DNA of 64,000 nucleotides from a virus. The position numbers and the translations under genes were made by a program. How positions within the stretch are numbered: position 1 is the first letter of the stretch; every line of letters begins with the position of its first letter. Under the pieces are notes generated by a model. That model worked only from the letters and a program-made list of their open reading frames with translations. It was not told where the DNA came from and did no database searches. The stretch covers positions 39,023-103,022 of IMG/VR virus record IMGVR_UViG_3300031758_000022; one strand, given 5' to 3'. Below are positions 1 through 64,000 of this stretch, piece after piece.

Positions 1-449
1 TCTCTATTTAGTGAATTAGTAACAGCATCTACAAGTCTTATCAAATCCTTTCTTAAGTAAAGAGTATTGCTATAAGAAGTTGTAAATAATTTGCTAAAAT
101 TGTGTTTATTAACAACAACATGATCTGAATCATTTACATTTCTTACTATAGAAAAGTCATACTTCTCTTTTGCTTCTTTTAGTTTGTATCTAGGAATTAA
201 AGCACTACGATGGATATAAAGTTTTTTAATATCTTTTAAGTCATAGTCTTTGTTTTCTATCATACCGACTTCTTTTAAAATAGAATTTGATAGGTAAGCA
301 GTGCCACCAGAATACGGTAGTGTATCATTAATTGCAAGCCAATGACCTTCAACTGTTGATGACATATCATTATAAAAAAAGTCTTTAATATATACATACT
401 TTAAAAACTTAACACCAGGTGTATCAAGGATTTTTATTTGTGATTCCAT
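1..449 (-). CDS. Hypothetical protein (partial, runs off the left edge)
   Basis: ATG at 449, frame MESQIKILDTPGVKFL... open to position 1; not in the ORF track. Confidence 0.7.
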   Translation of the reverse strand, partial: MESQIKILDTPGVKFLKYVYIKDFFYNDMSSTVEGHWLAINDTLPYSGGTAYLSNSILKEVGMIENKDYDLKDIKKLYIHRSALIPRYKLKEAKEKYDFSIVRNVNDSDHVVVNKHNFSKLFTTSYSNTLYLRKDLIRLVDAVTNSLNR

Positions 450-469
450 AATTTTATTATTAGTAAATT

Positions 470-498
470 AAAAAGTGAGCCCTGAATGAGCTCACTTT
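470..498 (-). terminator. Intrinsic terminator
   Basis: AAAGTGAGC/GCTCACTTT stem with a T-run on the minus strand, after ORF 519-785. Confidence 0.7.
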
Positions 499-518
499 AT
501 TATGATCAGTGCAAGCAC

Positions 519-785
519 TTATTTTATTCTCCAAACACGAACCCCGGTACCATAAGCTTTAAAAGCATATTCTGCTTTAGTCTTACTCATCTTAGAGTAT
601 CTGCTTGCAGATGTTCTAATGCTATTGAGAAGAGCATGAGGACTTTTAGAAGTACCAGAAGATAAATCTACAAAAAAGCTGTTAGTAACTTTGAGTTTGT
701 CAAAAGGATACTTTCTGGATCTTCCTCTTCTTTTAAAGCAGCTTGCAGGAATTTTAACTCCTTCTTCAATTTGAATCATTGTCAT
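519..785 (-). CDS. Small basic protein, putative DNA-binding
   Basis: 88 aa, basic, KYPF..L.V..SFFV...VRVWRI pattern seen in phage proteins. Confidence 0.55.
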   Translation of the reverse strand: MTMIQIEEGVKIPASCFKRRGRSRKYPFDKLKVTNSFFVDLSSGTSKSPHALLNSIRTSASRYSKMSKTKAEYAFKAYGTGVRVWRIK

Positions 786-796
786 GTGGGTTTTAA

Positions 797-1996
797 TTAT
801 TGAACTGTTAATTTTACAATTTCTGGATCAAGAAGTAGTTTTTGGAACTTAGTCCTGTTACCTGAAATGATTGTTTTGATAATTACATAGTGTAAATCAA
901 GGGTGAATAGCTTCTCAGACTTCATGATATTTTTAATTCTATCTAGAATTTTATCATTGATGCTATTACCATTAGAATGAACAACTGCATAGTTACTAAA
1001 ACGGGTTGCCATTAAGCTAGCAATATCAGCTCTATAACCGGATGAGTCATTCATACTACTATGTAACTTTGTCTCAACACTATCCCAATTAGCATCCAAA
1101 AGTATATCATGAGGAGATATCAAAATATCTAACTTATTGGCAATGAATGTAGTAAACATTGAAGTAAACTCTTCACCTACACTACCTTCACCAATCATCT
1201 GAATAATTCTCAAATTATCCTCAAATGATTTAATGGAGCTTATAGAATTAAAGAAAGTAGTTATACTCCTAGGATTAATATCTCCACTTACTAGTTCAGG
1301 ATTCATTAGTAAGAAGTTAATACATCTGCTGTCAACCTTATTTTCTTCTGCCCATCTTGCCCAACACTTAATATCAAACTCAAGATGAGTGGTAATAAAT
1401 CTGGTTCTTTGAGCTTTGTCAATACTGTTTACTAGATACTCACCGTTATCAGGATTAGAGGTTAGTACTATGTGCCAGTCTTTAGGTAGTTTCCAAGAGA
1501 TGTACTCTTGTCTATCTATTACCTCCATTACTGCTTGAACAAAGCGTAGATCAGCTCTAGTCCAGTCATCCAAAATTAGAATACCACCCTCTTCTTTGCC
1601 TTGAATCCATTCTGGCGCAGCATGTGTCATTCTTTTCTCACCTGTAGGTTTGTACCCACTAGAAATATACATTGGCATAGTAGACTCGGTAACCCATTTA
1701 ACTAGTGTTTCTGAATCTTTTGTCTTAATCATCTCATGCTCTTTCATAGGATAACCTACAAGGTCACCTAGCTCCTCAATGTGGCTCAAATTGAGCTTTA
1801 TACATTGTAGATTGAGCTCTTCTGCAATTTGGAGAATAGTGCTAGTCTTGCCAAGACCTGCTTCTCCCTCAATATTTATAGCAACTGGTTTCTTACCTTG
1901 CCCTTGAATATGCCTATTATTTTCAATCATGTGCTTAATGAAATCCTTAAGCTCATCAGTGTTCAAATTTACATGTGCGTGTGTTTTCTTTGACAT
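797..1996 (-). CDS. MoxR-like AAA+ ATPase (partner of the DUF2201/VWA protein)
   Basis: Walker A GEAGLGKT, Walker B ILILDD, sensor-1 LTSN, R-finger region QRTRF. Confidence 0.85.
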   Translation of the reverse strand: MSKKTHAHVNLNTDELKDFIKHMIENNRHIQGQGKKPVAINIEGEAGLGKTSTILQIAEELNLQCIKLNLSHIEELGDLVGYPMKEHEMIKTKDSETLVKWVTESTMPMYISSGYKPTGEKRMTHAAPEWIQGKEEGGILILDDWTRADLRFVQAVMEVIDRQEYISWKLPKDWHIVLTSNPDNGEYLVNSIDKAQRTRFITTHLEFDIKCWARWAEENKVDSRCINFLLMNPELVSGDINPRSITTFFNSISSIKSFEDNLRIIQMIGEGSVGEEFTSMFTTFIANKLDILISPHDILLDANWDSVETKLHSSMNDSSGYRADIASLMATRFSNYAVVHSNGNSINDKILDRIKNIMKSEKLFTLDLHYVIIKTIISGNRTKFQKLLLDPEIVKLTVQ

Positions 1997-1997
1997 C

Positions 1998-3185
1998 TTA
2001 ATTTAGTTTGATTACTTGTCCTGGTAATTGTTCATTTAATTTAGATCTTTCACTTAGTACCCAAAGGATTCTTCCTTTTGGTTTTTCTGGTGCAGGAGCC
2101 TCACCATCTGTAAAATATATAAGACTAGTATATATTCTTTGATTTGCATTATAATACTCTATAACAGGTTCAAAGCTAGTACCGCCTCTACCATAGATTT
2201 TGATATCTACACCTGGTTTATATGAGCCTATATTAGAAATAGCGGCATCACATTGTACAAGGGTAATATCAACACCTGTTCTGTGTATATGATTAATTTC
2301 AGAAAAGAATTCCTGAAGCTCATCATTACTTACAGAACCGGATGTATCTATAGCTAGCAAAATATGCTGGCGCTTTTTGATTTTTAATCCGGGATTATCT
2401 TCAAATCTCTTGTTAAACTTTCTTCTAAGTTTCTTAGTATAAACCTTATTTGAATTTCCAACAAATCTTCTAAGATATCCTCTCCAATCAAACTTTGGCG
2501 GTTCTAGATTCTCAAAAGATTTTAGTATCTGTTCAATCTCTGATGGAACAGTACCTCTACCTTTCTTAATTTCTTCTGCTAGTTTCTCAATGTTATACTT
2601 AACTTGATTTTTAATCAACTTCTTTTCTGAGTCACTAAGGTCATTGTATTCTTCCCAAGTATCATGGTTTGGAACCAATGTGTCATCTACATATATCTCT
2701 ACTTTATCGCTTTTCATAGACTCAAGGAGTTTATTTAGCAAAGGAGAGGTATTATCTTTTTGTGCCTGAAGCAAGAGGTCATAATAAGCTCTTGTACCGG
2801 CTTTTATTGGAAGATTTAGTTCTGGAAATGTCTTTAAAGTAACACCACCTTCTGGTAGTTCATCCTCACTAATATATTGATTAATTTCAATATCTGCAGC
2901 AATGTTAAAAACATCTTTATCTGAAAAGAGATCTCCCATCATTGGATGAAAGAAGGCCAGGTGTAACATTTCGTGTTTTGTTAAACCTAGTTTGTGTTTT
3001 TCACTTAGACTCTCCCAAAAGTTTTCATTTATATAGAGCTTATAAGAAATTCCACTTCTTGCCACACCGGCTGTAGGAACTTTTTCTGTCCAGACTTTAT
3101 CAGTCATAATAAGAAAAAGCCCGTAATAGGGCTCTCTCAATAATAAATCTTTACAAATTTTGGATATACTTTTATTCTTATCCAT
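1998..3185 (-). CDS. DUF2201-type metallopeptidase plus VWA domain protein
   Basis: HEMLH (HExxH), MIDAS DTSGS, GRGGTSF and YFTDG motifs. Confidence 0.85.
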   Translation of the reverse strand: MDKNKSISKICKDLLLREPYYGLFLIMTDKVWTEKVPTAGVARSGISYKLYINENFWESLSEKHKLGLTKHEMLHLAFFHPMMGDLFSDKDVFNIAADIEINQYISEDELPEGGVTLKTFPELNLPIKAGTRAYYDLLLQAQKDNTSPLLNKLLESMKSDKVEIYVDDTLVPNHDTWEEYNDLSDSEKKLIKNQVKYNIEKLAEEIKKGRGTVPSEIEQILKSFENLEPPKFDWRGYLRRFVGNSNKVYTKKLRRKFNKRFEDNPGLKIKKRQHILLAIDTSGSVSNDELQEFFSEINHIHRTGVDITLVQCDAAISNIGSYKPGVDIKIYGRGGTSFEPVIEYYNANQRIYTSLIYFTDGEAPAPEKPKGRILWVLSERSKLNEQLPGQVIKLN

Positions 3186-3187
3186 TA

Positions 3188-3706
3188 CTAGTAGTTTTTT
3201 CTTTTAGCATATTGGGCCATTAATAAAGCATCAATTAAGCCATCATGAGGTTTTGTAGCTCTGGTGCCAAATGTAAGTTTCTGTCCTGGGAATATTCTAT
3301 TAACAGCAATTAATGCCATAGCCTTGGTATCATTATTAGTTCTACCAGGTTTTTTAATTACCTCTACTCCTTGAAACATCTCTTTTTGCCATTGCTTTGC
3401 CGGTACCTTAGTATAAGGAATCTTTAATGCAATAGCTATCATTTCTATAGCACCTGACTGATAACCCATACTAAAGGCTGTAGCTTTACTGGTGCCAAAT
3501 ATGACACCTAGTTTTTCAAAAACCATATGAATCTCTCCATTAGCTTTAGCAAGATCTGTTGATTGAATATATTCAATAAGATCAAACAAATCAGAATAAG
3601 AAATTTCATCTTTTATCAATGGAATAGGATATGTTGTCACCTCATCTGAAGAGATAACAGCTATGCCTCCTTTTTTTCCAATATCAATGCCTATGTATGT
3701 TTTCAT
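3188..3706 (-). CDS. RuvC-like Holliday junction resolvase
   Basis: YIGIDIGKKGGIAV, central E, C-terminal DGLIDALLMA. Confidence 0.8.
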   Translation of the reverse strand: MKTYIGIDIGKKGGIAVISSDEVTTYPIPLIKDEISYSDLFDLIEYIQSTDLAKANGEIHMVFEKLGVIFGTSKATAFSMGYQSGAIEMIAIALKIPYTKVPAKQWQKEMFQGVEVIKKPGRTNNDTKAMALIAVNRIFPGQKLTFGTRATKPHDGLIDALLMAQYAKRKNY

Positions 3707-4683
3707 GTTTTTAATGCTTGATTGATAAGTGGTGTTAATGTTTGTTTGACTTTTAGTTGGCCGTGCTTTTTAATAGAATCAGATATATCTTTTTCTAATG
3801 GTAGTACAACATAAGGAAGTTTAAAAGCTTCTTTATATCTTTCCATTGCAGTCATACCGGCTACATCATTGTCAAAAATACATACAATCTTTTTGTAATT
3901 AGCTTTTAGGTTCCTTACTATTTCTTCTCTAAGCATGCTACCTTCAGAATCAGGAGCTATAAATTCTATAGGATATCCTAATTTTACTAGAGACATGCCA
4001 TCCTTTAAAGAAGATACTATAACTAACAAAGGTTTTTTAAACTCAAGCTGTTCCATTCCCTGGACATAATCTTTAAGCTTCATAAACTTTTTATCTTTGT
4101 TATAAGGCTGATAAATCTTGTACAGAGTACCATCCTCACGGAAGAAACCATATACATAAGGCTTTTCACTTGTAAAGAAGCTATACACACCATTCTCTAC
4201 TTTGCTAAAAGTAAAAGAACATAAAGGTTCTATGTTATACTTTCCAAGAATATCAGAGTCTATACCGTAGCTTGTCCAATAGTCTGCATCATTCTTATTC
4301 CATTTCCTAGTATTATAAGTTTCAAGCTTATAATTAACTTTTGGAACAATCACTTTTGTTTTTGCAGATTCACCGGTGCGCTTTAAGTAATTAGTGTAAT
4401 CACTAACTATTTTGTTTACAGCATCTCCTAAACTCAGATTAAACATTTCCATGACTAAAGTAATGCCTGTACCACCTTTATCTGTTGAAAAGTCCTTGAA
4501 GTAATAATCTCCATTTTCTCTACAAAAAATAACCATTGATGGAACAGAATCTCTAGCATTAAAAATAGACTTGATTTTTACATCTTGTCCTACTAGTGTT
4601 TCTGGTAATGAACAATACTGCTCAAATATCCAGTTACTTGGTACATCATATGTACTGCTTACTATAATTTTAGTACTAATCAT
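3703..4683 (-). CDS. DNA primase (Toprim domain)
   Basis: FKDFS N-terminal region, SSLKD, Toprim FDND.AG, KDISD. Confidence 0.8.
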   Translation of the reverse strand: MISTKIIVSSTYDVPSNWIFEQYCSLPETLVGQDVKIKSIFNARDSVPSMVIFCRENGDYYFKDFSTDKGGTGITLVMEMFNLSLGDAVNKIVSDYTNYLKRTGESAKTKVIVPKVNYKLETYNTRKWNKNDADYWTSYGIDSDILGKYNIEPLCSFTFSKVENGVYSFFTSEKPYVYGFFREDGTLYKIYQPYNKDKKFMKLKDYVQGMEQLEFKKPLLVIVSSLKDGMSLVKLGYPIEFIAPDSEGSMLREEIVRNLKANYKKIVCIFDNDVAGMTAMERYKEAFKLPYVVLPLEKDISDSIKKHGQLKVKQTLTPLINQALKT

Positions 4684-4693
4684 GGTAGAAAAT

Positions 4694-4723
4694 AAAAAAA
4701 AGGGGCCGTGATGACCCCTTTTT
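4694..4723 (-). terminator. Intrinsic terminator (possibly bidirectional)
   Basis: A-run, GGGG...CCCC stem, T-run. Confidence 0.6.
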
Positions 4724-4735
4724 AATTGATAACCC

Positions 4736-5458
4736 TTAATCCAAATCTAAATTAAAGTCAGAAGCAATAATAGTTGTTGTTGGAACATCAACCATCATAC
4801 CCGCTGTTGGCTCACTTGTACCAAATGATGCAACAGTTGCGCCTCCATCAGTTTTAGCTTTTTTAATATGTTCTTCTTCATTGAAGATCATAACTTTACC
4901 ATCATTATCAGCACTTTTATAAGAAAAAGCACCTTTTACAGCTTTAGGCAAATACAGATCAAAGTTGATATAACCAGCTTTGTTCAAATATTCACGGCCT
5001 GCCACACACATGCTAAGCATTTTACCTTTGAAAGGTTTGTCACTATTGAACTGCTCTACTAGAGATTCAATAGTATCATGCTGATTATCTTGAGACTCAA
5101 GCCAAGCTGCAGAATTTGTTTCTACACAAAGGTTTCTTAGAGCTTTCAAAACTTCCATATCACGAGAAATAACAATACCACTCTTAGTAGTGCCATCAGC
5201 AAAAGGCCATTCAGTTAATCTAACTTTGCCTATTTGACCTGCATATCTTCCCAAATCCGGTTGGTCCTTATCAATATAAAAACCTTCAAATTCAGGGCCC
5301 ATATCAGGACCTTCTACTTGAAGCGCCATATGATAAGCACCTTCTTTATAAGGAACTTTTTCAAGTGTTACACTGTTGATTGAGCATTGAATATTACCAG
5401 GTTGTAATACTTTTGGAGTTGCTGAACCGCCTCCAGGAATTTTAGTTGTACTAATCAT
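4736..5458 (-). CDS. Putative ssDNA-binding / replication protein
   Basis: Lies between the Sak4-like ATPase and primase; acidic tail DFNLDLD; function inferred. Confidence 0.45.
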   Translation of the reverse strand: MISTTKIPGGGSATPKVLQPGNIQCSINSVTLEKVPYKEGAYHMALQVEGPDMGPEFEGFYIDKDQPDLGRYAGQIGKVRLTEWPFADGTTKSGIVISRDMEVLKALRNLCVETNSAAWLESQDNQHDTIESLVEQFNSDKPFKGKMLSMCVAGREYLNKAGYINFDLYLPKAVKGAFSYKSADNDGKVMIFNEEEHIKKAKTDGGATVASFGTSEPTAGMMVDVPTTTIIASDFNLDLD

Positions 5459-5479
5459 GTTACTTTTTTATAAAACTTA

Positions 5480-6229
5480 TTAATCAATGAATATTCTATC
5501 CCAGTGTGTTTTAAATGTACCATCTTCTAGGATTTCAGATAATACAATTTCCTGATTTCTAAGGTGTTCAGGACGTGCACCACAAGATATCTCATCAGTT
5601 GTTTTGAAACTTAAGATGTTCTTGTTTCCTTTTCTATACAGATAACCAATGGCATCTGATTTAGAACTGGCAATTCTTTTAAGTTTACCTGTCAAATCTA
5701 AGTCAAGAGAGCTAAACTCCGAACCATTTTTTTCTAACAAAGTGTCCTTAACGTGACATAATTGGATTGTTCTTGGAGCCCATGTGCTAATATAACCTAC
5801 AGTGTTAACGTAAGCTTCTCTTAACCAGGGATATCCAGCACCATTAGCCATATTTAAAATAGTGCCATATTTAGGCTTCCCTTCTGTAAACCAGTTTTTA
5901 CCCATAGGGGACTGTGAATACAAATGTTCAGCATAAGGAATACACATTTCTTCAAGTGCAGTTCCTGTATCAATTGTAACATACTTGTAAGGCATGTTAG
6001 CTCCTTTAATAGCTTTACCAATAGCATTGATTTCAGCTATTGATTTAGCTTTAAGCTTCATAGCTTCAACATAATCAGTACCGTCTTCTAGGTCTAGAAT
6101 AAGGTTGTCATCTAGTTGAGCTACTAAACTTGTCTTGCCTACTTTAGGCTTAGAAAAGATAATAAGATTCTTTGGACTTTTTACTTCTGCTGACTGTCTA
6201 GTCATTGGAAGAATAATGGTTTCACTCAT
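5480..6229 (-). CDS. AAA_24 / Sak4-like ATPase (recombinase)
   Basis: SKPKVGKT P-loop, LDLEDG, VTIDT, DAIGYL. Confidence 0.75.
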   Translation of the reverse strand: MSETIILPMTRQSAEVKSPKNLIIFSKPKVGKTSLVAQLDDNLILDLEDGTDYVEAMKLKAKSIAEINAIGKAIKGANMPYKYVTIDTGTALEEMCIPYAEHLYSQSPMGKNWFTEGKPKYGTILNMANGAGYPWLREAYVNTVGYISTWAPRTIQLCHVKDTLLEKNGSEFSSLDLDLTGKLKRIASSKSDAIGYLYRKGNKNILSFKTTDEISCGARPEHLRNQEIVLSEILEDGTFKTHWDRIFID

Positions 6230-6753
6230 TTTTTAATACTATTAATTAGTTCGTTTAACCATGCTTTCTCACTTACTGGTTTCCAGCTCATAATAGCAGC
6301 AAAGTCCTTGATAGTCATTTCAGAAAAAGGAAGATCCCCTAAACTTGACTCTAGGCTAGTAAATCTGTCTACAACAGCAGGAGTATCAGGAATTTTAATT
6401 AGCTCACTAACAGGAACTAAATACCTAACATGTCCTAAAGCGTTAGCTTCTGTTATTTCATACTCAGATTGCCAATGAGGATTGTACCTCCATAACCATA
6501 GTTCACGGTTATCACTTTCTGAAATGTAGTCCCTACTAACAGCTTCGGTGTATATATCTTCTGCTCTTTTTAGTTCACTCTCAAAAAAGCTTACATATAA
6601 CTCATCTTTTCCAGATGGTCTATATGCCATTTTTGGGAAGAACAAAGCATTAGGTACACCTAGTCTGTCAAATGAGGGCTGATGTTTCTCCCTAAGGAGA
6701 GAAATTTTTTCCTTTGTTGACAAAGGCTCACTTGTTTTTGTACTTATACTCAT
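6226..6753 (-). CDS. Hypothetical protein
   Basis: 175-aa ORF coupled to its neighbours. Confidence 0.6.
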   Translation of the reverse strand: MSISTKTSEPLSTKEKISLLREKHQPSFDRLGVPNALFFPKMAYRPSGKDELYVSFFESELKRAEDIYTEAVSRDYISESDNRELWLWRYNPHWQSEYEITEANALGHVRYLVPVSELIKIPDTPAVVDRFTSLESSLGDLPFSEMTIKDFAAIMSWKPVSEKAWLNELINSIKK

Positions 6754-6764
6754 TACTTATTTAT

Positions 6765-7757
6765 TTATATTGTACCAACTCTTTTCACAGCTTGTGGTGG
6801 AGTAGGCATTTCTGTTATTTGCATTCTTTCAAACTGAGCTTTAAAGAAGCTCATCCTTGTGTCACCATTTCTGCATTTTAGAAAGTGCATTACAAGAGTT
6901 TTATCATCTTCAATGATATATTTGTCTGGACCATAGAGCCTTATTTTTTGTTTGCCAGGTCTATTAAGTCCTATTAGTGTATCTGCATGCTGTAGCAATG
7001 CATCACCACCAAAGATATCTGACTCAAGTATGTAATTGCCGTATTTTCCATCTTCACTTCTTTCAGGAGAATCAACATTACGGTTCAATTGACTCAGAAC
7101 AATAAATGCTATAGGATACTTTCTCTTTAGTTCAGTTAGAGCTTCACCAAGATTATACAAAGTATCAAATTTTTCTTTTTCAAAAGATGATTTTTTGAGC
7201 AACAGACTGTGATCCAGAGTGACTATAGTATTAGTATACTGTACTCTACCATCTTCATCTCTTGTAGCATGAGTATTCATGTACATTTGAATCTGTTCTT
7301 TTAGCTCATTAACCGTGATAGGTGTTTCAACCACATCAATAGGCTCATCTTTTCTTTTTTTAGCATGAGCAAGACATTTTCTCAAATCTTCTTTGCTCAA
7401 AACACCATCAGCACTACATAGATATTTATAGGTCCTCCCTAAAATACTTGAATATTCCCTGATAGCAGTAGTTCTTGCTAGCATCTCGAATTGGAATTCT
7501 AATACTCTAAATGTTTCTCCAGGATTTAATGTGGAAGCTTCTCTGATTATTTGATCTTTAACCAAAGTCTTTCCAGCACCGGGTCTACCACCTATTACAG
7601 TAAGTGAATGCCATTCTATTCCGTCTGTAGTTGCATCATTAAATTTATCCCAAGGAGTTTTTATACTCTTTATACGACCTTCCATTCTCCCCTGCATGTA
7701 TTCTAAGGACTGCTGAAATCCTTCTTTGTGACTTTTCCATAAGGCAGGTGTTTCCAT
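6765..7757 (-). CDS. dnaB: DnaB-like replicative helicase
   Basis: GGRPGAGKT, FEM, LSQLNR, KCRNG. Confidence 0.85.
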   Translation of the reverse strand: METPALWKSHKEGFQQSLEYMQGRMEGRIKSIKTPWDKFNDATTDGIEWHSLTVIGGRPGAGKTLVKDQIIREASTLNPGETFRVLEFQFEMLARTTAIREYSSILGRTYKYLCSADGVLSKEDLRKCLAHAKKRKDEPIDVVETPITVNELKEQIQMYMNTHATRDEDGRVQYTNTIVTLDHSLLLKKSSFEKEKFDTLYNLGEALTELKRKYPIAFIVLSQLNRNVDSPERSEDGKYGNYILESDIFGGDALLQHADTLIGLNRPGKQKIRLYGPDKYIIEDDKTLVMHFLKCRNGDTRMSFFKAQFERMQITEMPTPPQAVKRVGTI

Positions 7758-7820
7758 ATTTTTTGAGATAAAAATACCGGCATAGCCGGCATGACTGTAA
7801 ATATAATAAAACTTTTAGGT

Positions 7821-8390
7821 CTATACAACCTTTTCAGAAAAATGATTTGGGTCTTCTGTGGTATCTCCTGTAACTATTAAAGAACAGTAATTTGCTAATT
7901 CAGATTCCCTGGTCCTATCAGGATTAGCTTTAGTAATAAAGTATTGAGAAGTTCTCATATACAAGTATCCCTTAAGCTCATACTCATTAACATACATTGC
8001 TGTAGCCTTAAGTACAGTTTCCCAATCATAGCCATAGGTTTTGAAAAACCATGTAAAACATTGCTTTAGATTTTTCTTATCTGCACGCGCTTGTTTGCCA
8101 CTTGGCAGTTTACCTTTTGGGAAAAGACTCAAATATTTTTCAATCATGTCATCTAGTAAAACTATAGTTTTTACAGCTTTACTGGATGGTTTAGGCAAAG
8201 AAGACACGGCCTCTAAACCTAATGGTGTAATCTTACCTTTAGCATCAAGATGAGTGCTATTTTTTAAAGCTCTTACCTCAGTATGAACATTGATATTCAA
8301 AGGAATCTCTTCATACTGTAAACACCACAGCAAGTAAAGCTGATTAGGTGTTAGTTTGCTATCCTTAATGCTTTGAATCAGACTTTGCAT
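7821..8390 (-). CDS. Hypothetical protein (possible replication initiator / helicase loader)
   Basis: Immediately upstream of DnaB; function inferred from position only. Confidence 0.5.
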   Translation of the reverse strand: MQSLIQSIKDSKLTPNQLYLLWCLQYEEIPLNINVHTEVRALKNSTHLDAKGKITPLGLEAVSSLPKPSSKAVKTIVLLDDMIEKYLSLFPKGKLPSGKQARADKKNLKQCFTWFFKTYGYDWETVLKATAMYVNEYELKGYLYMRTSQYFITKANPDRTRESELANYCSLIVTGDTTEDPNHFSEKVV

Positions 8391-8853
8391 TTTCTAGTTT
8401 TTTATCTAAATAATTAGAAAATTTCTTCATGAACTCTTGATACATAGTAACAAAATTGGGGTCATTCATATCTAAAAAATTCATACTTGCTTTACAGGCA
8501 TGAACCCAAGTAGCATGATGCTTACCAAAATATTCCTGTATCTCTCTATAAGTATATCCTCCAGAATATTTAGCAGTATATGCCATTATAAATCTTTTGT
8601 AAATATGAGGATGCCTTTGAGTTTTTGTAATAGATTCAGGATAAGTTTCTTTCATAAATTCATATATATCACTCATTGTGAATGATCTAAATAATCTAGA
8701 AACTTTTTTGTTTGCCTTAATCATTAGAGTTCTATCATCCTCAGGCATATAGACAGATATGTATCTTTTCTTACTATTAGCAACAAGCGCTGTGATAAAC
8801 TCTGTAAAATCAGAAAGCTCTAATACTAGATTGGATTTCTTATTCATCACCAA
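8365..8853 (-). CDS. Protein with DnaA C-terminal-like helix-turn-helix
   Basis: YTYREIQEYFGKHHATWVHAC resembles the DnaA domain IV signature (xxEIGxxFGxxHxTVxHA). Confidence 0.6.
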   Translation of the reverse strand: MVMNKKSNLVLELSDFTEFITALVANSKKRYISVYMPEDDRTLMIKANKKVSRLFRSFTMSDIYEFMKETYPESITKTQRHPHIYKRFIMAYTAKYSGGYTYREIQEYFGKHHATWVHACKASMNFLDMNDPNFVTMYQEFMKKFSNYLDKKLENAKSDSKH

Positions 8854-9557
8854 ATAATTTTAGGTTGATTTTGTAATTCTAAATAGGCGTTTACCCTATT
8901 GAACATATCTTCACAATTCCATGTCTGACCTGTATAAGCTGCAGATGCTGGATGATTAACAGCTATTTTATAGTTGTTATCCGGAATCAAGTCCATATAT
9001 TCTTGAGCTTTCTTGCCTAAAAACACATAGATTAATCCAGGTTTGTTCCAGATCAGTGCATCTAATAGAGTAACCATAAAAGGTCTCCATAGTAATTGAT
9101 GAGTACCTGGTTTTCCAATAGTAGTAGTAAATGCTGAATTAAGCATTAAAACACCTTGGTCAGACCATCTAGATAAATCATTAGTCTTTGGAGCTATAAG
9201 TTCTGGCGGTACTGTTTTATCAATAGCATCCATAATATACTTCAAAGAAACTTCTGTTTTATCTTTAATACTACAAGAAAAGGCAATGCCGTCTGCAGTA
9301 TTTACTTGAGGATAAGGGTCTTGACCAATAATAACAACTCTAGTGTTTTCAAAAGGACATGTTTCTAGGGCCCTAAAAAAGTACTTAACAGGAGGTGTAA
9401 ATCTTTTACCATCTTGAGATTCTGCTAACAAAACTTCAAGAAGAGTATCCATTTCAGTACCTAATAAGTAACTTCTAAGTTTTAAATCCCAATCAGATCC
9501 GGAAAGTTTAGAGTATAACTTTTCTTTTACATCTTGTAAATTGACAGAACTTATCAT
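8847..9557 (-). CDS. ung: Uracil-DNA glycosylase, family 1
   Basis: VVIIGQDPY, ADGIAFS, QGVLMLN, HPAS. Confidence 0.92.
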   Translation of the reverse strand: MISSVNLQDVKEKLYSKLSGSDWDLKLRSYLLGTEMDTLLEVLLAESQDGKRFTPPVKYFFRALETCPFENTRVVIIGQDPYPQVNTADGIAFSCSIKDKTEVSLKYIMDAIDKTVPPELIAPKTNDLSRWSDQGVLMLNSAFTTTIGKPGTHQLLWRPFMVTLLDALIWNKPGLIYVFLGKKAQEYMDLIPDNNYKIAVNHPASAAYTGQTWNCEDMFNRVNAYLELQNQPKIIW

Positions 9558-9580
9558 AAGTTTGTATAAATTAAATAGTT

Positions 9581-9904
9581 ATGAGTGAAAAAAAATCTGT
9601 GGAAGTAGAAATAATACCTACAGAAGCTATTATTGAAATAAAAGTTTCTGGGGAATTTGCGGCTAGACTTAAGTCTCTTATTACTGATTTCTTTCCTTAC
9701 AAAAGTAATGAGCATTACTCAGAAATAATTGGCCACATTAAAAATAATACTAACCAAGATGACCCATATGTCTACCACTTTAAGACTTTGTTGGCATTAC
9801 AAACTCATCTAGAATTAGAAGCGAGAGCCCAAAAAATGACTAAAATGGTACCATTAGAATCAGGTAATATTAAACAAGAGGAAAATCCACAGCCTCCCCA
9901 ATAG
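9581..9904 (+). CDS. Hypothetical protein (opposite strand to its neighbours)
   Basis: 107-aa ORF filling the gap; no minus-strand alternative. Confidence 0.65.
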   Translation: MSEKKSVEVEIIPTEAIIEIKVSGEFAARLKSLITDFFPYKSNEHYSEIIGHIKNNTNQDDPYVYHFKTLLALQTHLELEARAQKMTKMVPLESGNIKQEENPQPPQ

Positions 9905-10247
9905 TAATAACTGCCTCTATTGCTAAACTTAATTCTTCTTTAGAGCAATCCTTAAAAGACTTATATTCACCGTCATTGGTGTATAACTGTGCTTTGTGTT
10001 TAACAATTGCCTTTAATTCTTCTTTGTCATAGCCTAAAAATTTAGAGAGCTCTCCAATACAAGCATGAACTTTAGCTAATTGAGCTAGTGTTCCATCTGC
10101 TGTTTGTTCTTGATATGTCACTTCAATAACATCATCTTCTTTAAGATTTTTGACAAACAAGTCATATTTGAGCTTGTCTATTTCTCTCTTGAAGACGAGT
10201 TTTCCTTCCTCCATTTTATAGAGGATTGATAATGGTAATTGCTTCAT
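9870..10247 (-). CDS. Hypothetical protein (NinB-like?)
   Basis: TLAQL..VH...GY..EELK...KSF..CSKEEL pattern. Confidence 0.55.
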   Translation of the reverse strand: MKQLPLSILYKMEEGKLVFKREIDKLKYDLFVKNLKEDDVIEVTYQEQTADGTLAQLAKVHACIGELSKFLGYDKEELKAIVKHKAQLYTNDGEYKSFKDCSKEELSLAIEAVITIGEAVDFPLV

Positions 10248-10265
10248 AGTGGGAATCTTATTAAA

Positions 10266-10658
10266 TTATTGCCTTGAAAATCTCTCAAAGCTGATATAAA
10301 AGCCTATTCCATAAATAACTGGAAAGACTACAAAGCTTGCAACTAAAGCTAAATACCAAGGAACCATCTGAATAGACAGCGCAAGATAAAAAGCTCTAAG
10401 CATAAAAAACTGATATTTATGCCAAGCATCAGTAAGACATACAAGTATAGTGCTACTGTATGGAAATTTTTCTTCATAAAGAGGATAATGACCGAAGTAA
10501 TACCAGTCTTTTTGTTTATAATACTTAAGCCTACCATCTACAGTAAGCTTCCATTTGTTTTTCCATCCTATGTTTCTACCACGAAACATAATAGTATCCA
10601 TCTTGCCTTTTAAATAGGCAGCTACTATTATTAATATAAGACTACAAATGTCCAGCAT
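10266..10658 (-). CDS. Membrane protein
   Basis: Hydrophobic segments; WKNKWK and TDAWH motifs. Confidence 0.6.
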   Translation of the reverse strand: MLDICSLILIIVAAYLKGKMDTIMFRGRNIGWKNKWKLTVDGRLKYYKQKDWYYFGHYPLYEEKFPYSSTILVCLTDAWHKYQFFMLRAFYLALSIQMVPWYLALVASFVVFPVIYGIGFYISFERFSRQ

Positions 10659-10839
10659 CTTTTTTTTCTATATAATCTATGTACTTACCTATGAGCAATA
10701 TACAAAAAAATACAGACCATAAGTAAAGTCCTATGGTTTTATCTAATCCAGGAGACCAAAATAACATGATCAAATAGCCTATGGCAAACACAAGAACATG
10801 AAATAGAGATTCTTTTAATAACCATTTAATGTAATTCAT
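10642..10839 (-). CDS. Small two-TM membrane protein
   Basis: Likely start MNYIK at 10839; two hydrophobic helices. Confidence 0.55.
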   Translation of the reverse strand: MNYIKWLLKESLFHVLVFAIGYLIMLFWSPGLDKTIGLYLWSVFFCILLIGKYIDYIEKKDAGHL

Positions 10840-10898
10840 TGCATAAAGATATAAAAAAAGTGGGCCTAGACCCACTTCTTATTGTATTTTTTAACTAA

Positions 10899-11342
10899 TT
10901 ACTTGTCCAATTTCTTAGGACCTCCTGTTGATTTTTTCTTGTAAAATCTGCGCTTAGGCTTAGGATTTTCAGAAACAATCTTAGCATCATCTGCTGCTTT
11001 TACATTAATTGTAACGTCATCTGATGCTGCTGCAAGAAGTTTCTTGTTTTCATTATAAAGAACATCAATTTTAGACTGAAGAGATGCAATCTTAATGTCT
11101 TTTACTTGAATGTCCTTTGCAAGAGCAGCCTTCTCATCAGAAAGTTGAGCAATTTGCTTCTCTTGAGCACGCATCTTAGAAGATACTAAAGCACATGAAT
11201 TATTGGCATTTGCCAAATCATCCTGAGACTCAGCTATAATAGCTTTTAGGTCAGCTACTTTTGATGCAAAAACAATACTTACAATTATAGCCACTACAGC
11301 GACAACTGAAATTGAAAGAAGAAGTAAGTTATTATATTCCAT
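10899..11342 (-). CDS. Membrane-anchored coiled-coil protein
   Basis: N-terminal TM, heptad region, basic C-terminus; has its own promoter and terminator. Confidence 0.65.
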   Translation of the reverse strand: MEYNNLLLLSISVVAVVAIIVSIVFASKVADLKAIIAESQDDLANANNSCALVSSKMRAQEKQIAQLSDEKAALAKDIQVKDIKIASLQSKIDVLYNENKKLLAAASDDVTINVKAADDAKIVSENPKPKRRFYKKKSTGGPKKLDK

Positions 11343-11362
11343 TGGTTTTGAGATTTATGGTC

Positions 11363-11393
11363 CAAATATATACATATTTCTTATTCCCACAAA
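11363..11393 (-). promoter_or_regulatory. Bacteroidota housekeeping-type promoter
   Basis: Minus strand TTTG-19 nt-TATATTTG, 21 nt before the ATG at 11342. Confidence 0.7.
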
Positions 11394-11788
11394 CTTCTAA
11401 ACAAAGATTTTATATTTTTAACTCCTACAGGGTTCATACTATGTATGAGAATCTCAGGTACTTGCCAATTGTTTTCTTGGTAATATTCCAAAAACCACTT
11501 TGCACAATGATATCCTGTTTTATTGTAGTCATCTTCAAAACTCTTTCCGTCATAATCTAATATACCGTCCACCATGTTTTGATGATAGTGACCATCCACT
11601 AAATCATGATCAAAAGAAATAGTATCTATGCTATCTCCAGCTGCTTTTACAGCTTCAACAAACTCCGGGTAATTTCTTACTATTACCCAATCATCTTGAC
11701 CATAGATAGTAGAATAACCGTTTATTCTAGCGGCCATATAAGTTAAGCAATCAGCCGGCTTTCTAAAGTCATCAAGGAAAATTTTCAT
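11381..11788 (-). CDS. Cyclic-phosphate-processing receiver-like domain protein
   Basis: MKIFLDD.R, ISFDHDL, TGY, IHSMNPVG motifs. Confidence 0.75.
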   Translation of the reverse strand: MKIFLDDFRKPADCLTYMAARINGYSTIYGQDDWVIVRNYPEFVEAVKAAGDSIDTISFDHDLVDGHYHQNMVDGILDYDGKSFEDDYNKTGYHCAKWFLEYYQENNWQVPEILIHSMNPVGVKNIKSLFRSLWE

Positions 11789-11985
11789 ATTGGTAAGTTT
11801 TTTATTTTGTCAATTTCATTAAGCACTTCATACCAGTATTTCTGACCGGTAATGTCAATGAGTTTAGTTACAGCTACTTTAGCACATTCTTTTACCTTTC
11901 TTGTAGGTATAATGCTCTCTAATATAATCATGTAAGTTCTTACAAGATCTTTAGCTTGTTCTTCAGGTGTTTTGTTAGAATTCAT
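11785..11985 (-). CDS. Hypothetical protein
   Basis: TPEEQAKDL...KECA..AV...YW.EV..EI pattern; ATG at 11985. Confidence 0.55.
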   Translation of the reverse strand: MNSNKTPEEQAKDLVRTYMIILESIIPTRKVKECAKVAVTKLIDITGQKYWYEVLNEIDKIKNLPI

Positions 11986-12000
11986 AATTAACAAAATTAA

Positions 12001-12030
12001 AAAAAAGAGGGATGTTACTCCCTCTTTTTT
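12001..12030 (-). terminator. Intrinsic terminator (bidirectional)
   Basis: AAAAAAGAGGGA-TGTTAC-TCCCTCTTTTTT. Confidence 0.75.
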
Positions 12031-13381
12031 ATTGAAATTCGGATTTTACAACATTGTTAATAAGCATACTAATAGCCTCAGGAGCTTTAGACATTTCTGT
12101 AACAACAGTATTGTATTTGTACAACTCTTGAACTCCAGTATAGTTAAAACCTATACCGCAAGCTACAAAACCGTCCCTTTTGCATTTTTCAACAATTCTC
12201 TTTAAATCATCACGGTCTGAAGAGCTTCCATATCTGTAACCTGCAGGTTGACCATCAGAAATTACAATGAAAAGAATGTTCTTATCAGTATAAGATCTAA
12301 TTTTGTCATAGATATTGTCAATAACAGGACCATCATAATTCTCTAAAAAGTTTACTCTATTTTGACGAGCATAAGCTTTTTCAAAAATCTGGTTGTACTT
12401 GTCATTATATACATGAATTTCAGGAACATTACCACCTGTATGACCATATATATAAATGTCTTTAGGATCCATTACTTGAGAGAATGTCAAATAAAGCATT
12501 TTTGTAATACTGTGTTGGCTATCTCTATAACCAGAATAGTCCATACTACCACTCTCATCATTTAGAATGCAAACACTAAAAGGCTTAGTTCTATCATGAA
12601 GCTCTTTTCTAAAATTGATAAGATGATTTCCTGCTATTGCCTCAGCAATTTTAGGAATATCTATTTTACCAGTTCTTAGATTAGTAATTTTAGTCTCATC
12701 CTGATCAAAAGAAATATCAAGAAGATTTAACAGTTTTTCAGAGTTTTTTACTTCATTGGAATTATAATGATGTTCACTCTCCTGCTCAGACATAACCTTA
12801 AATGTAGTATTCTTTTTAAGATCTTCATAACAGCTAGAACTAGATTTATAGTCACCCCATATATTAGAACGAGTTTGCTTCTCAACAGAATTTATTTCAC
12901 TTCTTAAAAAATCCTTAGTTGATTTACCTATAGACAAATAGTCTTCAGTATCCTCATCTTTTAAGGAAAATTTATAAGTAATTGTTGAATTACTTATCAA
13001 ATTACTATAATTAGTAAATAATGAAGAAAGCTCCTTTTCATTCTTTATGATACCTCTTAAACAAGCTTTTACAGATTCTTTATTAAAAGTGTAAACAATA
13101 CTTGATCTATATACACCATATCCATAGAAATTGTCTACTTTTTCTGCTTTACAAGATTCTAAAAATGTATCTTGATAACCGTATTTGTTAACAGCATTGA
13201 TAAAAACAGCTAGTAGCTTCTTTTCAGAATAAGGACTAATATATTGAGATTTATCTCCCGCTGTAATGTTAAAACCATAAGGCATTTTCATTTCAGGAAG
13301 ATCCCATAAAAGCTGGGAAAACCCTCCAAAATCGGAGGATTCCCAGCCACTTTTACTAAAAAACTTTTTTACTTTACCCAT
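12029..13381 (-). CDS. VWA domain protein (CobT/NorD-like)
   Basis: RTGKIDI, MIDAS DESGSM, N.DG, VISDGQP. Confidence 0.8.
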   Translation of the reverse strand: MGKVKKFFSKSGWESSDFGGFSQLLWDLPEMKMPYGFNITAGDKSQYISPYSEKKLLAVFINAVNKYGYQDTFLESCKAEKVDNFYGYGVYRSSIVYTFNKESVKACLRGIIKNEKELSSLFTNYSNLISNSTITYKFSLKDEDTEDYLSIGKSTKDFLRSEINSVEKQTRSNIWGDYKSSSSCYEDLKKNTTFKVMSEQESEHHYNSNEVKNSEKLLNLLDISFDQDETKITNLRTGKIDIPKIAEAIAGNHLINFRKELHDRTKPFSVCILNDESGSMDYSGYRDSQHSITKMLYLTFSQVMDPKDIYIYGHTGGNVPEIHVYNDKYNQIFEKAYARQNRVNFLENYDGPVIDNIYDKIRSYTDKNILFIVISDGQPAGYRYGSSSDRDDLKRIVEKCKRDGFVACGIGFNYTGVQELYKYNTVVTEMSKAPEAISMLINNVVKSEFQ

Positions 13382-13408
13382 ATTATATGGTTTTTAGTAG
13401 TGTGATTA

Positions 13409-14479
13409 TTACTTTTTATAAGGGTTGATTATACTAGAGACAGCATCTATTCCTGCTTTTCCTCCAATACCCTTACACGTAGCATAATATGCATCATAGA
13501 TTGTGAAGCCATTAGCTACCATAGAAGTAATCATTTTCAAGTGTCTCATTGACAAATTGAAATTGATAACAAATTGCTCATGCTGAACATTAATAGCAAA
13601 GAATATATCTACAATACTAGAATAGTTTTCTTTACTAACTGTGTCTTTGAAGACATTTTCTAGTACGTATTTACAACCTTCAGCATTCAAAGGCTCAATC
13701 TCCAAGATCATAAATCTGTCAATCAAAGCTTTGTCAAGTTTGTGAGTACCTGTGTACTGACTACCTGTATTTGCTGTAGCTACAAACACACAATCAGGAT
13801 GAATCTTAATTGGTGAATAGTCCTCAAAAGAATACTCCATTGGAAGTTCTCTTCTAAAGTCAAGACAAGGGAACAACAAGTTGTTAGAACCTGCTGCAGC
13901 ACGAGACAACTCATCAAGAACTACAATCCCAGGTTTTTGAATTACCTCTGAGAATCTTGATTTCTTAAATTCACTACTTGTAACTCCATCTTTTACAGTG
14001 ATTGCGTGAGTACCAATCAAAGACATGATAGGGTCTGTCATAGTACCCATATCAAATACAGTATAATCCATTTTTAAAGATTGCGCTATTGCAGCAATCA
14101 TCTCAGTCTTACCTACACCGGTAGGACCCAATAACATAGTATTTACCTTGTTCTTGATATTATGAGAAAGCATCTTTGAGATACCTTTTTCAATCAAAAA
14201 CCCATTAACAGCTTGATAAATCTTAGGTGCTGCGGCTGTTGTTTTTAATGTAGCAGTTAGTGTTTCTGAATCTATCACAGATTCTATCACAGAGTCTTTA
14301 ATAGTAGGTGGTGTTTTTGCTGCTTCAGCTGCTTCTCTTGCTTCCATCATTTCTTTTTTTGTTCTACGTTTTCTTTTTACTTTTAATAATTCTGCTCTTA
14401 ATAATTCTTCAGTACTTTCTAGTCTACCTATTTCAATAGTTGCATCTTTGAAGAATTCTTCAATAGTTTCTGGTTCCAT
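13409..14479 (-). CDS. MoxR/CbbQ/NorQ-type AAA+ ATPase
   Basis: GPTGVGKT, VVLDELSR, ATAN, ALIDRF. Confidence 0.85.
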   Translation of the reverse strand: MEPETIEEFFKDATIEIGRLESTEELLRAELLKVKRKRRTKKEMMEAREAAEAAKTPPTIKDSVIESVIDSETLTATLKTTAAAPKIYQAVNGFLIEKGISKMLSHNIKNKVNTMLLGPTGVGKTEMIAAIAQSLKMDYTVFDMGTMTDPIMSLIGTHAITVKDGVTSSEFKKSRFSEVIQKPGIVVLDELSRAAAGSNNLLFPCLDFRRELPMEYSFEDYSPIKIHPDCVFVATANTGSQYTGTHKLDKALIDRFMILEIEPLNAEGCKYVLENVFKDTVSKENYSSIVDIFFAINVQHEQFVINFNLSMRHLKMITSMVANGFTIYDAYYATCKGIGGKAGIDAVSSIINPYKK

Positions 14480-14538
14480 TTTGTTAAATGTGAGTTGTTA
14501 AGCCTTGAGAATCAAGACTTTTATTTTTTTACAAGGGA

Positions 14539-15660
14539 CTAAACGTTTATGTATTTGATTTTACTTTGGTCAAATACTGCTAATGCAGATTTGGTCCAGT
14601 TCTCATCTACAGTACCTCTGTAACATAAAACGTGAATTACTGCCTTTTCTGTAGGATTTAATCTTAACATCCTACCAATTCTCTGACTAGATTTTCTTTC
14701 ATTGCCATATGCATGCATAATGATTCCTTGTTTTAAGTCAGGTATATTTACACCTTCACTTAATTGTAGTACTGCTGAGAGTTTAGGAATTATGCCGGCT
14801 TTAAACTTTAAAAGATTTTCTTCAGAATCTTTGTTACCACTATAGTAACTGTGTCTACATAGTCTATTAGCTTGGTTCTGAGTATTAGCAAACAAGATGC
14901 ATTTATCAGATATAGAATTAAAAAGTTTTTCAGCATATACTTCTTTTGAAGGATACTCCATCATAGCTTTCATTCTTTGAATTCTGAGCATCATAGTTTC
15001 TTTTATAAAACTAGAATTATCAATTCTATCACACCAATACACATAGGATTCTACCTCTGATGTAGGCCACTTCTTATACTTATTTCCTACCATTACATTC
15101 TTCATTTTTCCTAGAGGAAGTAAATGAACAATGATCTCATAGTCATTAAGAATACCATCTCCTACGGCATCATCTACTAAATACTCATATACCATAGGGC
15201 AATAAGTATTTACCATTTTACCTTTTTCAGATGTGACAAACTTAGGAGGAGTCCCTGTTAAGCCAATTATACCACCAGAAAATTTTGATAAACAAGGAGA
15301 ATGAGATTCAAGAAGATTGTGACACTCATCAAGATAGATTACATCATAGACACTTAAGTCCTTTTTACAAAGAGATAAGTAAGTAGTGTAATCTATATTG
15401 TCAGATAACCAAGACATATTATGCTTAGTAATCTCATCTTTCCAGGAATTCCAAATAGATTTTTTAGGCGCTACTACTAAGGCCTTTATACTAGAACCAT
15501 AGTATATATTAAGACTGTTCAAGTGTTTAAGACCTATTAAAGTCTTTCCTACTCCCATACTTACTGCAACACCTGCTCTATTTTTAATACCTAAAGCTGC
15601 TAATGCTTCAGCTTGTATTTCATCTTTAGTCTTCTTCATTCTCTTGAGTTCTTGTTTCAT
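14539..15660 (-). CDS. Superfamily 2 helicase
   Basis: MGVGKT, DECH, GLTGT, EGVNIP, QRIGR..R. Confidence 0.85.
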   Translation of the reverse strand: MKQELKRMKKTKDEIQAEALAALGIKNRAGVAVSMGVGKTLIGLKHLNSLNIYYGSSIKALVVAPKKSIWNSWKDEITKHNMSWLSDNIDYTTYLSLCKKDLSVYDVIYLDECHNLLESHSPCLSKFSGGIIGLTGTPPKFVTSEKGKMVNTYCPMVYEYLVDDAVGDGILNDYEIIVHLLPLGKMKNVMVGNKYKKWPTSEVESYVYWCDRIDNSSFIKETMMLRIQRMKAMMEYPSKEVYAEKLFNSISDKCILFANTQNQANRLCRHSYYSGNKDSEENLLKFKAGIIPKLSAVLQLSEGVNIPDLKQGIIMHAYGNERKSSQRIGRMLRLNPTEKAVIHVLCYRGTVDENWTKSALAVFDQSKIKYINV

Positions 15661-16060
15661 CTCTTGATACAGAGAATCCCATAGCCTTTGCCATTAAAGG
15701 ATTCTCTTCAATTTGATTGTGACACACCCTACAAACAGGCAGGAATAAGCTATCATCTAATAGATACCTACCCCTACCTGCCATATGGTGCACATCTGAA
15801 GCATTAAGTTGACATCCGGTTAATTTTGCTTTGCAAAAAGGATTATTTGTAAGGAAAGCTATGCGAAGAATCCCATACAATTTTTCCAACTTTTCTTGCT
15901 TAGAAGATTTGCTCTTGATAGGAGCTTTTGCTTTTAATGGTTTTAAAGACTTTTCTGGATGTTTTGCCCAACAGGCTTGGCAGAATCTTTCTTTGCCGTG
16001 TTTTTTCCATATTACTTTGTCTTCATGACAACCATCACATTTCTTTAGTTTCGCTTGCAT
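15626..16060 (-). CDS. HNH-type endonuclease with Zn ribbon
   Basis: CxxC pairs, DVHH..GR, C..CHN. Confidence 0.65.
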   Translation of the reverse strand: MQAKLKKCDGCHEDKVIWKKHGKERFCQACWAKHPEKSLKPLKAKAPIKSKSSKQEKLEKLYGILRIAFLTNNPFCKAKLTGCQLNASDVHHMAGRGRYLLDDSLFLPVCRVCHNQIEENPLMAKAMGFSVSRDETRTQENEED

Positions 16061-16235
16061 TTCCGGTAACTAGAATGGTCCCATCATTATAAAGTGCACC
16101 TAGAGATGCACTTTTAGATACTTCTTTAAAAGCGTTGTTTTGAACACTCAAAGATTTTAATAAGCTTTTTTCCAATTCATTTTCAGGAATCAAAGCTAAT
16201 CCTACAGTACCATTGACTGTAAATTGATATTTCAT
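16035..16235 (-). CDS. Hypothetical protein
   Basis: 66-aa coupled ORF. Confidence 0.5.
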   Translation of the reverse strand: MKYQFTVNGTVGLALIPENELEKSLLKSLSVQNNAFKEVSKSASLGALYNDGTILVTGNASETKEM

Positions 16236-16546
16236 TCTTCTTGTTTTTTAAAGGACTCTTCCACCTTCTCATAAAGCCCAGGGATAGACTCCCTGATAAG
16301 CTCTATGATAGGTGTAAGTTTTTCATCCACAATCTGACAATATTTATAGTGAGGTTCTTCTACTATATCTAAAAGATCTTGTTCAGAAAACTCTTTAAAA
16401 GTAGATATCAAAGTTGTTTCAGAAATATCTAAAACACTTTCAACACCGCCTAATTGAAAAAGCTTATCATAATTATCCAAGAACTTCTTGTTTGTGATAT
16501 AAATGAAGATTACTTCTTCATTGTCTAAGTTGTGAAAGTTGCCCAT
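16232..16546 (-). CDS. Hypothetical protein
   Basis: 104-aa coupled ORF. Confidence 0.55.
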   Translation of the reverse strand: MGNFHNLDNEEVIFIYITNKKFLDNYDKLFQLGGVESVLDISETTLISTFKEFSEQDLLDIVEEPHYKYCQIVDEKLTPIIELIRESIPGLYEKVEESFKKQEE

Positions 16547-16548
16547 AG

Positions 16549-17031
16549 TTATACTAATTCATAAAAATTAACAGGAAGTATTTTTTCTTGGATAAGTTTA
16601 GAAACAATTTGTTTCTTTTCTACACCAAGGCTTTTGAAATCAACATCGCTAATGTATGACTGATCAGTCTCAGTTCCAAATTTTTCTACTATTTCTTTAG
16701 CAAATGTGCTGTGATAGAAAAGATTATTAAAAATGGAGTTAACCATATTATTAACCATTTCCTGTTTCCAAAGATTCAATACTTTCTGTGTACGCCCATG
16801 CACTTTGACAATTCTTTTCTTTTTGTCTCCATGCATTATACCCAGTTCTTCAACTGAATATACAGATAATCCAAACAATGCCCTTTTATACAGAAAATTC
16901 TGATAGGCATTAAACTCATCCCTTTCATACTCAACATATCCAGATTGTCTGTTGCCAAACAACTGATAGTCACTTAATTTCCCATCATAAGATGATGGCT
17001 GTACTTGGGATCTTTTTTTAGGTGGTTGCAT
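16549..17031 (-). CDS. Hypothetical protein
   Basis: 160-aa ORF. Confidence 0.6.
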   Translation of the reverse strand: MQPPKKRSQVQPSSYDGKLSDYQLFGNRQSGYVEYERDEFNAYQNFLYKRALFGLSVYSVEELGIMHGDKKKRIVKVHGRTQKVLNLWKQEMVNNMVNSIFNNLFYHSTFAKEIVEKFGTETDQSYISDVDFKSLGVEKKQIVSKLIQEKILPVNFYELV

Positions 17032-17081
17032 ATATATTTGATTTACAATATTTTAGAAATAAAAAATGAGGCCTAGCCTCA

Positions 17082-17354
17082 TTACTCAATTTCAAACTCA
17101 AATGGTTCATCTGGTATATCATTATCATCAGGAAAATAGTCTTCAAAGTATGTTTCCACCTCATCTACTTCTTCTTCTTCCTCTTCCTTAATGTCCGGCT
17201 CTTCAGTTTTAGAGATAGAAGACCCTGACCAAGGATTTGATATATATTCCCCGGCATTTATACTCAGTAAATACTGAACATCCCTGTCTTTTAGATTGAG
17301 ATATTCCTCTACTGAAATATGAACCACTTTACCATTTGGAAGCTGATAATACAT
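17082..17354 (-). CDS. Small protein with acidic tail
   Basis: YQLPNGK N-terminus and E/D-rich C-terminal half; own promoter and terminator. Confidence 0.6.
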   Translation of the reverse strand: MYYQLPNGKVVHISVEEYLNLKDRDVQYLLSINAGEYISNPWSGSSISKTEEPDIKEEEEEEVDEVETYFEDYFPDDNDIPDEPFEFEIE

Positions 17355-17370
17355 TGTACATATAATCTAT

Positions 17371-17378
17371 CAAAGATA
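17371..17378 (-). promoter_or_regulatory. Bacteroidota -7 promoter element
   Basis: TATCTTTG (TAnnTTTG) 17 nt upstream of the ATG at 17354. Confidence 0.55.
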
Positions 17379-17443
17379 CGTGTACATAATAAAAAAACTT
17401 CTAACTACCACTACTATAAGCAATAATTAAAGCATTAATATAG

Positions 17444-17686
17444 CTAGGACCTCATAGCAAGTACCGCAGCTAAAACTGAGGCAATTGTAGAGGCAATGCA
17501 TAGCAAATAGCATATCTTTATGCCTTTATTAAAGGCACGCATATCTTGGGTAGCAGTAATACTAATTTTTGATGTATTTTTAACATCTTCCTTTAAATAT
17601 GATAGCTGATCTGTTATATGTTTGATCTGTTTACTATACGTCCCCATATAAACAGGACGTTGATCTTGAGTTCTTTTTTCATTCAT
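17444..17686 (-). CDS. Small protein with C-terminal TM
   Basis: 80 aa, hydrophobic C-terminus. Confidence 0.5.
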   Translation of the reverse strand: MNEKRTQDQRPVYMGTYSKQIKHITDQLSYLKEDVKNTSKISITATQDMRAFNKGIKICYLLCIASTIASVLAAVLAMRS

Positions 17687-17726
17687 AATAAAATTCTTTG
17701 TATTTTAAATAATAAATACTAGTCAC

Positions 17727-18719
17727 ATGGCAGGAAAAACACCAGCTCAGATCTGCAAAGATCATCTTAAAGAATATCCAAACACTCCAATACTTACTCT
17801 AGCTAAGAAAATCTATGGAAAGCACAATCTGCTTTTCAAAGATGTTGAAGCTGTTAGAACAATGCTTAGGCGTTATGCTGGATTATCAGGAAATAAATCC
17901 CGTAAAGTAAAAACAGAGCTTACAAGACCTGTTACTTACAATTACAATCCTTTTGATGATATTCCTGAATCTTTTATGGATGTTAGAGAACCTTATGTTC
18001 TTCCTACAACAGCTACTAATATTCTTATTCTTTCTGATATTCACTTTCCATACCATGATAAAGATGCTTTAAAAGCAGCTATTCAGTATGGAGTAGATAA
18101 AAACATTAATTGCATTGTATTAAACGGGGATATTCTTGACTTCTATCAGTTATCTGACTTTAGTAAAGACCCTAGTAAACCAAAAATGTCCAAAGAGTTG
18201 GAACTTGGTAGATGGTTTTTAGGTGCATTACGTAGTAAATTTCCAAATATTCCTATTTATTACAAGATTGGTAATCATGAAATGAGACTAGAGAGATGGC
18301 TTAAAGTCAAAGCTCCAGAATTTCTTGATACCGATGAATTTAGACTTGATGTGCTCCTAAGATTTGGAGAACATAAAATCCATTTGATAGATAAATATAC
18401 TGTAATCAAGGCAGGACATTTGAATATAATTCACGGCCATGAATACAAAGGTGCCGGAGGTGTATATCCAGCTAAGTATATTTATAGTAAAACTAAAGTA
18501 AACACCTTATGCGGGCACTATCACAGGGCCAGCACATTCCTTGACAAAAATATGGATGGTAATTATCACGGAGGATTCACAACAGGATGTCTGTGTGAAC
18601 TTAGTCCAGATTACCTACCATATAATGATTGGGTTCTAGGATTTTCAAGAGTAATTGTACATCCTGATAAATCCTTTGAGGTTGAAAACAAAATAATTGT
18701 TGACGGTAAAATAAGATAA
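17727..18719 (+). CDS. Calcineurin-like metallophosphoesterase
   Basis: SDIH, NGDILD, GNHE, HGHE, GHYH. Confidence 0.88.
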   Translation: MAGKTPAQICKDHLKEYPNTPILTLAKKIYGKHNLLFKDVEAVRTMLRRYAGLSGNKSRKVKTELTRPVTYNYNPFDDIPESFMDVREPYVLPTTATNILILSDIHFPYHDKDALKAAIQYGVDKNINCIVLNGDILDFYQLSDFSKDPSKPKMSKELELGRWFLGALRSKFPNIPIYYKIGNHEMRLERWLKVKAPEFLDTDEFRLDVLLRFGEHKIHLIDKYTVIKAGHLNIIHGHEYKGAGGVYPAKYIYSKTKVNTLCGHYHRASTFLDKNMDGNYHGGFTTGCLCELSPDYLPYNDWVLGFSRVIVHPDKSFEVENKIIVDGKIR

Positions 18720-18723
18720 TACA

Positions 18724-18948
18724 ATGGCTACATATGTAAATATGGGGTTGTACACTCCTGAAACTGAAGAAGAAGAAACTTATTCTCCCATTATCTACAT
18801 TGATGAAGAAATAGTACAGATCTTAAATACTGAACATGAATTTATAGCTCAATTTACCTACGAAGAACTCAGAGGTATAATGGCTATAATGGCTGCTGAA
18901 CAAGAAAAACAACACTTATTTATCAAAGCTCAGATAAAAAGCAATTAA
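18724..18948 (+). CDS. Hypothetical acidic protein
   Basis: 74-aa ORF co-oriented with the phosphoesterase. Confidence 0.55.
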   Translation: MATYVNMGLYTPETEEEETYSPIIYIDEEIVQILNTEHEFIAQFTYEELRGIMAIMAAEQEKQHLFIKAQIKSN

Positions 18949-19286
18949 GGCTTTTTCTTATTAGCTTCAATTTGTTCATCAAGGTATTTCTCTATTACTT
19001 GTTTTATCTCAGGTAACATATAAAATGGAATGTCACCAATCAGTTGAGAAAACTGAAGAACCTGTGCCATTATCATTTCCATATTGACACCTTCTTTTTC
19101 CCACAATCCGGAAATACCATCCTTATGCTCTTTCTGAATAGTATCATTTAACCTATTTAGAAGCATTTTAGTTTGGTTTCTATTAAACCATTTAATAGTA
19201 CTAGCCTCATCTGCAGCATATGTAGCTACCTGAAGCCAGACTAAAAGGTTTAAAATTCTTATTCTTTCCTCTTCTTTTAAAGTCAT
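18945..19286 (-). CDS. Hypothetical protein
   Basis: 113-aa ORF. Confidence 0.55.
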   Translation of the reverse strand: MTLKEEERIRILNLLVWLQVATYAADEASTIKWFNRNQTKMLLNRLNDTIQKEHKDGISGLWEKEGVNMEMIMAQVLQFSQLIGDIPFYMLPEIKQVIEKYLDEQIEANKKKP

Positions 19287-19498
19287 AGGAAACTAATGAT
19301 TTTTGCATAAATAATTTTACTTTTTTCTTTATGGCTTTCAACATAGCCATAGCCCACCTTAGTATCCTTACTAAGGCACATCATTGGATCTTCAACATCA
19401 TCAGGATGAAGAGGATATATACCTCTTTCCGTATGTATATGCCAAGATTTGTCATTTGGATCCAAAAATAAAAATCCTTGAGGAAATTTAACTTCCAT
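19283..19498 (-). CDS. Hypothetical protein
   Basis: 71 aa, YPLHPDD motif. Confidence 0.5.
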   Translation of the reverse strand: MEVKFPQGFLFLDPNDKSWHIHTERGIYPLHPDDVEDPMMCLSKDTKVGYGYVESHKEKSKIIYAKIISFL

Positions 19499-19559
19499 TT
19501 GTTTATTGTTTGCTTGTTTTAACCATCAAAAAAGCCCATAAAGGGCTTTAATGATAGAT

Positions 19560-19955
19560 TTAATATGCATTTATCTTAATTTTTACCTCTGTTTTAATGA
19601 TCTCATAAGATGACTTCATACTATCAAAACCATCTAAGAAACTCAGTAGAATAAACATCTGTGATGCCTCTGAGTAGTCCATTTTATTATTATTCATAGG
19701 AAGTTCTGTCCAAGTATAGACATCATCTACATAAATAACCTGTGCTGCAATCTTTCCAGCAACTGATGGATCCCAAGAAGCATTGTCTGCATAGTACATA
19801 GTAATTCTTTGGCCTGTAGACTTAGTAAATTCTGCAACTTCTATTACATATTCAATGTGATGCTCACCTTGAGTTTTATCCATTACATAATAAAACCTCT
19901 GTGTGCTTTTATCAATAGTAAAAGCATCTTTTGTTTTCTTTTTCTTTTTAGCCAT
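19560..19955 (-). CDS. Hypothetical protein
   Basis: Start moved to MAKKKKK (19955) because the upstream ATG lies inside a tRNA-like RNA. Confidence 0.6.
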   Translation of the reverse strand: MAKKKKKTKDAFTIDKSTQRFYYVMDKTQGEHHIEYVIEVAEFTKSTGQRITMYYADNASWDPSVAGKIAAQVIYVDDVYTWTELPMNNNKMDYSEASQMFILLSFLDGFDSMKSSYEIIKTEVKIKINAY

Positions 19956-19971
19956 AAAATTTAATAATTTG

Positions 19972-20060
19972 TTCCCTATACAAGATTTGAACTTGTATCC
20001 TACCATAAGGTAGATGTTACTCTCAATGCCAGTATTTATTCCTGGTTACACCAATAGGGA
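19972..20060 (-). ncRNA. tRNA-like RNA with expanded D-loop and 4-nt anticodon loop
   Basis: Acceptor TCCCTAT/ATAGGGA; T-arm ACAAG-TTCAAAT-CTTGT; D-stem GTGT/ACAT with inserted CCAG..CTGG hairpin; anticodon arm CTACC-TTAT-GGTAG. Confidence 0.65.
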
Positions 20061-20064
20061 TCTT

Positions 20065-20172
20065 AAGTCAAGACAGGATTTTACCTGTATGATATACACT
20101 TTGCAGGCAACCTAATCAATGATTCAAGGCTGTATATCTTACCACATTAGCGTCTAATTCCGCCACCTGACT
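20065..20172 (-). ncRNA. tRNA-Leu-like RNA lacking a canonical anticodon arm
   Basis: AGTCAGG/CTTGACT acceptor; TGGCGGAATTAGACGC D-arm; long GATATACA/TGTATATC arm; T-like arm ACAGG-TAAAAT-CCTGT. Confidence 0.55.
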
Positions 20173-20179
20173 ATTTACT

Positions 20180-20422
20180 TCAATACTTTAAAAGAGTAAT
20201 GCTATAATCTCCACAGATTTTCTTGAGAGAAGAATCTTGGGCGGTAAATGTGATACATACCGCTGATACTTGCTTGAAGTCATTGGTATAATACTTATTC
20301 CGGCCAGCATCTTCTACAAGATATAGATAGTCTGATGGATGTGAGTTTAGAAATACAACAGGATCAGGTGAGTATAGCTTACACCCAGTAAGCATCATCA
20401 CTAATACTATTAAATATTTCAT
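20180..20422 (-). CDS. Putative lipoprotein
   Basis: MKYLIVLVMMLTGC lipobox. Confidence 0.6.
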   Translation of the reverse strand: MKYLIVLVMMLTGCKLYSPDPVVFLNSHPSDYLYLVEDAGRNKYYTNDFKQVSAVCITFTAQDSSLKKICGDYSITLLKY

Positions 20423-20426
20423 TGTC

Positions 20427-20705
20427 TTACCAGATTATTGAAACAGCATGATCTGGTACTAGGAAAAAGAAATCTTCCTCAATCTGAATGACCTCTGAGT
20501 GTGCAATAGCTGCACCTACATATACTAGGTCACCTGGTTTGATGTCTGTTACATCATCACCTACAGCAAACACTTCAAGCTTACTGTATTTCATCATTAG
20601 ATCTTTTTCAAGACTAGCCTCCATCTCAGGAGTTAGTTCTATTAAAGATTCTTTTCTAACAATTGGCTTCTTAATAAGAATTCGTTTGCCTCTAACTTTT
20701 TGCAT
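20427..20705 (-). CDS. groES: GroES / Cpn10-like co-chaperonin
   Basis: RG.RILI..., EVFAVGDDV.DIKPGDLVY. Confidence 0.75.
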   Translation of the reverse strand: MQKVRGKRILIKKPIVRKESLIELTPEMEASLEKDLMMKYSKLEVFAVGDDVTDIKPGDLVYVGAAIAHSEVIQIEEDFFFLVPDHAVSIIW

Positions 20706-20740
20706 AATTTGATGGTTTTAGACCGTAAATGTACAATAAT

Positions 20741-21124
20741 TTATATTGATACAATATAATAAAAGAATGCTAAATCAGCATACATAACCATCAGATAAGC
20801 TCTATCACCTTCTTTATTAAGTCCAACATCAACATGACATCTTATCCCTTCATCATCCTTACCATAGAAGGTAGTAGACTTAGAGTTTTGATTGTATGTA
20901 CCCTCAATATTGATGATGTATAGGTGCTCAGCATAAATGATTACCCTTGACTTCTCTATACCAATCCTAATTGTAGGATAGGTAGCAGGACTCCAATTGT
21001 ATTCAGTTTCATACTCTTTTTTAACACCAATGTTGGCCTGTGTAGTTTCAAACCACACAGTCTCCTGGCAAAAAGCGCTAGTTGTTATGACAACAAATAG
21101 TAATATCAGTATAAGTTTTTTCAT
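20741..21124 (-). CDS. Secreted/periplasmic protein
   Basis: Signal peptide MKKLILILLFVVITTSAFC followed by Gln (Bacteroidota Q-rule style). Confidence 0.6.
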   Translation of the reverse strand: MKKLILILLFVVITTSAFCQETVWFETTQANIGVKKEYETEYNWSPATYPTIRIGIEKSRVIIYAEHLYIINIEGTYNQNSKSTTFYGKDDEGIRCHVDVGLNKEGDRAYLMVMYADLAFFYYIVSI

Positions 21125-21384
21125 TATTTCTTTGTTTTATAAACTAAATCACAGACTTCTATATACTCTAAATGTTTCATTTGAAGATATCTGTTAAGAA
21201 TCCGGGCCTTTGCCTCTAAATCCTCAACACTGTCTTTTAATGACTGAACATAAGAATAATCTGTTTTATGCTTAATCAATTTAGTGGGCTCTTTAGCACT
21301 CAAACTAAATTGAACTCCTATAATAGCAAGTATTATGATAATAATTACTATTATTGTTACATACTTAAAATTTGTTATTTTCAT
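21124..21384 (-). CDS. Membrane-anchored protein
   Basis: Ile-rich N-terminal TM. Confidence 0.55.
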   Translation of the reverse strand: MKITNFKYVTIIVIIIIILAIIGVQFSLSAKEPTKLIKHKTDYSYVQSLKDSVEDLEAKARILNRYLQMKHLEYIEVCDLVYKTKK

Positions 21385-21399
21385 AGCTTTTAGAATTGA

Positions 21400-21570
21400 T
21401 TAATTATCTACCGGCCAATAATAATCACAGGTAACTTTACCTTCATTATCTTCATCCCATTGAAAATCTCCATAGGATTGTCTAAATGGATTTGGTTCTG
21501 CAACAAATCTGTAACAAGTTAATCTCAAAGGACAAGTCTTGTTATCACACATTGCGGTATCTGGACTCAT
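21400..21570 (-). CDS. Small Cys-rich protein (56 aa, not in the ORF track)
   Basis: MSPDTAMCDNKTCPLRLTCYRF...CDYYW. Confidence 0.6.
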   Translation of the reverse strand: MSPDTAMCDNKTCPLRLTCYRFVAEPNPFRQSYGDFQWDEDNEGKVTCDYYWPVDN

Positions 21571-21585
21571 TTTGTTGTTTAATTT

Positions 21586-21885
21586 TTATTCTAGACACTT
21601 AGGATAGATGCAGTTGTCATTCAATGTACAACTCTCACCTTCTTTCTTTATTCCATTCTTAGAGCATTTGTCATCTCCTTTGAATATAGGATGGATTGGT
21701 AGATAGTCTTCGTGGTGTATTGTCCGCACACCTTCTAGGTATGCCTCCACAATCTGCTCACGCTCCATTACCTTAGCCTTTTTAATAAATTCATCAAATG
21801 TTGACCAGTCTAAACTTAGATGTGAGGATGAGCCATATTCTTCAAGCTCTTTCTTTAACCAGTCAATTGCCGTTTGTTTACTCAT
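21586..21885 (-). CDS. KQTA(V/I)xWL-family protein, copy 2
   Basis: Start MSKQTAIDWL at 21885; AK.ME.EQI..A motif shared with the neighbouring gene. Confidence 0.65.
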   Translation of the reverse strand: MSKQTAIDWLKKELEEYGSSSHLSLDWSTFDEFIKKAKVMEREQIVEAYLEGVRTIHHEDYLPIHPIFKGDDKCSKNGIKKEGESCTLNDNCIYPKCLE

Positions 21886-22099
21886 TTTCACCTCCGTATG
21901 TTTCGTTGTAGTATTGTTCTGCTTGGTCATTAGTCCATTGAGTATGTGGGTGTTTATCAAACACTCTTTGTCCTTCGATATGGGCATCAATCATCTGCTC
22001 CTTCTCCATTTGCTTGGCTTGTTTAAATATATTCGTCCAAAATGGATGTTGCTCTTTTATTTGCTCTACAAGCCATTCAACTGCAGTCTGTTTACTCAT
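21878..22099 (-). CDS. KQTA(V/I)xWL-family protein, copy 1
   Basis: MSKQTAVEWL...QAKQMEKEQMIDAH...AEQYYNETY. Confidence 0.65.
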   Translation of the reverse strand: MSKQTAVEWLVEQIKEQHPFWTNIFKQAKQMEKEQMIDAHIEGQRVFDKHPHTQWTNDQAEQYYNETYGGENE

Positions 22100-22254
22100 T
22101 GTTTCTCCTTTAGATATTTAACAAAAGTTTGATTACTAAGATCCCAATGTTTACCATTGAAGTAAGCATTAACTCTATTAGTATTACCCATCATAGTTTT
22201 TGTTTCTACAATATACTTTCCTGGGTTTTCAGGAAGAGATTCTAACCATTCCAT
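22096..22254 (-). CDS. Small hypothetical protein (52 aa, not in the ORF track)
   Basis: MEWLESLPENPGKYIV..., ATGA overlap with the next gene. Confidence 0.55.
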   Translation of the reverse strand: MEWLESLPENPGKYIVETKTMMGNTNRVNAYFNGKHWDLSNQTFVKYLKEKQ

Positions 22255-22256
22255 GT

Positions 22257-22559
22257 TTAGTCTGTCTTAGGGTGTTTACCATTCCACCATTCATATTCTG
22301 AGTTTTCAGTCATGAATCTGATGTAATGATTGTCTTCATCTTTGATTTCTTCTAGTATTTCTACTATTGGAGTAGTCAACCAATAATCTTGATTGGCATA
22401 TGTCCTAGCAGTTACACTGCCTACAAGTATAGAACAACCAACTGTTGGTATATGGCTTACTACTTTATCATAAGTACCATCTTCTTTCCAAGCAATTGCT
22501 TCAGATCTACCGCCATGTTCTTCTACATTGTCTCTTAATCTACGTAAGTGGAATGCCAT
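22257..22559 (-). CDS. Hypothetical protein
   Basis: W.TT.IVEI...F.T.NS.Y pattern. Confidence 0.6.
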   Translation of the reverse strand: MAFHLRRLRDNVEEHGGRSEAIAWKEDGTYDKVVSHIPTVGCSILVGSVTARTYANQDYWLTTPIVEILEEIKDEDNHYIRFMTENSEYEWWNGKHPKTD

Positions 22560-22595
22560 AATAATATATGTGGTTTGATTTTAATGCAATAATAG

Positions 22596-22775
22596 TAATA
22601 AGTATGTAGAGAGAAGGGGAAACGTTATCCCCCTTCTGCTCACTAATTAAACTGAAAAACTAAAAACTTAATGTTTGAGTCCTAGACTGACTCATCATTA
22701 TGAGAGCACAACACTCTCTACATACTTATTAGCAAACTGTAGAATCCAAGATATTACTACCAAGGATTCTACAGT
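22596..22775 (-). ncRNA. Candidate structured intergenic RNA
   Basis: 18-bp perfect inverted repeat (22596-22613 / 22714-22731) enclosing two hairpins, plus a 12-bp hairpin at 22736-22775. Confidence 0.45.
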
Positions 22776-22795
22776 CTATTTTATAAAGACTATGC

Positions 22796-23524
22796 TCAAT
22801 AGTCTTTATAAGTTTTGTGTAGCAGATTCAAAAGATATCCCGTATCATGAGGAATTCTTTCAAAATCACTACTGCTCTTGAGAGCATTAATCATTCTGTT
22901 GTGATCATACTTGCTACCAAGAGATCTATAAACAGAACAAAAAGCTGTATGAAATTTATTACTATTGGTTTTAACAACAGAACTTGCTTCAATCAGATTT
23001 TTTGTAAGTACTTCAGAATCAGGCATATTTACTGTGAAATTACCATTTCTAATAGAAGTTAGACCTCTACCTGATGTAGCAGATCCTCCAAGAATGCTAG
23101 CAGAAATTGCTACAGAAAGACCATTTTTGATAAAATGTTCCTTAAGTCTAAAGTAATTCTCATTACCAAGACCACAATATGCATTAACATAATCTGTCAA
23201 TGTCCATTTTTGTTGAACATTATTCAGAGTAGCCATCATATCCACAATTGTTGATACAGAATCTGTTTCAACAACAATACAGTGTACTTTTTTAATACGC
23301 AATCTCTTAAGAGATTCAACCAAGTGCTGACCATCAACATTGTAATACTCAGCCTTACCAGTAATTGCTGTAGTATATGCAAGAACAGGAGTTCTTAATA
23401 TACCTACACGGGCAATTGATTTTACTAGTGCTTGGACATGTTTTTCATTTTTTGCTCTATTGAAAGTAAGCTCCTTGATTTTATCAACAGCTATTTCAAC
23501 AAATTTGTGCTTAGAAAATTCCAT
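22796..23524 (-). CDS. ParB/Srx-like N-terminal domain protein
   Basis: NR....HV..L..SI...G...P, VDGQH, LN..QQKW...DY. Confidence 0.65.
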   Translation of the reverse strand: MEFSKHKFVEIAVDKIKELTFNRAKNEKHVQALVKSIARVGILRTPVLAYTTAITGKAEYYNVDGQHLVESLKRLRIKKVHCIVVETDSVSTIVDMMATLNNVQQKWTLTDYVNAYCGLGNENYFRLKEHFIKNGLSVAISASILGGSATSGRGLTSIRNGNFTVNMPDSEVLTKNLIEASSVVKTNSNKFHTAFCSVYRSLGSKYDHNRMINALKSSSDFERIPHDTGYLLNLLHKTYKDY

Positions 23525-23565
23525 TTGTGTTTTACTTTTTGTGTTTTCTTAATTTAAATAGTAAT

Positions 23566-23602
23566 AAAAATAAGGGGACCGGATGTTTCACCGGTCCCTT
23601 AT
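23566..23602 (-). terminator. Intrinsic terminator closing the large ncRNA
   Basis: GGGACCGG/CCGGTCCC stem followed by a T-rich tail on the minus strand. Confidence 0.75.
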
Positions 23603-23615
23603 GGCATCACGTAGA

Positions 23616-24116
23616 GCTTGAGAGAAAGTATTAGAACACCCTAACATTATACATGTTAGGACATAAACAGTGCAATATTCTATACGAGTGTTAGGCATCT
23701 CAGCCAATTCCCTCCAATACTACAGTATACTTGTTCTCTACTGGTCACAAAGAGACCGTCCAATACCTCCATATAAAAATAGGAAAGGGTACACCTTCTT
23801 ACCGACACTTCATTTTTCCAGGAAAACCTGTCCAAAAACTTATTAATTAATACTTTAGAACATTACAGGATAAAACATCCCTTTACTGTTGTTAAACATT
23901 AATCAACATTACATACTTCCTATGTATTGTTCTTGCATAAAAAATCCACATCAAACTGCTACCTTTTCATTATGTTCTTCACGCCAGAGGTTTAGCAGCC
24001 TCAGCCCTAAACGTACAGAATAATATAATAACTACTAGGATATTAGCTGGCTTTTCTTATACTTTGCGTAGTAGGCATTTATGAGTGTAAGTCTTTCAAT
24101 ACACTGCCTCTCAAGC
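23616..24116 (-). ncRNA. Large (~500 nt) ornate structured ncRNA candidate
   Basis: No ORF of 60 aa or more; 9-bp terminal stem GCTTGAGAG/CTCTCAAGC; nested long-range stems, more than 10 local hairpins and a loop-loop complementarity. Confidence 0.65.
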
Positions 24117-24121
24117 AATTA

Positions 24122-24958
24122 TTATAACTCCAGAGTTTTTAACTTCTCTGGTATGTCAATGTTATAATGCATTTTAACATGTTTACAGCTTTCATGATAA
24201 TGAATAGTACTACAACCGCAGTTATGACCTTTTTCAAAATGTGTAGCAAAGTGTAAATCATAGTCTTTAGGGATATCACCCCATGCACCACCACATCCTT
24301 GACTTAAAACAAGAACCTTTTTTCCCTTAGGTACTAATTTTTTAATATGGCCTAAGTAGTAATTCAGATCATCTCCTGAAGGTAAACCTTTAGAACTGAT
24401 ACATAATCTACTGCCATAATAAATCTTAACACCTTTGATCTTTTTAGCTTCTTCAATCAATGTTCTATGAAACCCTTTATCAAGGCTATTGTAACCAACT
24501 GATTCATCTACAAATAGATAAAGCTCTTGTTTGGTTTCAACAGTCATCTTCTTTTCATATAAAGCAAGATGAGGTTCTGATAGTAATTTCTTGAACACAC
24601 GCGGATAATTAAGCTTATCTTCAATAAGAAATTCAACCTTTGATAGTCTGATTAATTCTCTTTTGATTAAAGCTCTTTTATTCTCTGCATCTACTTTGGT
24701 AGAATCCATTCCTTTACCTCTTGATTTGCTAGGATTTTCTTTACTCTTAGCAGGTTGAGGTTTTTTAACAGATTTTTTCTGAGAAGGATTCTCTTTTCTT
24801 AACCTAGTAGCTACGCTTTGTAGCACCTCCGGACTGAGATCATTAACAGAATCAGGAGACACATTATACTCTTTACCTTTATAAGTATGAGTAAAACTTT
24901 TACTTTCTGATTTCATATAATAATCATCAAAAAGTTGTTGTTGTCTAAAATGTGGCAT
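24122..24958 (-). CDS. Degenerate VWA-like protein
   Basis: KLNYPRV, LYLFVDESVG (DxSxG), VLVLSQG; adjacent to a MoxR ATPase. Confidence 0.5.
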   Translation of the reverse strand: MPHFRQQQLFDDYYMKSESKSFTHTYKGKEYNVSPDSVNDLSPEVLQSVATRLRKENPSQKKSVKKPQPAKSKENPSKSRGKGMDSTKVDAENKRALIKRELIRLSKVEFLIEDKLNYPRVFKKLLSEPHLALYEKKMTVETKQELYLFVDESVGYNSLDKGFHRTLIEEAKKIKGVKIYYGSRLCISSKGLPSGDDLNYYLGHIKKLVPKGKKVLVLSQGCGGAWGDIPKDYDLHFATHFEKGHNCGCSTIHYHESCKHVKMHYNIDIPEKLKTLEL

Positions 24959-25024
24959 ATAATAAAGTAAAAAAGGGGTGAGACCTGCATCCCACCCCTT
25001 GATTAATTAAAAAACAAATGCTTA

Positions 25025-25888
25025 TTAAAGCATTGAACCAACATACGCTTCAGTATTCATTTGATAAGTAGACCTTAAATAATGAATAAACTTTTTCTGG
25101 TCCTCTTCTTCTTGAGAAAACTTCCATAGTAAAGCTCTATACTTCAATTCTTGAGAAGCTTTTCTACTAATAGGACAAGATCCTATAAAGTACAACTCTT
25201 GAATTAAGTCAGCCACCTGATTTTGACTCGGTTTCTTTTCCACCTCAAGCTTTCTATAAGCCATAACTAGATCAATTAAGAAATTGAATTTGCTAGTATT
25301 ATATGGTACAGTAAGCATAAGCCTAACTTGTTCAATAAGTTCAGCTCTTTCTGGAAAATGGAATTCGCGAATCAAGGATATACGCCTGTCAAGAGCATCC
25401 TCTAGTTCTCTTCTCTTATTAGATGTAAGTACAATGAACAAATTGTTTTTGTTACCATGTATAACACCTGTAAGAGGATCATTTAGAAGACATTCTTGCA
25501 TATAAGACAAAAGAAAAGTATCCACAGAAGGTTTAGCCTTATCAATTTCATCAATCAATAATACAACCTTGTGTGTTTGAGACTTCTTTAATGCCTGTAG
25601 TAAGTAGCCATCTTTCATTGCATCACGGCCAGATGTGTTTACATCTGTCATTGCATCAACCAAAGTGCCTAAGTCCCAGTTGAATACAAGCTGCTCTGAT
25701 GATACACCGTCATAACACGGTGCAAAAATCAGCTCAGCCTGTAATTCAGAAGCTAGAAACTTAGCAAAGCTAGTTTTACCAGCACCTGGTTCACCAAACA
25801 AAAGCATACTAGGTACGCATACAGTAGGATTGTTCATCAAATACTTGATATAACTAATATCCTGCAGTTTACTTTGGCTAAGTATCAT
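25025..25888 (-). CDS. MoxR-family AAA+ ATPase (AAA_5)
   Basis: GEPGAGKT, LLIDEIDKA, LTSN..REL.DAL.RR. Confidence 0.85.
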   Translation of the reverse strand: MILSQSKLQDISYIKYLMNNPTVCVPSMLLFGEPGAGKTSFAKFLASELQAELIFAPCYDGVSSEQLVFNWDLGTLVDAMTDVNTSGRDAMKDGYLLQALKKSQTHKVVLLIDEIDKAKPSVDTFLLSYMQECLLNDPLTGVIHGNKNNLFIVLTSNKRRELEDALDRRISLIREFHFPERAELIEQVRLMLTVPYNTSKFNFLIDLVMAYRKLEVEKKPSQNQVADLIQELYFIGSCPISRKASQELKYRALLWKFSQEEEDQKKFIHYLRSTYQMNTEAYVGSML

Positions 25889-26511
25889 TACTTATCACCT
25901 CCTAATCTTTTCTTAAGACTAATTAAGGCTCTAAGTAACTCTTTAAGTTCTTCAGGAGCATCTTCAGGAATATCATCTTCAGATGATAATTCAGAAACAG
26001 ATTCTTTAGAAGTTCCGGCTTTGATTTTAATTTCATCTCCTCTTCCAAGAGAATCAAGATGCTTTTTCAATTCATCAAGATCTGAACTAATCTTAGAAGA
26101 AGCCATTCTTGTATGAACTCCTTCATACACAGAAACAAAACCAGCTACCATTAGAAAGAAATGAATCTCTGGATCATCCATATTAATAAGATGTTCAAGT
26201 ACCTTAGATCTAGCATAACTGCCTTCTTCAGGATTCTCTTCAGATTCTTTCTTGGCAAAATCATGAAAAATCTTTACTAATTTTTCCTCGGCCATTTCTT
26301 TAGCCCATTGTTTGGAATAGCCTATAGCCTTCCAAAAGTCTATCTCAGGAGTGTGGTCAAATGGCTTTCTCCCTTTAGAGAACTTTCCATTACCACCCTC
26401 ATCTGGCAGATTAGTTGCTGCCCACATAAACGCTTTGTTACTAATAAGATTAGTAGGAGCATTGCTCAAAGCCTCCATAACTTGATTTTTGTAGTTACTT
26501 CCTTGACTCAT
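25888..26511 (-). CDS. Hypothetical protein
   Basis: 207-aa ORF coupled to the ATPase gene. Confidence 0.6.
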   Translation of the reverse strand: MSQGSNYKNQVMEALSNAPTNLISNKAFMWAATNLPDEGGNGKFSKGRKPFDHTPEIDFWKAIGYSKQWAKEMAEEKLVKIFHDFAKKESEENPEEGSYARSKVLEHLINMDDPEIHFFLMVAGFVSVYEGVHTRMASSKISSDLDELKKHLDSLGRGDEIKIKAGTSKESVSELSSEDDIPEDAPEELKELLRALISLKKRLGGDK

Positions 26512-26521
26512 GTCTTTTTTA

Positions 26522-26704
26522 TTAAAGGATTAGTTTTTTGGACAAATTTTCAATTTCTTTTTCAATTCTCTGTCTGTCCTTGTCAGAGAGTTGAGTAGTT
26601 CCTGGAACTGTTTTTCCATCTACTTTTAAGGGTTTAGTCCCTTTTTGAAGTTGTGCTTGTAGTCTTGAAACTACATTTTTTCTGCGATTTGATATATCTG
26701 CCAT
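26522..26704 (-). CDS. Small basic protein
   Basis: RL.AQL.KGTK...LSDKD..RIEKEI..L. Confidence 0.55.
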   Translation of the reverse strand: MADISNRRKNVVSRLQAQLQKGTKPLKVDGKTVPGTTQLSDKDRQRIEKEIENLSKKLIL

Positions 26705-26769
26705 ATAGGTTATAAAGATTTCAAAACAAAAACAGGGTTGGCTCTATTTATAGAAACCAACCCTGCATT

Positions 26770-26925
26770 TTAACTAATCCACCCCTTTACATAAAAATGT
26801 CCTGAAATCAAGCCTGATCTTCTCTCATTCATTGAGACTTTAACTGATTTGTAACGGGTCAATAGTCTAGCATAAGCAGTTTGAATACTGCTATACTCAC
26901 GATTAGTAAATTGTATTTGCTTCAT
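26770..26925 (-). CDS. Small hypothetical protein (51 aa, not in the ORF track)
   Basis: MKQIQFTNREYSSIQTAYARLL..., followed by a hairpin. Confidence 0.45.
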   Translation of the reverse strand: MKQIQFTNREYSSIQTAYARLLTRYKSVKVSMNERRSGLISGHFYVKGWIS

Positions 26926-26949
26926 GGTTAAGGGATTAAACGTTAAATG

Positions 26950-27021
26950 CCCCTTTAGCAGGATTCGAACCTACACACTCTGTTTAAAAACAGTGCTCTA
27001 ACCAGTTGGAGCTATAAAGGG
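26950..27021 (-). tRNA. tRNA-like gene with a 3-nt-short anticodon arm (Lys-like, undetermined)
   Basis: Acceptor CCCTTTA/TAAAGGG; D-arm GCTC-CAACTGGTTA-GAGC; T-arm GTAGG-TTCGAAT-CCTGC; anticodon arm only 14 nt, CTGTT-TTTA-AACAG. Confidence 0.75.
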
Positions 27022-27047
27022 TGCCTATTTAGGTCAGGCTTCTACAC

Positions 27048-27299
27048 TTAATTCTGAGACAAACTAGAATAGAATTCTCTTCTCTCATTTTCTTCTTTCA
27101 TATTCTTCTGTACAGTTTGTATACAGGCAAGAGTATCTTCTGAACTGATTCTATATCCAATAACTCTTACACTATTATACTGAGTATCCTTTTCAGGAAC
27201 AAGCATAATATGAATAAATGAGTTTCTGGATGTCATCACTTTCCAACAAAGACCTAGCTTAAGGAAGAAATACTGTACTGAGATTTTAAAATATTGCAT
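27048..27299 (-). CDS. Hypothetical protein
   Basis: 83-aa ORF. Confidence 0.5.
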   Translation of the reverse strand: MQYFKISVQYFFLKLGLCWKVMTSRNSFIHIMLVPEKDTQYNSVRVIGYRISSEDTLACIQTVQKNMKEENERREFYSSLSQN

Positions 27300-27335
27300 A
27301 TACTTAAATTATTAGATTTGCATTACATAGCTAAA

Positions 27336-27473
27336 TTAAACATTTTCAGTAATATCCAATGAATAAACCTCATTTGTACCATAAAAAGCTGCACGAGCAA
27401 ATGCTAATTCACGGTTTGGTGTGCACATCTCAATATTATGTGCATTGAAGTAAAAGTAAATAGATCTTGTCAT
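27336..27473 (-). CDS. Small hypothetical protein (45 aa, not in the ORF track)
   Basis: MTRSIYFYF...TPNRELAFARA; A/C-rich leader. Confidence 0.45.
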   Translation of the reverse strand: MTRSIYFYFNAHNIEMCTPNRELAFARAAFYGTNEVYSLDITENV

Positions 27474-27506
27474 TTGACTAAGTATTTGGTTTTTAATTAA
27501 TTAACA

Positions 27507-27890
27507 TTATTTAAAGTATTGGCTGTATACTAAATTAGTATTTTCTTCAGCCCATGTAACTATTTCTTCTTCCTTGTTGGTCACATCCCAATCATAGATG
27601 AGCAAGGACATATGAGCCATTTCGTGATTAATCAGGGTAATATCTCTATAGTCACCTTTAAGAGCAGACTTATTGATAAATATAAAAGGCAGCGGTGTTT
27701 TAGAAAGGGTACTATCTCTAGGATCATAGTTGCAAAAGCCATCTATGTATGTACCACCTTCAGCAATGCGGCAGATACACTTGTCTTTACTGACACCGTG
27801 CATCTCCTGGACATTGTAATAATCAAACAAATCTACAGCATTGTTACCAATGAGTAGTACAAACTGAGCATAATAGATAATCTGCATCAT
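27507..27890 (-). CDS. HExxH zinc-metallopeptidase-like protein
   Basis: FIFIN...LINHEMAH...EEE. Confidence 0.6.
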   Translation of the reverse strand: MMQIIYYAQFVLLIGNNAVDLFDYYNVQEMHGVSKDKCICRIAEGGTYIDGFCNYDPRDSTLSKTPLPFIFINKSALKGDYRDITLINHEMAHMSLLIYDWDVTNKEEEIVTWAEENTNLVYSQYFK

Positions 27891-27913
27891 GTAAGTTTTA
27901 AGTTAATTACGGT

Positions 27914-28053
27914 TTATCCCTCTGCACTCAGTTGTAATAGCATTCAAACTGTATTTCTACAGAACTCAAGCGTATATCAGGATTAGAGTTTTTATTTCTT
28001 CCTATCTATTACAACTGCTATCCCTTGGGAAGATAGTTATGGTGCATTAATAA
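27914..28053 (-). ncRNA. Twister self-cleaving ribozyme (P1 type, enlarged P5)
   Basis: TTAT-TAA-TGCA-CC-ATAA-CTATC-TTCCCAAGG-GATAG-[12-bp P5 plus insert]-AG-TGCA-GA-GGG-ATAA: P1, UAA, P2, P4 and both pseudoknots present. Confidence 0.8.
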
Positions 28054-28197
28054 TGAGGGTTATCTGAACACCCACAAACGCCAGCATCTTACTGGATAGT
28101 TATTTACAATATTTAATGTGCAGTGTAATAACAAAAGGCACAAGTATTCTCTATACTCACAGATATCCCGCCTGTGTATATTATTAACCCCCTACTA

Positions 28198-28310
28198 TAT
28201 AAGAGAGAGAGAGAGGATAAGAATAATACAAAGAGAGGATAAGAAGAAACGTAGTAGCTATGTAGTTAAAAGAGAGGAATAGAGAAAAAAGTAAGTTGAG
28301 GTAGAGTATA
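28198..28310. repeat. Purine-rich tract with AGAGAGGATAAGAA direct repeats
   Basis: Repeat copies at 28210 and 28232, (GA)n run, extreme strand skew. Confidence 0.5.
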
Positions 28311-28345
28311 AAAAAAGAGAGAGTGGATTACCCACCCTCTCTCTT
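28311..28345 (-). terminator. Intrinsic terminator
   Basis: AAGAGAGAG.GTGG../..CCAC.CTCTCTCTT stem plus a T-run on the minus strand. Confidence 0.65.
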
Positions 28346-28386
28346 CAACATAATACACTAACACTCAACAACTTAGAGACACTTGG

Positions 28387-28917
28387 TTAGTCTCCAAGTG
28401 TCTCATTTTCTTCCTCTTCCTCTGTGAAGACCTCACTACCGCCAACTTCATCCTCACTGCTTGCCAGAATGAGTCTACCTCCTTGATTTTCAAGGGATTG
28501 CATCTGCATTTGTATAGCACTTGCCAATGCAGGATACTTAATTGCTTGTGCTTTAAGCTCAAGCAGTTCAGTGTTATCAGCTGCGAAGCCAATTCTACCG
28601 TCTTCCTTCACATAGTAAGAGAGTTGTTTCTCTTTACCCATATGTGTGGAAGTGTGATAGAGTGGCACTTCCTTACCTGCAATAAGCTGTGGCTTACCTT
28701 CAGGTGTGGTTAGTACTTTGTAGTAGTCAGTGCCATCTTGGCGCTTAAACTGCTTGTACATAGCGAGTTCCTTAGGACTGGCATCCATAATGCCATAGCG
28801 CCACATAGTCACTACTTCAGTAAGTGGCTTGTTAGTCACTTCATTGAGAACAGGTAAACCGTTTACATCCTTGATGATGCGGGCTTTCTCGTAGCCATTG
28901 ATTAGTTTTAACTTCAT
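28387..28917 (-). CDS. Early protein (paralog of 29305-29706)
   Basis: KLK...RY....S.KELA.Y motif, acidic tail. Confidence 0.7.
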   Translation of the reverse strand: MKLKLINGYEKARIIKDVNGLPVLNEVTNKPLTEVVTMWRYGIMDASPKELAMYKQFKRQDGTDYYKVLTTPEGKPQLIAGKEVPLYHTSTHMGKEKQLSYYVKEDGRIGFAADNTELLELKAQAIKYPALASAIQMQMQSLENQGGRLILASSEDEVGGSEVFTEEEEENETLGD

Positions 28918-29045
28918 AACTGTTTGTTATTTACTTGATTTATAATTGTTTACTTAGTCTCTTGTACCTTTTAGATTTATCTAAAGGTACCTTGTATAAT
29001 AGGTTATAGAAAATAATAATGAATATTAAAACGTTAGTTTTAATA

Positions 29046-29240
29046 AATGCACCCAAGAATGTGGTGAGACTTAACTCACTGATTCTCAGTACCAAAGTGC
29101 TCCTGCTCCACAGGGCAGAGACAACTTAGTCTCTATTCTCACTCATCACTTGAGTGTAAATAGAGGATAAGGTGAACACAGAGGATAATCCACAAGTTAG
29201 AAATAACTTGGTCCCTTACAGATTGCTAACACAATCTGTA
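29046..29240 (-). ncRNA. Candidate ~195-nt structured early ncRNA
   Basis: Starts directly after the motif copy at 29241, has no substantial ORF, is a run of hairpins and ends at the hairpin 29024-29045. Confidence 0.5.
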
Positions 29241-29304
29241 TAATAGGTTATAAAGAATAATAATGAAAAAAAAAAATAACAGGGTGTTAACCCTGTTATT
29301 ATCA

Positions 29305-29706
29305 TTACTCCTTCTCATCCAACTTCTCCTCAGGAGATTCCTCAGGAGCGTTAGCTCCAAAGATCCTGTCCAGCATTTGATCACCAAGAATCCGTAAGGC
29401 TTCAGGTGATTTCTGAGCCATATATTCTAAGTTCCCGAAGGACTGATCATCAATGTGCCAAGTACCCTTGGTATCATTGCGCTCAATGCTCTTGCCTGCC
29501 ATAGGCGGAAGCCAAGAGAAGTAGAGCATCTCCTTAGTGACCTTATCAAAGGCGCCGCAGGTGCCCTTGACAATATCCTTACGGAACAAGGCAAGCTCTG
29601 CTTTGCTACCGTGGACGGTATAAGCATAGCGCGTCTGTTTTCTGTTAGACACTTTGTTCATCATAGTGAACTGTGTCTTAAGCTTGATTGTGAGTGTGTT
29701 TCTCAT
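29305..29706 (-). CDS. Early protein (paralog of 28387-28917)
   Basis: IKLK...RYAY...GSKAELALF, acidic tail. Confidence 0.7.
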   Translation of the reverse strand: MRNTLTIKLKTQFTMMNKVSNRKQTRYAYTVHGSKAELALFRKDIVKGTCGAFDKVTKEMLYFSWLPPMAGKSIERNDTKGTWHIDDQSFGNLEYMAQKSPEALRILGDQMLDRIFGANAPEESPEEKLDEKE

Positions 29707-29791
29707 TGTATTATGTATTTATGTAAACTTAGTAATAGGTTATAAAAAAGAGGAGTAAGGCGTTAGCCTTACCCTCACCCCACAAAAGAGC

Positions 29792-29932
29792 CTAAGCTCT
29801 TTTCTTCTCTGTGCCTAACAACAGAGCAGATGCTACAATGCAGAGCATAGAGATGCCGGTTAACAGGGCATCACCTATAAACATAGATGCAAACAAGCAG
29901 ATAATGGATGTAGATAACAAAACGGTATTCAT
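29792..29932 (-). CDS. Small two-TM membrane protein (46 aa, not in the ORF track)
   Basis: MNTVLLSTSIICLFASMFIGDALLTGISMLCIVASALLLGTEKKRA; 25 nt downstream of a motif copy. Confidence 0.6.
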   Translation of the reverse strand: MNTVLLSTSIICLFASMFIGDALLTGISMLCIVASALLLGTEKKRA

Positions 29933-30010
29933 AGCATTGGATTTAGTACAAACAAGTAATAGGTTATAACAAAAAAAAAGGGGATGTTAGTCCCCTTTTT
30001 CTGTGAATCC

Positions 30011-30313
30011 TTAAAGGCTTGGCTCTTCAGAGTCAGCATCTGCCAACGCATAGCAATTCCTCGCAAGGTTTGCTGCCTCCATAAGTTGAATCTGTAAGAA
30101 CTCACGGTTAATAATTGATTTGAACTCTTTAAGAGATTCATCCCCATACTCCCCATTGGAAATAGCATCAAAGGCTGTAGATAATTCACGAGCCTTCTGT
30201 CTGATACCAATGAGTTGAGGTGTGTAACTCAATAAGAGTTCATTTAATAATTCAGCATCTATTGATGTTGATGTGCGTCCCGCGCAGGACAAGATTACTT
30301 TTCCTTTTTTCAT
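30011..30313 (-). CDS. Early hypothetical protein
   Basis: 100 aa; ATG 27 nt downstream of a motif copy. Confidence 0.65.
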   Translation of the reverse strand: MKKGKVILSCAGRTSTSIDAELLNELLLSYTPQLIGIRQKARELSTAFDAISNGEYGDESLKEFKSIINREFLQIQLMEAANLARNCYALADADSEEPSL

Positions 30314-30383
30314 AATGATTGTGTATTAATGTAATACAGTAATAGGTTATAAAAATATATAGGACATTAGTCCTATATATATA

Positions 30384-30521
30384 CTAGTTGCAACCAACCC
30401 AAGGTACATAGATGTAGCCTGGGTGCAGCCACAGCTCCACAGGATGCATGTTCAAGGTGTGCAAGGCATCGTCAAAGGTGAGCAACTTGCCTGTGTCAAC
30501 AAGGTAAATGAATTCATTCAT
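30384..30521 (-). CDS. Small early protein (45 aa, not in the ORF track)
   Basis: MNEFIYLVDTGKLLTFDDALHTLNMHPVELWLHPGYIYVPWVGCN; ATG 27 nt downstream of a motif copy. Confidence 0.6.
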   Translation of the reverse strand: MNEFIYLVDTGKLLTFDDALHTLNMHPVELWLHPGYIYVPWVGCN

Positions 30522-30720
30522 GGTAGAAAAATTTAATTTTTCTAGCCTAATAGGTTATTCCTCTTAGTTGCTTGATAGGGGGTACCACCACTCTCAGACT
30601 GGGCCGGGGCCTGTTTTATTATAACCCACCATCCTCTACTCTTCAGACAAAATTTTTTTTACCATAAAATTTTTATACTGTCCCGAATATCAATATCTTA
30701 GCAATCTAATAATTACAATC

Positions 30721-31761
30721 ATGGAGAATATTGCTAAGGCACTACGAGTGCTTAAACTACCGGATACCCTGGCACCTTATAACGGGGCCTTTTATTATAA
30801 GGAGGCCAGCTTTCTTGTTGAGAAGCGGATTACTGATTTTACTAAGCGGGTTAACGGGAAGCCTACTGTCACATCTACCTTTGAGGTGAGGAAGGTTGTT
30901 TCTAATACTACTGGTTATGGGTTTAATCTGTTATCTGATTTTATTCATGAGTTTGGATATACCCTAATTTCTGATACTCTTCTTGATAAGAGGCAGGAGT
31001 ATGTTGTTACTTCTTCTGGTCCCTTTGCTGGGCAGACTTACTGGTATCCTGAGGGAAGACTTACAATGACTGCTACAGAGGCCGGTGCTGTTTTTAAACA
31101 TGTGTATAATCCTTTTAAGAATACTACTCTTACTGGCTGGCCTGAGATCACTAAGGGTGAAAATCCTAGTATTAGTATCTTACGTGAGGATTATGTAAAA
31201 ACATCTTCGGGGTTGTCTACTAAACCTAGTAAGTCTTATCCTTCATATAGGAGAGATGAGCTTATTAAGTTATCTGGTATGAGCTACACTGATATTAAGG
31301 AGGCTTATGCTGATAAGTTTTCAATACTTAATGGTGATTCTAGTACTAACGTGAAGTCTGTTGGGGTGGCTGTTGAGGTTGCTGAGACTAGTACAGCTGA
31401 TAATGAGATTACTTCGCATTATACAGGAAGTGTGTATTATAATGGTATTGATACTAGGGACTTCAAGCCATCTGGTTTGCTTACTTCTTATAATAAGGTA
31501 TATCCTGGTCATGTCACACGTTGGATCTTGTATAACGGGGCTATTAACTATTCAGCATACGGTGCTACATGGGTTATTCAGGAACCTAGCTCTACTATTA
31601 ATACTATTAATGTTGTTGCTGGTACAGAATTTTCTTGGAATTTACAGACAAGAACATTAACTTATAATAGTAATATACCTGCACAGTTACACTTCCAATA
31701 TGAGGAGTTACCTGCTCAGGGTAAGAATCAGAGTGCTCTTGAAATTATACAACTCAGCTAA
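30721..31761 (+). CDS. Hypothetical protein (possibly virion-associated)
   Basis: 346-aa Thr/Ser/Tyr-rich ORF; first gene of the plus arm. Confidence 0.65.
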   Translation: MENIAKALRVLKLPDTLAPYNGAFYYKEASFLVEKRITDFTKRVNGKPTVTSTFEVRKVVSNTTGYGFNLLSDFIHEFGYTLISDTLLDKRQEYVVTSSGPFAGQTYWYPEGRLTMTATEAGAVFKHVYNPFKNTTLTGWPEITKGENPSISILREDYVKTSSGLSTKPSKSYPSYRRDELIKLSGMSYTDIKEAYADKFSILNGDSSTNVKSVGVAVEVAETSTADNEITSHYTGSVYYNGIDTRDFKPSGLLTSYNKVYPGHVTRWILYNGAINYSAYGATWVIQEPSSTINTINVVAGTEFSWNLQTRTLTYNSNIPAQLHFQYEELPAQGKNQSALEIIQLS

Positions 31762-31763
31762 AC

Positions 31764-32102
31764 ATGGCTCTACCAGCAATTTTTCCTGTACAAATAGATA
31801 CGCAATCGGTATTAGCTGCGGGAACAACCGTATTATATACGTGTCCTGCTAGGACAAATGCTTCTATTAGTACTATTAGATTGACAAATGCTGGCGTTAA
31901 TACGGTAACCCTTACTATTAATAGAGTTAATCCTGCATCTAGTGTCAATGCTTATACATTTACATTGGCTGCTGGTGATGTTTTAGTGGATTCTGCTGTA
32001 TATAACTTTCTTGCCGGTGATAGTATATCGGTTACAACAAGTGCTGCAAGCACTAATTGTTTTGTAAGAGGTGTTCAAACGGCTAATGCTGCTAGATATT
32101 GA
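31764..32102 (+). CDS. Small beta-rich virion protein (paralog of 32451-32780)
   Basis: T.LYT.PA.T.A..S.I...N motif. Confidence 0.6.
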   Translation: MALPAIFPVQIDTQSVLAAGTTVLYTCPARTNASISTIRLTNAGVNTVTLTINRVNPASSVNAYTFTLAAGDVLVDSAVYNFLAGDSISVTTSAASTNCFVRGVQTANAARY

Positions 32103-32449
32103 TTAATAATTATCCATATGGAGTCAATGATAGCACCGGGGCCTTATCGGGGTCTACCGGTGTTATCATATATGGTTCAGATGGAAGGGTAAAGTTTATA
32201 GGTACAGGAGGAGGAGGTGGGGTTGCTAGCGTTACTGCTGTTTCTCCCATCACTTCTACGGGTGGTGCCAACCCAGTTATATCTACCTTGATGAATACCA
32301 ATAAGTTAATTGGTAGATCAACGGCAGGTACTGGTGTTATGGAGGAAATCACAATCGGTTCCGGACTAAGTTTATCAGCCGGGACTTTATCAGCTACAGG
32401 TACAACTGCATCAGATAGTTTGTCACCACTATTACTAATGGGAGGATAA
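32099..32449 (+). CDS. Short Gly-rich fibre-like protein
   Basis: TTG start; shares a ~55-aa segment with 34040-35404; C-terminal SPLLLMGG. Confidence 0.6.
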   Translation: MINNYPYGVNDSTGALSGSTGVIIYGSDGRVKFIGTGGGGGVASVTAVSPITSTGGANPVISTLMNTNKLIGRSTAGTGVMEEITIGSGLSLSAGTLSATGTTASDSLSPLLLMGG

Positions 32450-32450
32450 T

Positions 32451-32780
32451 ATGCCGACAGTATATAAAACATTGGGACAATCAAGTCCAGCAGCAACAAC
32501 AGAAACGGACCTGTATACGGTACCTGCAGCTACTGCAGCTGTGGCAAGTTCTGTTATTGTGTGTAATAGATCAGCTGTTCTATCTACATTTAGAATATCA
32601 ATAGCTGTTGGTGGTGGTGCTACTACTAATAAGGACTACATTTACTATGACTTACCCATTGGTGCCAATGATACATTCATTGCTACCATTGGTGTGACAT
32701 TAGCAACCACAGATAAGGTAAAGGTGTATGCCTCAAATACTAATCTGTCATTCTCACTTTATGGATCTGAAATAAGCTAA
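32451..32780 (+). CDS. Small beta-rich virion protein
   Basis: YKTLGQSSPAATTETDLYTVPA...SFSLYGSEI. Confidence 0.65.
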   Translation: MPTVYKTLGQSSPAATTETDLYTVPAATAAVASSVIVCNRSAVLSTFRISIAVGGGATTNKDYIYYDLPIGANDTFIATIGVTLATTDKVKVYASNTNLSFSLYGSEIS

Positions 32781-32781
32781 C

Positions 32782-34038
32782 ATGGCACAAGGATACGCTT
32801 CATATAATATTATTAGCAGTGAGATTTCATTTGCAAATACTCCTAACATAGATGCCTTTGGAAGACTGAGGGTAAGCAATCCGTTTACCCTATTTGATTC
32901 AAGCCACAGGTTTGATGATAATGAGTTGTGGTCTACAGCTACCGCTACAGGCGGTACTGCTACATATGATGCTAATGAAGGTCTGATTAATTTAGGTGTA
33001 ACAGCAGCTTCAGGCTCTGAGGTTGTTAGAGAGACTACTAAAGTCTTCTCATATCAGCCAGGTAAGAGTCTTCTTGTACTATCTACATTTGTAATGAACT
33101 CTGCAAAGACAGGTCTTAGACAAAGGATTGGTTACTATGGAGCAGCAAATGGTTATTACCTAGAGCTTAATGATAGCACTGTAAGTTTTGTTGAGAGAAG
33201 TTCTGTCTCAGGAGCATTGGTAAATACACCTGTTGCTCAAGCAAGTTGGAATGTTGATCCTATGAATGGATCAGGTCCTAGTGGTATAACCCTTGATCTA
33301 ACAAAGGCTCAGATTCTCTTTATGGACTTGGAGTGGTTAGGGGTAGGTACCGTGAGAATAGGTTTTGTAATAGATGGAAACTTCTATGTATGTCATAAGT
33401 TTCATCATGCTAATTTGATTGCTACTACATATATCACAACTGCTTCATTACCACTAAAATATGAGATAACTAACACAGCTGCTACAAGTGGGGCAAGTAC
33501 ATTAAAGCAGATATGCTCTACTGTAATGTCTGAGGGTGGATACCAACTTAATGGATTACAACAAGCAATTGGTATTCCTGTAACAACCCCAAGAAACTTA
33601 GCAGTTGCTGGAACATTTTATCCTATAATAAGCATACGTCTTAAAACATCCCCTAATAGATTAGATGCTATAGTAATATGTACTGCAATTTCTGTAGTAG
33701 CAACTAGTGCAGGTCATTATAACTGGCAAATTATAGCATCAGGAACTACTACAGGAGGTGCTTGGGTTGCTGCTCCTGGTGGTTCTTCCGTAGATTATAA
33801 TATAACAGGAACTTCATTTACAGGAGGTAGGATACTTGCAAGTGGTTTTTTTAGTGCGGCAGCTACAGGAGCATCAACTCAAGTTGATATCCTTAAGGAT
33901 GCACTATTTAAAACACAGCTTGAAAGAAATGCATTAACCTCAACACCATATGAACTAACTGTTGTAGTTGCTTCTGATGTTGGAGGTGGTGGAGGTAATG
34001 TTCTTGCATCAATGGACTGGGAAGAAATAAGCAGATAA
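32782..34038 (+). CDS. DAFGRLRVS-family structural protein
   Basis: DAFGRLRVSNP.TLFDS, YQPGKS, EWLGVG.VR.GF. Confidence 0.7.
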   Translation: MAQGYASYNIISSEISFANTPNIDAFGRLRVSNPFTLFDSSHRFDDNELWSTATATGGTATYDANEGLINLGVTAASGSEVVRETTKVFSYQPGKSLLVLSTFVMNSAKTGLRQRIGYYGAANGYYLELNDSTVSFVERSSVSGALVNTPVAQASWNVDPMNGSGPSGITLDLTKAQILFMDLEWLGVGTVRIGFVIDGNFYVCHKFHHANLIATTYITTASLPLKYEITNTAATSGASTLKQICSTVMSEGGYQLNGLQQAIGIPVTTPRNLAVAGTFYPIISIRLKTSPNRLDAIVICTAISVVATSAGHYNWQIIASGTTTGGAWVAAPGGSSVDYNITGTSFTGGRILASGFFSAAATGASTQVDILKDALFKTQLERNALTSTPYELTVVVASDVGGGGGNVLASMDWEEISR

Positions 34039-34039
34039 T

Positions 34040-35404
34040 ATGAGCCAAGGATTTACAAAAGGTACACCTATAGATACTGATGGAACATTATCACTAAATA
34101 GTGACATTGTTGTTCCATCTCAAGCAGCAGTTGTTACATATGTTGCATCACAAATTGGTACACCTGTAACTAATGTGACTGCTACTGCTCCATTAACTTC
34201 TTCTGGAGGTACAACTCCTGATATATCTACATCAATGAGTACAGACAAACTCATAGGTAGAGGGACAGCAGGTACAGGAGTAATGGAAGAGATAACACTT
34301 GGTACAGGTCTAGACTTAGCTGCCACAACTCTGAATGTTGGTAATATTGATTTAGCTGTTTTAGCAGTTACAGAGACAGCTGCAAGGTTAGATAACTGGA
34401 CACCAGCTGGTTGGCCAGGTTCTACTGCTGATGTAGTTAAAGTGATTCAACTTACTGCTAACTATGTAGATAAAGTTCAGATTATATCAGGACTTACTAA
34501 TGGTACAGCTGGTAAAATTATTACATTAAGTAATACATCAACAGATAACTTAGTCATTATAGAATTAAATAGTACAAACTCTTTAGCTGCCAACAGATTT
34601 AGAGGTTTTGGAAGAGATGCTTATTTTTTGTTTCCTAAGGATGATGTTACATTTCTTTATAATGGAACTCAATGGACACAATTTAGTGGTAATATGAAAA
34701 ATGGCCACACATTATTTGATGATATGGGAGGACCAAACCATGTGGGTACTGGTATTTTTACATCATATTTTGGAGAGACTGGATATGGATTAGCTAACGG
34801 AACAGGTGCTCTTGTAAGAAATGAAACAGGTATGACTAACTCAATAGGTACTATTGGTTTTACAACGGGTACTACTGCTACGGGGTTTGCTAAAATAGTA
34901 ATGAACGGTAGAGGTAGCACGGGGTTTAACACGGGGTCAACTCAATACAATCAATTTGCAGTTGTTACAAGATTAAGACTGGAGGCTCTTCCTACAGCTC
35001 TCCAAGATTTTAGATTTCAAACAGGATTGGTTGCAAATTCAAATACGCTTTCCCCATCAATAACTGGACTGATGGGTTGGTACTGCACATCAGCAAATGC
35101 AAATTGGAAATGTTATGCTGCTAATACAGCAAGCACAATAGTTAATGATGTTACAAGTGGTTTGGCAGTAACATTAAATGCTGATATTGTATTAGTAACA
35201 TACCACCCAAATCCACAAGGCGATACGGTATTTGTATATTCCTCTGATGGAGGAATAACTTATACTGTAGATAGCAGATTTGTAAGAGTATCAAATAACT
35301 ATGGTGGGGCACCAGTAATAGCACTTCTAAAAACAGTAGGGACTACCTCTGTTACTGCTGATGTTGACTATATTGGTTTAACAATTAAAGGACCAAGAAT
35401 ATGA
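34040..35404 (+). CDS. Tail fibre / receptor-binding protein
   Basis: IDTDGTL..NSD..VPSQ.AV.TYV fibre motif; Thr/Gly-rich; beta-rich C-terminus. Confidence 0.65.
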   Translation: MSQGFTKGTPIDTDGTLSLNSDIVVPSQAAVVTYVASQIGTPVTNVTATAPLTSSGGTTPDISTSMSTDKLIGRGTAGTGVMEEITLGTGLDLAATTLNVGNIDLAVLAVTETAARLDNWTPAGWPGSTADVVKVIQLTANYVDKVQIISGLTNGTAGKIITLSNTSTDNLVIIELNSTNSLAANRFRGFGRDAYFLFPKDDVTFLYNGTQWTQFSGNMKNGHTLFDDMGGPNHVGTGIFTSYFGETGYGLANGTGALVRNETGMTNSIGTIGFTTGTTATGFAKIVMNGRGSTGFNTGSTQYNQFAVVTRLRLEALPTALQDFRFQTGLVANSNTLSPSITGLMGWYCTSANANWKCYAANTASTIVNDVTSGLAVTLNADIVLVTYHPNPQGDTVFVYSSDGGITYTVDSRFVRVSNNYGGAPVIALLKTVGTTSVTADVDYIGLTIKGPRI

Positions 35405-35700
35405 TATATTTTAAACTTACATCAATATTTAATCTTCCTAATGGAAATGAAACCAATTTAGGTATAACTTTGCAGTGTCAAGATGCTGATTATCAAGCAA
35501 CTTTAGATGAAGCAATTATTGTGGCAAGAGTTACTGCTAAAAGAATGTGTGGTGATGTTGAGCCAGTTATTAATAACAATGTGGTACAACTAACTCTAGC
35601 TCAGTACAATGCAATTGTAGCAGTACCAGAAGCTTTGGATGCAGATATAGCTGCCCTAGAAGAAGAATTAAACCAAACAATAAATGAAGAACCTATTTAA
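35401..35700 (+). CDS. Putative fibre chaperone
   Basis: Small acidic ORF right after the fibre gene. Confidence 0.4.
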   Translation: MIYFKLTSIFNLPNGNETNLGITLQCQDADYQATLDEAIIVARVTAKRMCGDVEPVINNNVVQLTLAQYNAIVAVPEALDADIAALEEELNQTINEEPI

Positions 35701-36070
35701 CAAAGTAACCAGATGGTTACAAGAGTGGGAAGGCACATGGCTACTACCACTAACTTTTATCCTTATGCTATGGATAAGTGCAATACTATTTAACCTATGG
35801 GGGCCTACAGTAGGAATCTTTCCACCGGGGCTAATCAATGGGGTAATCATTGCCTCATTTGCATTCTTTACAGGATTCTCTGTAGTTAATCTTATGATTA
35901 ATCTCTACCACAGAGGCTGGTATAAGTACTACTACAAGGGTAATCCAAACAGACTATCAGCAAAAAACGATTTTTTTGATCTTCCAATATGGCTAAGAGT
36001 AATGTTTATTCCAATACTGCAGCTATTGTTGCTTTGTCTATTCTTCTGGTTAGTTGTAAACCTGATCTAA
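35684..36070 (+). CDS. Holin-like membrane protein (3 TM)
   Basis: Three hydrophobic helices; directly upstream of and overlapping the endolysin. Confidence 0.55.
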   Translation: MKNLFNKVTRWLQEWEGTWLLPLTFILMLWISAILFNLWGPTVGIFPPGLINGVIIASFAFFTGFSVVNLMINLYHRGWYKYYYKGNPNRLSAKNDFFDLPIWLRVMFIPILQLLLLCLFFWLVVNLI

Positions 36071-36624
36071 GTCCTAGTTCTAGGGTTTATATTCCTGGTG
36101 AGATAGACACACTATCTTATGGGGAACTAGAAATAGTAACAGAAATAGAAGAAACCAGCTTAGTAGATACTAGAGCTGAGGTTGCTGCTATCTATAAGTC
36201 TCAGTTAGGAGTAAGAGAAAGGACTGGAAATAATGATGGTAAAGATGTAGAGAAATACCTTAAGTCAGTAGGTTTAGGTAAAGGATTTGCCTGGTGTGCT
36301 GCCTTTGTACATTGGTGTTTAGCAGAGGCTGGAGTAAAGAACTCCATTACAGCCTGGTCTCCAACAGCTCATAATAAAAAGAACATAGTATACTTTAACA
36401 ATAAATTTAAAAAGGATCCTCAGCAAGCTGATGTAATTACCTTATATTATAGTAGTAAAGGAAGAATTGGACACACCGGTTTCTTTGATCATATGCAGTC
36501 AGAAAACATGACTGTTAATTATGAGGGGAATACAAACAGGGGAAATTCAAATGAGGGTGACGGAGTTTACCTTACCTTTAGGCCGTTAAAAACATTATAC
36601 TCAATAACATCATGGATAGACTAA
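35989..36624 (+). CDS. CHAP-domain endolysin with lipoprotein signal
   Basis: WCAAFV...GHTG...EGNT; N-terminal AAIVALSILLVSC lipobox. Confidence 0.8.
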   Translation: MAKSNVYSNTAAIVALSILLVSCKPDLSPSSRVYIPGEIDTLSYGELEIVTEIEETSLVDTRAEVAAIYKSQLGVRERTGNNDGKDVEKYLKSVGLGKGFAWCAAFVHWCLAEAGVKNSITAWSPTAHNKKNIVYFNNKFKKDPQQADVITLYYSSKGRIGHTGFFDHMQSENMTVNYEGNTNRGNSNEGDGVYLTFRPLKTLYSITSWID

Positions 36625-36974
36625 TTAAAAATCTACACTGGGTGATAATCCTAATACTAGGGATTATAGCTGTAGTATTTTATGAGATAGCTGCCAATAA
36701 TAAGAAGGCATTACAAGAACAAATAGAGTTTAATAATGCAAAAGCTATTAGGGATAGCATTCTTGTAAGGCAAGTTATCCGGGCAAAAGATGATGCTGCT
36801 TTTAGATACAGAGACAGTTTAAGACAACAAAAGATTAACTACATAAAGCTCCAAAATGAAAAACAAAGAGTTAAGATTATTAGGGATATTAAGTATCTTC
36901 CTGCTGCTGATGACAGCACCAAAGATGACATTTGGCTCAACTCCTGGACAGCCGAAGACAGTCTTCTTTACTGA
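36612..36974 (+). CDS. Spanin-like inner-membrane protein
   Basis: N-terminal TM plus coiled coil, after the endolysin. Confidence 0.5.
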   Translation: MDRLIKNLHWVIILILGIIAVVFYEIAANNKKALQEQIEFNNAKAIRDSILVRQVIRAKDDAAFRYRDSLRQQKINYIKLQNEKQRVKIIRDIKYLPAADDSTKDDIWLNSWTAEDSLLY

Positions 36975-37419
36975 TACCATTGGTAATGGTTTTAGAGATA
37001 CTCTAGATATCCTACGCAGACCTCCTAAAAGATTGATTTATCAAAAAGAAAAGGGGGTGTTTCTTAATGAGCTTCAAGAGCAGATAACTCTGGAGAAACT
37101 CTTGTGGAAAGAAGTATACCGTCAGGATGCTGTGGCTATGTATTGGATTAACATTGCTCTTGAGGAAAGAATCAATGAGATAATTGCCCGTAATAAAAAG
37201 ATTGAGCAGGATTTAGCTAAAGCTGAAACTGAGGCTCTAAGGGCAACAGCAAACATGGAACATTACCGTGATCTCTACAAGAGCAATGAATCACAGAATG
37301 TAACTCTTAGACAAGACAATGCCAAACTCAAGATAAAACTCTGGGTATGGAAAGGTATAGGTATTACAGCTACGGGTGGCTTTGTTTATTTAGGTGTAAA
37401 ACAGTTGTTTTTCAAATAA
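36856..37419 (+). CDS. Spanin-like partner
   Basis: Overlaps the previous gene; signal peptide, coiled coil, C-terminal hydrophobic segment. Confidence 0.45.
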   Translation: MKNKELRLLGILSIFLLLMTAPKMTFGSTPGQPKTVFFTDTIGNGFRDTLDILRRPPKRLIYQKEKGVFLNELQEQITLEKLLWKEVYRQDAVAMYWINIALEERINEIIARNKKIEQDLAKAETEALRATANMEHYRDLYKSNESQNVTLRQDNAKLKIKLWVWKGIGITATGGFVYLGVKQLFFK

Positions 37420-37438
37420 ATTTTCTTATCTTATACAC

Positions 37439-37549
37439 ATGGGACTCGGCAATAATAACTATCAATCAGGATCTAAAAAGTCTAACTTTGCTTTTCAGTT
37501 AAAGGTACTACAGGCTTTACAAAGAATTCTTAATGCATTAGGAGGCTAA
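37439..37549 (+). CDS. 36-aa peptide duplicating the N-terminus of the next gene
   Basis: MGLGNNNYQSGSKKSNFAFQLKVLQALQRILNALGG versus MGLGNGNPNEGNKGSNFNFELKMLQGLEAIANALDGG. Confidence 0.7.
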   Translation: MGLGNNNYQSGSKKSNFAFQLKVLQALQRILNALGG

Positions 37550-37550
37550 T

Positions 37551-38117
37551 ATGGGACTAGGAAATGGTAACCCTAATGAAGGGAATAAAGGTTCAAATTT
37601 TAATTTTGAACTAAAGATGCTTCAAGGTCTTGAAGCAATTGCTAATGCCTTAGATGGAGGTAGTGGTGGAGGATCAGGTGATCCTGCACTTAATCCTGGA
37701 CCTGCTTTTTCAAGTGGAGTCTTTAGTGCAGATGATATCATCACTTTTTCTGATGTAGATATTAATCTTAATACTTCCTGGGGTACATATCAGAAGATTG
37801 GTAATATAGTTTCAACAGACATTAATATAGATGTTACTGGAATAACTGATACTACTGGTAGCATATATATAGCTCTTCCAGTTACTGTTGTAGGAGATAT
37901 TACATCTGGTTCAAAATATGTTACTGGTACAATGAATGTATCCACTAAAATTGGACAGTTATTAAATACCTATGACTTTGAAGCCATTTCTGAGACAGCT
38001 GTAGCATTTAATTATGCATTTAGTGTTGTCACATCAGCAACAGTTATTAGGTTGTGCATAACCTACGTCTATAATACTAATATTGCAAATCTTGTGGATG
38101 CACCAATTGCTTTATAA
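37551..38117 (+). CDS. Fibre-like protein with beta-sandwich head
   Basis: N-terminal helix, Gly linker, G.Y.KIGNIV...I.LP head motif. Confidence 0.6.
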   Translation: MGLGNGNPNEGNKGSNFNFELKMLQGLEAIANALDGGSGGGSGDPALNPGPAFSSGVFSADDIITFSDVDINLNTSWGTYQKIGNIVSTDINIDVTGITDTTGSIYIALPVTVVGDITSGSKYVTGTMNVSTKIGQLLNTYDFEAISETAVAFNYAFSVVTSATVIRLCITYVYNTNIANLVDAPIAL

Positions 38118-38123
38118 TGCTCT

Positions 38124-38492
38124 ATGGAAATAACCTCTCTAACTTTCAATATAAAAGATGTGATAACTATAGTTGTGGGTATTGCTTCTTTCCTTGGTTT
38201 CTATTATGCTCTAAAACGAGAGCTGGAAAAAGTCAGCACAAAAGCTGATATGATAGAAGAAAAACATAAAGAAGATCACCAAATTGTAATGCAAGCCATG
38301 AAAGATCACAAAGAAGAAACTGATAAGAAGGAAGACATGGTTTATAAACGTATCAGTGAGATACGTGAAGAGGTTAAAGATGCACATGGCAAACTAGAAG
38401 TAAAAATTGATGCTATAGTAGGTAGTCTCTCTACAATGAGTGCTAATCTATCTGAGCTTACAGGATATATAAAAGCTAAGAAAGAAAATTAA
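38124..38492 (+). CDS. Membrane protein with coiled coil (holin-like?)
   Basis: One TM plus long heptad region. Confidence 0.55.
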   Translation: MEITSLTFNIKDVITIVVGIASFLGFYYALKRELEKVSTKADMIEEKHKEDHQIVMQAMKDHKEETDKKEDMVYKRISEIREEVKDAHGKLEVKIDAIVGSLSTMSANLSELTGYIKAKKEN

Positions 38493-38539
38493 TACAGCTG
38501 TTTCTCTGCTGTTTTGTTGATTGTTGATTTGTTAGTAGG

Positions 38540-38569
38540 AAACCTGAGAGAAATCTCAGGTTTTCTTTT
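38540..38569 (+). terminator. Intrinsic terminator
   Basis: AAACCTGAGA-GAAA-TCTCAGGTTT plus T-rich tail. Confidence 0.75.
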
Positions 38570-38588
38570 GAATAAAATAAAGTTAACT

Positions 38589-38619
38589 TTTGGAAGTTTA
38601 AACTTTTGTAGTATATTTG
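38589..38619 (+). promoter_or_regulatory. Bacteroidota housekeeping-type promoter
   Basis: TTTG-19 nt-TATATTTG upstream of the ATG at 38643. Confidence 0.7.
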
Positions 38620-38642
38620 AACATAATTTAAAAATCAACAGA

Positions 38643-38906
38643 ATGGAAAATGCACAAGATCCTGGTTTTTCTCAGGAAGAAATGAATGCAAGAAAACAAG
38701 AAATGCTTGAATTTTACAAAGAGCAGATTGATTTTCTTGAAGTTCAAGTAAAATTTGAAACTCTTACTGCTGAGATTGAGGAGCAAAGACTCAAGCGTAT
38801 AGTAGCAATGGTAAGACAAGCTCAGATTCAAAGTCCTCCTGAAGAACATGAACCTGGTGAAAAACCTGAAGAAGGTAAAAAAAGAACTCTACGTAAAGAG
38901 GCCTAA
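38643..38906 (+). CDS. Hypothetical coiled-coil protein
   Basis: Start MENAQD (the upstream extension crosses a terminator and promoter). Confidence 0.65.
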   Translation: MENAQDPGFSQEEMNARKQEMLEFYKEQIDFLEVQVKFETLTAEIEEQRLKRIVAMVRQAQIQSPPEEHEPGEKPEEGKKRTLRKEA

Positions 38907-38930
38907 CTCTTAATTGCTAAACCAACACAC

Positions 38931-39302
38931 ATGGCAATTGTAAATCAAGTACAGAAAAAAATAAGAATGGAAGTCTGGGATATTACTAAGTTCCAGCTGG
39001 CTATTCATTGTCATCTACATGACATATCTATTTCTAGCCTTGATCTTAATTGTTTAACTTTATTAGCCCTTTACGGAGAGAAAGAACTTACAGAGTTTTG
39101 TGAGGCTGCTGTTGAAAAGAAAATTTTCGGCAGCAGCCAATCTGTAAGGAATGCTCTAGCTAAAGCAGAAAAAAGAAAGCTTATTGTAAAACAGGGAAGG
39201 AGTAAGAAGAAGATCCAGATTAATCCTGAGATAAGGATTCAAACCAATGGTAACATACTCCTTGACTATAAAATTGTAAGAATTGAATCCAAAAAAGATT
39301 AA
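38931..39302 (+). CDS. Putative winged-helix DNA-binding protein
   Basis: S.QSVRNAL.KAEKR.LIVK pattern. Confidence 0.55.
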   Translation: MAIVNQVQKKIRMEVWDITKFQLAIHCHLHDISISSLDLNCLTLLALYGEKELTEFCEAAVEKKIFGSSQSVRNALAKAEKRKLIVKQGRSKKKIQINPEIRIQTNGNILLDYKIVRIESKKD

Positions 39303-39684
39303 ACCTTTTCTTAAATCTGTAAGTGAAGATTTAGATGTGGATCAAAGTCTTGTTATAGATATCTATGAGTTTTACTGGAGTAATGTCCGTAAAAGTTTAA
39401 CTACAGTACCTTATCCTAGAATAAACATTGAAAATTTAGGAGTGTTTGAAGTTAAACTTAAAACTTTAGATCTTACAATACAAAAGTACAAAGCTTATTT
39501 AAACAAACTGGATGCTGCTAATTTCTCTAAATATCCTAAGTATGAAAATGCTAAAAAAAGATTGGATGTTTTAGAGGCTACAAAAGAGATACTGCTAGAA
39601 GAAAGAGAAAGAAAAAAACAAATTAAAATATCAAGACATGGGAACACTACTGGAGATATGGAAGAAAAAGGGGGAGATTCTTGA
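39283..39684 (+). CDS. HU/IHF-like DNA-binding protein
   Basis: Helical N-terminus then RINIENLGVFEVK (HU-like GxF). Confidence 0.55.
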   Translation: MNPKKIKPFLKSVSEDLDVDQSLVIDIYEFYWSNVRKSLTTVPYPRINIENLGVFEVKLKTLDLTIQKYKAYLNKLDAANFSKYPKYENAKKRLDVLEATKEILLEERERKKQIKISRHGNTTGDMEEKGGDS

Positions 39685-39955
39685 GGGAATCAAGAACTCT
39701 GTCTTTAAAACAGAACATGTTGAGGAGGTAGCTGCAGCAAGAAATGCTATTTGTCAATCATGTGACCTTATAGATAGAACTGGTGATGAATGTGTAATGC
39801 CCGGTACACAGCCATGCTGTGGTGTATGCGGGTGTTCTTTACAGTTTTTACAAAGATCTCTGTCCTCAAAATGTGAGGAAGGTAAATGGGATGCTATACT
39901 TACTGATGAAGAGGCTGATGCATTAGATAACCATTTAAATCCAAATGAAGAATGA
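39638..39955 (+). CDS. Zn-binding Cys-rich protein
   Basis: R..IC..C...CGVCGC.L......C..GKW. Confidence 0.6.
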   Translation: MGTLLEIWKKKGEILEGIKNSVFKTEHVEEVAAARNAICQSCDLIDRTGDECVMPGTQPCCGVCGCSLQFLQRSLSSKCEEGKWDAILTDEEADALDNHLNPNEE

Positions 39956-40161
39956 GCTGGCAAGTATGTCCCCTATGTAAGGGTGAAGGTTTTATCCATA
40001 ATGAATTAAGCGATCATGACATGGGATTTTTTGTTCCAGGTGGTGGAGTAAGATTTACTAAGGATTTTGACTGCACAGTGTGCAATGGTAAAAAAATAAT
40101 TTCAGAAGTTACAGGGCTTCCTCCTCATTCTAATAGTAATGTTGATGCCCTAGAACTTTAA
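39952..40161 (+). CDS. DnaJ-type zinc-finger protein
   Basis: CPLCKGEG and CTVCNGKK. Confidence 0.6.
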   Translation: MSWQVCPLCKGEGFIHNELSDHDMGFFVPGGGVRFTKDFDCTVCNGKKIISEVTGLPPHSNSNVDALEL

Positions 40162-40178
40162 TAAAACAAATACAACAA

Positions 40179-41000
40179 ATGTCAGTACTATTTTTACCTC
40201 AAGAACATAAATACATAAGTATTGATCCAAATGAAAAGATAGAGTGGACTAGTGTTACTACTGTTATTTCTAAGTTCAAAGAGCCTTTTGATGCTGATAG
40301 AATTGCTATAAGCTCTTCTAAAAATAAGAAAGGTAAATGGTATGGTATGTCACCAGAAGATATTAAAAATGCTTGGAAAGCAGAAGCTGATAGAGCTATT
40401 ACTTTAGGTACATGGTATCATAATCAAAGAGAAGCAGATGTCCTAGAATGTGATACAATTACACGGGATGAGTGTAAACTTAAAGTAGTTAAACCTGTAG
40501 AAGTTAATGGTGTTAAACAAGCACCTATACAAAAGCTAGAGAATGGTGTTTATCCTGAGCACTTTGTTTATCTTAAATCTGCAGGCATCTGCGGGCAATC
40601 AGATAGAGTAGAAGTAGTTAATGGTAGGGTAGACATCTATGACTATAAGACTAATAAAGAAATTAAAAAAGAGTCTTATGTAAACTGGGAAGGTGTTTCT
40701 AAAAAGATGCTGGCCCCTGTTAGTCACCTAGATGATTGTAACTACTGGCACTATACTCTTCAACTTAGCTTGTATATGTATATGATTATCAAGCATAATC
40801 CCAAGCTTAAGCCTGGCAAACTTGTTTTAGATCATGTAATATTTGAAGATGATGGTCTAGATAAATCAGGTAAAAAAATTCATAGGTTAGATATAGATGG
40901 TCATCCTATTATAAAAGAAATAGTAAGATATGACTTACCTTATCTAAAAGCAGAAGTAATTGCTATTATTAATCATTTAAAAGAAAATGTTACAGCTTAA
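40179..41000 (+). CDS. PD-(D/E)xK exonuclease
   Basis: SVTT, GT..H, E, GQSD, DYKT, Y.LQLSLY. Confidence 0.8.
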   Translation: MSVLFLPQEHKYISIDPNEKIEWTSVTTVISKFKEPFDADRIAISSSKNKKGKWYGMSPEDIKNAWKAEADRAITLGTWYHNQREADVLECDTITRDECKLKVVKPVEVNGVKQAPIQKLENGVYPEHFVYLKSAGICGQSDRVEVVNGRVDIYDYKTNKEIKKESYVNWEGVSKKMLAPVSHLDDCNYWHYTLQLSLYMYMIIKHNPKLKPGKLVLDHVIFEDDGLDKSGKKIHRLDIDGHPIIKEIVRYDLPYLKAEVIAIINHLKENVTA

Positions 41001-41178
41001 TCCTATGATCCCTATAAAAAGGGTTTCTGATGGTCTTGAGGGCTATGCTTTTCTTGTAATTGATTATTCTCAAGAACATGATTTGTTATTTACATGTGCT
41101 ATGGATGATGGAGAAATATGGACGCTAAATAACAAAGAGATAAGATTTTGTAAAAATATTAGCCTTGAAAGAAAATGA
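40987..41178 (+). CDS. Hypothetical protein
   Basis: MLQLNP.IP...G.A.LVIDYSQEHDL...GEIW pattern seen in phage proteins. Confidence 0.6.
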   Translation: MLQLNPMIPIKRVSDGLEGYAFLVIDYSQEHDLLFTCAMDDGEIWTLNNKEIRFCKNISLERK

Positions 41179-41693
41179 TTGTAAAACTGTTTGATATAGC
41201 CAATGGTGTAGTGATTCCTACGGAACATTGCTACACTCTTGTGTCACTAAAAAACATAATGGATGAGTATCCTGATGATTATTTAAAGATTTATCAGTAC
41301 TTGTTCTATATGACCTGTCCTAATCCGGATATTAATCCTTTCTTTAATACCTCTGAGATAGACAAAGAAGAGATTATTCTAAATGAGATTCAAGCTGAGT
41401 TTTCAACTGAAGATCCTCCTATACAAGTGGCCCTAGAATTTTGTGCAAGAATGTATGAAACTCCTACATTTAGAGCTTATAAAGGTATAAAGCAAATGCT
41501 AGATAAGCTTGCTACGTACATGGAAACAACAACAATAACACATGGTAGAGATGGAAACATTAACTCACTTGTTGCAGCAGCAGCAAAATTCCAGCAGATC
41601 AGGGACTCTTACAAAGGCGCGTACAAAGATCTCCAAGAAGAGCAAAAAAGTCAAGTCAGAGGTGGAGCAGGACTTGCCTATGACCAAACTTAA
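41175..41693 (+). CDS. Conserved protein near terminase (possible small subunit)
   Basis: Helical, C-terminal VRGG...AYD; position. Confidence 0.5.
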   Translation: MIVKLFDIANGVVIPTEHCYTLVSLKNIMDEYPDDYLKIYQYLFYMTCPNPDINPFFNTSEIDKEEIILNEIQAEFSTEDPPIQVALEFCARMYETPTFRAYKGIKQMLDKLATYMETTTITHGRDGNINSLVAAAAKFQQIRDSYKGAYKDLQEEQKSQVRGGAGLAYDQT

Positions 41694-41778
41694 TTATGAA
41701 TAGAGTGTTTCATGAAATGTGAAACAAATGGTTTTATTTCACTAAATGTGATATATCTTTATGATATAACTTTCTCAT

Positions 41779-42441
41779 ATGGCAAAATCTAACGTTGAAA
41801 AAACACCACCCAAAGGAGACATTAAGTTTTCTATTACTCTTTCTGAAGAACAGAAGCTTGCTAAAGAACTTATTATTGTTAAACCCTATAACTTTATTTT
41901 TGGTTCTGCTGGTAGTGGTAAGACATTACTAGCTGTTCAGATAGCTCTGGACTTTTATTTTAAAAGAAAAACCAATAAAATTGTTATTACAAGACCTACA
42001 GTATCTACTGAAGATAATGGGTTTTTACCAGGAACAGAAAAAGAAAAGATGGAACCTTGGCTTGTTCCAATCAAATCTAACATGAGAAAAGTCTATGATA
42101 AGCCAGAGATATTAACTAAGATGGAAGAAAATGAAAACATAGAGCTTGTTTCATTAAGCCATTTTAGAGGAAGAACCTTTGATGACTGTGTTTGTATTGT
42201 GGATGAATTTCAGAACCTTACAAAGTCTCAGTTACAGATGTGTATAGGAAGACTTGGAAAAGGTTCTATGATGATTTTTACAGGTGATCCAAATCAAATA
42301 GATTTGAAATACAAGGATCAATCTGCAATACATGATGTAGCTAAGCTAGAAAAATCACAATGGGTTAATAAAATAGTACTTCTTGAAAATCATAGACATG
42401 AAGCTTTGAATGATGTATTAAAACTATTGAATGACTACTGA
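41779..42441 (+). CDS. phoH: PhoH family ATPase
   Basis: GSAGSGKT, GFLPG...EK, RGRTF, DEFQN, GDP.QID. Confidence 0.9.
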   Translation: MAKSNVEKTPPKGDIKFSITLSEEQKLAKELIIVKPYNFIFGSAGSGKTLLAVQIALDFYFKRKTNKIVITRPTVSTEDNGFLPGTEKEKMEPWLVPIKSNMRKVYDKPEILTKMEENENIELVSLSHFRGRTFDDCVCIVDEFQNLTKSQLQMCIGRLGKGSMMIFTGDPNQIDLKYKDQSAIHDVAKLEKSQWVNKIVLLENHRHEALNDVLKLLNDY

Positions 42442-44650
42442 ACTATACCAACATATTCCTACATATAAAAATGGTGAGTGGAGTTATACTGACTTTGAGA
42501 GTCGGGAAGACTTTGCAACCTTTATAAAATCTATTTTTAAAGAGCCTGGAAAGTATAACTTTAATGAAACTTCCCGTTTATTTAATGAACAAGCTAGGCT
42601 TTTTAATGTCAATAACTTCTATTGTTTAGCACCTCAAGGCACTAAAGACTACATAAAGTATTGGGATACAGAAAAAGAAAAGTGTAGAAAGGGAGTACTT
42701 TATCATGATGGTAATGAGACCTGGTATCTTACTAGAGACTATTATATGTGGCTGAATTTCCTACCAATCTTTAACAAGGAGATTCAGAAGTTTGGTTTTG
42801 CAGATGTAAGGGATGCTCAGTACCACATGGCTCTTTATGAGATTTTAGCAGAGCTTAACTATAGACATGCTGCTATTCTTAAAAAACGTCAGATTGCTAG
42901 TTCATATTTCCATTGTGGTAAACTTATAAATCAGATATGGTTTGAAGAGGGTATTACCTTGAAGATGGGAGCTAGTCTAAAAGACTTTGTTAATGAAAAA
43001 GGTAGTTGGAAGTTTCTTGCAGAATATGAAGCTTTCTTAAATAAACATACAGCTTGGTACCGTCCTATGAATCCAAACAAAGCAATGTTCTGGCAACAGA
43101 AGATTGAGATTGTTAATTATATAGGCGGCCAGAAAAGAAAGTCAGAAGTAGGTCTTAAGGGTGTACTTCAAGCTATTTCCTTTGATAAGAGTCCTACAAA
43201 TGCTGTCGGTGGTCCTACCAAGTACTTCTTCTATGAAGAGGCTGGTATTGCCCCTACTATGAATCAGACCTATGAGTATCTAAGACCTGCCATGAGATCA
43301 GGTATGATTACTACTGGTACTTTTATAGCAGCTGGTTCTGTGGGTGATCTTAGTCAATGTGAGCCATTAAAAAGACTAATCCTTAGTCCTGATGCTAATG
43401 GTATATATTCTGTAGAGACTAACCTGATAGATAAAAATAACACTATAGGAATGAGTGGTCTATTCATTCCTGAGCAGTGGTCTATGCCACCATATGTAGA
43501 TAAGTATGGTAATTCTAAAGTTGAGGAAGCTTTAGCAGCATTAGATGAACAATTTGCCCAATGGAAAAAAGATCTTAATCCTCAAGAGTATCAGCTCCGT
43601 ATTTCTCAGCACCCTAGAAACATTGAAGAAGCTTTTGCTTTTAGATCTGTATCATTGTTTCCTCCACATCTTGTTTCTGCCCAGAACCAAAGGATTGAAG
43701 AAAAAGCCTATCCTTATGAGTTTCTAAGTATTGGTAGAGATGCTAGAGGAGAGGTGGTTGTAGAGCCTACAAACAAACTTCCTATAATGGAATTTCCAGT
43801 AACTAAGAATACTGAAGATAAAACAGGCACCTTGGTAGTATGGGAGAGACCAGAAAAAGATCCAGAATTTGGAACCTACTATGCATCTATTGACCCTGTG
43901 TCAGAAGGAAAGACTACTACTTCTGACTCTTTATGTTCTATATATGTCTATAAAACAGCAGTAGAAGTTACTAAAAATAATGGTTCTGAGATAACTACTT
44001 ATATAGAACAGGATAAAATTGTAGCTGCTTGGTGTGGCCGCTTTGATGATATCAATAAAACACATGAGAGATTGTCTCTAATAATAGAGTGGTATAATGC
44101 ATGGACTATTGTAGAAAATAACGTTTCTTTGTTTATCCAATACATGATAGCTCAGCGCAAGCAAAAGTATCTTGTACCAAGAACTCAGATAATGTTCTTA
44201 AAAGACATTGGTGCTAATGCTAGTGTATACCAAGAGTATGGATGGAGAAACACCGGCACATTGTTTAAAGCTCACATGCTTAGTTATGCTATTGCCTTTT
44301 TAGAAGAAGAACTAGATCATGAAGTTACTGATGATGGTAAGATTGTAAGAACAAAGTATGGTGTAGAAAGAATCCCGGACCCTATGCTTTTAAAAGAAAT
44401 GCTTGAGTATAGAGATGGAGTCAACGTGGATAGACTTGTATCCTTTGCCGCTTTAATTGCTTTTGCTAAAGTTCAACAGGCAAATAGAGGTTATAAAAAG
44501 AAGTATGAAGAAACAGATCAAGCTAAAAACTTGAATAGTAACAAAAAATTTAGTAAATTGACTATAAGTCCTTTCCGACACATGGGAGGAGGAAATAGTA
44601 GTACCTTAGGTAAAAATTTGAAGAGAAATCCTTTTAAAAATTTGAGATAA
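42431..44650 (+). CDS. terL: Terminase large subunit
   Basis: LKKRQIASS Walker A region, EEAG Walker B, nuclease IDP, ENN, DR. Confidence 0.85.
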   Translation: MTTELYQHIPTYKNGEWSYTDFESREDFATFIKSIFKEPGKYNFNETSRLFNEQARLFNVNNFYCLAPQGTKDYIKYWDTEKEKCRKGVLYHDGNETWYLTRDYYMWLNFLPIFNKEIQKFGFADVRDAQYHMALYEILAELNYRHAAILKKRQIASSYFHCGKLINQIWFEEGITLKMGASLKDFVNEKGSWKFLAEYEAFLNKHTAWYRPMNPNKAMFWQQKIEIVNYIGGQKRKSEVGLKGVLQAISFDKSPTNAVGGPTKYFFYEEAGIAPTMNQTYEYLRPAMRSGMITTGTFIAAGSVGDLSQCEPLKRLILSPDANGIYSVETNLIDKNNTIGMSGLFIPEQWSMPPYVDKYGNSKVEEALAALDEQFAQWKKDLNPQEYQLRISQHPRNIEEAFAFRSVSLFPPHLVSAQNQRIEEKAYPYEFLSIGRDARGEVVVEPTNKLPIMEFPVTKNTEDKTGTLVVWERPEKDPEFGTYYASIDPVSEGKTTTSDSLCSIYVYKTAVEVTKNNGSEITTYIEQDKIVAAWCGRFDDINKTHERLSLIIEWYNAWTIVENNVSLFIQYMIAQRKQKYLVPRTQIMFLKDIGANASVYQEYGWRNTGTLFKAHMLSYAIAFLEEELDHEVTDDGKIVRTKYGVERIPDPMLLKEMLEYRDGVNVDRLVSFAALIAFAKVQQANRGYKKKYEETDQAKNLNSNKKFSKLTISPFRHMGGGNSSTLGKNLKRNPFKNLR

Positions 44651-44651
44651 A

Positions 44652-47414
44652 ATGGAAATATATAATGCCTTACAGATGAAGAATGGGGCTAAGGTTGAGT
44701 ACAATAAAATGGGCAGCCTTAACCAACCTCTTCAATTTTTACCTAGATCTGAAAAGGATAAAGACTGGGCGGCATGGTGTCTAGACTGGATGGAGTGGCA
44801 AGGTCTTAAACAAGTAAGACGTAATGCTAGAAGACTTCTAAAGAACTATAAACTTGCTAAAGGTATTATTGACAAGTCTGACTACATTGTTGAAGAAGAC
44901 AATGAGTATGCAGACTTGATTGATACATTGACAAAGGAAGACACTTCTGCTCTTGAGCTTAAGTTCTATCCTATTATTCCTAATGTTATAAACACTCTTA
45001 CAGCAGAATTTGCTAAGAGATCAACTAGAGTTGTTTACTCTGCTGTAGATGAGCGCTCATATAATGAAATGCTTGAGTTAAAAAGATCTCAAGTAGAGCA
45101 AGCTCTTGTATTTGATGCTCAACAAAAAATGGCAATGAACCTTATTGAACAAGGTTATGAGCCTGAGTCTGAGGAGTTTCAACAAGGCATGTCTCCAGAA
45201 AGTATTAAATCTTTACCTGAAATAGAAGCCTATTTTCAGAAGGATTATAGAAGTATGGTTGAGCAATGGGCTGAGCATCAGCACAGAGTTGATGTTGAGA
45301 GATATCATATGGAAGAACTTGAAGAAAGAGGTTTCCGTGATATGCTTATTACTGACCGTGAATTCTGGCACTTCCGCATGATGGAAGATGATTATGATGT
45401 AGAACTATGGAATCCGGTATTGACATTCTATCAAAAATCACCAGACCAAAGATATATTTCTGAAGGTCACTGGGTAGGTAAGTTTGATATGATGACAGTA
45501 GCGGATGTAATTGATAAGTATGGTTGGGCAATGACTGAAGAACAAATGGTCACCCTAGAACTTATTTATCCTGTAAGATCTGCCGGTTATCCTATTCAAG
45601 GTTATCAGAATGATGGTAGCTACTATGATGGCACTAAGTCCCATGCTTGGAATACTAATATGCCTTCTCTTGGTTACAGACAGTTTACTTCTATGTGGGA
45701 TAATGCTCAATATGGAGGTGACGTTGTTAACTGGATTATGATGGAAGGTGAAGATTACCTTGATATGGGTATGTCTAACTTATTGAGAGTCACTACTGTA
45801 TATTGGAAATCTCAACGTAAGGTTGGTCACTTGACAAAGATTACTGAATCTGGTGATATTATTACAGAAATAGTAGATGAGACTTATAAAGTAACTGAGA
45901 AGCCTGTTTATAATAAAGGTCTTATAGAAAATAAAACTAAACACACTCTTGTATTTGGAGAACATATTGACTGGATCTGGATTAACCAAGTATGGGGTGG
46001 TGTGAAGATTGGTCCAAATAGACCTGCATTCTGGGGCTCTAATAACCCTGGTGGTATTACACCTATTTACTTAGGAGTTAATCAAAACAACATTGGTCCT
46101 ATGAAGTTCCAGTTCAAGGGAGATGATTCCTTGTATGGATGTAAATTGCCAGTAGAAGGTTCTGTATTCTCAGACCGTAATACAAGATCTACATCATTAG
46201 TAGATTTGATGAAGCCTTTCCAGATTGCTTATAACATTGTAAACAATCAGATTGCAGACATCCTTGTGGATGAATTGGGTACTGTCATAGCACTTGACCA
46301 GAACTCACTACCACGTCACTCATTAGGAGAAGATTGGGGAAAAGGTAACTATGCTAAAGCATATGTTGCAATGAAGAATTTCCAAATGCTTCCTCTTGAT
46401 ACTACTATTACTAACACAGAAAATGCTTTGAACTTTAATCATTTCCAAAAACTGGACTTGAGTCAAACAGAGCGTCTTCTATCAAGGATTCAGTTGGCCC
46501 AATACTTTAAGCAACAAGCCTTTGAAGTTATTGGTATTACTCCACAACGCTTGGGTCAAGAGATCTCTAGACAAACAGCAACCGGTATTGAGCAATCAAT
46601 TAATGCTAGTTATGCTCAAACAGAGATGTACTTCATCCACCACTGTGACTATTTGATGCCTAGAGTACACCAAATGAGAACAGACCTGGCTCAGTACTAC
46701 CATTCAAATAATCCTTCAACAAGACTTTCTTACATCACAACTCTTGATGAAAGAAAGAATTTTGAGATAAATGGTACTGACTTCTTGATGCGTGAGCTTA
46801 ACATCTTTGCTAATACTAGAGCAAACCAGCGTGCTATTCTAGAACAACTCAAGCAGTTGGCTCTAAATAATAATACAAGTGGTGCGAGTATTTATGACTT
46901 AGGTAATATTCTTAAATCTGATTCTATTGTAGAGGTATCTCATATTCTTAAAGCTACAGAAGCTAAAGCTGAGCAAGTCCGTAAAGAAGAAATGCAACAG
47001 CAACAAGCAATGCAAGAGCAAGCTCTTCAAGCTAGAGCTGAAGAAGAGCGCATGAAAATGGAATTTGAGTCTTCTGAAAATGAAAAAGACCGTCAGGCTA
47101 GAATCCTTGAAGCAGAAATTAAAGCTTCAGGCTATGGATCCATGCAAGACATTAATGAAAACAAACTATCTGACTTCCAAGACTCTCTTCAAAATATCCA
47201 AAAGAGTGAGCAGTATGCACAAACAATGGATATGAATAGACAAAAGGAAACTGCCAAGGCTACTCAAACAAGAGAGAAGCTAATGGTAGAAAGAGAAAAG
47301 ATAGCGGCTCAAAAAGAGATTGCTGCAAAGCAACTTGAGATAGCAAAAGAGAATAAAAACAAGTATGATTTAGCTAGAGGTGCTAAAGACAGAGAGGCAA
47401 AAAAGAAGAAGTAG
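44652..47414 (+). CDS. Portal protein
   Basis: 920 aa after TerL; YPII, GIT.QRLG, Q/E-rich coiled C-terminus typical of crAss-like portals. Confidence 0.8.
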   Translation: MEIYNALQMKNGAKVEYNKMGSLNQPLQFLPRSEKDKDWAAWCLDWMEWQGLKQVRRNARRLLKNYKLAKGIIDKSDYIVEEDNEYADLIDTLTKEDTSALELKFYPIIPNVINTLTAEFAKRSTRVVYSAVDERSYNEMLELKRSQVEQALVFDAQQKMAMNLIEQGYEPESEEFQQGMSPESIKSLPEIEAYFQKDYRSMVEQWAEHQHRVDVERYHMEELEERGFRDMLITDREFWHFRMMEDDYDVELWNPVLTFYQKSPDQRYISEGHWVGKFDMMTVADVIDKYGWAMTEEQMVTLELIYPVRSAGYPIQGYQNDGSYYDGTKSHAWNTNMPSLGYRQFTSMWDNAQYGGDVVNWIMMEGEDYLDMGMSNLLRVTTVYWKSQRKVGHLTKITESGDIITEIVDETYKVTEKPVYNKGLIENKTKHTLVFGEHIDWIWINQVWGGVKIGPNRPAFWGSNNPGGITPIYLGVNQNNIGPMKFQFKGDDSLYGCKLPVEGSVFSDRNTRSTSLVDLMKPFQIAYNIVNNQIADILVDELGTVIALDQNSLPRHSLGEDWGKGNYAKAYVAMKNFQMLPLDTTITNTENALNFNHFQKLDLSQTERLLSRIQLAQYFKQQAFEVIGITPQRLGQEISRQTATGIEQSINASYAQTEMYFIHHCDYLMPRVHQMRTDLAQYYHSNNPSTRLSYITTLDERKNFEINGTDFLMRELNIFANTRANQRAILEQLKQLALNNNTSGASIYDLGNILKSDSIVEVSHILKATEAKAEQVRKEEMQQQQAMQEQALQARAEEERMKMEFESSENEKDRQARILEAEIKASGYGSMQDINENKLSDFQDSLQNIQKSEQYAQTMDMNRQKETAKATQTREKLMVEREKIAAQKEIAAKQLEIAKENKNKYDLARGAKDREAKKKK

Positions 47415-47525
47415 CTATAAGATGCGCTTTATTTAGTTAGAGCAAAAAATTTTTAAAGTTTATTATTCTACTTTTGTCTATATTATTAGTGTAGATATTT
47501 TATAAACCAACAATATTTTACAAAC

Positions 47526-48758
47526 ATGAGCGGGCAAACCCAAGAAACAACTACGGTTGAACAAGTTGATATAGATCTAGATACATTGCTAGGAACACCA
47601 GGAGCTGATAACATCATGCTCCCAGAAGAAAAAAAGCCTTCGGTGTTTACTACAAGTAAAGTAGATACAGCGTTCCTTGACACTCCATCATCTGGTGATG
47701 ATGATGATGATGATTCTAAAAAGCAAACACCTCAGTTTGCAGAGGTACTAAAGGATATTAATCCTGATGATGCATCACTAGGATCAGATGCTATCATTGA
47801 ACCAGATGATCAAAAGAAAACACCTGGCAGATCTAAAATTGCTAAAGATGGTACAGTAGAGCTAGTTAAGAAATTAATTGACTCTGGTAAAATTGTACCA
47901 TTTGATGATGATAAAGCAATTGAAGATTATAGTCTAGCTGACTTTGAAGAACTTATTGAAGCAAACTTTGCTGAAAGAGAGAATCAAGTTAGAGAGTCTA
48001 CGCCACAAGAATTTTTCCAAGCACTTCCTGAAGAGCTTCAAGTAGCTGCTAAGTATGTAGCTGATGGTGGACAAGACCTGAAAGGATTATTTAAGGTTCT
48101 AGCACAAGTTGAAGAAACTATGCAGCTAGACCCTGAAGTATCTTCAGATCAAGAAAGAATTGTCCGTGAATACCTATTGGCAACAAACTTTGGTACTCCT
48201 GATGAAATTGATGAAGAAATTGATAGCTGGAAAGATAGAGATGAACTAGAAGCTAAAGCTAATAAGTTCAAACCAAAATTGGATGCTATGCAAGCAAGAG
48301 TTGTACAACAAAAGCTAGCACAGCAAGAAGATATGAAACGTAAACAAGCTGCTCAAGCTCAAAAGTATATGAGCAATGTTTATGAAACTCTTAAGCCAGG
48401 TGAAATCAATGGTGTGAAACTTGACCGCAGAACACAAGAAATGTTGTATGCAGGACTAGTTCAACCAAACTACCCTAGTATTAGTGGTAGACCTACAAAT
48501 ATGCTTGGTCACTTATTGGAGAAATACCAATATGTACAACCAAGACATGACTTAATTGCTGAAGCTCTTTGGTTACTTGCTGATCCAGATTCTTATAAAA
48601 CAAAGATCCGTGAGCAAGGAAGCAAGACAAGCACAGAGAAAACAGTTAAGATGTTGAAGACAGAAGAGACAAGAAAAACAACTGCTTCTCCTATCATAGA
48701 GAAAGAAGAAGTAAGACAAAGAACAATACCTAGAAATAGTAATTTTTTCAAACGATAA
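47526..48758 (+). CDS. Putative scaffolding protein
   Basis: Acidic N-terminus, helical, between portal and capsid genes. Confidence 0.6.
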   Translation: MSGQTQETTTVEQVDIDLDTLLGTPGADNIMLPEEKKPSVFTTSKVDTAFLDTPSSGDDDDDDSKKQTPQFAEVLKDINPDDASLGSDAIIEPDDQKKTPGRSKIAKDGTVELVKKLIDSGKIVPFDDDKAIEDYSLADFEELIEANFAERENQVRESTPQEFFQALPEELQVAAKYVADGGQDLKGLFKVLAQVEETMQLDPEVSSDQERIVREYLLATNFGTPDEIDEEIDSWKDRDELEAKANKFKPKLDAMQARVVQQKLAQQEDMKRKQAAQAQKYMSNVYETLKPGEINGVKLDRRTQEMLYAGLVQPNYPSISGRPTNMLGHLLEKYQYVQPRHDLIAEALWLLADPDSYKTKIREQGSKTSTEKTVKMLKTEETRKTTASPIIEKEEVRQRTIPRNSNFFKR

Positions 48759-48786
48759 CCTTTTAATCATAATTCAAAATTAAATT

Positions 48787-50415
48787 ATGTCAACTCCAGT
48801 TTTAAATAATGGTATATTTCTACGAGATACCAACTACGCAGCTAGTTCACACGTAGACTCTTACCACTTAGTTAACATGTTGAAAACTGCAGAACCAATG
48901 GACATGGGTCCAGTGGATTTGTGGGCAATGGCTCAAAAAGTAGAGATGCCTTTGTATCAAATGTCTAGCTTTGGTGGCAAGAATGTAATCATGGTAGACA
49001 ACCCTCGCGGTGAGTACAAATGGCAAACTCCTGTTGTGCAAGATCTTCCTTATATTGTTGAAGACATTGAGTCTATAAACGAGACTAAGGGTATTGATGG
49101 TACTACTTTCAAGATTAAACTCTCTCGTCGTGAGTTTGGTCATGGAGATATCATCACATATGATAAGTACAACGGTGTGGAGATGTACATTGTACCTGAC
49201 CAGGATATCCTTCCTCTAGGTGACGGGTTTGTATATACTGTGCAGCTTGTAAACAACGACAGTTCTAAATTCTTGGAAAACAAGTTTTTAGCTTCTGGAA
49301 CCAAAGTTTTCCGTAAGGGTTCTGCCCGTGGAGAATATGGTGAGCGCTTCTCTGATATTCAAATCCAGTCTGGATACCGCGAGTTCTACAACTTTGTTGG
49401 TGGTGCTGAAGCACACGTACACTATTCTATTTCTAGCCGTGCTGATCTTATGATCAAAGGTGGTTTGAATGCAGATGGTACAGTTCCAGTAACTGAAATT
49501 TGGCGCAACTTTGACCAAAACATGGATCCTGCTGTAGCTAACCTTGAAAACATGGTAAGCCGTATGGGTAAGGATTATGTTAAACGTGCTATGTCTAATG
49601 GTACACTTAGCCGCACATTCTTAACTACAATGGAAGCAGCTCACTTGAGTAAAGTAGCTACTGACATTGAGACTTACTTGATGTGGGGACAAGGTGGTAA
49701 AGTACGTCAAGATGGTCCAGATGATATCCGCTTGTCTGTGGGTCTTTGGAAGCAGCTTGATAACTCATTTAAGCGTGTATACAACAAATCAGGTTTCAAT
49801 CTTGACATGTTCCGTTCTGAGATCTACAACTTCTACGCAGGTAAGGTTGAGTTCAAAGGTCCAGATCCTAAGCGTCAGTTGATTGTTCAAACTGGTATGG
49901 GTGGTATGCGTATGGTTAATGAGGCTATCAAACGTGAAGCTGTTAACTCAGGTCTTGTTATTCAGGCAGCTGAAAACAATGGTGTTGGTGCTATCTCTGG
50001 TAAAGGTATGGACTTGAACTTTGGATTTGCATTCACTTCATATGTTATCCCATTCTTGGCTAACGTGAAGTTTGTGTTGAACCCAGCTTTTGACAACGTA
50101 CACACCAATGACATTGAAAACCCAATCATTGATGGTTTCCCATTGTCATCTTATAACTTCATCATTTTTGATATCACTGATAACACTAATGATAACATCT
50201 TCTTGTTGAAATTGTCTTGGGATAACCAATTGAAATGGTGGTACCAAAATGGTACAATGGACTACATGGGACGTACACAAGGATTCCAGTCTTCTGGTCA
50301 ATTCAATGGATACCGTGTCATGATGACCCAAACAATGCCATCTATCTGGGTAAAAGACCCAACCAAAGTATTGAAAATTGTAATGAGAAACCCAATCACT
50401 GGTGGCTCATTCTAA
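48787..50415 (+). CDS. Major capsid protein
   Basis: 542 aa, strong codon bias, G...Q and V.TG.GG motifs, followed by a terminator; canonical position. Confidence 0.8.
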   Translation: MSTPVLNNGIFLRDTNYAASSHVDSYHLVNMLKTAEPMDMGPVDLWAMAQKVEMPLYQMSSFGGKNVIMVDNPRGEYKWQTPVVQDLPYIVEDIESINETKGIDGTTFKIKLSRREFGHGDIITYDKYNGVEMYIVPDQDILPLGDGFVYTVQLVNNDSSKFLENKFLASGTKVFRKGSARGEYGERFSDIQIQSGYREFYNFVGGAEAHVHYSISSRADLMIKGGLNADGTVPVTEIWRNFDQNMDPAVANLENMVSRMGKDYVKRAMSNGTLSRTFLTTMEAAHLSKVATDIETYLMWGQGGKVRQDGPDDIRLSVGLWKQLDNSFKRVYNKSGFNLDMFRSEIYNFYAGKVEFKGPDPKRQLIVQTGMGGMRMVNEAIKREAVNSGLVIQAAENNGVGAISGKGMDLNFGFAFTSYVIPFLANVKFVLNPAFDNVHTNDIENPIIDGFPLSSYNFIIFDITDNTNDNIFLLKLSWDNQLKWWYQNGTMDYMGRTQGFQSSGQFNGYRVMMTQTMPSIWVKDPTKVLKIVMRNPITGGSF

Positions 50416-50429
50416 AGAATCATAAAAAT

Positions 50430-50460
50430 GGGGAGGAGCTACAACTCCTCCCTTTTTTTT
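50430..50460 (+). terminator. Intrinsic terminator after the capsid gene
   Basis: GGGAGGAG/CTCCTCCC stem plus T8. Confidence 0.85.
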
Positions 50461-50484
50461 ATTAATTTTTAAAACTAAAAAAAC

Positions 50485-50913
50485 ATGAATGAATTTAATA
50501 CACCTTTAGAAAATAACTATCAGCTTGCTAATCAAAAGATTGAGAAAACAATTTTTTATGAGCATGATCTAGATAATGGATTTCAAATACAAGTAAGAGC
50601 GCTAAAAGGAATTATAGAGCTTACTAATCTTGATTTAAACGTTGGCCCTGCTCCAGAGCCAGGTTGTGCAAGTTCAGTAACACTTGATATCCTTAATCCA
50701 AGACTTAATTATGCAAACCCAGATAGAGTTTATATACAAACTACTGTTTACTATAGCCCTGGAGTTGATGATCTTTTTGTTCCTTATTTAGTACCTACAG
50801 GTGCTTCACCTCAAGGAGCAGGGTTCAGTTTATTTAATGTAAGCAATGAAGCTGCCGGAGCTGGACAATTTACAGGAAAATTGTATATTAACTATGAGAT
50901 TTATAGTTTCTAA
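50485..50913 (+). CDS. Hypothetical (possible capsid decoration) protein
   Basis: 142-aa beta-rich ORF after the capsid gene. Confidence 0.55.
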   Translation: MNEFNTPLENNYQLANQKIEKTIFYEHDLDNGFQIQVRALKGIIELTNLDLNVGPAPEPGCASSVTLDILNPRLNYANPDRVYIQTTVYYSPGVDDLFVPYLVPTGASPQGAGFSLFNVSNEAAGAGQFTGKLYINYEIYSF

Positions 50914-50949
50914 ATTTTAGTTATATTTGACTTTTAAAACCAACACAAA

Positions 50950-51966
50950 ATGAGTACATTAACAATTGTAGAAGCAGCGGGTCCTAAAAGTGGACCAATT
51001 GCAATTAAACCTTTTTTTGATCCTAAGCAATCTAATATGGGTCTTGAGCAATATGGTCTTTCATTATATGAAAACGTATTTCATGAAGAACAATTAGCTT
51101 GCATTGAGGCTAATGGAATCAAAAGATATATTACAGGACTAAATGAATTTGCTCCTGAAGTTAAAATGATTCCTGATCCAGAATACAGAGCAGCTAAAAT
51201 TAAAGACATACGCAATGCAGTTTCAGATCTTGAAAAAGAACTAGCTGCTAATGTTATTGATCCAGCTGACCCTGAGTTTTGGAATAAAGTTAAAATGCTT
51301 CGTCCTGATAATGATGAGTTCTGGAATAAAATTACACTGCGTTGTGGTAACACACCTTTGTATTTTGATCCTGTAAAAGATCCTTATGACCGCATTAAAC
51401 TTTATGCTATTGAGGCTGGTGGATTCTCTATTGTAGCTAAGAGCTATGAAGATGCTAGATCACGCCCAACACCTGTAAAATTCTTTCTTGATAAGTTTGA
51501 GAAAACTGCTACAACCCGTACAGAATCTAAGAAACTTAGAAACAAAGCTCTTGCAGAACTTCAAAAAATGTTTGATAAAGCAACTACTAAGTTAATGTAT
51601 GTAGCAAAGGTTGTAGAAATCAACAGTGCTCAGTATAAGAAATCAACACCTAATGATGTGCTCTATGATAACATGGACGTATTTATTAATGGTGAGGGTT
51701 CAGAGAAAAATGGCCAACGTGCAGCTCAGGCTTTCTTGGATGCAGCAGCCTTGGATATGGAAACTCTAAAAATCAGAGCTATTGTTAAAGATTCTACATA
51801 CTATAAATTTGTTGCTCTAAAAAGTGATGGTTTTATTTATCATATGAATTCAAGTACAATGCTAGGTAGAAATCCTGCAGACGTGGTTGAGTTCTTGAAG
51901 AATCCTCTTAATGATGAGATTCTAAAAGATTTAATGACTCGTGTTGAAAAATACTGGAATGAATAA
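50950..51966 (+). CDS. Conserved crAss-like head-module protein
   Basis: Y.TGL..., FW, LGRN....VEFLKNP.N motifs; TATATTTG at 50922 upstream. Confidence 0.65.
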   Translation: MSTLTIVEAAGPKSGPIAIKPFFDPKQSNMGLEQYGLSLYENVFHEEQLACIEANGIKRYITGLNEFAPEVKMIPDPEYRAAKIKDIRNAVSDLEKELAANVIDPADPEFWNKVKMLRPDNDEFWNKITLRCGNTPLYFDPVKDPYDRIKLYAIEAGGFSIVAKSYEDARSRPTPVKFFLDKFEKTATTRTESKKLRNKALAELQKMFDKATTKLMYVAKVVEINSAQYKKSTPNDVLYDNMDVFINGEGSEKNGQRAAQAFLDAAALDMETLKIRAIVKDSTYYKFVALKSDGFIYHMNSSTMLGRNPADVVEFLKNPLNDEILKDLMTRVEKYWNE

Positions 51967-52118
51967 ACTAGTAAATCCTGAAGAGGAAAATAATATGCGC
52001 GGAAACAAGGCATCCACTAAAACTGTTAGTGGATCCTTGTCTTCTGTTGCTGATGCTACCCAATCTAATACTGGGAAAAATGGCGACAAAGGGCAGTGGA
52101 AACAGTAAAAATAATGCT

Positions 52119-52433
52119 ATGAAAAAGACAAATAAGAAATATGCTATGGGAGGGGTTCCCTGTCCTGATTGTAAACTTACGCAGGATGCTACAGGAAAAT
52201 ATAAGTATGGTTCTGACAGTACTGGTTATACTACTAGTATAGACAGAAACATTGCTAAAGCAAAACATAAACAAACTTATCCTAAGGCTTATGCTACGCC
52301 TACTCCTCTTACGCCTACGCCAGTTTCTAAACCAGACTCTATTCCGGCACCAGCCCCACCTAAAATGAAAAAAGGTGGAATGATATCTAAACCAAAATCT
52401 TCAATGAAGATTATGTCAAGGAGGGCTAAATAG
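52119..52433 (+). CDS. Small basic protein with AMGG and MKKGG motifs
   Basis: Likely start MKKTNKKYAMGG. Confidence 0.6.
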   Translation: MKKTNKKYAMGGVPCPDCKLTQDATGKYKYGSDSTGYTTSIDRNIAKAKHKQTYPKAYATPTPLTPTPVSKPDSIPAPAPPKMKKGGMISKPKSSMKIMSRRAK

Positions 52434-52435
52434 TT

Positions 52436-52585
52436 ATGGCAAAGCAAATGATAAAAAGAAAGGATGGATCCTACAGCCAAAGAGGGCTGTGGGATAACAT
52501 CCGTGAGAACAAGGGCTCTGGAAAGAAGCCTACTGCTGAAATGTTAAAGCAAGAAAAAAAGATTAAAGCTAAAACTAAAAAGTAA
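52436..52585 (+). CDS. Small basic protein (49 aa, not in the ORF track)
   Basis: MAKQMIKRKDGSYSQRGLWDNIRENKGSGKKPTAEMLKQEKKIKAKTKK. Confidence 0.65.
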   Translation: MAKQMIKRKDGSYSQRGLWDNIRENKGSGKKPTAEMLKQEKKIKAKTKK

Positions 52586-52830
52586 TGGCTAAGAAAGTTA
52601 GAGTATCAGCAGGTGGAGAGAAACACGTAGTCTATAAAAAGACAACTAAACGTGGTAAGGGAGAACCCGGTGATATTATGGTAAACCATCCTACTAAAGA
52701 TAAAGGACAATGGGATACTATAAATCTAACTAAGATAGGTAGAGCTAATACTGTTAAAGAAGGTGTGGCATCTACTAAGAAGTGGCATAAAGATAATCCT
52801 GATTATAAATATAAAAAGAAAAAGAAATAA
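52585..52830 (+). CDS. Small basic protein
   Basis: 81 aa, Lys-rich. Confidence 0.65.
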   Translation: MAKKVRVSAGGEKHVVYKKTTKRGKGEPGDIMVNHPTKDKGQWDTINLTKIGRANTVKEGVASTKKWHKDNPDYKYKKKKK

Positions 52831-52929
52831 TGGCAAAACTAAATTATGTTTGGAATTATCTAAGTTCCACTTTGGCTAACTTTAAATCAGCTGTACTAGT
52901 TTAGAAATCCGTGTATATAATAAATAACT

Positions 52930-53262
52930 ATGGCAAAGAAACTGATTAAAAAACAAGATGGTGGTGCAACTACTCCATCTAATAGACAAAAAAGAATATC
53001 TAATAGAGCTGATAAAGCTTTTACTAGAGCAAGTGCTACGCAAAAAGAATTAAACAAAACTTATGTTAGGAGAGAAGATTTAGGGCCAGCTGATCCTAAA
53101 AAACCTTGGGGACTACGTATGGCAACAGACATAGAAGAAAAGGTGTATGATCAACCAGGTTATGGTAGAAAAAAAGGTCAGTTAGAAAAAAATCTTAAAA
53201 AAGATATAAACAAAGTTAATAGACTTTCTCAAAAAGCTGCTTCTCTAAAAAAGAAAAAATAA
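52930..53262 (+). CDS. Small basic protein (KQDGG motif)
   Basis: 110 aa, ends KKKK. Confidence 0.65.
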   Translation: MAKKLIKKQDGGATTPSNRQKRISNRADKAFTRASATQKELNKTYVRREDLGPADPKKPWGLRMATDIEEKVYDQPGYGRKKGQLEKNLKKDINKVNRLSQKAASLKKKK

Positions 53263-53513
53263 TGGCAAAGACACCTGCTTGGCAAAAGAAATCAGGTAAG
53301 TCTCCTAGTGGGGGACTTAATGAAAAAGGGCGTAAGTCTTATGAAAGACAAAACCCTGGTTCAGATCTAAAAGCTCCACAACCTGAAGGTGGTTCTAGGA
53401 AAAAATCATTTTGTGCTAGAATGTCTGGCATGAAGAAGAAACTTACTTCTAGCAAAACTGCTAATGATCCTAATAGTAGGATAAATAAATCCTTGCGTAA
53501 ATGGAAATGTTAA
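53262..53513 (+). CDS. DUF6321-like basic protein
   Basis: GGLNEKGRKSY...RKKSFCARMSG...SRINKSLRKWKC. Confidence 0.7.
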   Translation: MAKTPAWQKKSGKSPSGGLNEKGRKSYERQNPGSDLKAPQPEGGSRKKSFCARMSGMKKKLTSSKTANDPNSRINKSLRKWKC

Positions 53514-53530
53514 CGTAAATTAGTAATACT

Positions 53531-53722
53531 ATGGCAAAGAAATGTATGAAATGTGGCGGATCCATGAAGTATAAATCTGGTGGATCTACAAGTTTTGGAA
53601 TGCTTTCAGTAAAAGCGGGTGTGGATAATAATCCTAAACCTACTGCTGCTGATAGAATTGTTGGTGCTAAAAAGAGTGCTGGCAAAATGAAACAAGGTGG
53701 AACTATTAAAAAGAAAAAATAA
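53531..53722 (+). CDS. Small basic protein (MKCGG/KSGG/MKQGG)
   Basis: 63 aa. Confidence 0.65.
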   Translation: MAKKCMKCGGSMKYKSGGSTSFGMLSVKAGVDNNPKPTAADRIVGAKKSAGKMKQGGTIKKKK

Positions 53723-53964
53723 TGGCAAAGAAAGAAAGGTTAAATGCTCGCGCTGAAAGAGTAATGGGCAGAGCACAAAAGAACTATAATAAAGCTCAAG
53801 CTGCTATTGCTGCTGACAAAGCTAATCCTGATAAAACAAGCAATACAACTGCATACGTTGATAAAAAGTTTAGCAAGGCTTATAATCAGGGTGAAAGAGC
53901 AAAAGCTCTTAAAGCAAAAGCAGACTCTATGAAGAAAGGGGGCGCTGTTAAAAAGAAAAAGTAA
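53722..53964 (+). CDS. Small basic protein (MKKGG)
   Basis: 80 aa. Confidence 0.65.
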   Translation: MAKKERLNARAERVMGRAQKNYNKAQAAIAADKANPDKTSNTTAYVDKKFSKAYNQGERAKALKAKADSMKKGGAVKKKK

Positions 53965-53965
53965 C

Positions 53966-54226
53966 ATGGCAAAGAAGTTACAGAAAGCTCAGTATGGTAA
54001 GACAATGTCTAAATCAAATACTAAGTCTAAAACTTTTTGGAAAGAAATCCAAGATGCATGGAATGCAGCAGAAAAAAAAGCAACAACAAATTCTAAAAAT
54101 AGGAAAAGTTTAGAGCAGATACAAAAAGAATGGATTGATACTGAAAAAAGAGTTACTAATCCTAAAAACAAATCTGCTAATAAAATTGAACTTTTTAAAA
54201 AAGGGGGATCTTCTAAAAAGAAGTAA
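53966..54226 (+). CDS. Small basic protein (KAQYG/FKKGG)
   Basis: 86 aa. Confidence 0.65.
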   Translation: MAKKLQKAQYGKTMSKSNTKSKTFWKEIQDAWNAAEKKATTNSKNRKSLEQIQKEWIDTEKRVTNPKNKSANKIELFKKGGSSKKK

Positions 54227-54227
54227 C

Positions 54228-54374
54228 ATGGCTGAGAAAAAAGACAAGAAATGGATTCAGAAGGCGGTTAATCCTAAACATAAGGGTTACTGCACTCCCA
54301 TGACTAAAGCCACCTGTACTCCTAAAAGAAAAGCATTGGCTATGACCTTTAAAAAAATGGCTAAGAATAAATAA
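54228..54374 (+). CDS. Small basic protein
   Basis: Start MAEKKDKKWIQKA at 54228. Confidence 0.65.
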   Translation: MAEKKDKKWIQKAVNPKHKGYCTPMTKATCTPKRKALAMTFKKMAKNK

Positions 54375-54392
54375 CTTTTAATATTATATATA

Positions 54393-54599
54393 ATGAAAAA
54401 TTCAGGCGGTGTCTATGTAAGACTTAATGGTAACCAACCAGTACAGAAAGTTGCTGGTTCAAACGGTGTAGGTCACACTAAAAGTGCTAAAGCTTCTGTT
54501 CAGAAAAAAGCTGGAAGCAATGGCGTTGGAACAACTAAAAGCCAAAAAGCTACAGTAAGTCCTTCTGGTAAAACAGGCTCTACTAAAAAAGGTAAATAA
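54393..54599 (+). CDS. Small basic protein with internal repeat
   Basis: VQK.AGSNGVG.TKS.KA twice. Confidence 0.6.
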   Translation: MKNSGGVYVRLNGNQPVQKVAGSNGVGHTKSAKASVQKKAGSNGVGTTKSQKATVSPSGKTGSTKKGK

Positions 54600-54826
54600 T
54601 GGCAACCACAAAAAAATTAACTCCTATGGAAATGGGAGGATTGTATTCTGGCATGATGTCATCTGATGTGTCTACCTCTATGCCTGAACCAGTTTCAGGT
54701 TATGGTACTATGGATACCTCAGCAGATAAACCTAAAAAACCAAAAGGTTATAACTATAAAGCTCATCAGGCTAGAGGTCAGAAAGCATTTAAAAACCGTG
54801 GTAAATGTGGTAGAAAAGGTTGTTAA
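54599..54826 (+). CDS. Small protein (MEMGG motif)
   Basis: 75 aa. Confidence 0.6.
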   Translation: MATTKKLTPMEMGGLYSGMMSSDVSTSMPEPVSGYGTMDTSADKPKKPKGYNYKAHQARGQKAFKNRGKCGRKGC

Positions 54827-54836
54827 TTAATCTTAT

Positions 54837-55544
54837 ATGTTAAACAGCACACTACAGCTTAAAGTTAAGCAAAGACTTAATAAACTTGACAGCCAGGATT
54901 ATGAAAATCTTGAGTGCTGGCAAATTATTGAGGCTTTTAATAAAGCTCAAATTGAGTGGGTCCGTAGACAAATTATGGGCCGTAATATGTCTCAAGAGGG
55001 TGCTGAACAAACAGTAAGGAAAGTAGATGACCTACAGAATCTTTTAACACCGGTTCCTCTTACATCTATTAGTGCAGGTGCCTATTATGAAACTGAACCA
55101 TTACCTAGTAATTACCTTGAGTTTCATAAAATAGATATTGAAGCAACTAAAGACAATTGCTGCACAGAGCCTAAAAAAATGATTGTTTATCTTGTTGAAG
55201 AAGCTAATAGTAGTATTCTTCAAAGGGATGAACTACGCCAACCTAACTTTGAGTGGGGAGAAACTTTCTGCACAATAGTAAATAATAGAATAAGAGTCTA
55301 TACAAATTCTGACTTTACCGTTAGTTCTATAACTCTTCTTTATTATAGAAAGCCTATAAACATTCAAATTATTGGTTGCGGAGATCCTTATACAGGACTA
55401 ATATCAGCAACAGATATTTCATGTGAATTTAGAGATGATATTACTGAAATACTAATTGACTCTGCAGCTTCCATTATGGCGGGTGACATTGAATCCTTTA
55501 GTCAACAATCAAGAACATCTCAATCTTCAGAAACTAACACATAA
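54837..55544 (+). CDS. Head-tail adaptor / tail ring protein
   Basis: NKAQ..W, DDL..L, LP.NY, Y.RKP, EILID.AA pattern of crAss-like ring proteins. Confidence 0.65.
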   Translation: MLNSTLQLKVKQRLNKLDSQDYENLECWQIIEAFNKAQIEWVRRQIMGRNMSQEGAEQTVRKVDDLQNLLTPVPLTSISAGAYYETEPLPSNYLEFHKIDIEATKDNCCTEPKKMIVYLVEEANSSILQRDELRQPNFEWGETFCTIVNNRIRVYTNSDFTVSSITLLYYRKPINIQIIGCGDPYTGLISATDISCEFRDDITEILIDSAASIMAGDIESFSQQSRTSQSSETNT

Positions 55545-55546
55545 TA

Positions 55547-56089
55547 ATGGATACTATAAAAAGACCCCTAAAATCTAATTCTGTTGCTGGAAAGAACATC
55601 CTTCTTTCTAATGAATGTCTTAGTTACCTTAACTACCGTATTCAGCAAGAAGAGTTTTCTTCTAGAATGTATTTGGCAATGTCTATGTGGCTTGATAATA
55701 ACGGTTATGTAAATGCAGCTAAACTTTGGAAGAACTATTCTAATGAAGAGCTTGCACATGCAGATTGGTCTAGAACCTATATATTGTCAATGGGTGTTCA
55801 GCCAAGTACTCCAAAGCTAGATCAGCCCGGAGAAACTTTCTCTGGATTACCACAGATTATCAAAGACTCATATGAGCATGAGATTGATATTACTAAACAG
55901 ATTAAAGACTTGGCAGATGATTCCTTTAAGAAAGGAGATCATATGCTATATGAACTAGCTCTTAAGTTCTTAAAAGAACAAGTAGAAGAGCACAACAAGA
56001 TGCAAAACTGGATTGACCAGCTTAATGCATTTGGTGAAGATAAAATTGCAATGCGTCTTTTGGACCATGAGATGAAAGATTATTTATAA
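55547..56089 (+). CDS. ftnA: Ferritin (FtnA-like)
   Basis: E..SS..YLAMS.W, EELAHA, YEHE..IT, FLKEQVEE ferroxidase ligands. Confidence 0.88.
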   Translation: MDTIKRPLKSNSVAGKNILLSNECLSYLNYRIQQEEFSSRMYLAMSMWLDNNGYVNAAKLWKNYSNEELAHADWSRTYILSMGVQPSTPKLDQPGETFSGLPQIIKDSYEHEIDITKQIKDLADDSFKKGDHMLYELALKFLKEQVEEHNKMQNWIDQLNAFGEDKIAMRLLDHEMKDYL

Positions 56090-56159
56090 AAATTTGGAAG
56101 CTATAGAAAGTTTTCATATATTGAAGTATAATTGTTTGTAACCTTTAAATTTTAAAAAA

Positions 56160-57452
56160 ATGGCATATTTTAATCACGCCTTTAATAAGGTGTTTGTTGG
56201 AACCAGTGGTTTTTACACTGGTGTAGGTGCTAAGACCACCGATTTGGCAAAAGGAGATTTTACTTTTGTTAATCCTGAGACATGGACTGTAGTTGATGTA
56301 GACGGTCCTACTGATGTTAAATGTCCACTAGTTCTTGTAGCAGGTTCAATTTATCAAAATGATAAAATTGGACCTTTTCACGGTGGATATAAGGAGACTG
56401 ATAAATCTAAAATTATCAACCCTAAGTACATCAGTCGTTTTTATCGTGTAGATCCATGTACACCACAAAATCAGACTATCTCTATTGGTACAACTCCTTG
56501 GACTATACAAGAAGGTGTTGAACTAGAGTGTGTAATTCCTGGAGTTACTCAAAAAGATTTCCTTTGTGGAGAAACTTACTACCTACGTGTAGATTTGAAA
56601 GGTTCTCCAGTATTGCGTTTCCTTAGCCGTAACTCATATTTTACTGCTGATGCTTATACTGGCTGTTGTGATGCAGGCGCACTTGCACCTACTCCAGTAG
56701 ACCCAACTACAGTATATATCCTATGGGCTAAGCAATTGCTTAACAGCCCTTTGATCAATGCGTTTATCAACATTACTATATTTGATACAACTAACGCAGA
56801 TCTTGTTGATGGTACTTATACTATAATGACTAAGGATAATGTTAATGATCCTTTAGCTCCTTGGAATACTTACACTCCTGTGGCTGGTGCTACTGGTCTT
56901 GAGGCAGGTATGTATATCACTGGTGCTTATGTAGATACTCGTTTTGGAGATTGCACTTTCTACCCAAATGATTCAGTTCTTGCTCACGTTGAGCCTGTTA
57001 AAATCTATGCTTCAGAAGTAGATTATACTGGTGATCCATGTGAGTTTGCAAATCTTTGTGTATCTAATGTGTGTCTTCCAATTCAAGGAGCAGGTTATGG
57101 TGAAAATGTAATACGTGAGCTTATTCTTTCTCAAGGATATTCTCAGTCTCCATTCTACACTGGAACTGATCTACGTGTACGTGAGATTACTCAAGGTTAT
57201 GATGTGACTGACACAATTGACCGTGATGCTCAATACTACAGATATTTCATTCAGCACAGTGTTCCTCGCTTTAATAACCCAACTGGTACTTTTGATAATG
57301 ATCAGTACTTGCTTGAAATTATTGCTGTAGCACAACTTAATGACTTTGAAAACTTTATGGCTCTGTGGTTGGCTAATTCTGGTTCAAACTGTACTGAACT
57401 TGATACATTTACATGCCCTGAAGCTTGTGTAGTTCCATACACAGTAGGATAA
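56160..57452 (+). CDS. Abundant structural protein (crAss-like auxiliary capsid/tail family)
   Basis: High-expression codon usage, own promoter-like leader and terminator; Y.LR.D and Y..Y.I.H motifs. Confidence 0.6.
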   Translation: MAYFNHAFNKVFVGTSGFYTGVGAKTTDLAKGDFTFVNPETWTVVDVDGPTDVKCPLVLVAGSIYQNDKIGPFHGGYKETDKSKIINPKYISRFYRVDPCTPQNQTISIGTTPWTIQEGVELECVIPGVTQKDFLCGETYYLRVDLKGSPVLRFLSRNSYFTADAYTGCCDAGALAPTPVDPTTVYILWAKQLLNSPLINAFINITIFDTTNADLVDGTYTIMTKDNVNDPLAPWNTYTPVAGATGLEAGMYITGAYVDTRFGDCTFYPNDSVLAHVEPVKIYASEVDYTGDPCEFANLCVSNVCLPIQGAGYGENVIRELILSQGYSQSPFYTGTDLRVREITQGYDVTDTIDRDAQYYRYFIQHSVPRFNNPTGTFDNDQYLLEIIAVAQLNDFENFMALWLANSGSNCTELDTFTCPEACVVPYTVG

Positions 57453-57470
57453 TAAATAAGTAATAATCAT

Positions 57471-57516
57471 AAAAGGGAGAGGGAGCCACAAAACTCTCCT
57501 CTCCCTTTTTATTTTT
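57471..57516 (+). terminator. Intrinsic terminator
   Basis: GGGAGAGG/CCTCTCCC stem plus T-run. Confidence 0.8.
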
Positions 57517-57522
57517 GCACAC

Positions 57523-58083
57523 ATGGAAAAACATCAGTTAGCTTTAGATATTCCGGATACACTAAGTAAGTGTATTTTTCGCATTGTAGATGCTAGTATC
57601 TACAGTGATGTAGCACCAGTTGAATGTGCTAAACTGCATATAACACCTCCAGGATTTACAACAACTTATGACATTACAGATCTTCAACCAGCATTTTTTG
57701 AAAACATTAGTGCTTGTGATCTAGGACTACAGACTGCAAATTGTGGAAATACCTACAATGATTTTGCAGATGGTGTCTATGTTGTACGTTATAGTGTAAG
57801 TCCAAATGATATTGTTTATGTAGAATACAATCATTTACGTGTAACAGTAGCATTGAATAAAATAAATGATTTACTTTGCTGTATGGATGTTCAAGGATGT
57901 GAGCCGCAAGGTCCTCTTAAAGAAAAACTTAGAGAGGTACAATTGCTTCAGACCCTTTTAAAAGCAGCCAAAGCAAAAGTAGAATATTGCCATACTCCAG
58001 GACAAGGAATGGACATTTACAATTATGTTATGAAAAGACTAAACAAACTGTCCTGTGGATGCGGTTGCAGCTCTTGCCAATGA
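57523..58083 (+). CDS. Structural protein
   Basis: DAS.Y, ITPPGF, DGVY.VRYSV.P. Confidence 0.55.
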   Translation: MEKHQLALDIPDTLSKCIFRIVDASIYSDVAPVECAKLHITPPGFTTTYDITDLQPAFFENISACDLGLQTANCGNTYNDFADGVYVVRYSVSPNDIVYVEYNHLRVTVALNKINDLLCCMDVQGCEPQGPLKEKLREVQLLQTLLKAAKAKVEYCHTPGQGMDIYNYVMKRLNKLSCGCGCSSCQ

Positions 58084-58105
58084 TAATTTTTAAAACCAAC
58101 ATATC

Positions 58106-58288
58106 ATGAGTAAATGCCCAAACTGTGGTGCTACATTAACATGTGGCTGCCAAAAAAGAAAATTAGCAGATGGTAAAACTGGATGTAACAAGTGTGCAGC
58201 CGGAATAACAACTGCTAAAGAAGCACCAAAACCGACACCTAGTCAAAGCACAAAACCGACTGTTAATTCAGTCAAAATAAACCCATAA
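58106..58288 (+). CDS. Small Cys-rich (metallothionein-like) protein
   Basis: CPNCG...CGCQ....G..GC.KC. Confidence 0.55.
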   Translation: MSKCPNCGATLTCGCQKRKLADGKTGCNKCAAGITTAKEAPKPTPSQSTKPTVNSVKINP

Positions 58289-58292
58289 AGAA

Positions 58293-60407
58293 ATGATTGT
58301 AAGGTCATACTCATTATTCTTGCCATCTAGTACTGATGATCCACTTTTCATTTCAGATGATTTTGGACAGACATGGACTAATATTAGTCCTAATGGGCTA
58401 GTATTTGCCGGCTACAGCAATACAGCAAGTATTTCAGTTGATCCTTACAATAGTTATAATTCTGTAATAACAATTGGTCCCCAGGTATTTAAGTCAATAG
58501 ATGGTGGATATAACTATTCTATTTCAACCGGTGCTGGAAGTGCTAATGGATTTCATAGATCTTTTCATAAAGATTCAACACATGTAATTCTTGTTGGTGA
58601 TACCATAGGTTTATCAACAGATGGTGGTAGTACATTTACTAACTATGGTTATGATCCTGTAGTAGAATATGGGCCAACAATGGTTTCTCCATCACTTCTA
58701 TTTATAAGAAGTGTTTATTTTGAAAATGTTGCAGTTGGTTATATGAATATATATGACAAACTCTACAGATCAGGAGATGGTGGTATTACATGGACAGTAA
58801 TATATGGGGATAATCCTATTGAAACAGGTTTTCCAATTACAGGTATATCTTCTCTAGGAGATTATATTACTGTAATTAATGGTAATGGTATTTATCATAG
58901 TTCTGATTCTGGTGTAACATTTAATTTAGTTGAGGGACCTTTTGCTGCGGGCACACCCAGTGATGACAACGCTTTAAATAATCCTTGGCGTGTTTCTTCT
59001 ACTCTATATGCTACAGAGAATTCTGGTTCTGGCACCAATGTTTATAAGAGTATAGATTATGGTGCTACTTGGACATTAGTTGGAACTACTCCTAGTATTA
59101 CATATATTGATTCTGTTCATGCTTATTCTACTACAAATTTATATGTAGTTAATGGTGTAGGACCAGCAGATATATATACATCTACGGATAGTTTCTCTAC
59201 TAGTACTATAACACTATCTACACTAAACAGAACAGTTGCTAATGATTCTGGTTATGCCTATGATTGTGGTGAGTGCCCAAATGTAAAATTTACATATAAT
59301 CCAGTTACAGAGCAATGTGAACTAGTAGAAGAAATTACTATCTGTAATATGGGTTATCTATATGATCCTATTACAAAAACATGTATAAGCTCTACTGATC
59401 CTGAAGATGTTTATACACCTTCACTGTGTCCTCCTGACTGTACAACTACTTTAGGAGATGACCAGAGAGGCCGTTGTGAGTGTATTGAAATAGCTTCTTT
59501 TATACCATGCTGTTACAGACTTGATGATTGTGCTGAAGTATTACCATCAATAATTACACAAACAGATCTGTCTGATTATGCATTGGCAGCAAATGTTTTA
59601 AATATTGAAGGTTCTGATGCATGTTGGACTGTTACTAAAATTGAAGATTCTCTTTGTTCTGAGAATGTAGATGTAATAGTTACAGAAGTATTTGAATCAT
59701 GCTTAACATGTAATCCTTCATATACTTTGTATAATTGTAGGGATAACAGTGTGACTATTGATACTGCAGTAGATTTTTCTGAAAGTCTTACTAAAACTGT
59801 TAAGCTTGTTGAGTATCCTGGTGAATGCTGGCAAGTAGGCCCAAATACTAAAGCTGAGTTTGAGCCAGTTATTGTTACATTGGCAACAGAATTTCAATCT
59901 TGTGCTGTTTGTAATCCTCCATTGTATCAGTTAAATAACTGTTTCAATGATGATAGTTTTATTATTACTGATTCAGATCTTTTGAATCTTATAGGAAAGA
60001 CTATTAGTATTCAGGGTTATCCTGGTCTATGTTTTACAGTTACTGAACCAACATGTCAATGCTTGTCTATTACTCTTGTAATTGATGGGGATACTGAAAT
60101 ATTTATTGTAAATGCTTCTACTGCTTTAGTCAATGGAAGATATCAGTATGTTTTTAGTTTTTCAGGAACCAATTATTTTATTGCATGGGATATCACTCTG
60201 ACTAGATGGGAATTATACAATAGTGATACAGCTACACTATTAGCATATTCACCTGTTGATTTAAAATGTATATACTCATCTTACTGGATTATTGTAACAG
60301 GTGTTGATTCAGTTGTAACAGCTAGTTGTTCAGATATTCTGTATGATATTGTTGTTGATGAAGTATTTTCTAACTGTGAATGCTGCACTACTAAAAATTG
60401 TAAATAA
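58293..60407 (+). CDS. BNR/Asp-box beta-propeller plus Cys-rich repeat tail protein
   Basis: Multiple S.DGG.T(W/F) boxes; three ~65-aa Cys repeats. Confidence 0.75.
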   Translation: MIVRSYSLFLPSSTDDPLFISDDFGQTWTNISPNGLVFAGYSNTASISVDPYNSYNSVITIGPQVFKSIDGGYNYSISTGAGSANGFHRSFHKDSTHVILVGDTIGLSTDGGSTFTNYGYDPVVEYGPTMVSPSLLFIRSVYFENVAVGYMNIYDKLYRSGDGGITWTVIYGDNPIETGFPITGISSLGDYITVINGNGIYHSSDSGVTFNLVEGPFAAGTPSDDNALNNPWRVSSTLYATENSGSGTNVYKSIDYGATWTLVGTTPSITYIDSVHAYSTTNLYVVNGVGPADIYTSTDSFSTSTITLSTLNRTVANDSGYAYDCGECPNVKFTYNPVTEQCELVEEITICNMGYLYDPITKTCISSTDPEDVYTPSLCPPDCTTTLGDDQRGRCECIEIASFIPCCYRLDDCAEVLPSIITQTDLSDYALAANVLNIEGSDACWTVTKIEDSLCSENVDVIVTEVFESCLTCNPSYTLYNCRDNSVTIDTAVDFSESLTKTVKLVEYPGECWQVGPNTKAEFEPVIVTLATEFQSCAVCNPPLYQLNNCFNDDSFIITDSDLLNLIGKTISIQGYPGLCFTVTEPTCQCLSITLVIDGDTEIFIVNASTALVNGRYQYVFSFSGTNYFIAWDITLTRWELYNSDTATLLAYSPVDLKCIYSSYWIIVTGVDSVVTASCSDILYDIVVDEVFSNCECCTTKNCK

Positions 60408-61282
60408 TGAATTCATTTACCTGCATAACACTTACTAGTTGTCAAACAGATAATTCTGTTTACATAACTACCATTACTGGCTCTGATGTAGATCTTTATT
60501 TTCAAGATGAGTTAGGTAATGTTGTTCAAGTAACTGATCCAGAGAACTTTCCTGATATCTACTATACAGTAGATTCACTATGTGCTAGTTTTCAAGTGAT
60601 TCCTGGATCAGCATGCGAAACTTGTTTTTTAAATGCAGTTAATATAGATCTTAACTATGTTACATCAACAGGTTCTGATAGTTGTCCTATAAATACAGCA
60701 TACGTTCTTGTTAATTGTAAAGCTGGTAATATTGTAATAGATGCTCCAGCAGATTTAATACAAAGTGCATCAACAGTACTTGTTACATCATCAGATCTTG
60801 CATTATATGTAGGATCTGTTGTAAACATTGCTGAGTATCCTAATAACTGCTATACTGTTTTTGGACCGTATACAGAAGATACGGGATGCCCTTGTGATTA
60901 TTATACAGTTACAGATGCTTATAAAGATTGTGAATGTTGTCTTCCTGCAGCACCTGTTGTATTTACAAGAACAACTCAGCAACCTGTAAAGAAGTTCTAT
61001 CATATAACTGATACAGAGTGTGAGATTAGAGTTAATACAAGATTTGCTGATAACTACTACAGATTGTTTCAGGGTCTTAAATATGGCCTTAAAAACTGTT
61101 GTGGTGATGTGAACTTTGATAAACTATGGATTACTAAAGAACTTTCAGATTATTCTTTGATTAATCCACCAGACGCATGTGTACCTGTAGTAACTACTGT
61201 TGTAGTTGATACTTGTCCTACAGCTACTATTGTAACATGTGATATTCCTACTGATGTTTCAGGAACAGGTGATTTCACATAA
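60407..61282 (+). CDS. Cys-rich tail protein
   Basis: Contains the same Cys repeat; KYG..NCC. Confidence 0.6.
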   Translation: MNSFTCITLTSCQTDNSVYITTITGSDVDLYFQDELGNVVQVTDPENFPDIYYTVDSLCASFQVIPGSACETCFLNAVNIDLNYVTSTGSDSCPINTAYVLVNCKAGNIVIDAPADLIQSASTVLVTSSDLALYVGSVVNIAEYPNNCYTVFGPYTEDTGCPCDYYTVTDAYKDCECCLPAAPVVFTRTTQQPVKKFYHITDTECEIRVNTRFADNYYRLFQGLKYGLKNCCGDVNFDKLWITKELSDYSLINPPDACVPVVTTVVVDTCPTATIVTCDIPTDVSGTGDFT

Positions 61283-61320
61283 TACTTTGATATTGATTAA
61301 AATTTAAGTAAATTAAAGAT

Positions 61321-62850
61321 ATGGCACTACCTATTCAATCTAATAGCACCCAAGAAGGATGCAATCCAATTTCTTCAAACTGTGTCATCTGGCAGGGTCC
61401 AGATATTCCTTGCATTAACTTATGCAATGGTGATACTGTTAGTGATGTTGTTGCAAAGCTTGCAGAAAAGCTTTGTACACTTTTGGATCAGACTACAATT
61501 TCAGCATATGACTTGTCATGCTTTAATCCACTATGTCCTAATCCTACTGATTTTCAGGCTCTTATACAAGTAATTCTTGATAAGATATGTGCTCTTGAAA
61601 ATGTTCCTCCCGCTTCTGTTGTAGGAGCAGGATGTCCTGATGACTGTATAGTTACTGTTGCAACTTGCCTTCAAGGTAAAGATTTTCTAGGAGATACCAT
61701 TACTACTCTACCACTTAAAGATTATGTGATTAGAATTGGTAATGAAATCTGTTCTATTCTTACTGCAATCACAACTATCAACGCTGACATTACAGACTTA
61801 CAAGATAGAGTAACTTATATTGAAGATAACTGCTGTAATACTCCAACACAACCTACAGTACCCTCTACAAGTTGTATTAGCGGTGCTACAGGAATGCCTA
61901 TTGTATCTTTTGCTGTTCAACTTGAAACAGCATTCTGTGCATTACAAACAGAACTAGGTGATATGGGAAATGCAATAGCTGCTCAGTGTATAGCAAATGC
62001 AGATCCTCAACTTGGAGTATATCCTGCAACTACAGCTATGTCTGCTCTTGCTCCCAATTGGATTCTGTCACCAGCTTCTTTATCAGAAGCTGTTCAAAAT
62101 CTTTGGGTAGCTCTTTGTGATACTAGAGATGCTGTATCAACTCTTCAAGGGTTGGTTACAACTTTACAAGCAGATCTTGCAGCATGTTGTTCTCCAACTT
62201 GTGCTGATATTGTCTGGAGCTATGTAGCAACCGGTATTCAAGCTTCTAAAAATATTAAGGTATATCTATCAGGAGCAGTTCCTGCTGGATTTACTTATTG
62301 CGGTGGTGGTTCCACAGGAGATGTTATTGTAACAGATGCTTTTGGTAATAGTTTTACTTTTACTGAAGATGTTCTTGATAGTATTAATACAGGAGCGGTT
62401 ATCACTCTTGATGCTAGTTCTGCAGGAGCTCTATCTGAAAACTCTGTGCACTATGATGTACAAATAGACATGTGTCTAACAGATGGTACTTTAACATGTA
62501 ACTCTTCAAGATACTATTCTTTCTATAACTCAGCATGGTGTACTGACAGAAACCCACAAGCCACAAGCACAAGTGATGGTCAAGTTGATATTACATGGAA
62601 CAGTGCTACTACAGCTCCTGAAACAACTGATTATTTAGTTACATTGTATACTACTCCGTTTACGACAGGTGGTGGTGTATTTGTAGGATCAGATCTTCAA
62701 AGCTACAGTGCTTCTGGATTAAGGACTTCTAGTTTTACAGGCCTTACTGGAGGAAATCTTTATAGAGCAGTAGTTAGATCTACACAGAATGGTAAATACA
62801 TTGATTGTGAAACTAGTACAGTTGTTTGTGTAACAGCACCATTACCATAA
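61321..62850 (+). CDS. Cys-rich tail fibre-like protein with coiled coils and C-terminal FN3-like domain
   Basis: C...SSNCVIWQGPDI; coiled segments; ITW...Y.V...FTGL.....Y...VR. Confidence 0.65.
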   Translation: MALPIQSNSTQEGCNPISSNCVIWQGPDIPCINLCNGDTVSDVVAKLAEKLCTLLDQTTISAYDLSCFNPLCPNPTDFQALIQVILDKICALENVPPASVVGAGCPDDCIVTVATCLQGKDFLGDTITTLPLKDYVIRIGNEICSILTAITTINADITDLQDRVTYIEDNCCNTPTQPTVPSTSCISGATGMPIVSFAVQLETAFCALQTELGDMGNAIAAQCIANADPQLGVYPATTAMSALAPNWILSPASLSEAVQNLWVALCDTRDAVSTLQGLVTTLQADLAACCSPTCADIVWSYVATGIQASKNIKVYLSGAVPAGFTYCGGGSTGDVIVTDAFGNSFTFTEDVLDSINTGAVITLDASSAGALSENSVHYDVQIDMCLTDGTLTCNSSRYYSFYNSAWCTDRNPQATSTSDGQVDITWNSATTAPETTDYLVTLYTTPFTTGGGVFVGSDLQSYSASGLRTSSFTGLTGGNLYRAVVRSTQNGKYIDCETSTVVCVTAPLP

Positions 62851-62869
62851 ATAAATAAAAAAAAATAAA

Positions 62870-63421
62870 ATGAGTTGTACTTCATGTGGTTCTACAAATA
62901 CTAGCTGTGGGTGTAAGGATGCTCCTTACACTACAGTTAAAACATATACTTGCCCTGCTGACTCTGCATGCCCTGTACCTAGTCCTTGTTCTGAATATGT
63001 AGATACAAGATGTACCTACTATAATGGAGCAGGTATCTGGGAAATGGGAATTGAGGATGGTAGATCTCTTCAAAGTATTATTCAGCAAATGATTATACGT
63101 ACAGGAGCTGATCCAGAATGTGCTGATCCTTGTTCTACTTGTCAAGCAACATGGAATGTATTTCTAGCTTCTGCTACAAGCACTACACTGACTATTGCTT
63201 GGGAAGCTTCTGCTACTGCTAATACTTATCAAATAGAGTATCAAGCATTACCAGTTGATCCTTGTACTTTAAGTACTTGGACACTTGTTACTGCACAAAC
63301 AACTCTTACTAATACTATTGGTAGTCTTACTGCTAATACATATTATCTTGTAAGAATCAATGCTATCTGTGATACAGGCAACTGTTATTCAGTAACAATT
63401 AAAGTAAAAACTGAAGCTTAA
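62870..63421 (+). CDS. Cys-rich protein with FN3 domain
   Basis: C.EY..T.CT.Y.G; TIAW...YQIEY...L.ANT.Y.VRI.A.C. Confidence 0.7.
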   Translation: MSCTSCGSTNTSCGCKDAPYTTVKTYTCPADSACPVPSPCSEYVDTRCTYYNGAGIWEMGIEDGRSLQSIIQQMIIRTGADPECADPCSTCQATWNVFLASATSTTLTIAWEASATANTYQIEYQALPVDPCTLSTWTLVTAQTTLTNTIGSLTANTYYLVRINAICDTGNCYSVTIKVKTEA

Positions 63422-64000
63422 TGGCATCATTATCAATAACATATGTACCTCAGTATGAAGGTTGTCATAGAATCTATTTTAGATTAGATGGTAATGAAAC
63501 ATATTGTTTGTACACTGATACTTCTTTGTCTGAAATCAATGTAGAAAAAGAAGTTACAATTCCAATTACTGGTGATATAGAAACATGTCTTGGTATTCCA
63601 GATTTATCTTGTGTAACACAAACTGTAGAAGGATATATTCAACCGTGCTGTGCTGGCGAAAATGATGAAATATTACGTGCACCATTTAACTTTAATCCTA
63701 CACAAGTGGTATGCACAGCTTATACCGCAAGTTGTTCTGGTGCAGGTATTTCCAGAATCATTGTAACAAATCCGGGGAGTGGATATACATCTACACCAAG
63801 TGTTTCAATATTTAACTCAACTGGAGGATCTGGATTTACCTATACACTTGTAATGGACGGAGATACTGTACAAGAAGTTATTGTAAACAATTCAGGTGAT
63901 GGTTATCCATCAACATCAACAGTTTTCTTTTTACCTTCTCCTACAGGTGATAATCCTACAGCATATATTGAATTCTGTAATTGTGGACCGGATTGTGGAA
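63421..64000 (+). CDS. Tail protein with GSGY repeats (partial, runs off the right edge)
   Basis: ATG at 63421 open to the end; IIVTNPGSGYTSTPSV and VIVNNSGDGY. Confidence 0.7.
   Translation, partial: MASLSITYVPQYEGCHRIYFRLDGNETYCLYTDTSLSEINVEKEVTIPITGDIETCLGIPDLSCVTQTVEGYIQPCCAGENDEILRAPFNFNPTQVVCTAYTASCSGAGISRIIVTNPGSGYTSTPSVSIFNSTGGSGFTYTLVMDGDTVQEVIVNNSGDGYPSTSTVFFLPSPTGDNPTAYIEFCNCGPDCG

Follow-up and report, generated by a model that had tools for sequence, protein, structure and literature searches.

The crAss-like phages, which include the most abundant human gut viruses, inject a giant RNA polymerase (RNAP) of an unusual, RNAi-polymerase-like type. phi14:2 is the sole crAss-like phage examined for early promoter signals: its whole replicative module is early and rifampicin-resistant, abundant non-coding RNAs arise from the intergenic regions that come first in the early arm, no common motif lies upstream of the early transcripts made by its polymerase gp66, and gp66 is active in vitro on denatured DNA only (bioRxiv 10.1101/2020.03.07.982082). 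No published promoter consensus for a gp66-type virion RNAP was found in the literature.

Promoters of the T7/T3/SP6 type, about 23 bp long, are read by T7-like single-subunit RNAPs. In Thermus phage P23-45, the virion two-barrel RNAP gp96, which is fused to the tape measure, uses a repeated AT-rich motif upstream of the pre-early genes (10.1101/2022.12.01.518664; PMC10770324); the starts were mapped by ONT-cappable-seq and the polymerase occupancy by ChIP-seq (10.1101/2022.12.01.518664). In coliphage N4, the virion polymerase is injected and reads the early promoters P1-P3, which are hairpins with 3-nt loops placed at a fixed position (PMC4496689). In T4-type phages, a stem-loop terminator with an early promoter directly behind it (PeSL) is repeated around small, mostly ORFan, early genes in a hypervariable region (PMC2839356; PMC4122927).

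Motif copies and their placement

We analysed a 64,000-nt stretch (the window) at positions 39,023-103,022 of the 103,022-base IMG/VR record IMGVR_UViG_3300031758_000022, and coordinates refer to the window. The 11-mer ATAACCTATTA, with the core AACCTATTA, occurs six times without a mismatch within 1.6 kb, always on the minus strand, in agreement with the first-pass annotation, which had reported an invariant 11-mer with six copies in this region. No further copy is found in the whole record, in which 0.26 copies are expected by chance from the base composition on both strands. The 12 bases TATAACCTATTA are common to five of the six copies, and a partial seventh copy is located 2.3 kb beyond them. 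The copies are listed below, the higher coordinate of copies 1-6 being the first base of the motif.

30548-30558, minus strand: motif copy 1; a perfect hairpin directly after, ATG 26 nt on
30340-30350, minus strand: motif copy 2; ATG 26 nt on
29957-29967, minus strand: motif copy 3; ATG 24 nt on
29733-29743, minus strand: motif copy 4; ATG 26 nt on
29241-29251, minus strand: motif copy 5; heads a non-coding unit
28997-29007, minus strand: motif copy 6; a hairpin after, ATG of o176 79 nt on
26702-26763, minus strand: degenerate seventh cassette; TTTATAACCTAT abutting an ATG, preceded by a terminator hairpin (about 26735-26763) with a T-run

All copies of ATAACCTATTA are intergenic and oriented in the same direction as the genes. 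Four copies had been described as lying 25-27 nt before an ATG; the number of copies stands, and the measured spacing is 24-26 nt. The ORFs behind these four copies are 45, 100, 46, and 133 aa long, and those of 45 and 46 aa correspond to two unlisted small genes that had been proposed from the motif positions. A 31-bp repeat with two mismatches, also noticed before, was recovered at 28993-29023 and 29237-29267. In the degenerate cassette, TTTATAACCTAT is positioned at 26716-26702 after a terminator, and its ORF encodes 60 aa (26704-26522).

Units of the array

The array consists of six or seven one-gene units that open the arm of replication genes. The layout of a unit is a motif, a leader of 24-26 nt, a small ORF (an RNA in one unit), and a terminator.

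30578-30620, minus strand: junction element, G+C-rich (CCCCGG ... GGTACCCCC); in the intergenic space between the divergent arms, some 20 nt upstream of motif copy 1
30384-30521, minus strand: unit 1 ORF, o45, 45 aa
30355-30380, minus strand: unit 1 intrinsic terminator; 11-bp stem, TAAT loop, T-run
30011-30313, minus strand: unit 2 ORF, o100, 100 aa; the sole conserved cassette gene
29973-30002, minus strand: unit 2 intrinsic terminator; CTAACA loop, T-run
29792-29932, minus strand: unit 3 ORF, o46, 46 aa, hydrophobic
29753-29774, minus strand: unit 3 intrinsic terminator; TAAC loop, T-run
29305-29706, minus strand: unit 4 ORF, o133, 133 aa
29275-29300, minus strand: unit 4 intrinsic terminator; TAAC loop, long T-run
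29019-29240, minus strand: unit 5, a structured non-coding RNA (about 220 nt) whose 5' hairpin adjoins the motif
28387-28917, minus strand: unit 6 ORF, o176, 176 aa

Four related loci (L028, L204, L001, and L018) have this junction element, GGTACCCCC after a run of the CCCCGG type, in the same place. Unit 1 is retained in L232, with 84% nucleotide identity over the junction, motif, and ORF. The o100 protein has 31 homologues with 54-97% identity and 21 invariant columns, and matches no Pfam or PHROG family. Searches with o133 and o176 also gave no family; o133 is weakly similar to the first array ORF of L018. The array ORFs are without family, and only o100 is common between genomes.

The RNA of unit 5 should be noted. 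The 238-nt segment 29008-29245 has a minimum free energy of -72.2 kcal/mol, compared with -51.6 ± 4.5 kcal/mol for shuffled sequences (z = -4.57), and the unit closes with an A+T-rich hairpin (29025-29044) and a T-rich tail. In an alignment of three sequences, 10 of the 66 predicted pairs are altered on both sides. No Rfam family was matched by this RNA. The 1,144-nt block that holds the unit (window 29297-28158) shows 92.7% identity to L224. Hairpins start 0-2 nt past the motif in units 1, 5, and 6, and in the L233 counterparts of these hairpins the structure is kept and the sequence is not, which fits stem-loops that form at a transcript's 5' end.

Hairpins upstream of the motif

Five hairpins precede copies 2-6. 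Their plus-strand loops are GTTA at 29033, 29286, 29762, and 29986 and ATTA at 30366, exactly as the first-pass annotation gave them. In four of the five, G+C-rich stems are followed by T-runs and were scored as terminator-like in a terminator scan (nine in 5 kb versus 3.2 expected), and the fifth (29025-29044) is A+T-rich with an 8-bp stem. The spacing between hairpin and motif ranges from 4 to 23 nt in this array and from 4 to 34 nt in relatives, motif copy 1 has no hairpin of the TAAY-loop type upstream, and the loops of the relatives are varied (TTCG, TTCT, GAAA, and others), TAA being present in 16 of 47. For these reasons, each hairpin is the intrinsic terminator of the unit before it, not a promoter hairpin of the N4 type. 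The idea that a TAAY-loop hairpin and the motif make up a single N4-like cassette is accordingly abandoned in favor of the alternative raised with it, that the hairpins are just terminators. The TAAY loop was rejected as a part of the signal, since many other loops are found in relatives.

The T-run terminators before copies 2-5 suggest that each unit needs its own start. This argument is weakened by the many genes further downstream that begin 10-25 nt after a terminator, without room for a promoter, since read-through must then be common in the phage. The terminator hairpins end at the above spacing before motif copies 2-5 as in PeSLs, if the motif is a promoter, as we infer. The PeSL promoter is a host sigma-70 early promoter, whereas the array motif is a single box of 11-12 nt unlike the host consensus and varies from phage to phage, and the phage is crAss-like, not T4-like.

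Related arrays and reshuffling of cassettes

Related arrays were located by a search for related loci with an o100 alignment. At least 10 related genomes or contigs have the same architecture, each with 3-13 copies of its own variant, such as AACTCCTTACT, AAGTCCTTAAT, AAAACCCTAAT, and AACACCTTAAT. Confinement to the array was counted over the whole record in G001, G002, G003, and G005.

G001 (92-kb record): AACACC(T/G)TAAT, 7 copies, only in the array
G002 (complete, 116 kb): AACTCCTTACT, 10 copies, only in the array
G003 (complete, 114 kb): AAGTCCTTAAT, 13 copies, only in the array
G005: AAAACCCTAWT, 10 copies, only in the array
Metagenome contigs: AAATCCTTAAT, AACTCTTTACT, AAGTCTTTACT, CAATCCTTAAA, and others, 3-10 copies each
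L012 and L020: AAACTCTTGT, 5 copies each

The frame common to the variants is an A-rich stretch, CCT or CTT, and then a TTAAT-like sequence. Since o100 is preceded by a different variant in each genome, the motif is genome-specific, not gene-specific. The distance from motif to ATG is 16-22 nt in the relatives, and in L204 the first copy is located just 6 nt past the G+C-rich junction element. The T7/T3/SP6 promoters are similar in that many identical copies are present per genome, with a variant per phage and a shared frame with few specificity positions; they differ in length from the 11-12 nt of the motif, and no T7-like RNAP was found here among the large ORFs.

No array is evident in G004/L203 or in L002. 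In L002 and L004, the junction is of another type, the non-coding region is large and rich in G+C, and the leader carries a motif ending in the ATG. The closest cultured relative by portal protein, Leptolyngbya phage Lbo-JY46, has no array in its first 50 kb. The first 12 kb of phi14:2 also contain no comparable array, only the A+T-rich TAAAACTAAA, placed 11-16 nt ahead of start codons and probably a translation-initiation context. This clade has a sharp multi-copy motif, whereas no common motif was detected upstream of the phi14:2 early transcripts. A blastn search of the region against GenBank phages gave no match, and the exact 14-mer TATAACCTATTACT gave single chance matches only among the IMG/VR matches listed. 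Two IMG/VR loci with two copies of the 11-mer, among the matches listed, are unrelated coding sequence and were discarded.

Two close relatives, L224 and L232, have 70-93% nucleotide identity to the window. Every copy of AACCTATTA is kept in both, while the leaders and ORFs diverge, which points to selection acting on the motif. The o46 cassette precedes o100 in L232 and L224 and follows it here, and the crossover of this swap lies within about 33 nt containing the motif. The shared motif also acts as a crossover site where cassettes change places between relatives, resembling PeSLs, as the array repeats flank small variable ORFans and are crossover points for shuffling.

Genomic position and the polymerase

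The array heads a minus-strand arm with ParB-like and clamp-loader-like genes, divergent from the capsid arm. In phi14:2, the replicative arm likewise diverges from the capsid and expression arms, and by analogy with the early expression in phi14:2 the present arm would be early-type. The motif is restricted to the first 4 kb or so of an arm of about 35 kb, so the remaining arm must be expressed otherwise. No consistent -35/-10 pair was found at the motifs in a sigma-70 scan, and the Bacteroidota -7 box TAnnTTTG with a -33 TTTG is absent from the cassettes. The late genes at 38643 and 50950 instead have TAnnTTTG, 20-23 nt ahead of their ATG, consistent with the earlier statement that the motif is not this host box.

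An ORF of 3,680 aa (G000:15054-26093) contains DFDxD at residue 2485 and matches PDB 6VR4, the phi14:2 gp66 RNAP, with E = 7e-24. By homology, the phage encodes a gp66-type (two-barrel) virion RNAP, as the presence of a virion RNAP had been anticipated. Homologues with DFDxD are found in all five relatives tested, with mutual identities of 25-43%. The joint divergence of motif and polymerase is qualitative, based on pairwise identities in six genomes, and is not separable from plain phylogeny. The positive control gave no match in a genome search with PF00940 (T7-like RNAP), and a Pfam scan of all large ORFs was used instead; no match to PF00940 was found in the scan.

A parallel to this combination is P23-45, which also has a short conserved motif repeated before the first-expressed genes and a single-chain two-barrel virion RNAP; in both cases, relatives having the polymerase also have the motif. 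Both the phage and the motif are unrelated to those of P23-45. The likeness to phi14:2 lies in the homologous polymerase, the plan of the genome, and the non-coding RNAs, predicted here, at the head of the arm.

Alternative readings of the motif

The motif could be read by the host RNAP with a phage-made specificity factor (a sigma-like protein or an activator, which might come from the first cassette or be a virion protein) or with an unusual host sigma, which would make the units middle genes or early genes that depend on the host. At 5-12 nt past the motif, a second but weak A-rich element gives a two-box look that would suit such a reader. A search of the record for sigma-70 region 2 gave no match; with the record 86% complete, a sigma-like factor could lie in the missing part, and most of the small proteins are without annotation. 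However, the motif is unlike sigma-70 or Bacteroidota consensus elements, and at least 10 different variants are spread over phages that are close relatives, whereas the promoter elements of a primary sigma remain stable throughout a phylum. The array also heads an arm whose phi14:2 counterpart is rifampicin-resistant, and we consider a host reader unlikely. Hairpin promoters of the N4 kind, with an extruded TAAY-loop hairpin recognized by the virion polymerase, are hardly credible. TAAC- or TAAT-loop hairpins do precede five copies, and such promoters are used by the N4 virion RNAP (PMC4496689), but the T-runs, the variable spacing, the bare copy 1, and the scarcity of TAA loops in relatives all contradict it. 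The loops here are 4-6 nt rather than 3 nt, and the match of the giant protein of the virion module is to the two-barrel gp66 RNAP, not to an N4/T7-type polymerase (PF00940).

Action of the motif in RNA, as a processing site or as a site for a phage RNA-binding protein on an arm transcribed from the junction through leaky terminators, is improbable. The motif would in this case set mRNA 5' ends or control translation. Read-through must be common further along the arm, the fixed ATG distance and the lineage variation fit a phage-encoded RNA-binding protein, and the non-coding units could be excised products. The distance from motif to ATG is, however, 24-26 nt here, 16-22 nt in relatives, 79 nt in unit 6, about 220 nt in unit 5, and 0 in copy 7, so that the motif keeps no set position relative to the ribosome site. 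Transcription would have to pass four strong terminators, with long T-runs, one after another, and the position of the first copy in L204 leaves little room for an upstream promoter. Less probable still, and in our view very improbable, is that the repeats serve chiefly for recombination in a gene-cassette system, whether integron-like or left behind by repeated insertion, and have no transcriptional role of their own. The breakpoint at the motif where cassette order differs between close relatives would be explained, as would cassette genes that are mostly ORFans and differ between genomes. On the other hand, the strict strand and start-codon distance would be left unexplained, the motif is conserved while its flanks diverge, all copies change in concert between genomes, and no integrase was found among the genes scanned, a part of the gene set. 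Shuffling at promoter-terminator repeats is also known as a by-product in T4-type PeSLs (PMC2839356; PMC4122927).

Proposed role of the array

The motifs are likely phage-specific early promoters, judging from their placement and, above all, their variation in relatives, and the chance that the injected polymerase reads them appears somewhat better than even. The six ATAACCTATTA copies would be the promoters of six back-to-back, self-contained transcription units, each next motif starting 4-23 nt beyond the preceding terminator hairpin, with a signal set by the phage, not by the host. The likeliest reader would be the phage's own gp66-type RNAP, carried in the virion and injected; in that case the array units would be the first genes expressed. 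The same layout with own variants in relatives makes the motif a candidate promoter of the injected RNAP. Of the earlier proposal of early promoters for a phage RNAP, the phage-specific, promoter-like character is upheld by the single strand, intergenic placement, fixed ATG distance, early-type arm, and variants in relatives, and the assignment to the polymerase is kept as the probable reading.

An even chance is given to a broader proposal. The W5-CCT-W4 family (ATAACCTATTA, AACTCCTTACT, AAGTCCTTAAT, AAAACCCTAAT, AACACCTTAAT, and others) may be the first defined promoter class of a crAss-type two-barrel virion RNAP, with positions 4, 5, 7, and 11 of the 12-mer as co-evolving specificity positions and with immediate-early arrays. 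If this is true, these positions co-evolve with a fast-diverging polymerase, as in the T7/T3/SP6 series, and the arrays are an immediate-early programme that includes the conserved structured RNA. A sharp multi-copy signal with natural variants and divergent polymerases offers a direct experimental handle. The arrays would mark candidate first-expressed small genes together with a conserved non-coding RNA, all of which could act in host take-over or anti-defence, and would be a case, outside the T4 group, of cassette shuffling driven by promoter-terminator repeats.

Another frequent 10-mer, TAATCCTGAT, was also considered as a signal. Of its ten copies, nine are within coding sequence and on the coding strand, and it is therefore read as a coding-sequence repeat.

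Motif copies in the window

The 11-mer ATAACCTATTA is found six times between positions 28997 and 30558, always on the minus strand and without mismatch, as the first-pass annotation had reported. The expected number from base composition on both strands is 0.26, and no further copy is present in the whole 103,022-base virus record, whose bases 39023-103022 make up the window. The core 9-mer AACCTATTA has six intergenic occurrences, all within the array, plus two chance matches within genes, both on the opposite strand. A 12-base version, TATAACCTATTA, is common to five of the six copies; the flank upstream of these bases shows only T-richness, and in the downstream flank nothing stands out beyond a slight T/A bias some 12-14 nt past the motif. 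On re-check, the hairpin loops and a 31-bp repeat described earlier lie at the same places. Four copies do precede an ATG, at 26, 26, 24 and 26 nt rather than the 25-27 nt given in that annotation.

Motif copies, numbered along the array from 30558 downward (ORFs named by aa length)
Copy 1, minus strand: ends 26 nt before the ATG of a 45-aa ORF (o45)
Copy 2, minus strand: ends 26 nt before the ATG of a 100-aa ORF (o100)
Copy 3, minus strand: ends 24 nt before the ATG of a 46-aa ORF (o46)
Copy 4, minus strand: ends 26 nt before the ATG of a 133-aa ORF (o133)
Copy 5, minus strand: heads a stretch without a credible ORF
Copy 6, minus strand: 79 nt before a 176-aa ORF (o176)
Seventh, partial copy TTTATAACCTAT, about 26716-26702: after a terminator, directly adjoining the ATG of a 60-aa ORF

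Hairpins preceding the motif

The hairpins before copies 2-5 each have a stem of 9-12 pairs that contains G+C, with a T-run behind it, and are terminator-like both in a consensus scan and in a separate whole-genome scan. Between their 3' ends and the motif lie 4, 5, 9 and 23 nt. Copy 6 is preceded by a weak A+T-rich stem 17 nt off, and copy 1 has no comparable upstream hairpin. The seven arrays compared comprise 58 cassettes, 47 of them with a hairpin 4-34 nt upstream of the motif; the gap at the first copy of the related record G001 (44 nt) is outside this range. The loops are diverse (TTCG, TTCT, GAAA and (G/T)TAAC types, with TAA in 16 of the 47), which makes the shared TAAY loop a local habit of these terminators and not a conserved signal. 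The earlier proposal that a TAAY-loop hairpin and the motif form an N4-like promoter unit is thus not supported, given the variable spacing, the T-runs, the lack of a hairpin at copy 1 and the loop diversity. Its alternative fits the sequence: the hairpins before copies 2-5 are predicted terminators.

Arrays in related phages

The motif of the window is absent from 80 loci surrounding a conserved virion protein. Locus L028, a part of the 92-kb G001, has the same architecture with the motif AACACC(T/G)TAAT, in seven copies on one strand within 1.6 kb and none elsewhere in G001. These copies lie 16-19 nt before an ATG, save one heading a non-coding unit, and a hairpin precedes most of them. One G001 cassette gene is 56% identical to o100, which was used as a marker for arrays (31 homologues); with the homologue alignment as query, four further virus records and 20 metagenome contigs were obtained. 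Whole-record counts in G002, G003 and G005 place all copies on one strand in a single array of 2.7-4.7 kb, with zero copies outside.

Motif variants in related phages
G002 (116 kb, complete): AACTCCTTACT, 10 copies
G003 (114 kb, complete): AAGTCCTTAAT, 13 copies
G005 (91 kb, 76% complete): AAAACCCTAWT, 10 copies
Metagenome contig: AAAGTCCTTAA(A), 9 copies
Metagenome contig: AAATCCTTAAT, 9 copies
Metagenome contig: AACTCTTTACT, 10 copies
Metagenome contig: AAGTCTTTACT, 5 copies
Metagenome contig: CAATCCTTAAA, 3 copies
L012 and L020: AAACTCTTGT, 5 copies apiece
L081: CTTACTTCTA, 6 copies at the expected place, located via a clamp-loader-like gene

The metagenome contigs give additional examples of the G001-, G002- and G005-type motifs, and two of them carry the motif of the window (L224, n = 5; L232, n = 4). 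An exact 14-mer scan of IMG/VR gave only chance matches among the matches listed. Aligned on the central CCT, the motifs have the common frame A-A-A-N-N-C-C/T-T-T-A-A/C-T, from which the window version, T-A-T-A-A-C-C-T-A-T-T-A, is the most divergent. The comparison across related genomes suggested in the first-pass annotation reveals the same layout, each time with its own variant; since the o100 homologue stands behind the own-genome variant in every genome, the motif belongs to the genome, not to the gene.

L224 and L232 are 70-93% identical to the window in nucleotide sequence, in blocks. AACCTATTA is intact at every copy, while leaders and ORFs have diverged. The cassette order is o45, o100, o46, o133 in the window, o45, o46, o100 in L232, and, in L224, o46 and o100, then a short non-coding stub and o133. 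Successive blocks overlap in about 33 nt holding the motif, and in L224 the motif links the o100 leader to the terminator found ahead of o133 in the window. Arbiol et al. and Comeau et al. (PMC2839356, PMC4122927) described the same kind of shuffling in the promoter-early stem-loop (PeSL) cassettes of T4-type phages. Cassette genes other than o100 are not shared between genomes and have no family match.

In L081 (6460-7160), the 10-mer CTTACTTCTA lies within large hairpin loops and within inserts seemingly splitting two tRNA-like genes; ARAGORN calls only an uninterrupted tRNA-Arg (7089-7163). In L002, a close relative by virion proteins, a G+C-rich non-coding region of more than 1 kb (4400-5700, minus strand) with tandem CATCTACGTATTTCTACTTAG and CAACAT repeats replaces the array, and the genes after it share a 20-nt leader ending in ATG (TTAAACACTAGAAATCATG).

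Non-coding unit and 5' hairpins

The segment 29008-29245, which holds non-coding unit 5 (29019-29240), has a folding energy of -72.2 kcal/mol versus -51.6 ± 4.5 for shuffled sequences (z = -4.57), and the unit has no match in Rfam. It lies within the best-conserved block of the array (1,144 nt, 92.7% identical to L224). Adding the more distant L233 shows two-sided changes in 10 of the 66 predicted pairs, three of these 10 in the terminal hairpin; coming from three sequences, this is no more than suggestive. G001, G002 and G003 likewise have short non-coding units after their o100 cassette. Units 1, 5 and 6 each have a hairpin that begins 0-2 nt past the motif, and L233 has hairpins in units 5 and 6 with unrelated sequence. 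Both features agree with stem-loops at the 5' end of putative transcripts whose start would be at the motif or immediately past it.

Two copies of TTATCCTCT lie in the non-coding unit (29162-29188, minus strand) and two more at 28212-28242 (minus strand), in a CT-rich non-coding gap downstream of o176. This gap (27891-28386) extends for 496 nt without an ORF. An Rfam E-value scan of 22000-31000 gave one gap match, weakly L20-leader-like (28305-28418, E = 0.008, below the family threshold), and no twister family at 27914-28053.

Candidate polymerase for the motif

Matches to crAss-type PHROGs (terminase, portal, major head protein) mark the phage as a distant crAss-like virus, and the best portal matches are crAss-like and Cellulophaga/Flavobacterium phages, all below 33% identity. 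Genes diverge at 30560-30720, the capsid arm running rightward and an arm with ParB-like and clamp-loader-like genes leftward, with the array as its first element. Start codons lack Shine-Dalgarno sequences, and TAnnTTTG boxes lie 20-23 nt before the ATG in some late genes, which suggests a Bacteroidota host whose polymerase would read the late genes. Such boxes (TATATTTG) are seen at 38612 and 50922 (plus strand).

In the simplest reading, the array would consist of insulated monocistronic units in series, with a phage-specific promoter for each one right behind the preceding terminator. These promoters may be read by an injected polymerase of the type of gp66, the virion RNA polymerase of phage phi14:2. 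Judged from sequence, the motif is quite probably a promoter. The copies are identical within each genome, change in concert between genomes, and in no variant resemble a host consensus, as had been noted for the window; these three features argue for a phage-encoded specificity determinant. The gp66-type polymerase is the only recognisable candidate reader. As anticipated, its gene lies outside the window in the same record, as a 3,680-aa ORF with DFDxD matching PDB 6VR4 (phi14:2 gp66; E = 7e-24). Sigma-70 region 2 was undetected in the record (control positive), and no T7-like polymerase domain was found among the large ORFs. The gp66-type catalytic region is 25-43% identical among these phages, and a virion structural protein is at least 77% identical between the window and G001; the relation between polymerase and motif is qualitative.

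In phi14:2 the entire replicative module is early and rifampicin-resistant, with abundant non-coding RNAs from its first intergenic regions (10.1101/2020.03.07.982082), and the virion two-barrel polymerase of P23-45 uses a repeated motif ahead of pre-early genes (10.1101/2022.12.01.518664). The phi14:2 study detected no early motif, and denatured DNA was required for activity of its enzyme (10.1101/2020.03.07.982082), which counts against a promoter of the injected polymerase; we favour that assignment by a modest degree. The restriction of the motif to the first ~4 kb of the arm counts against the promoter reading as well. The main rival, a host polymerase redirected by an unrecognised phage factor, appears unlikely. 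An RNA-level role, with the motif as a processing or binding site, would agree with read-through of terminators, which is common further down the arm as many genes there lie 10-25 nt after one, but the variable relation of motif to start codon and four strong terminators in series make it improbable. A pure recombination site would leave the strand and spacing rules unexplained and is very improbable.

A literature search found no promoter definition for a crAss-type virion polymerase. The array is like PeSL cassettes in architecture, and the motif behaves like promoters of phage-encoded polymerases as a private, multi-copy, lineage-specific signal; both kinds are already known, and the array would be a variant of them.

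Other elements

Across the minus-strand arm (1-28400), a strong hairpin and T-run lie 10-25 nt before the start of many genes, leaving no space for a promoter (e.g., before 4683, 11985, 17031 and 24958); either these terminators are leaky or the polymerase of the arm ignores them. A tRNA-like gene at 26949-27021 (minus strand) scores 47.8 bits against Rfam tRNA, with an anticodon loop abnormal in ARAGORN. In phi14:2 (L083, 1-12000), the coding strand has 8-13 copies of TAAAACTAA(A), several of them 11-16 nt before annotated early-gene starts; this sequence is probably a translation-initiation context rather than a promoter. Shortly before the first cassette, the divergent junction contains a G+C-rich element (30578-30620, minus strand) made up of CCCCGG, about 17-20 nt and GGTACCCCC, with the palindrome GGGGTACCCC in some genomes. 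It is present in at least five related phages (the window, L028 ~1500, L204 ~3000, L001 ~181 and L018 ~2310) and may serve as an origin, as a packaging or entry end, or as a binding site.
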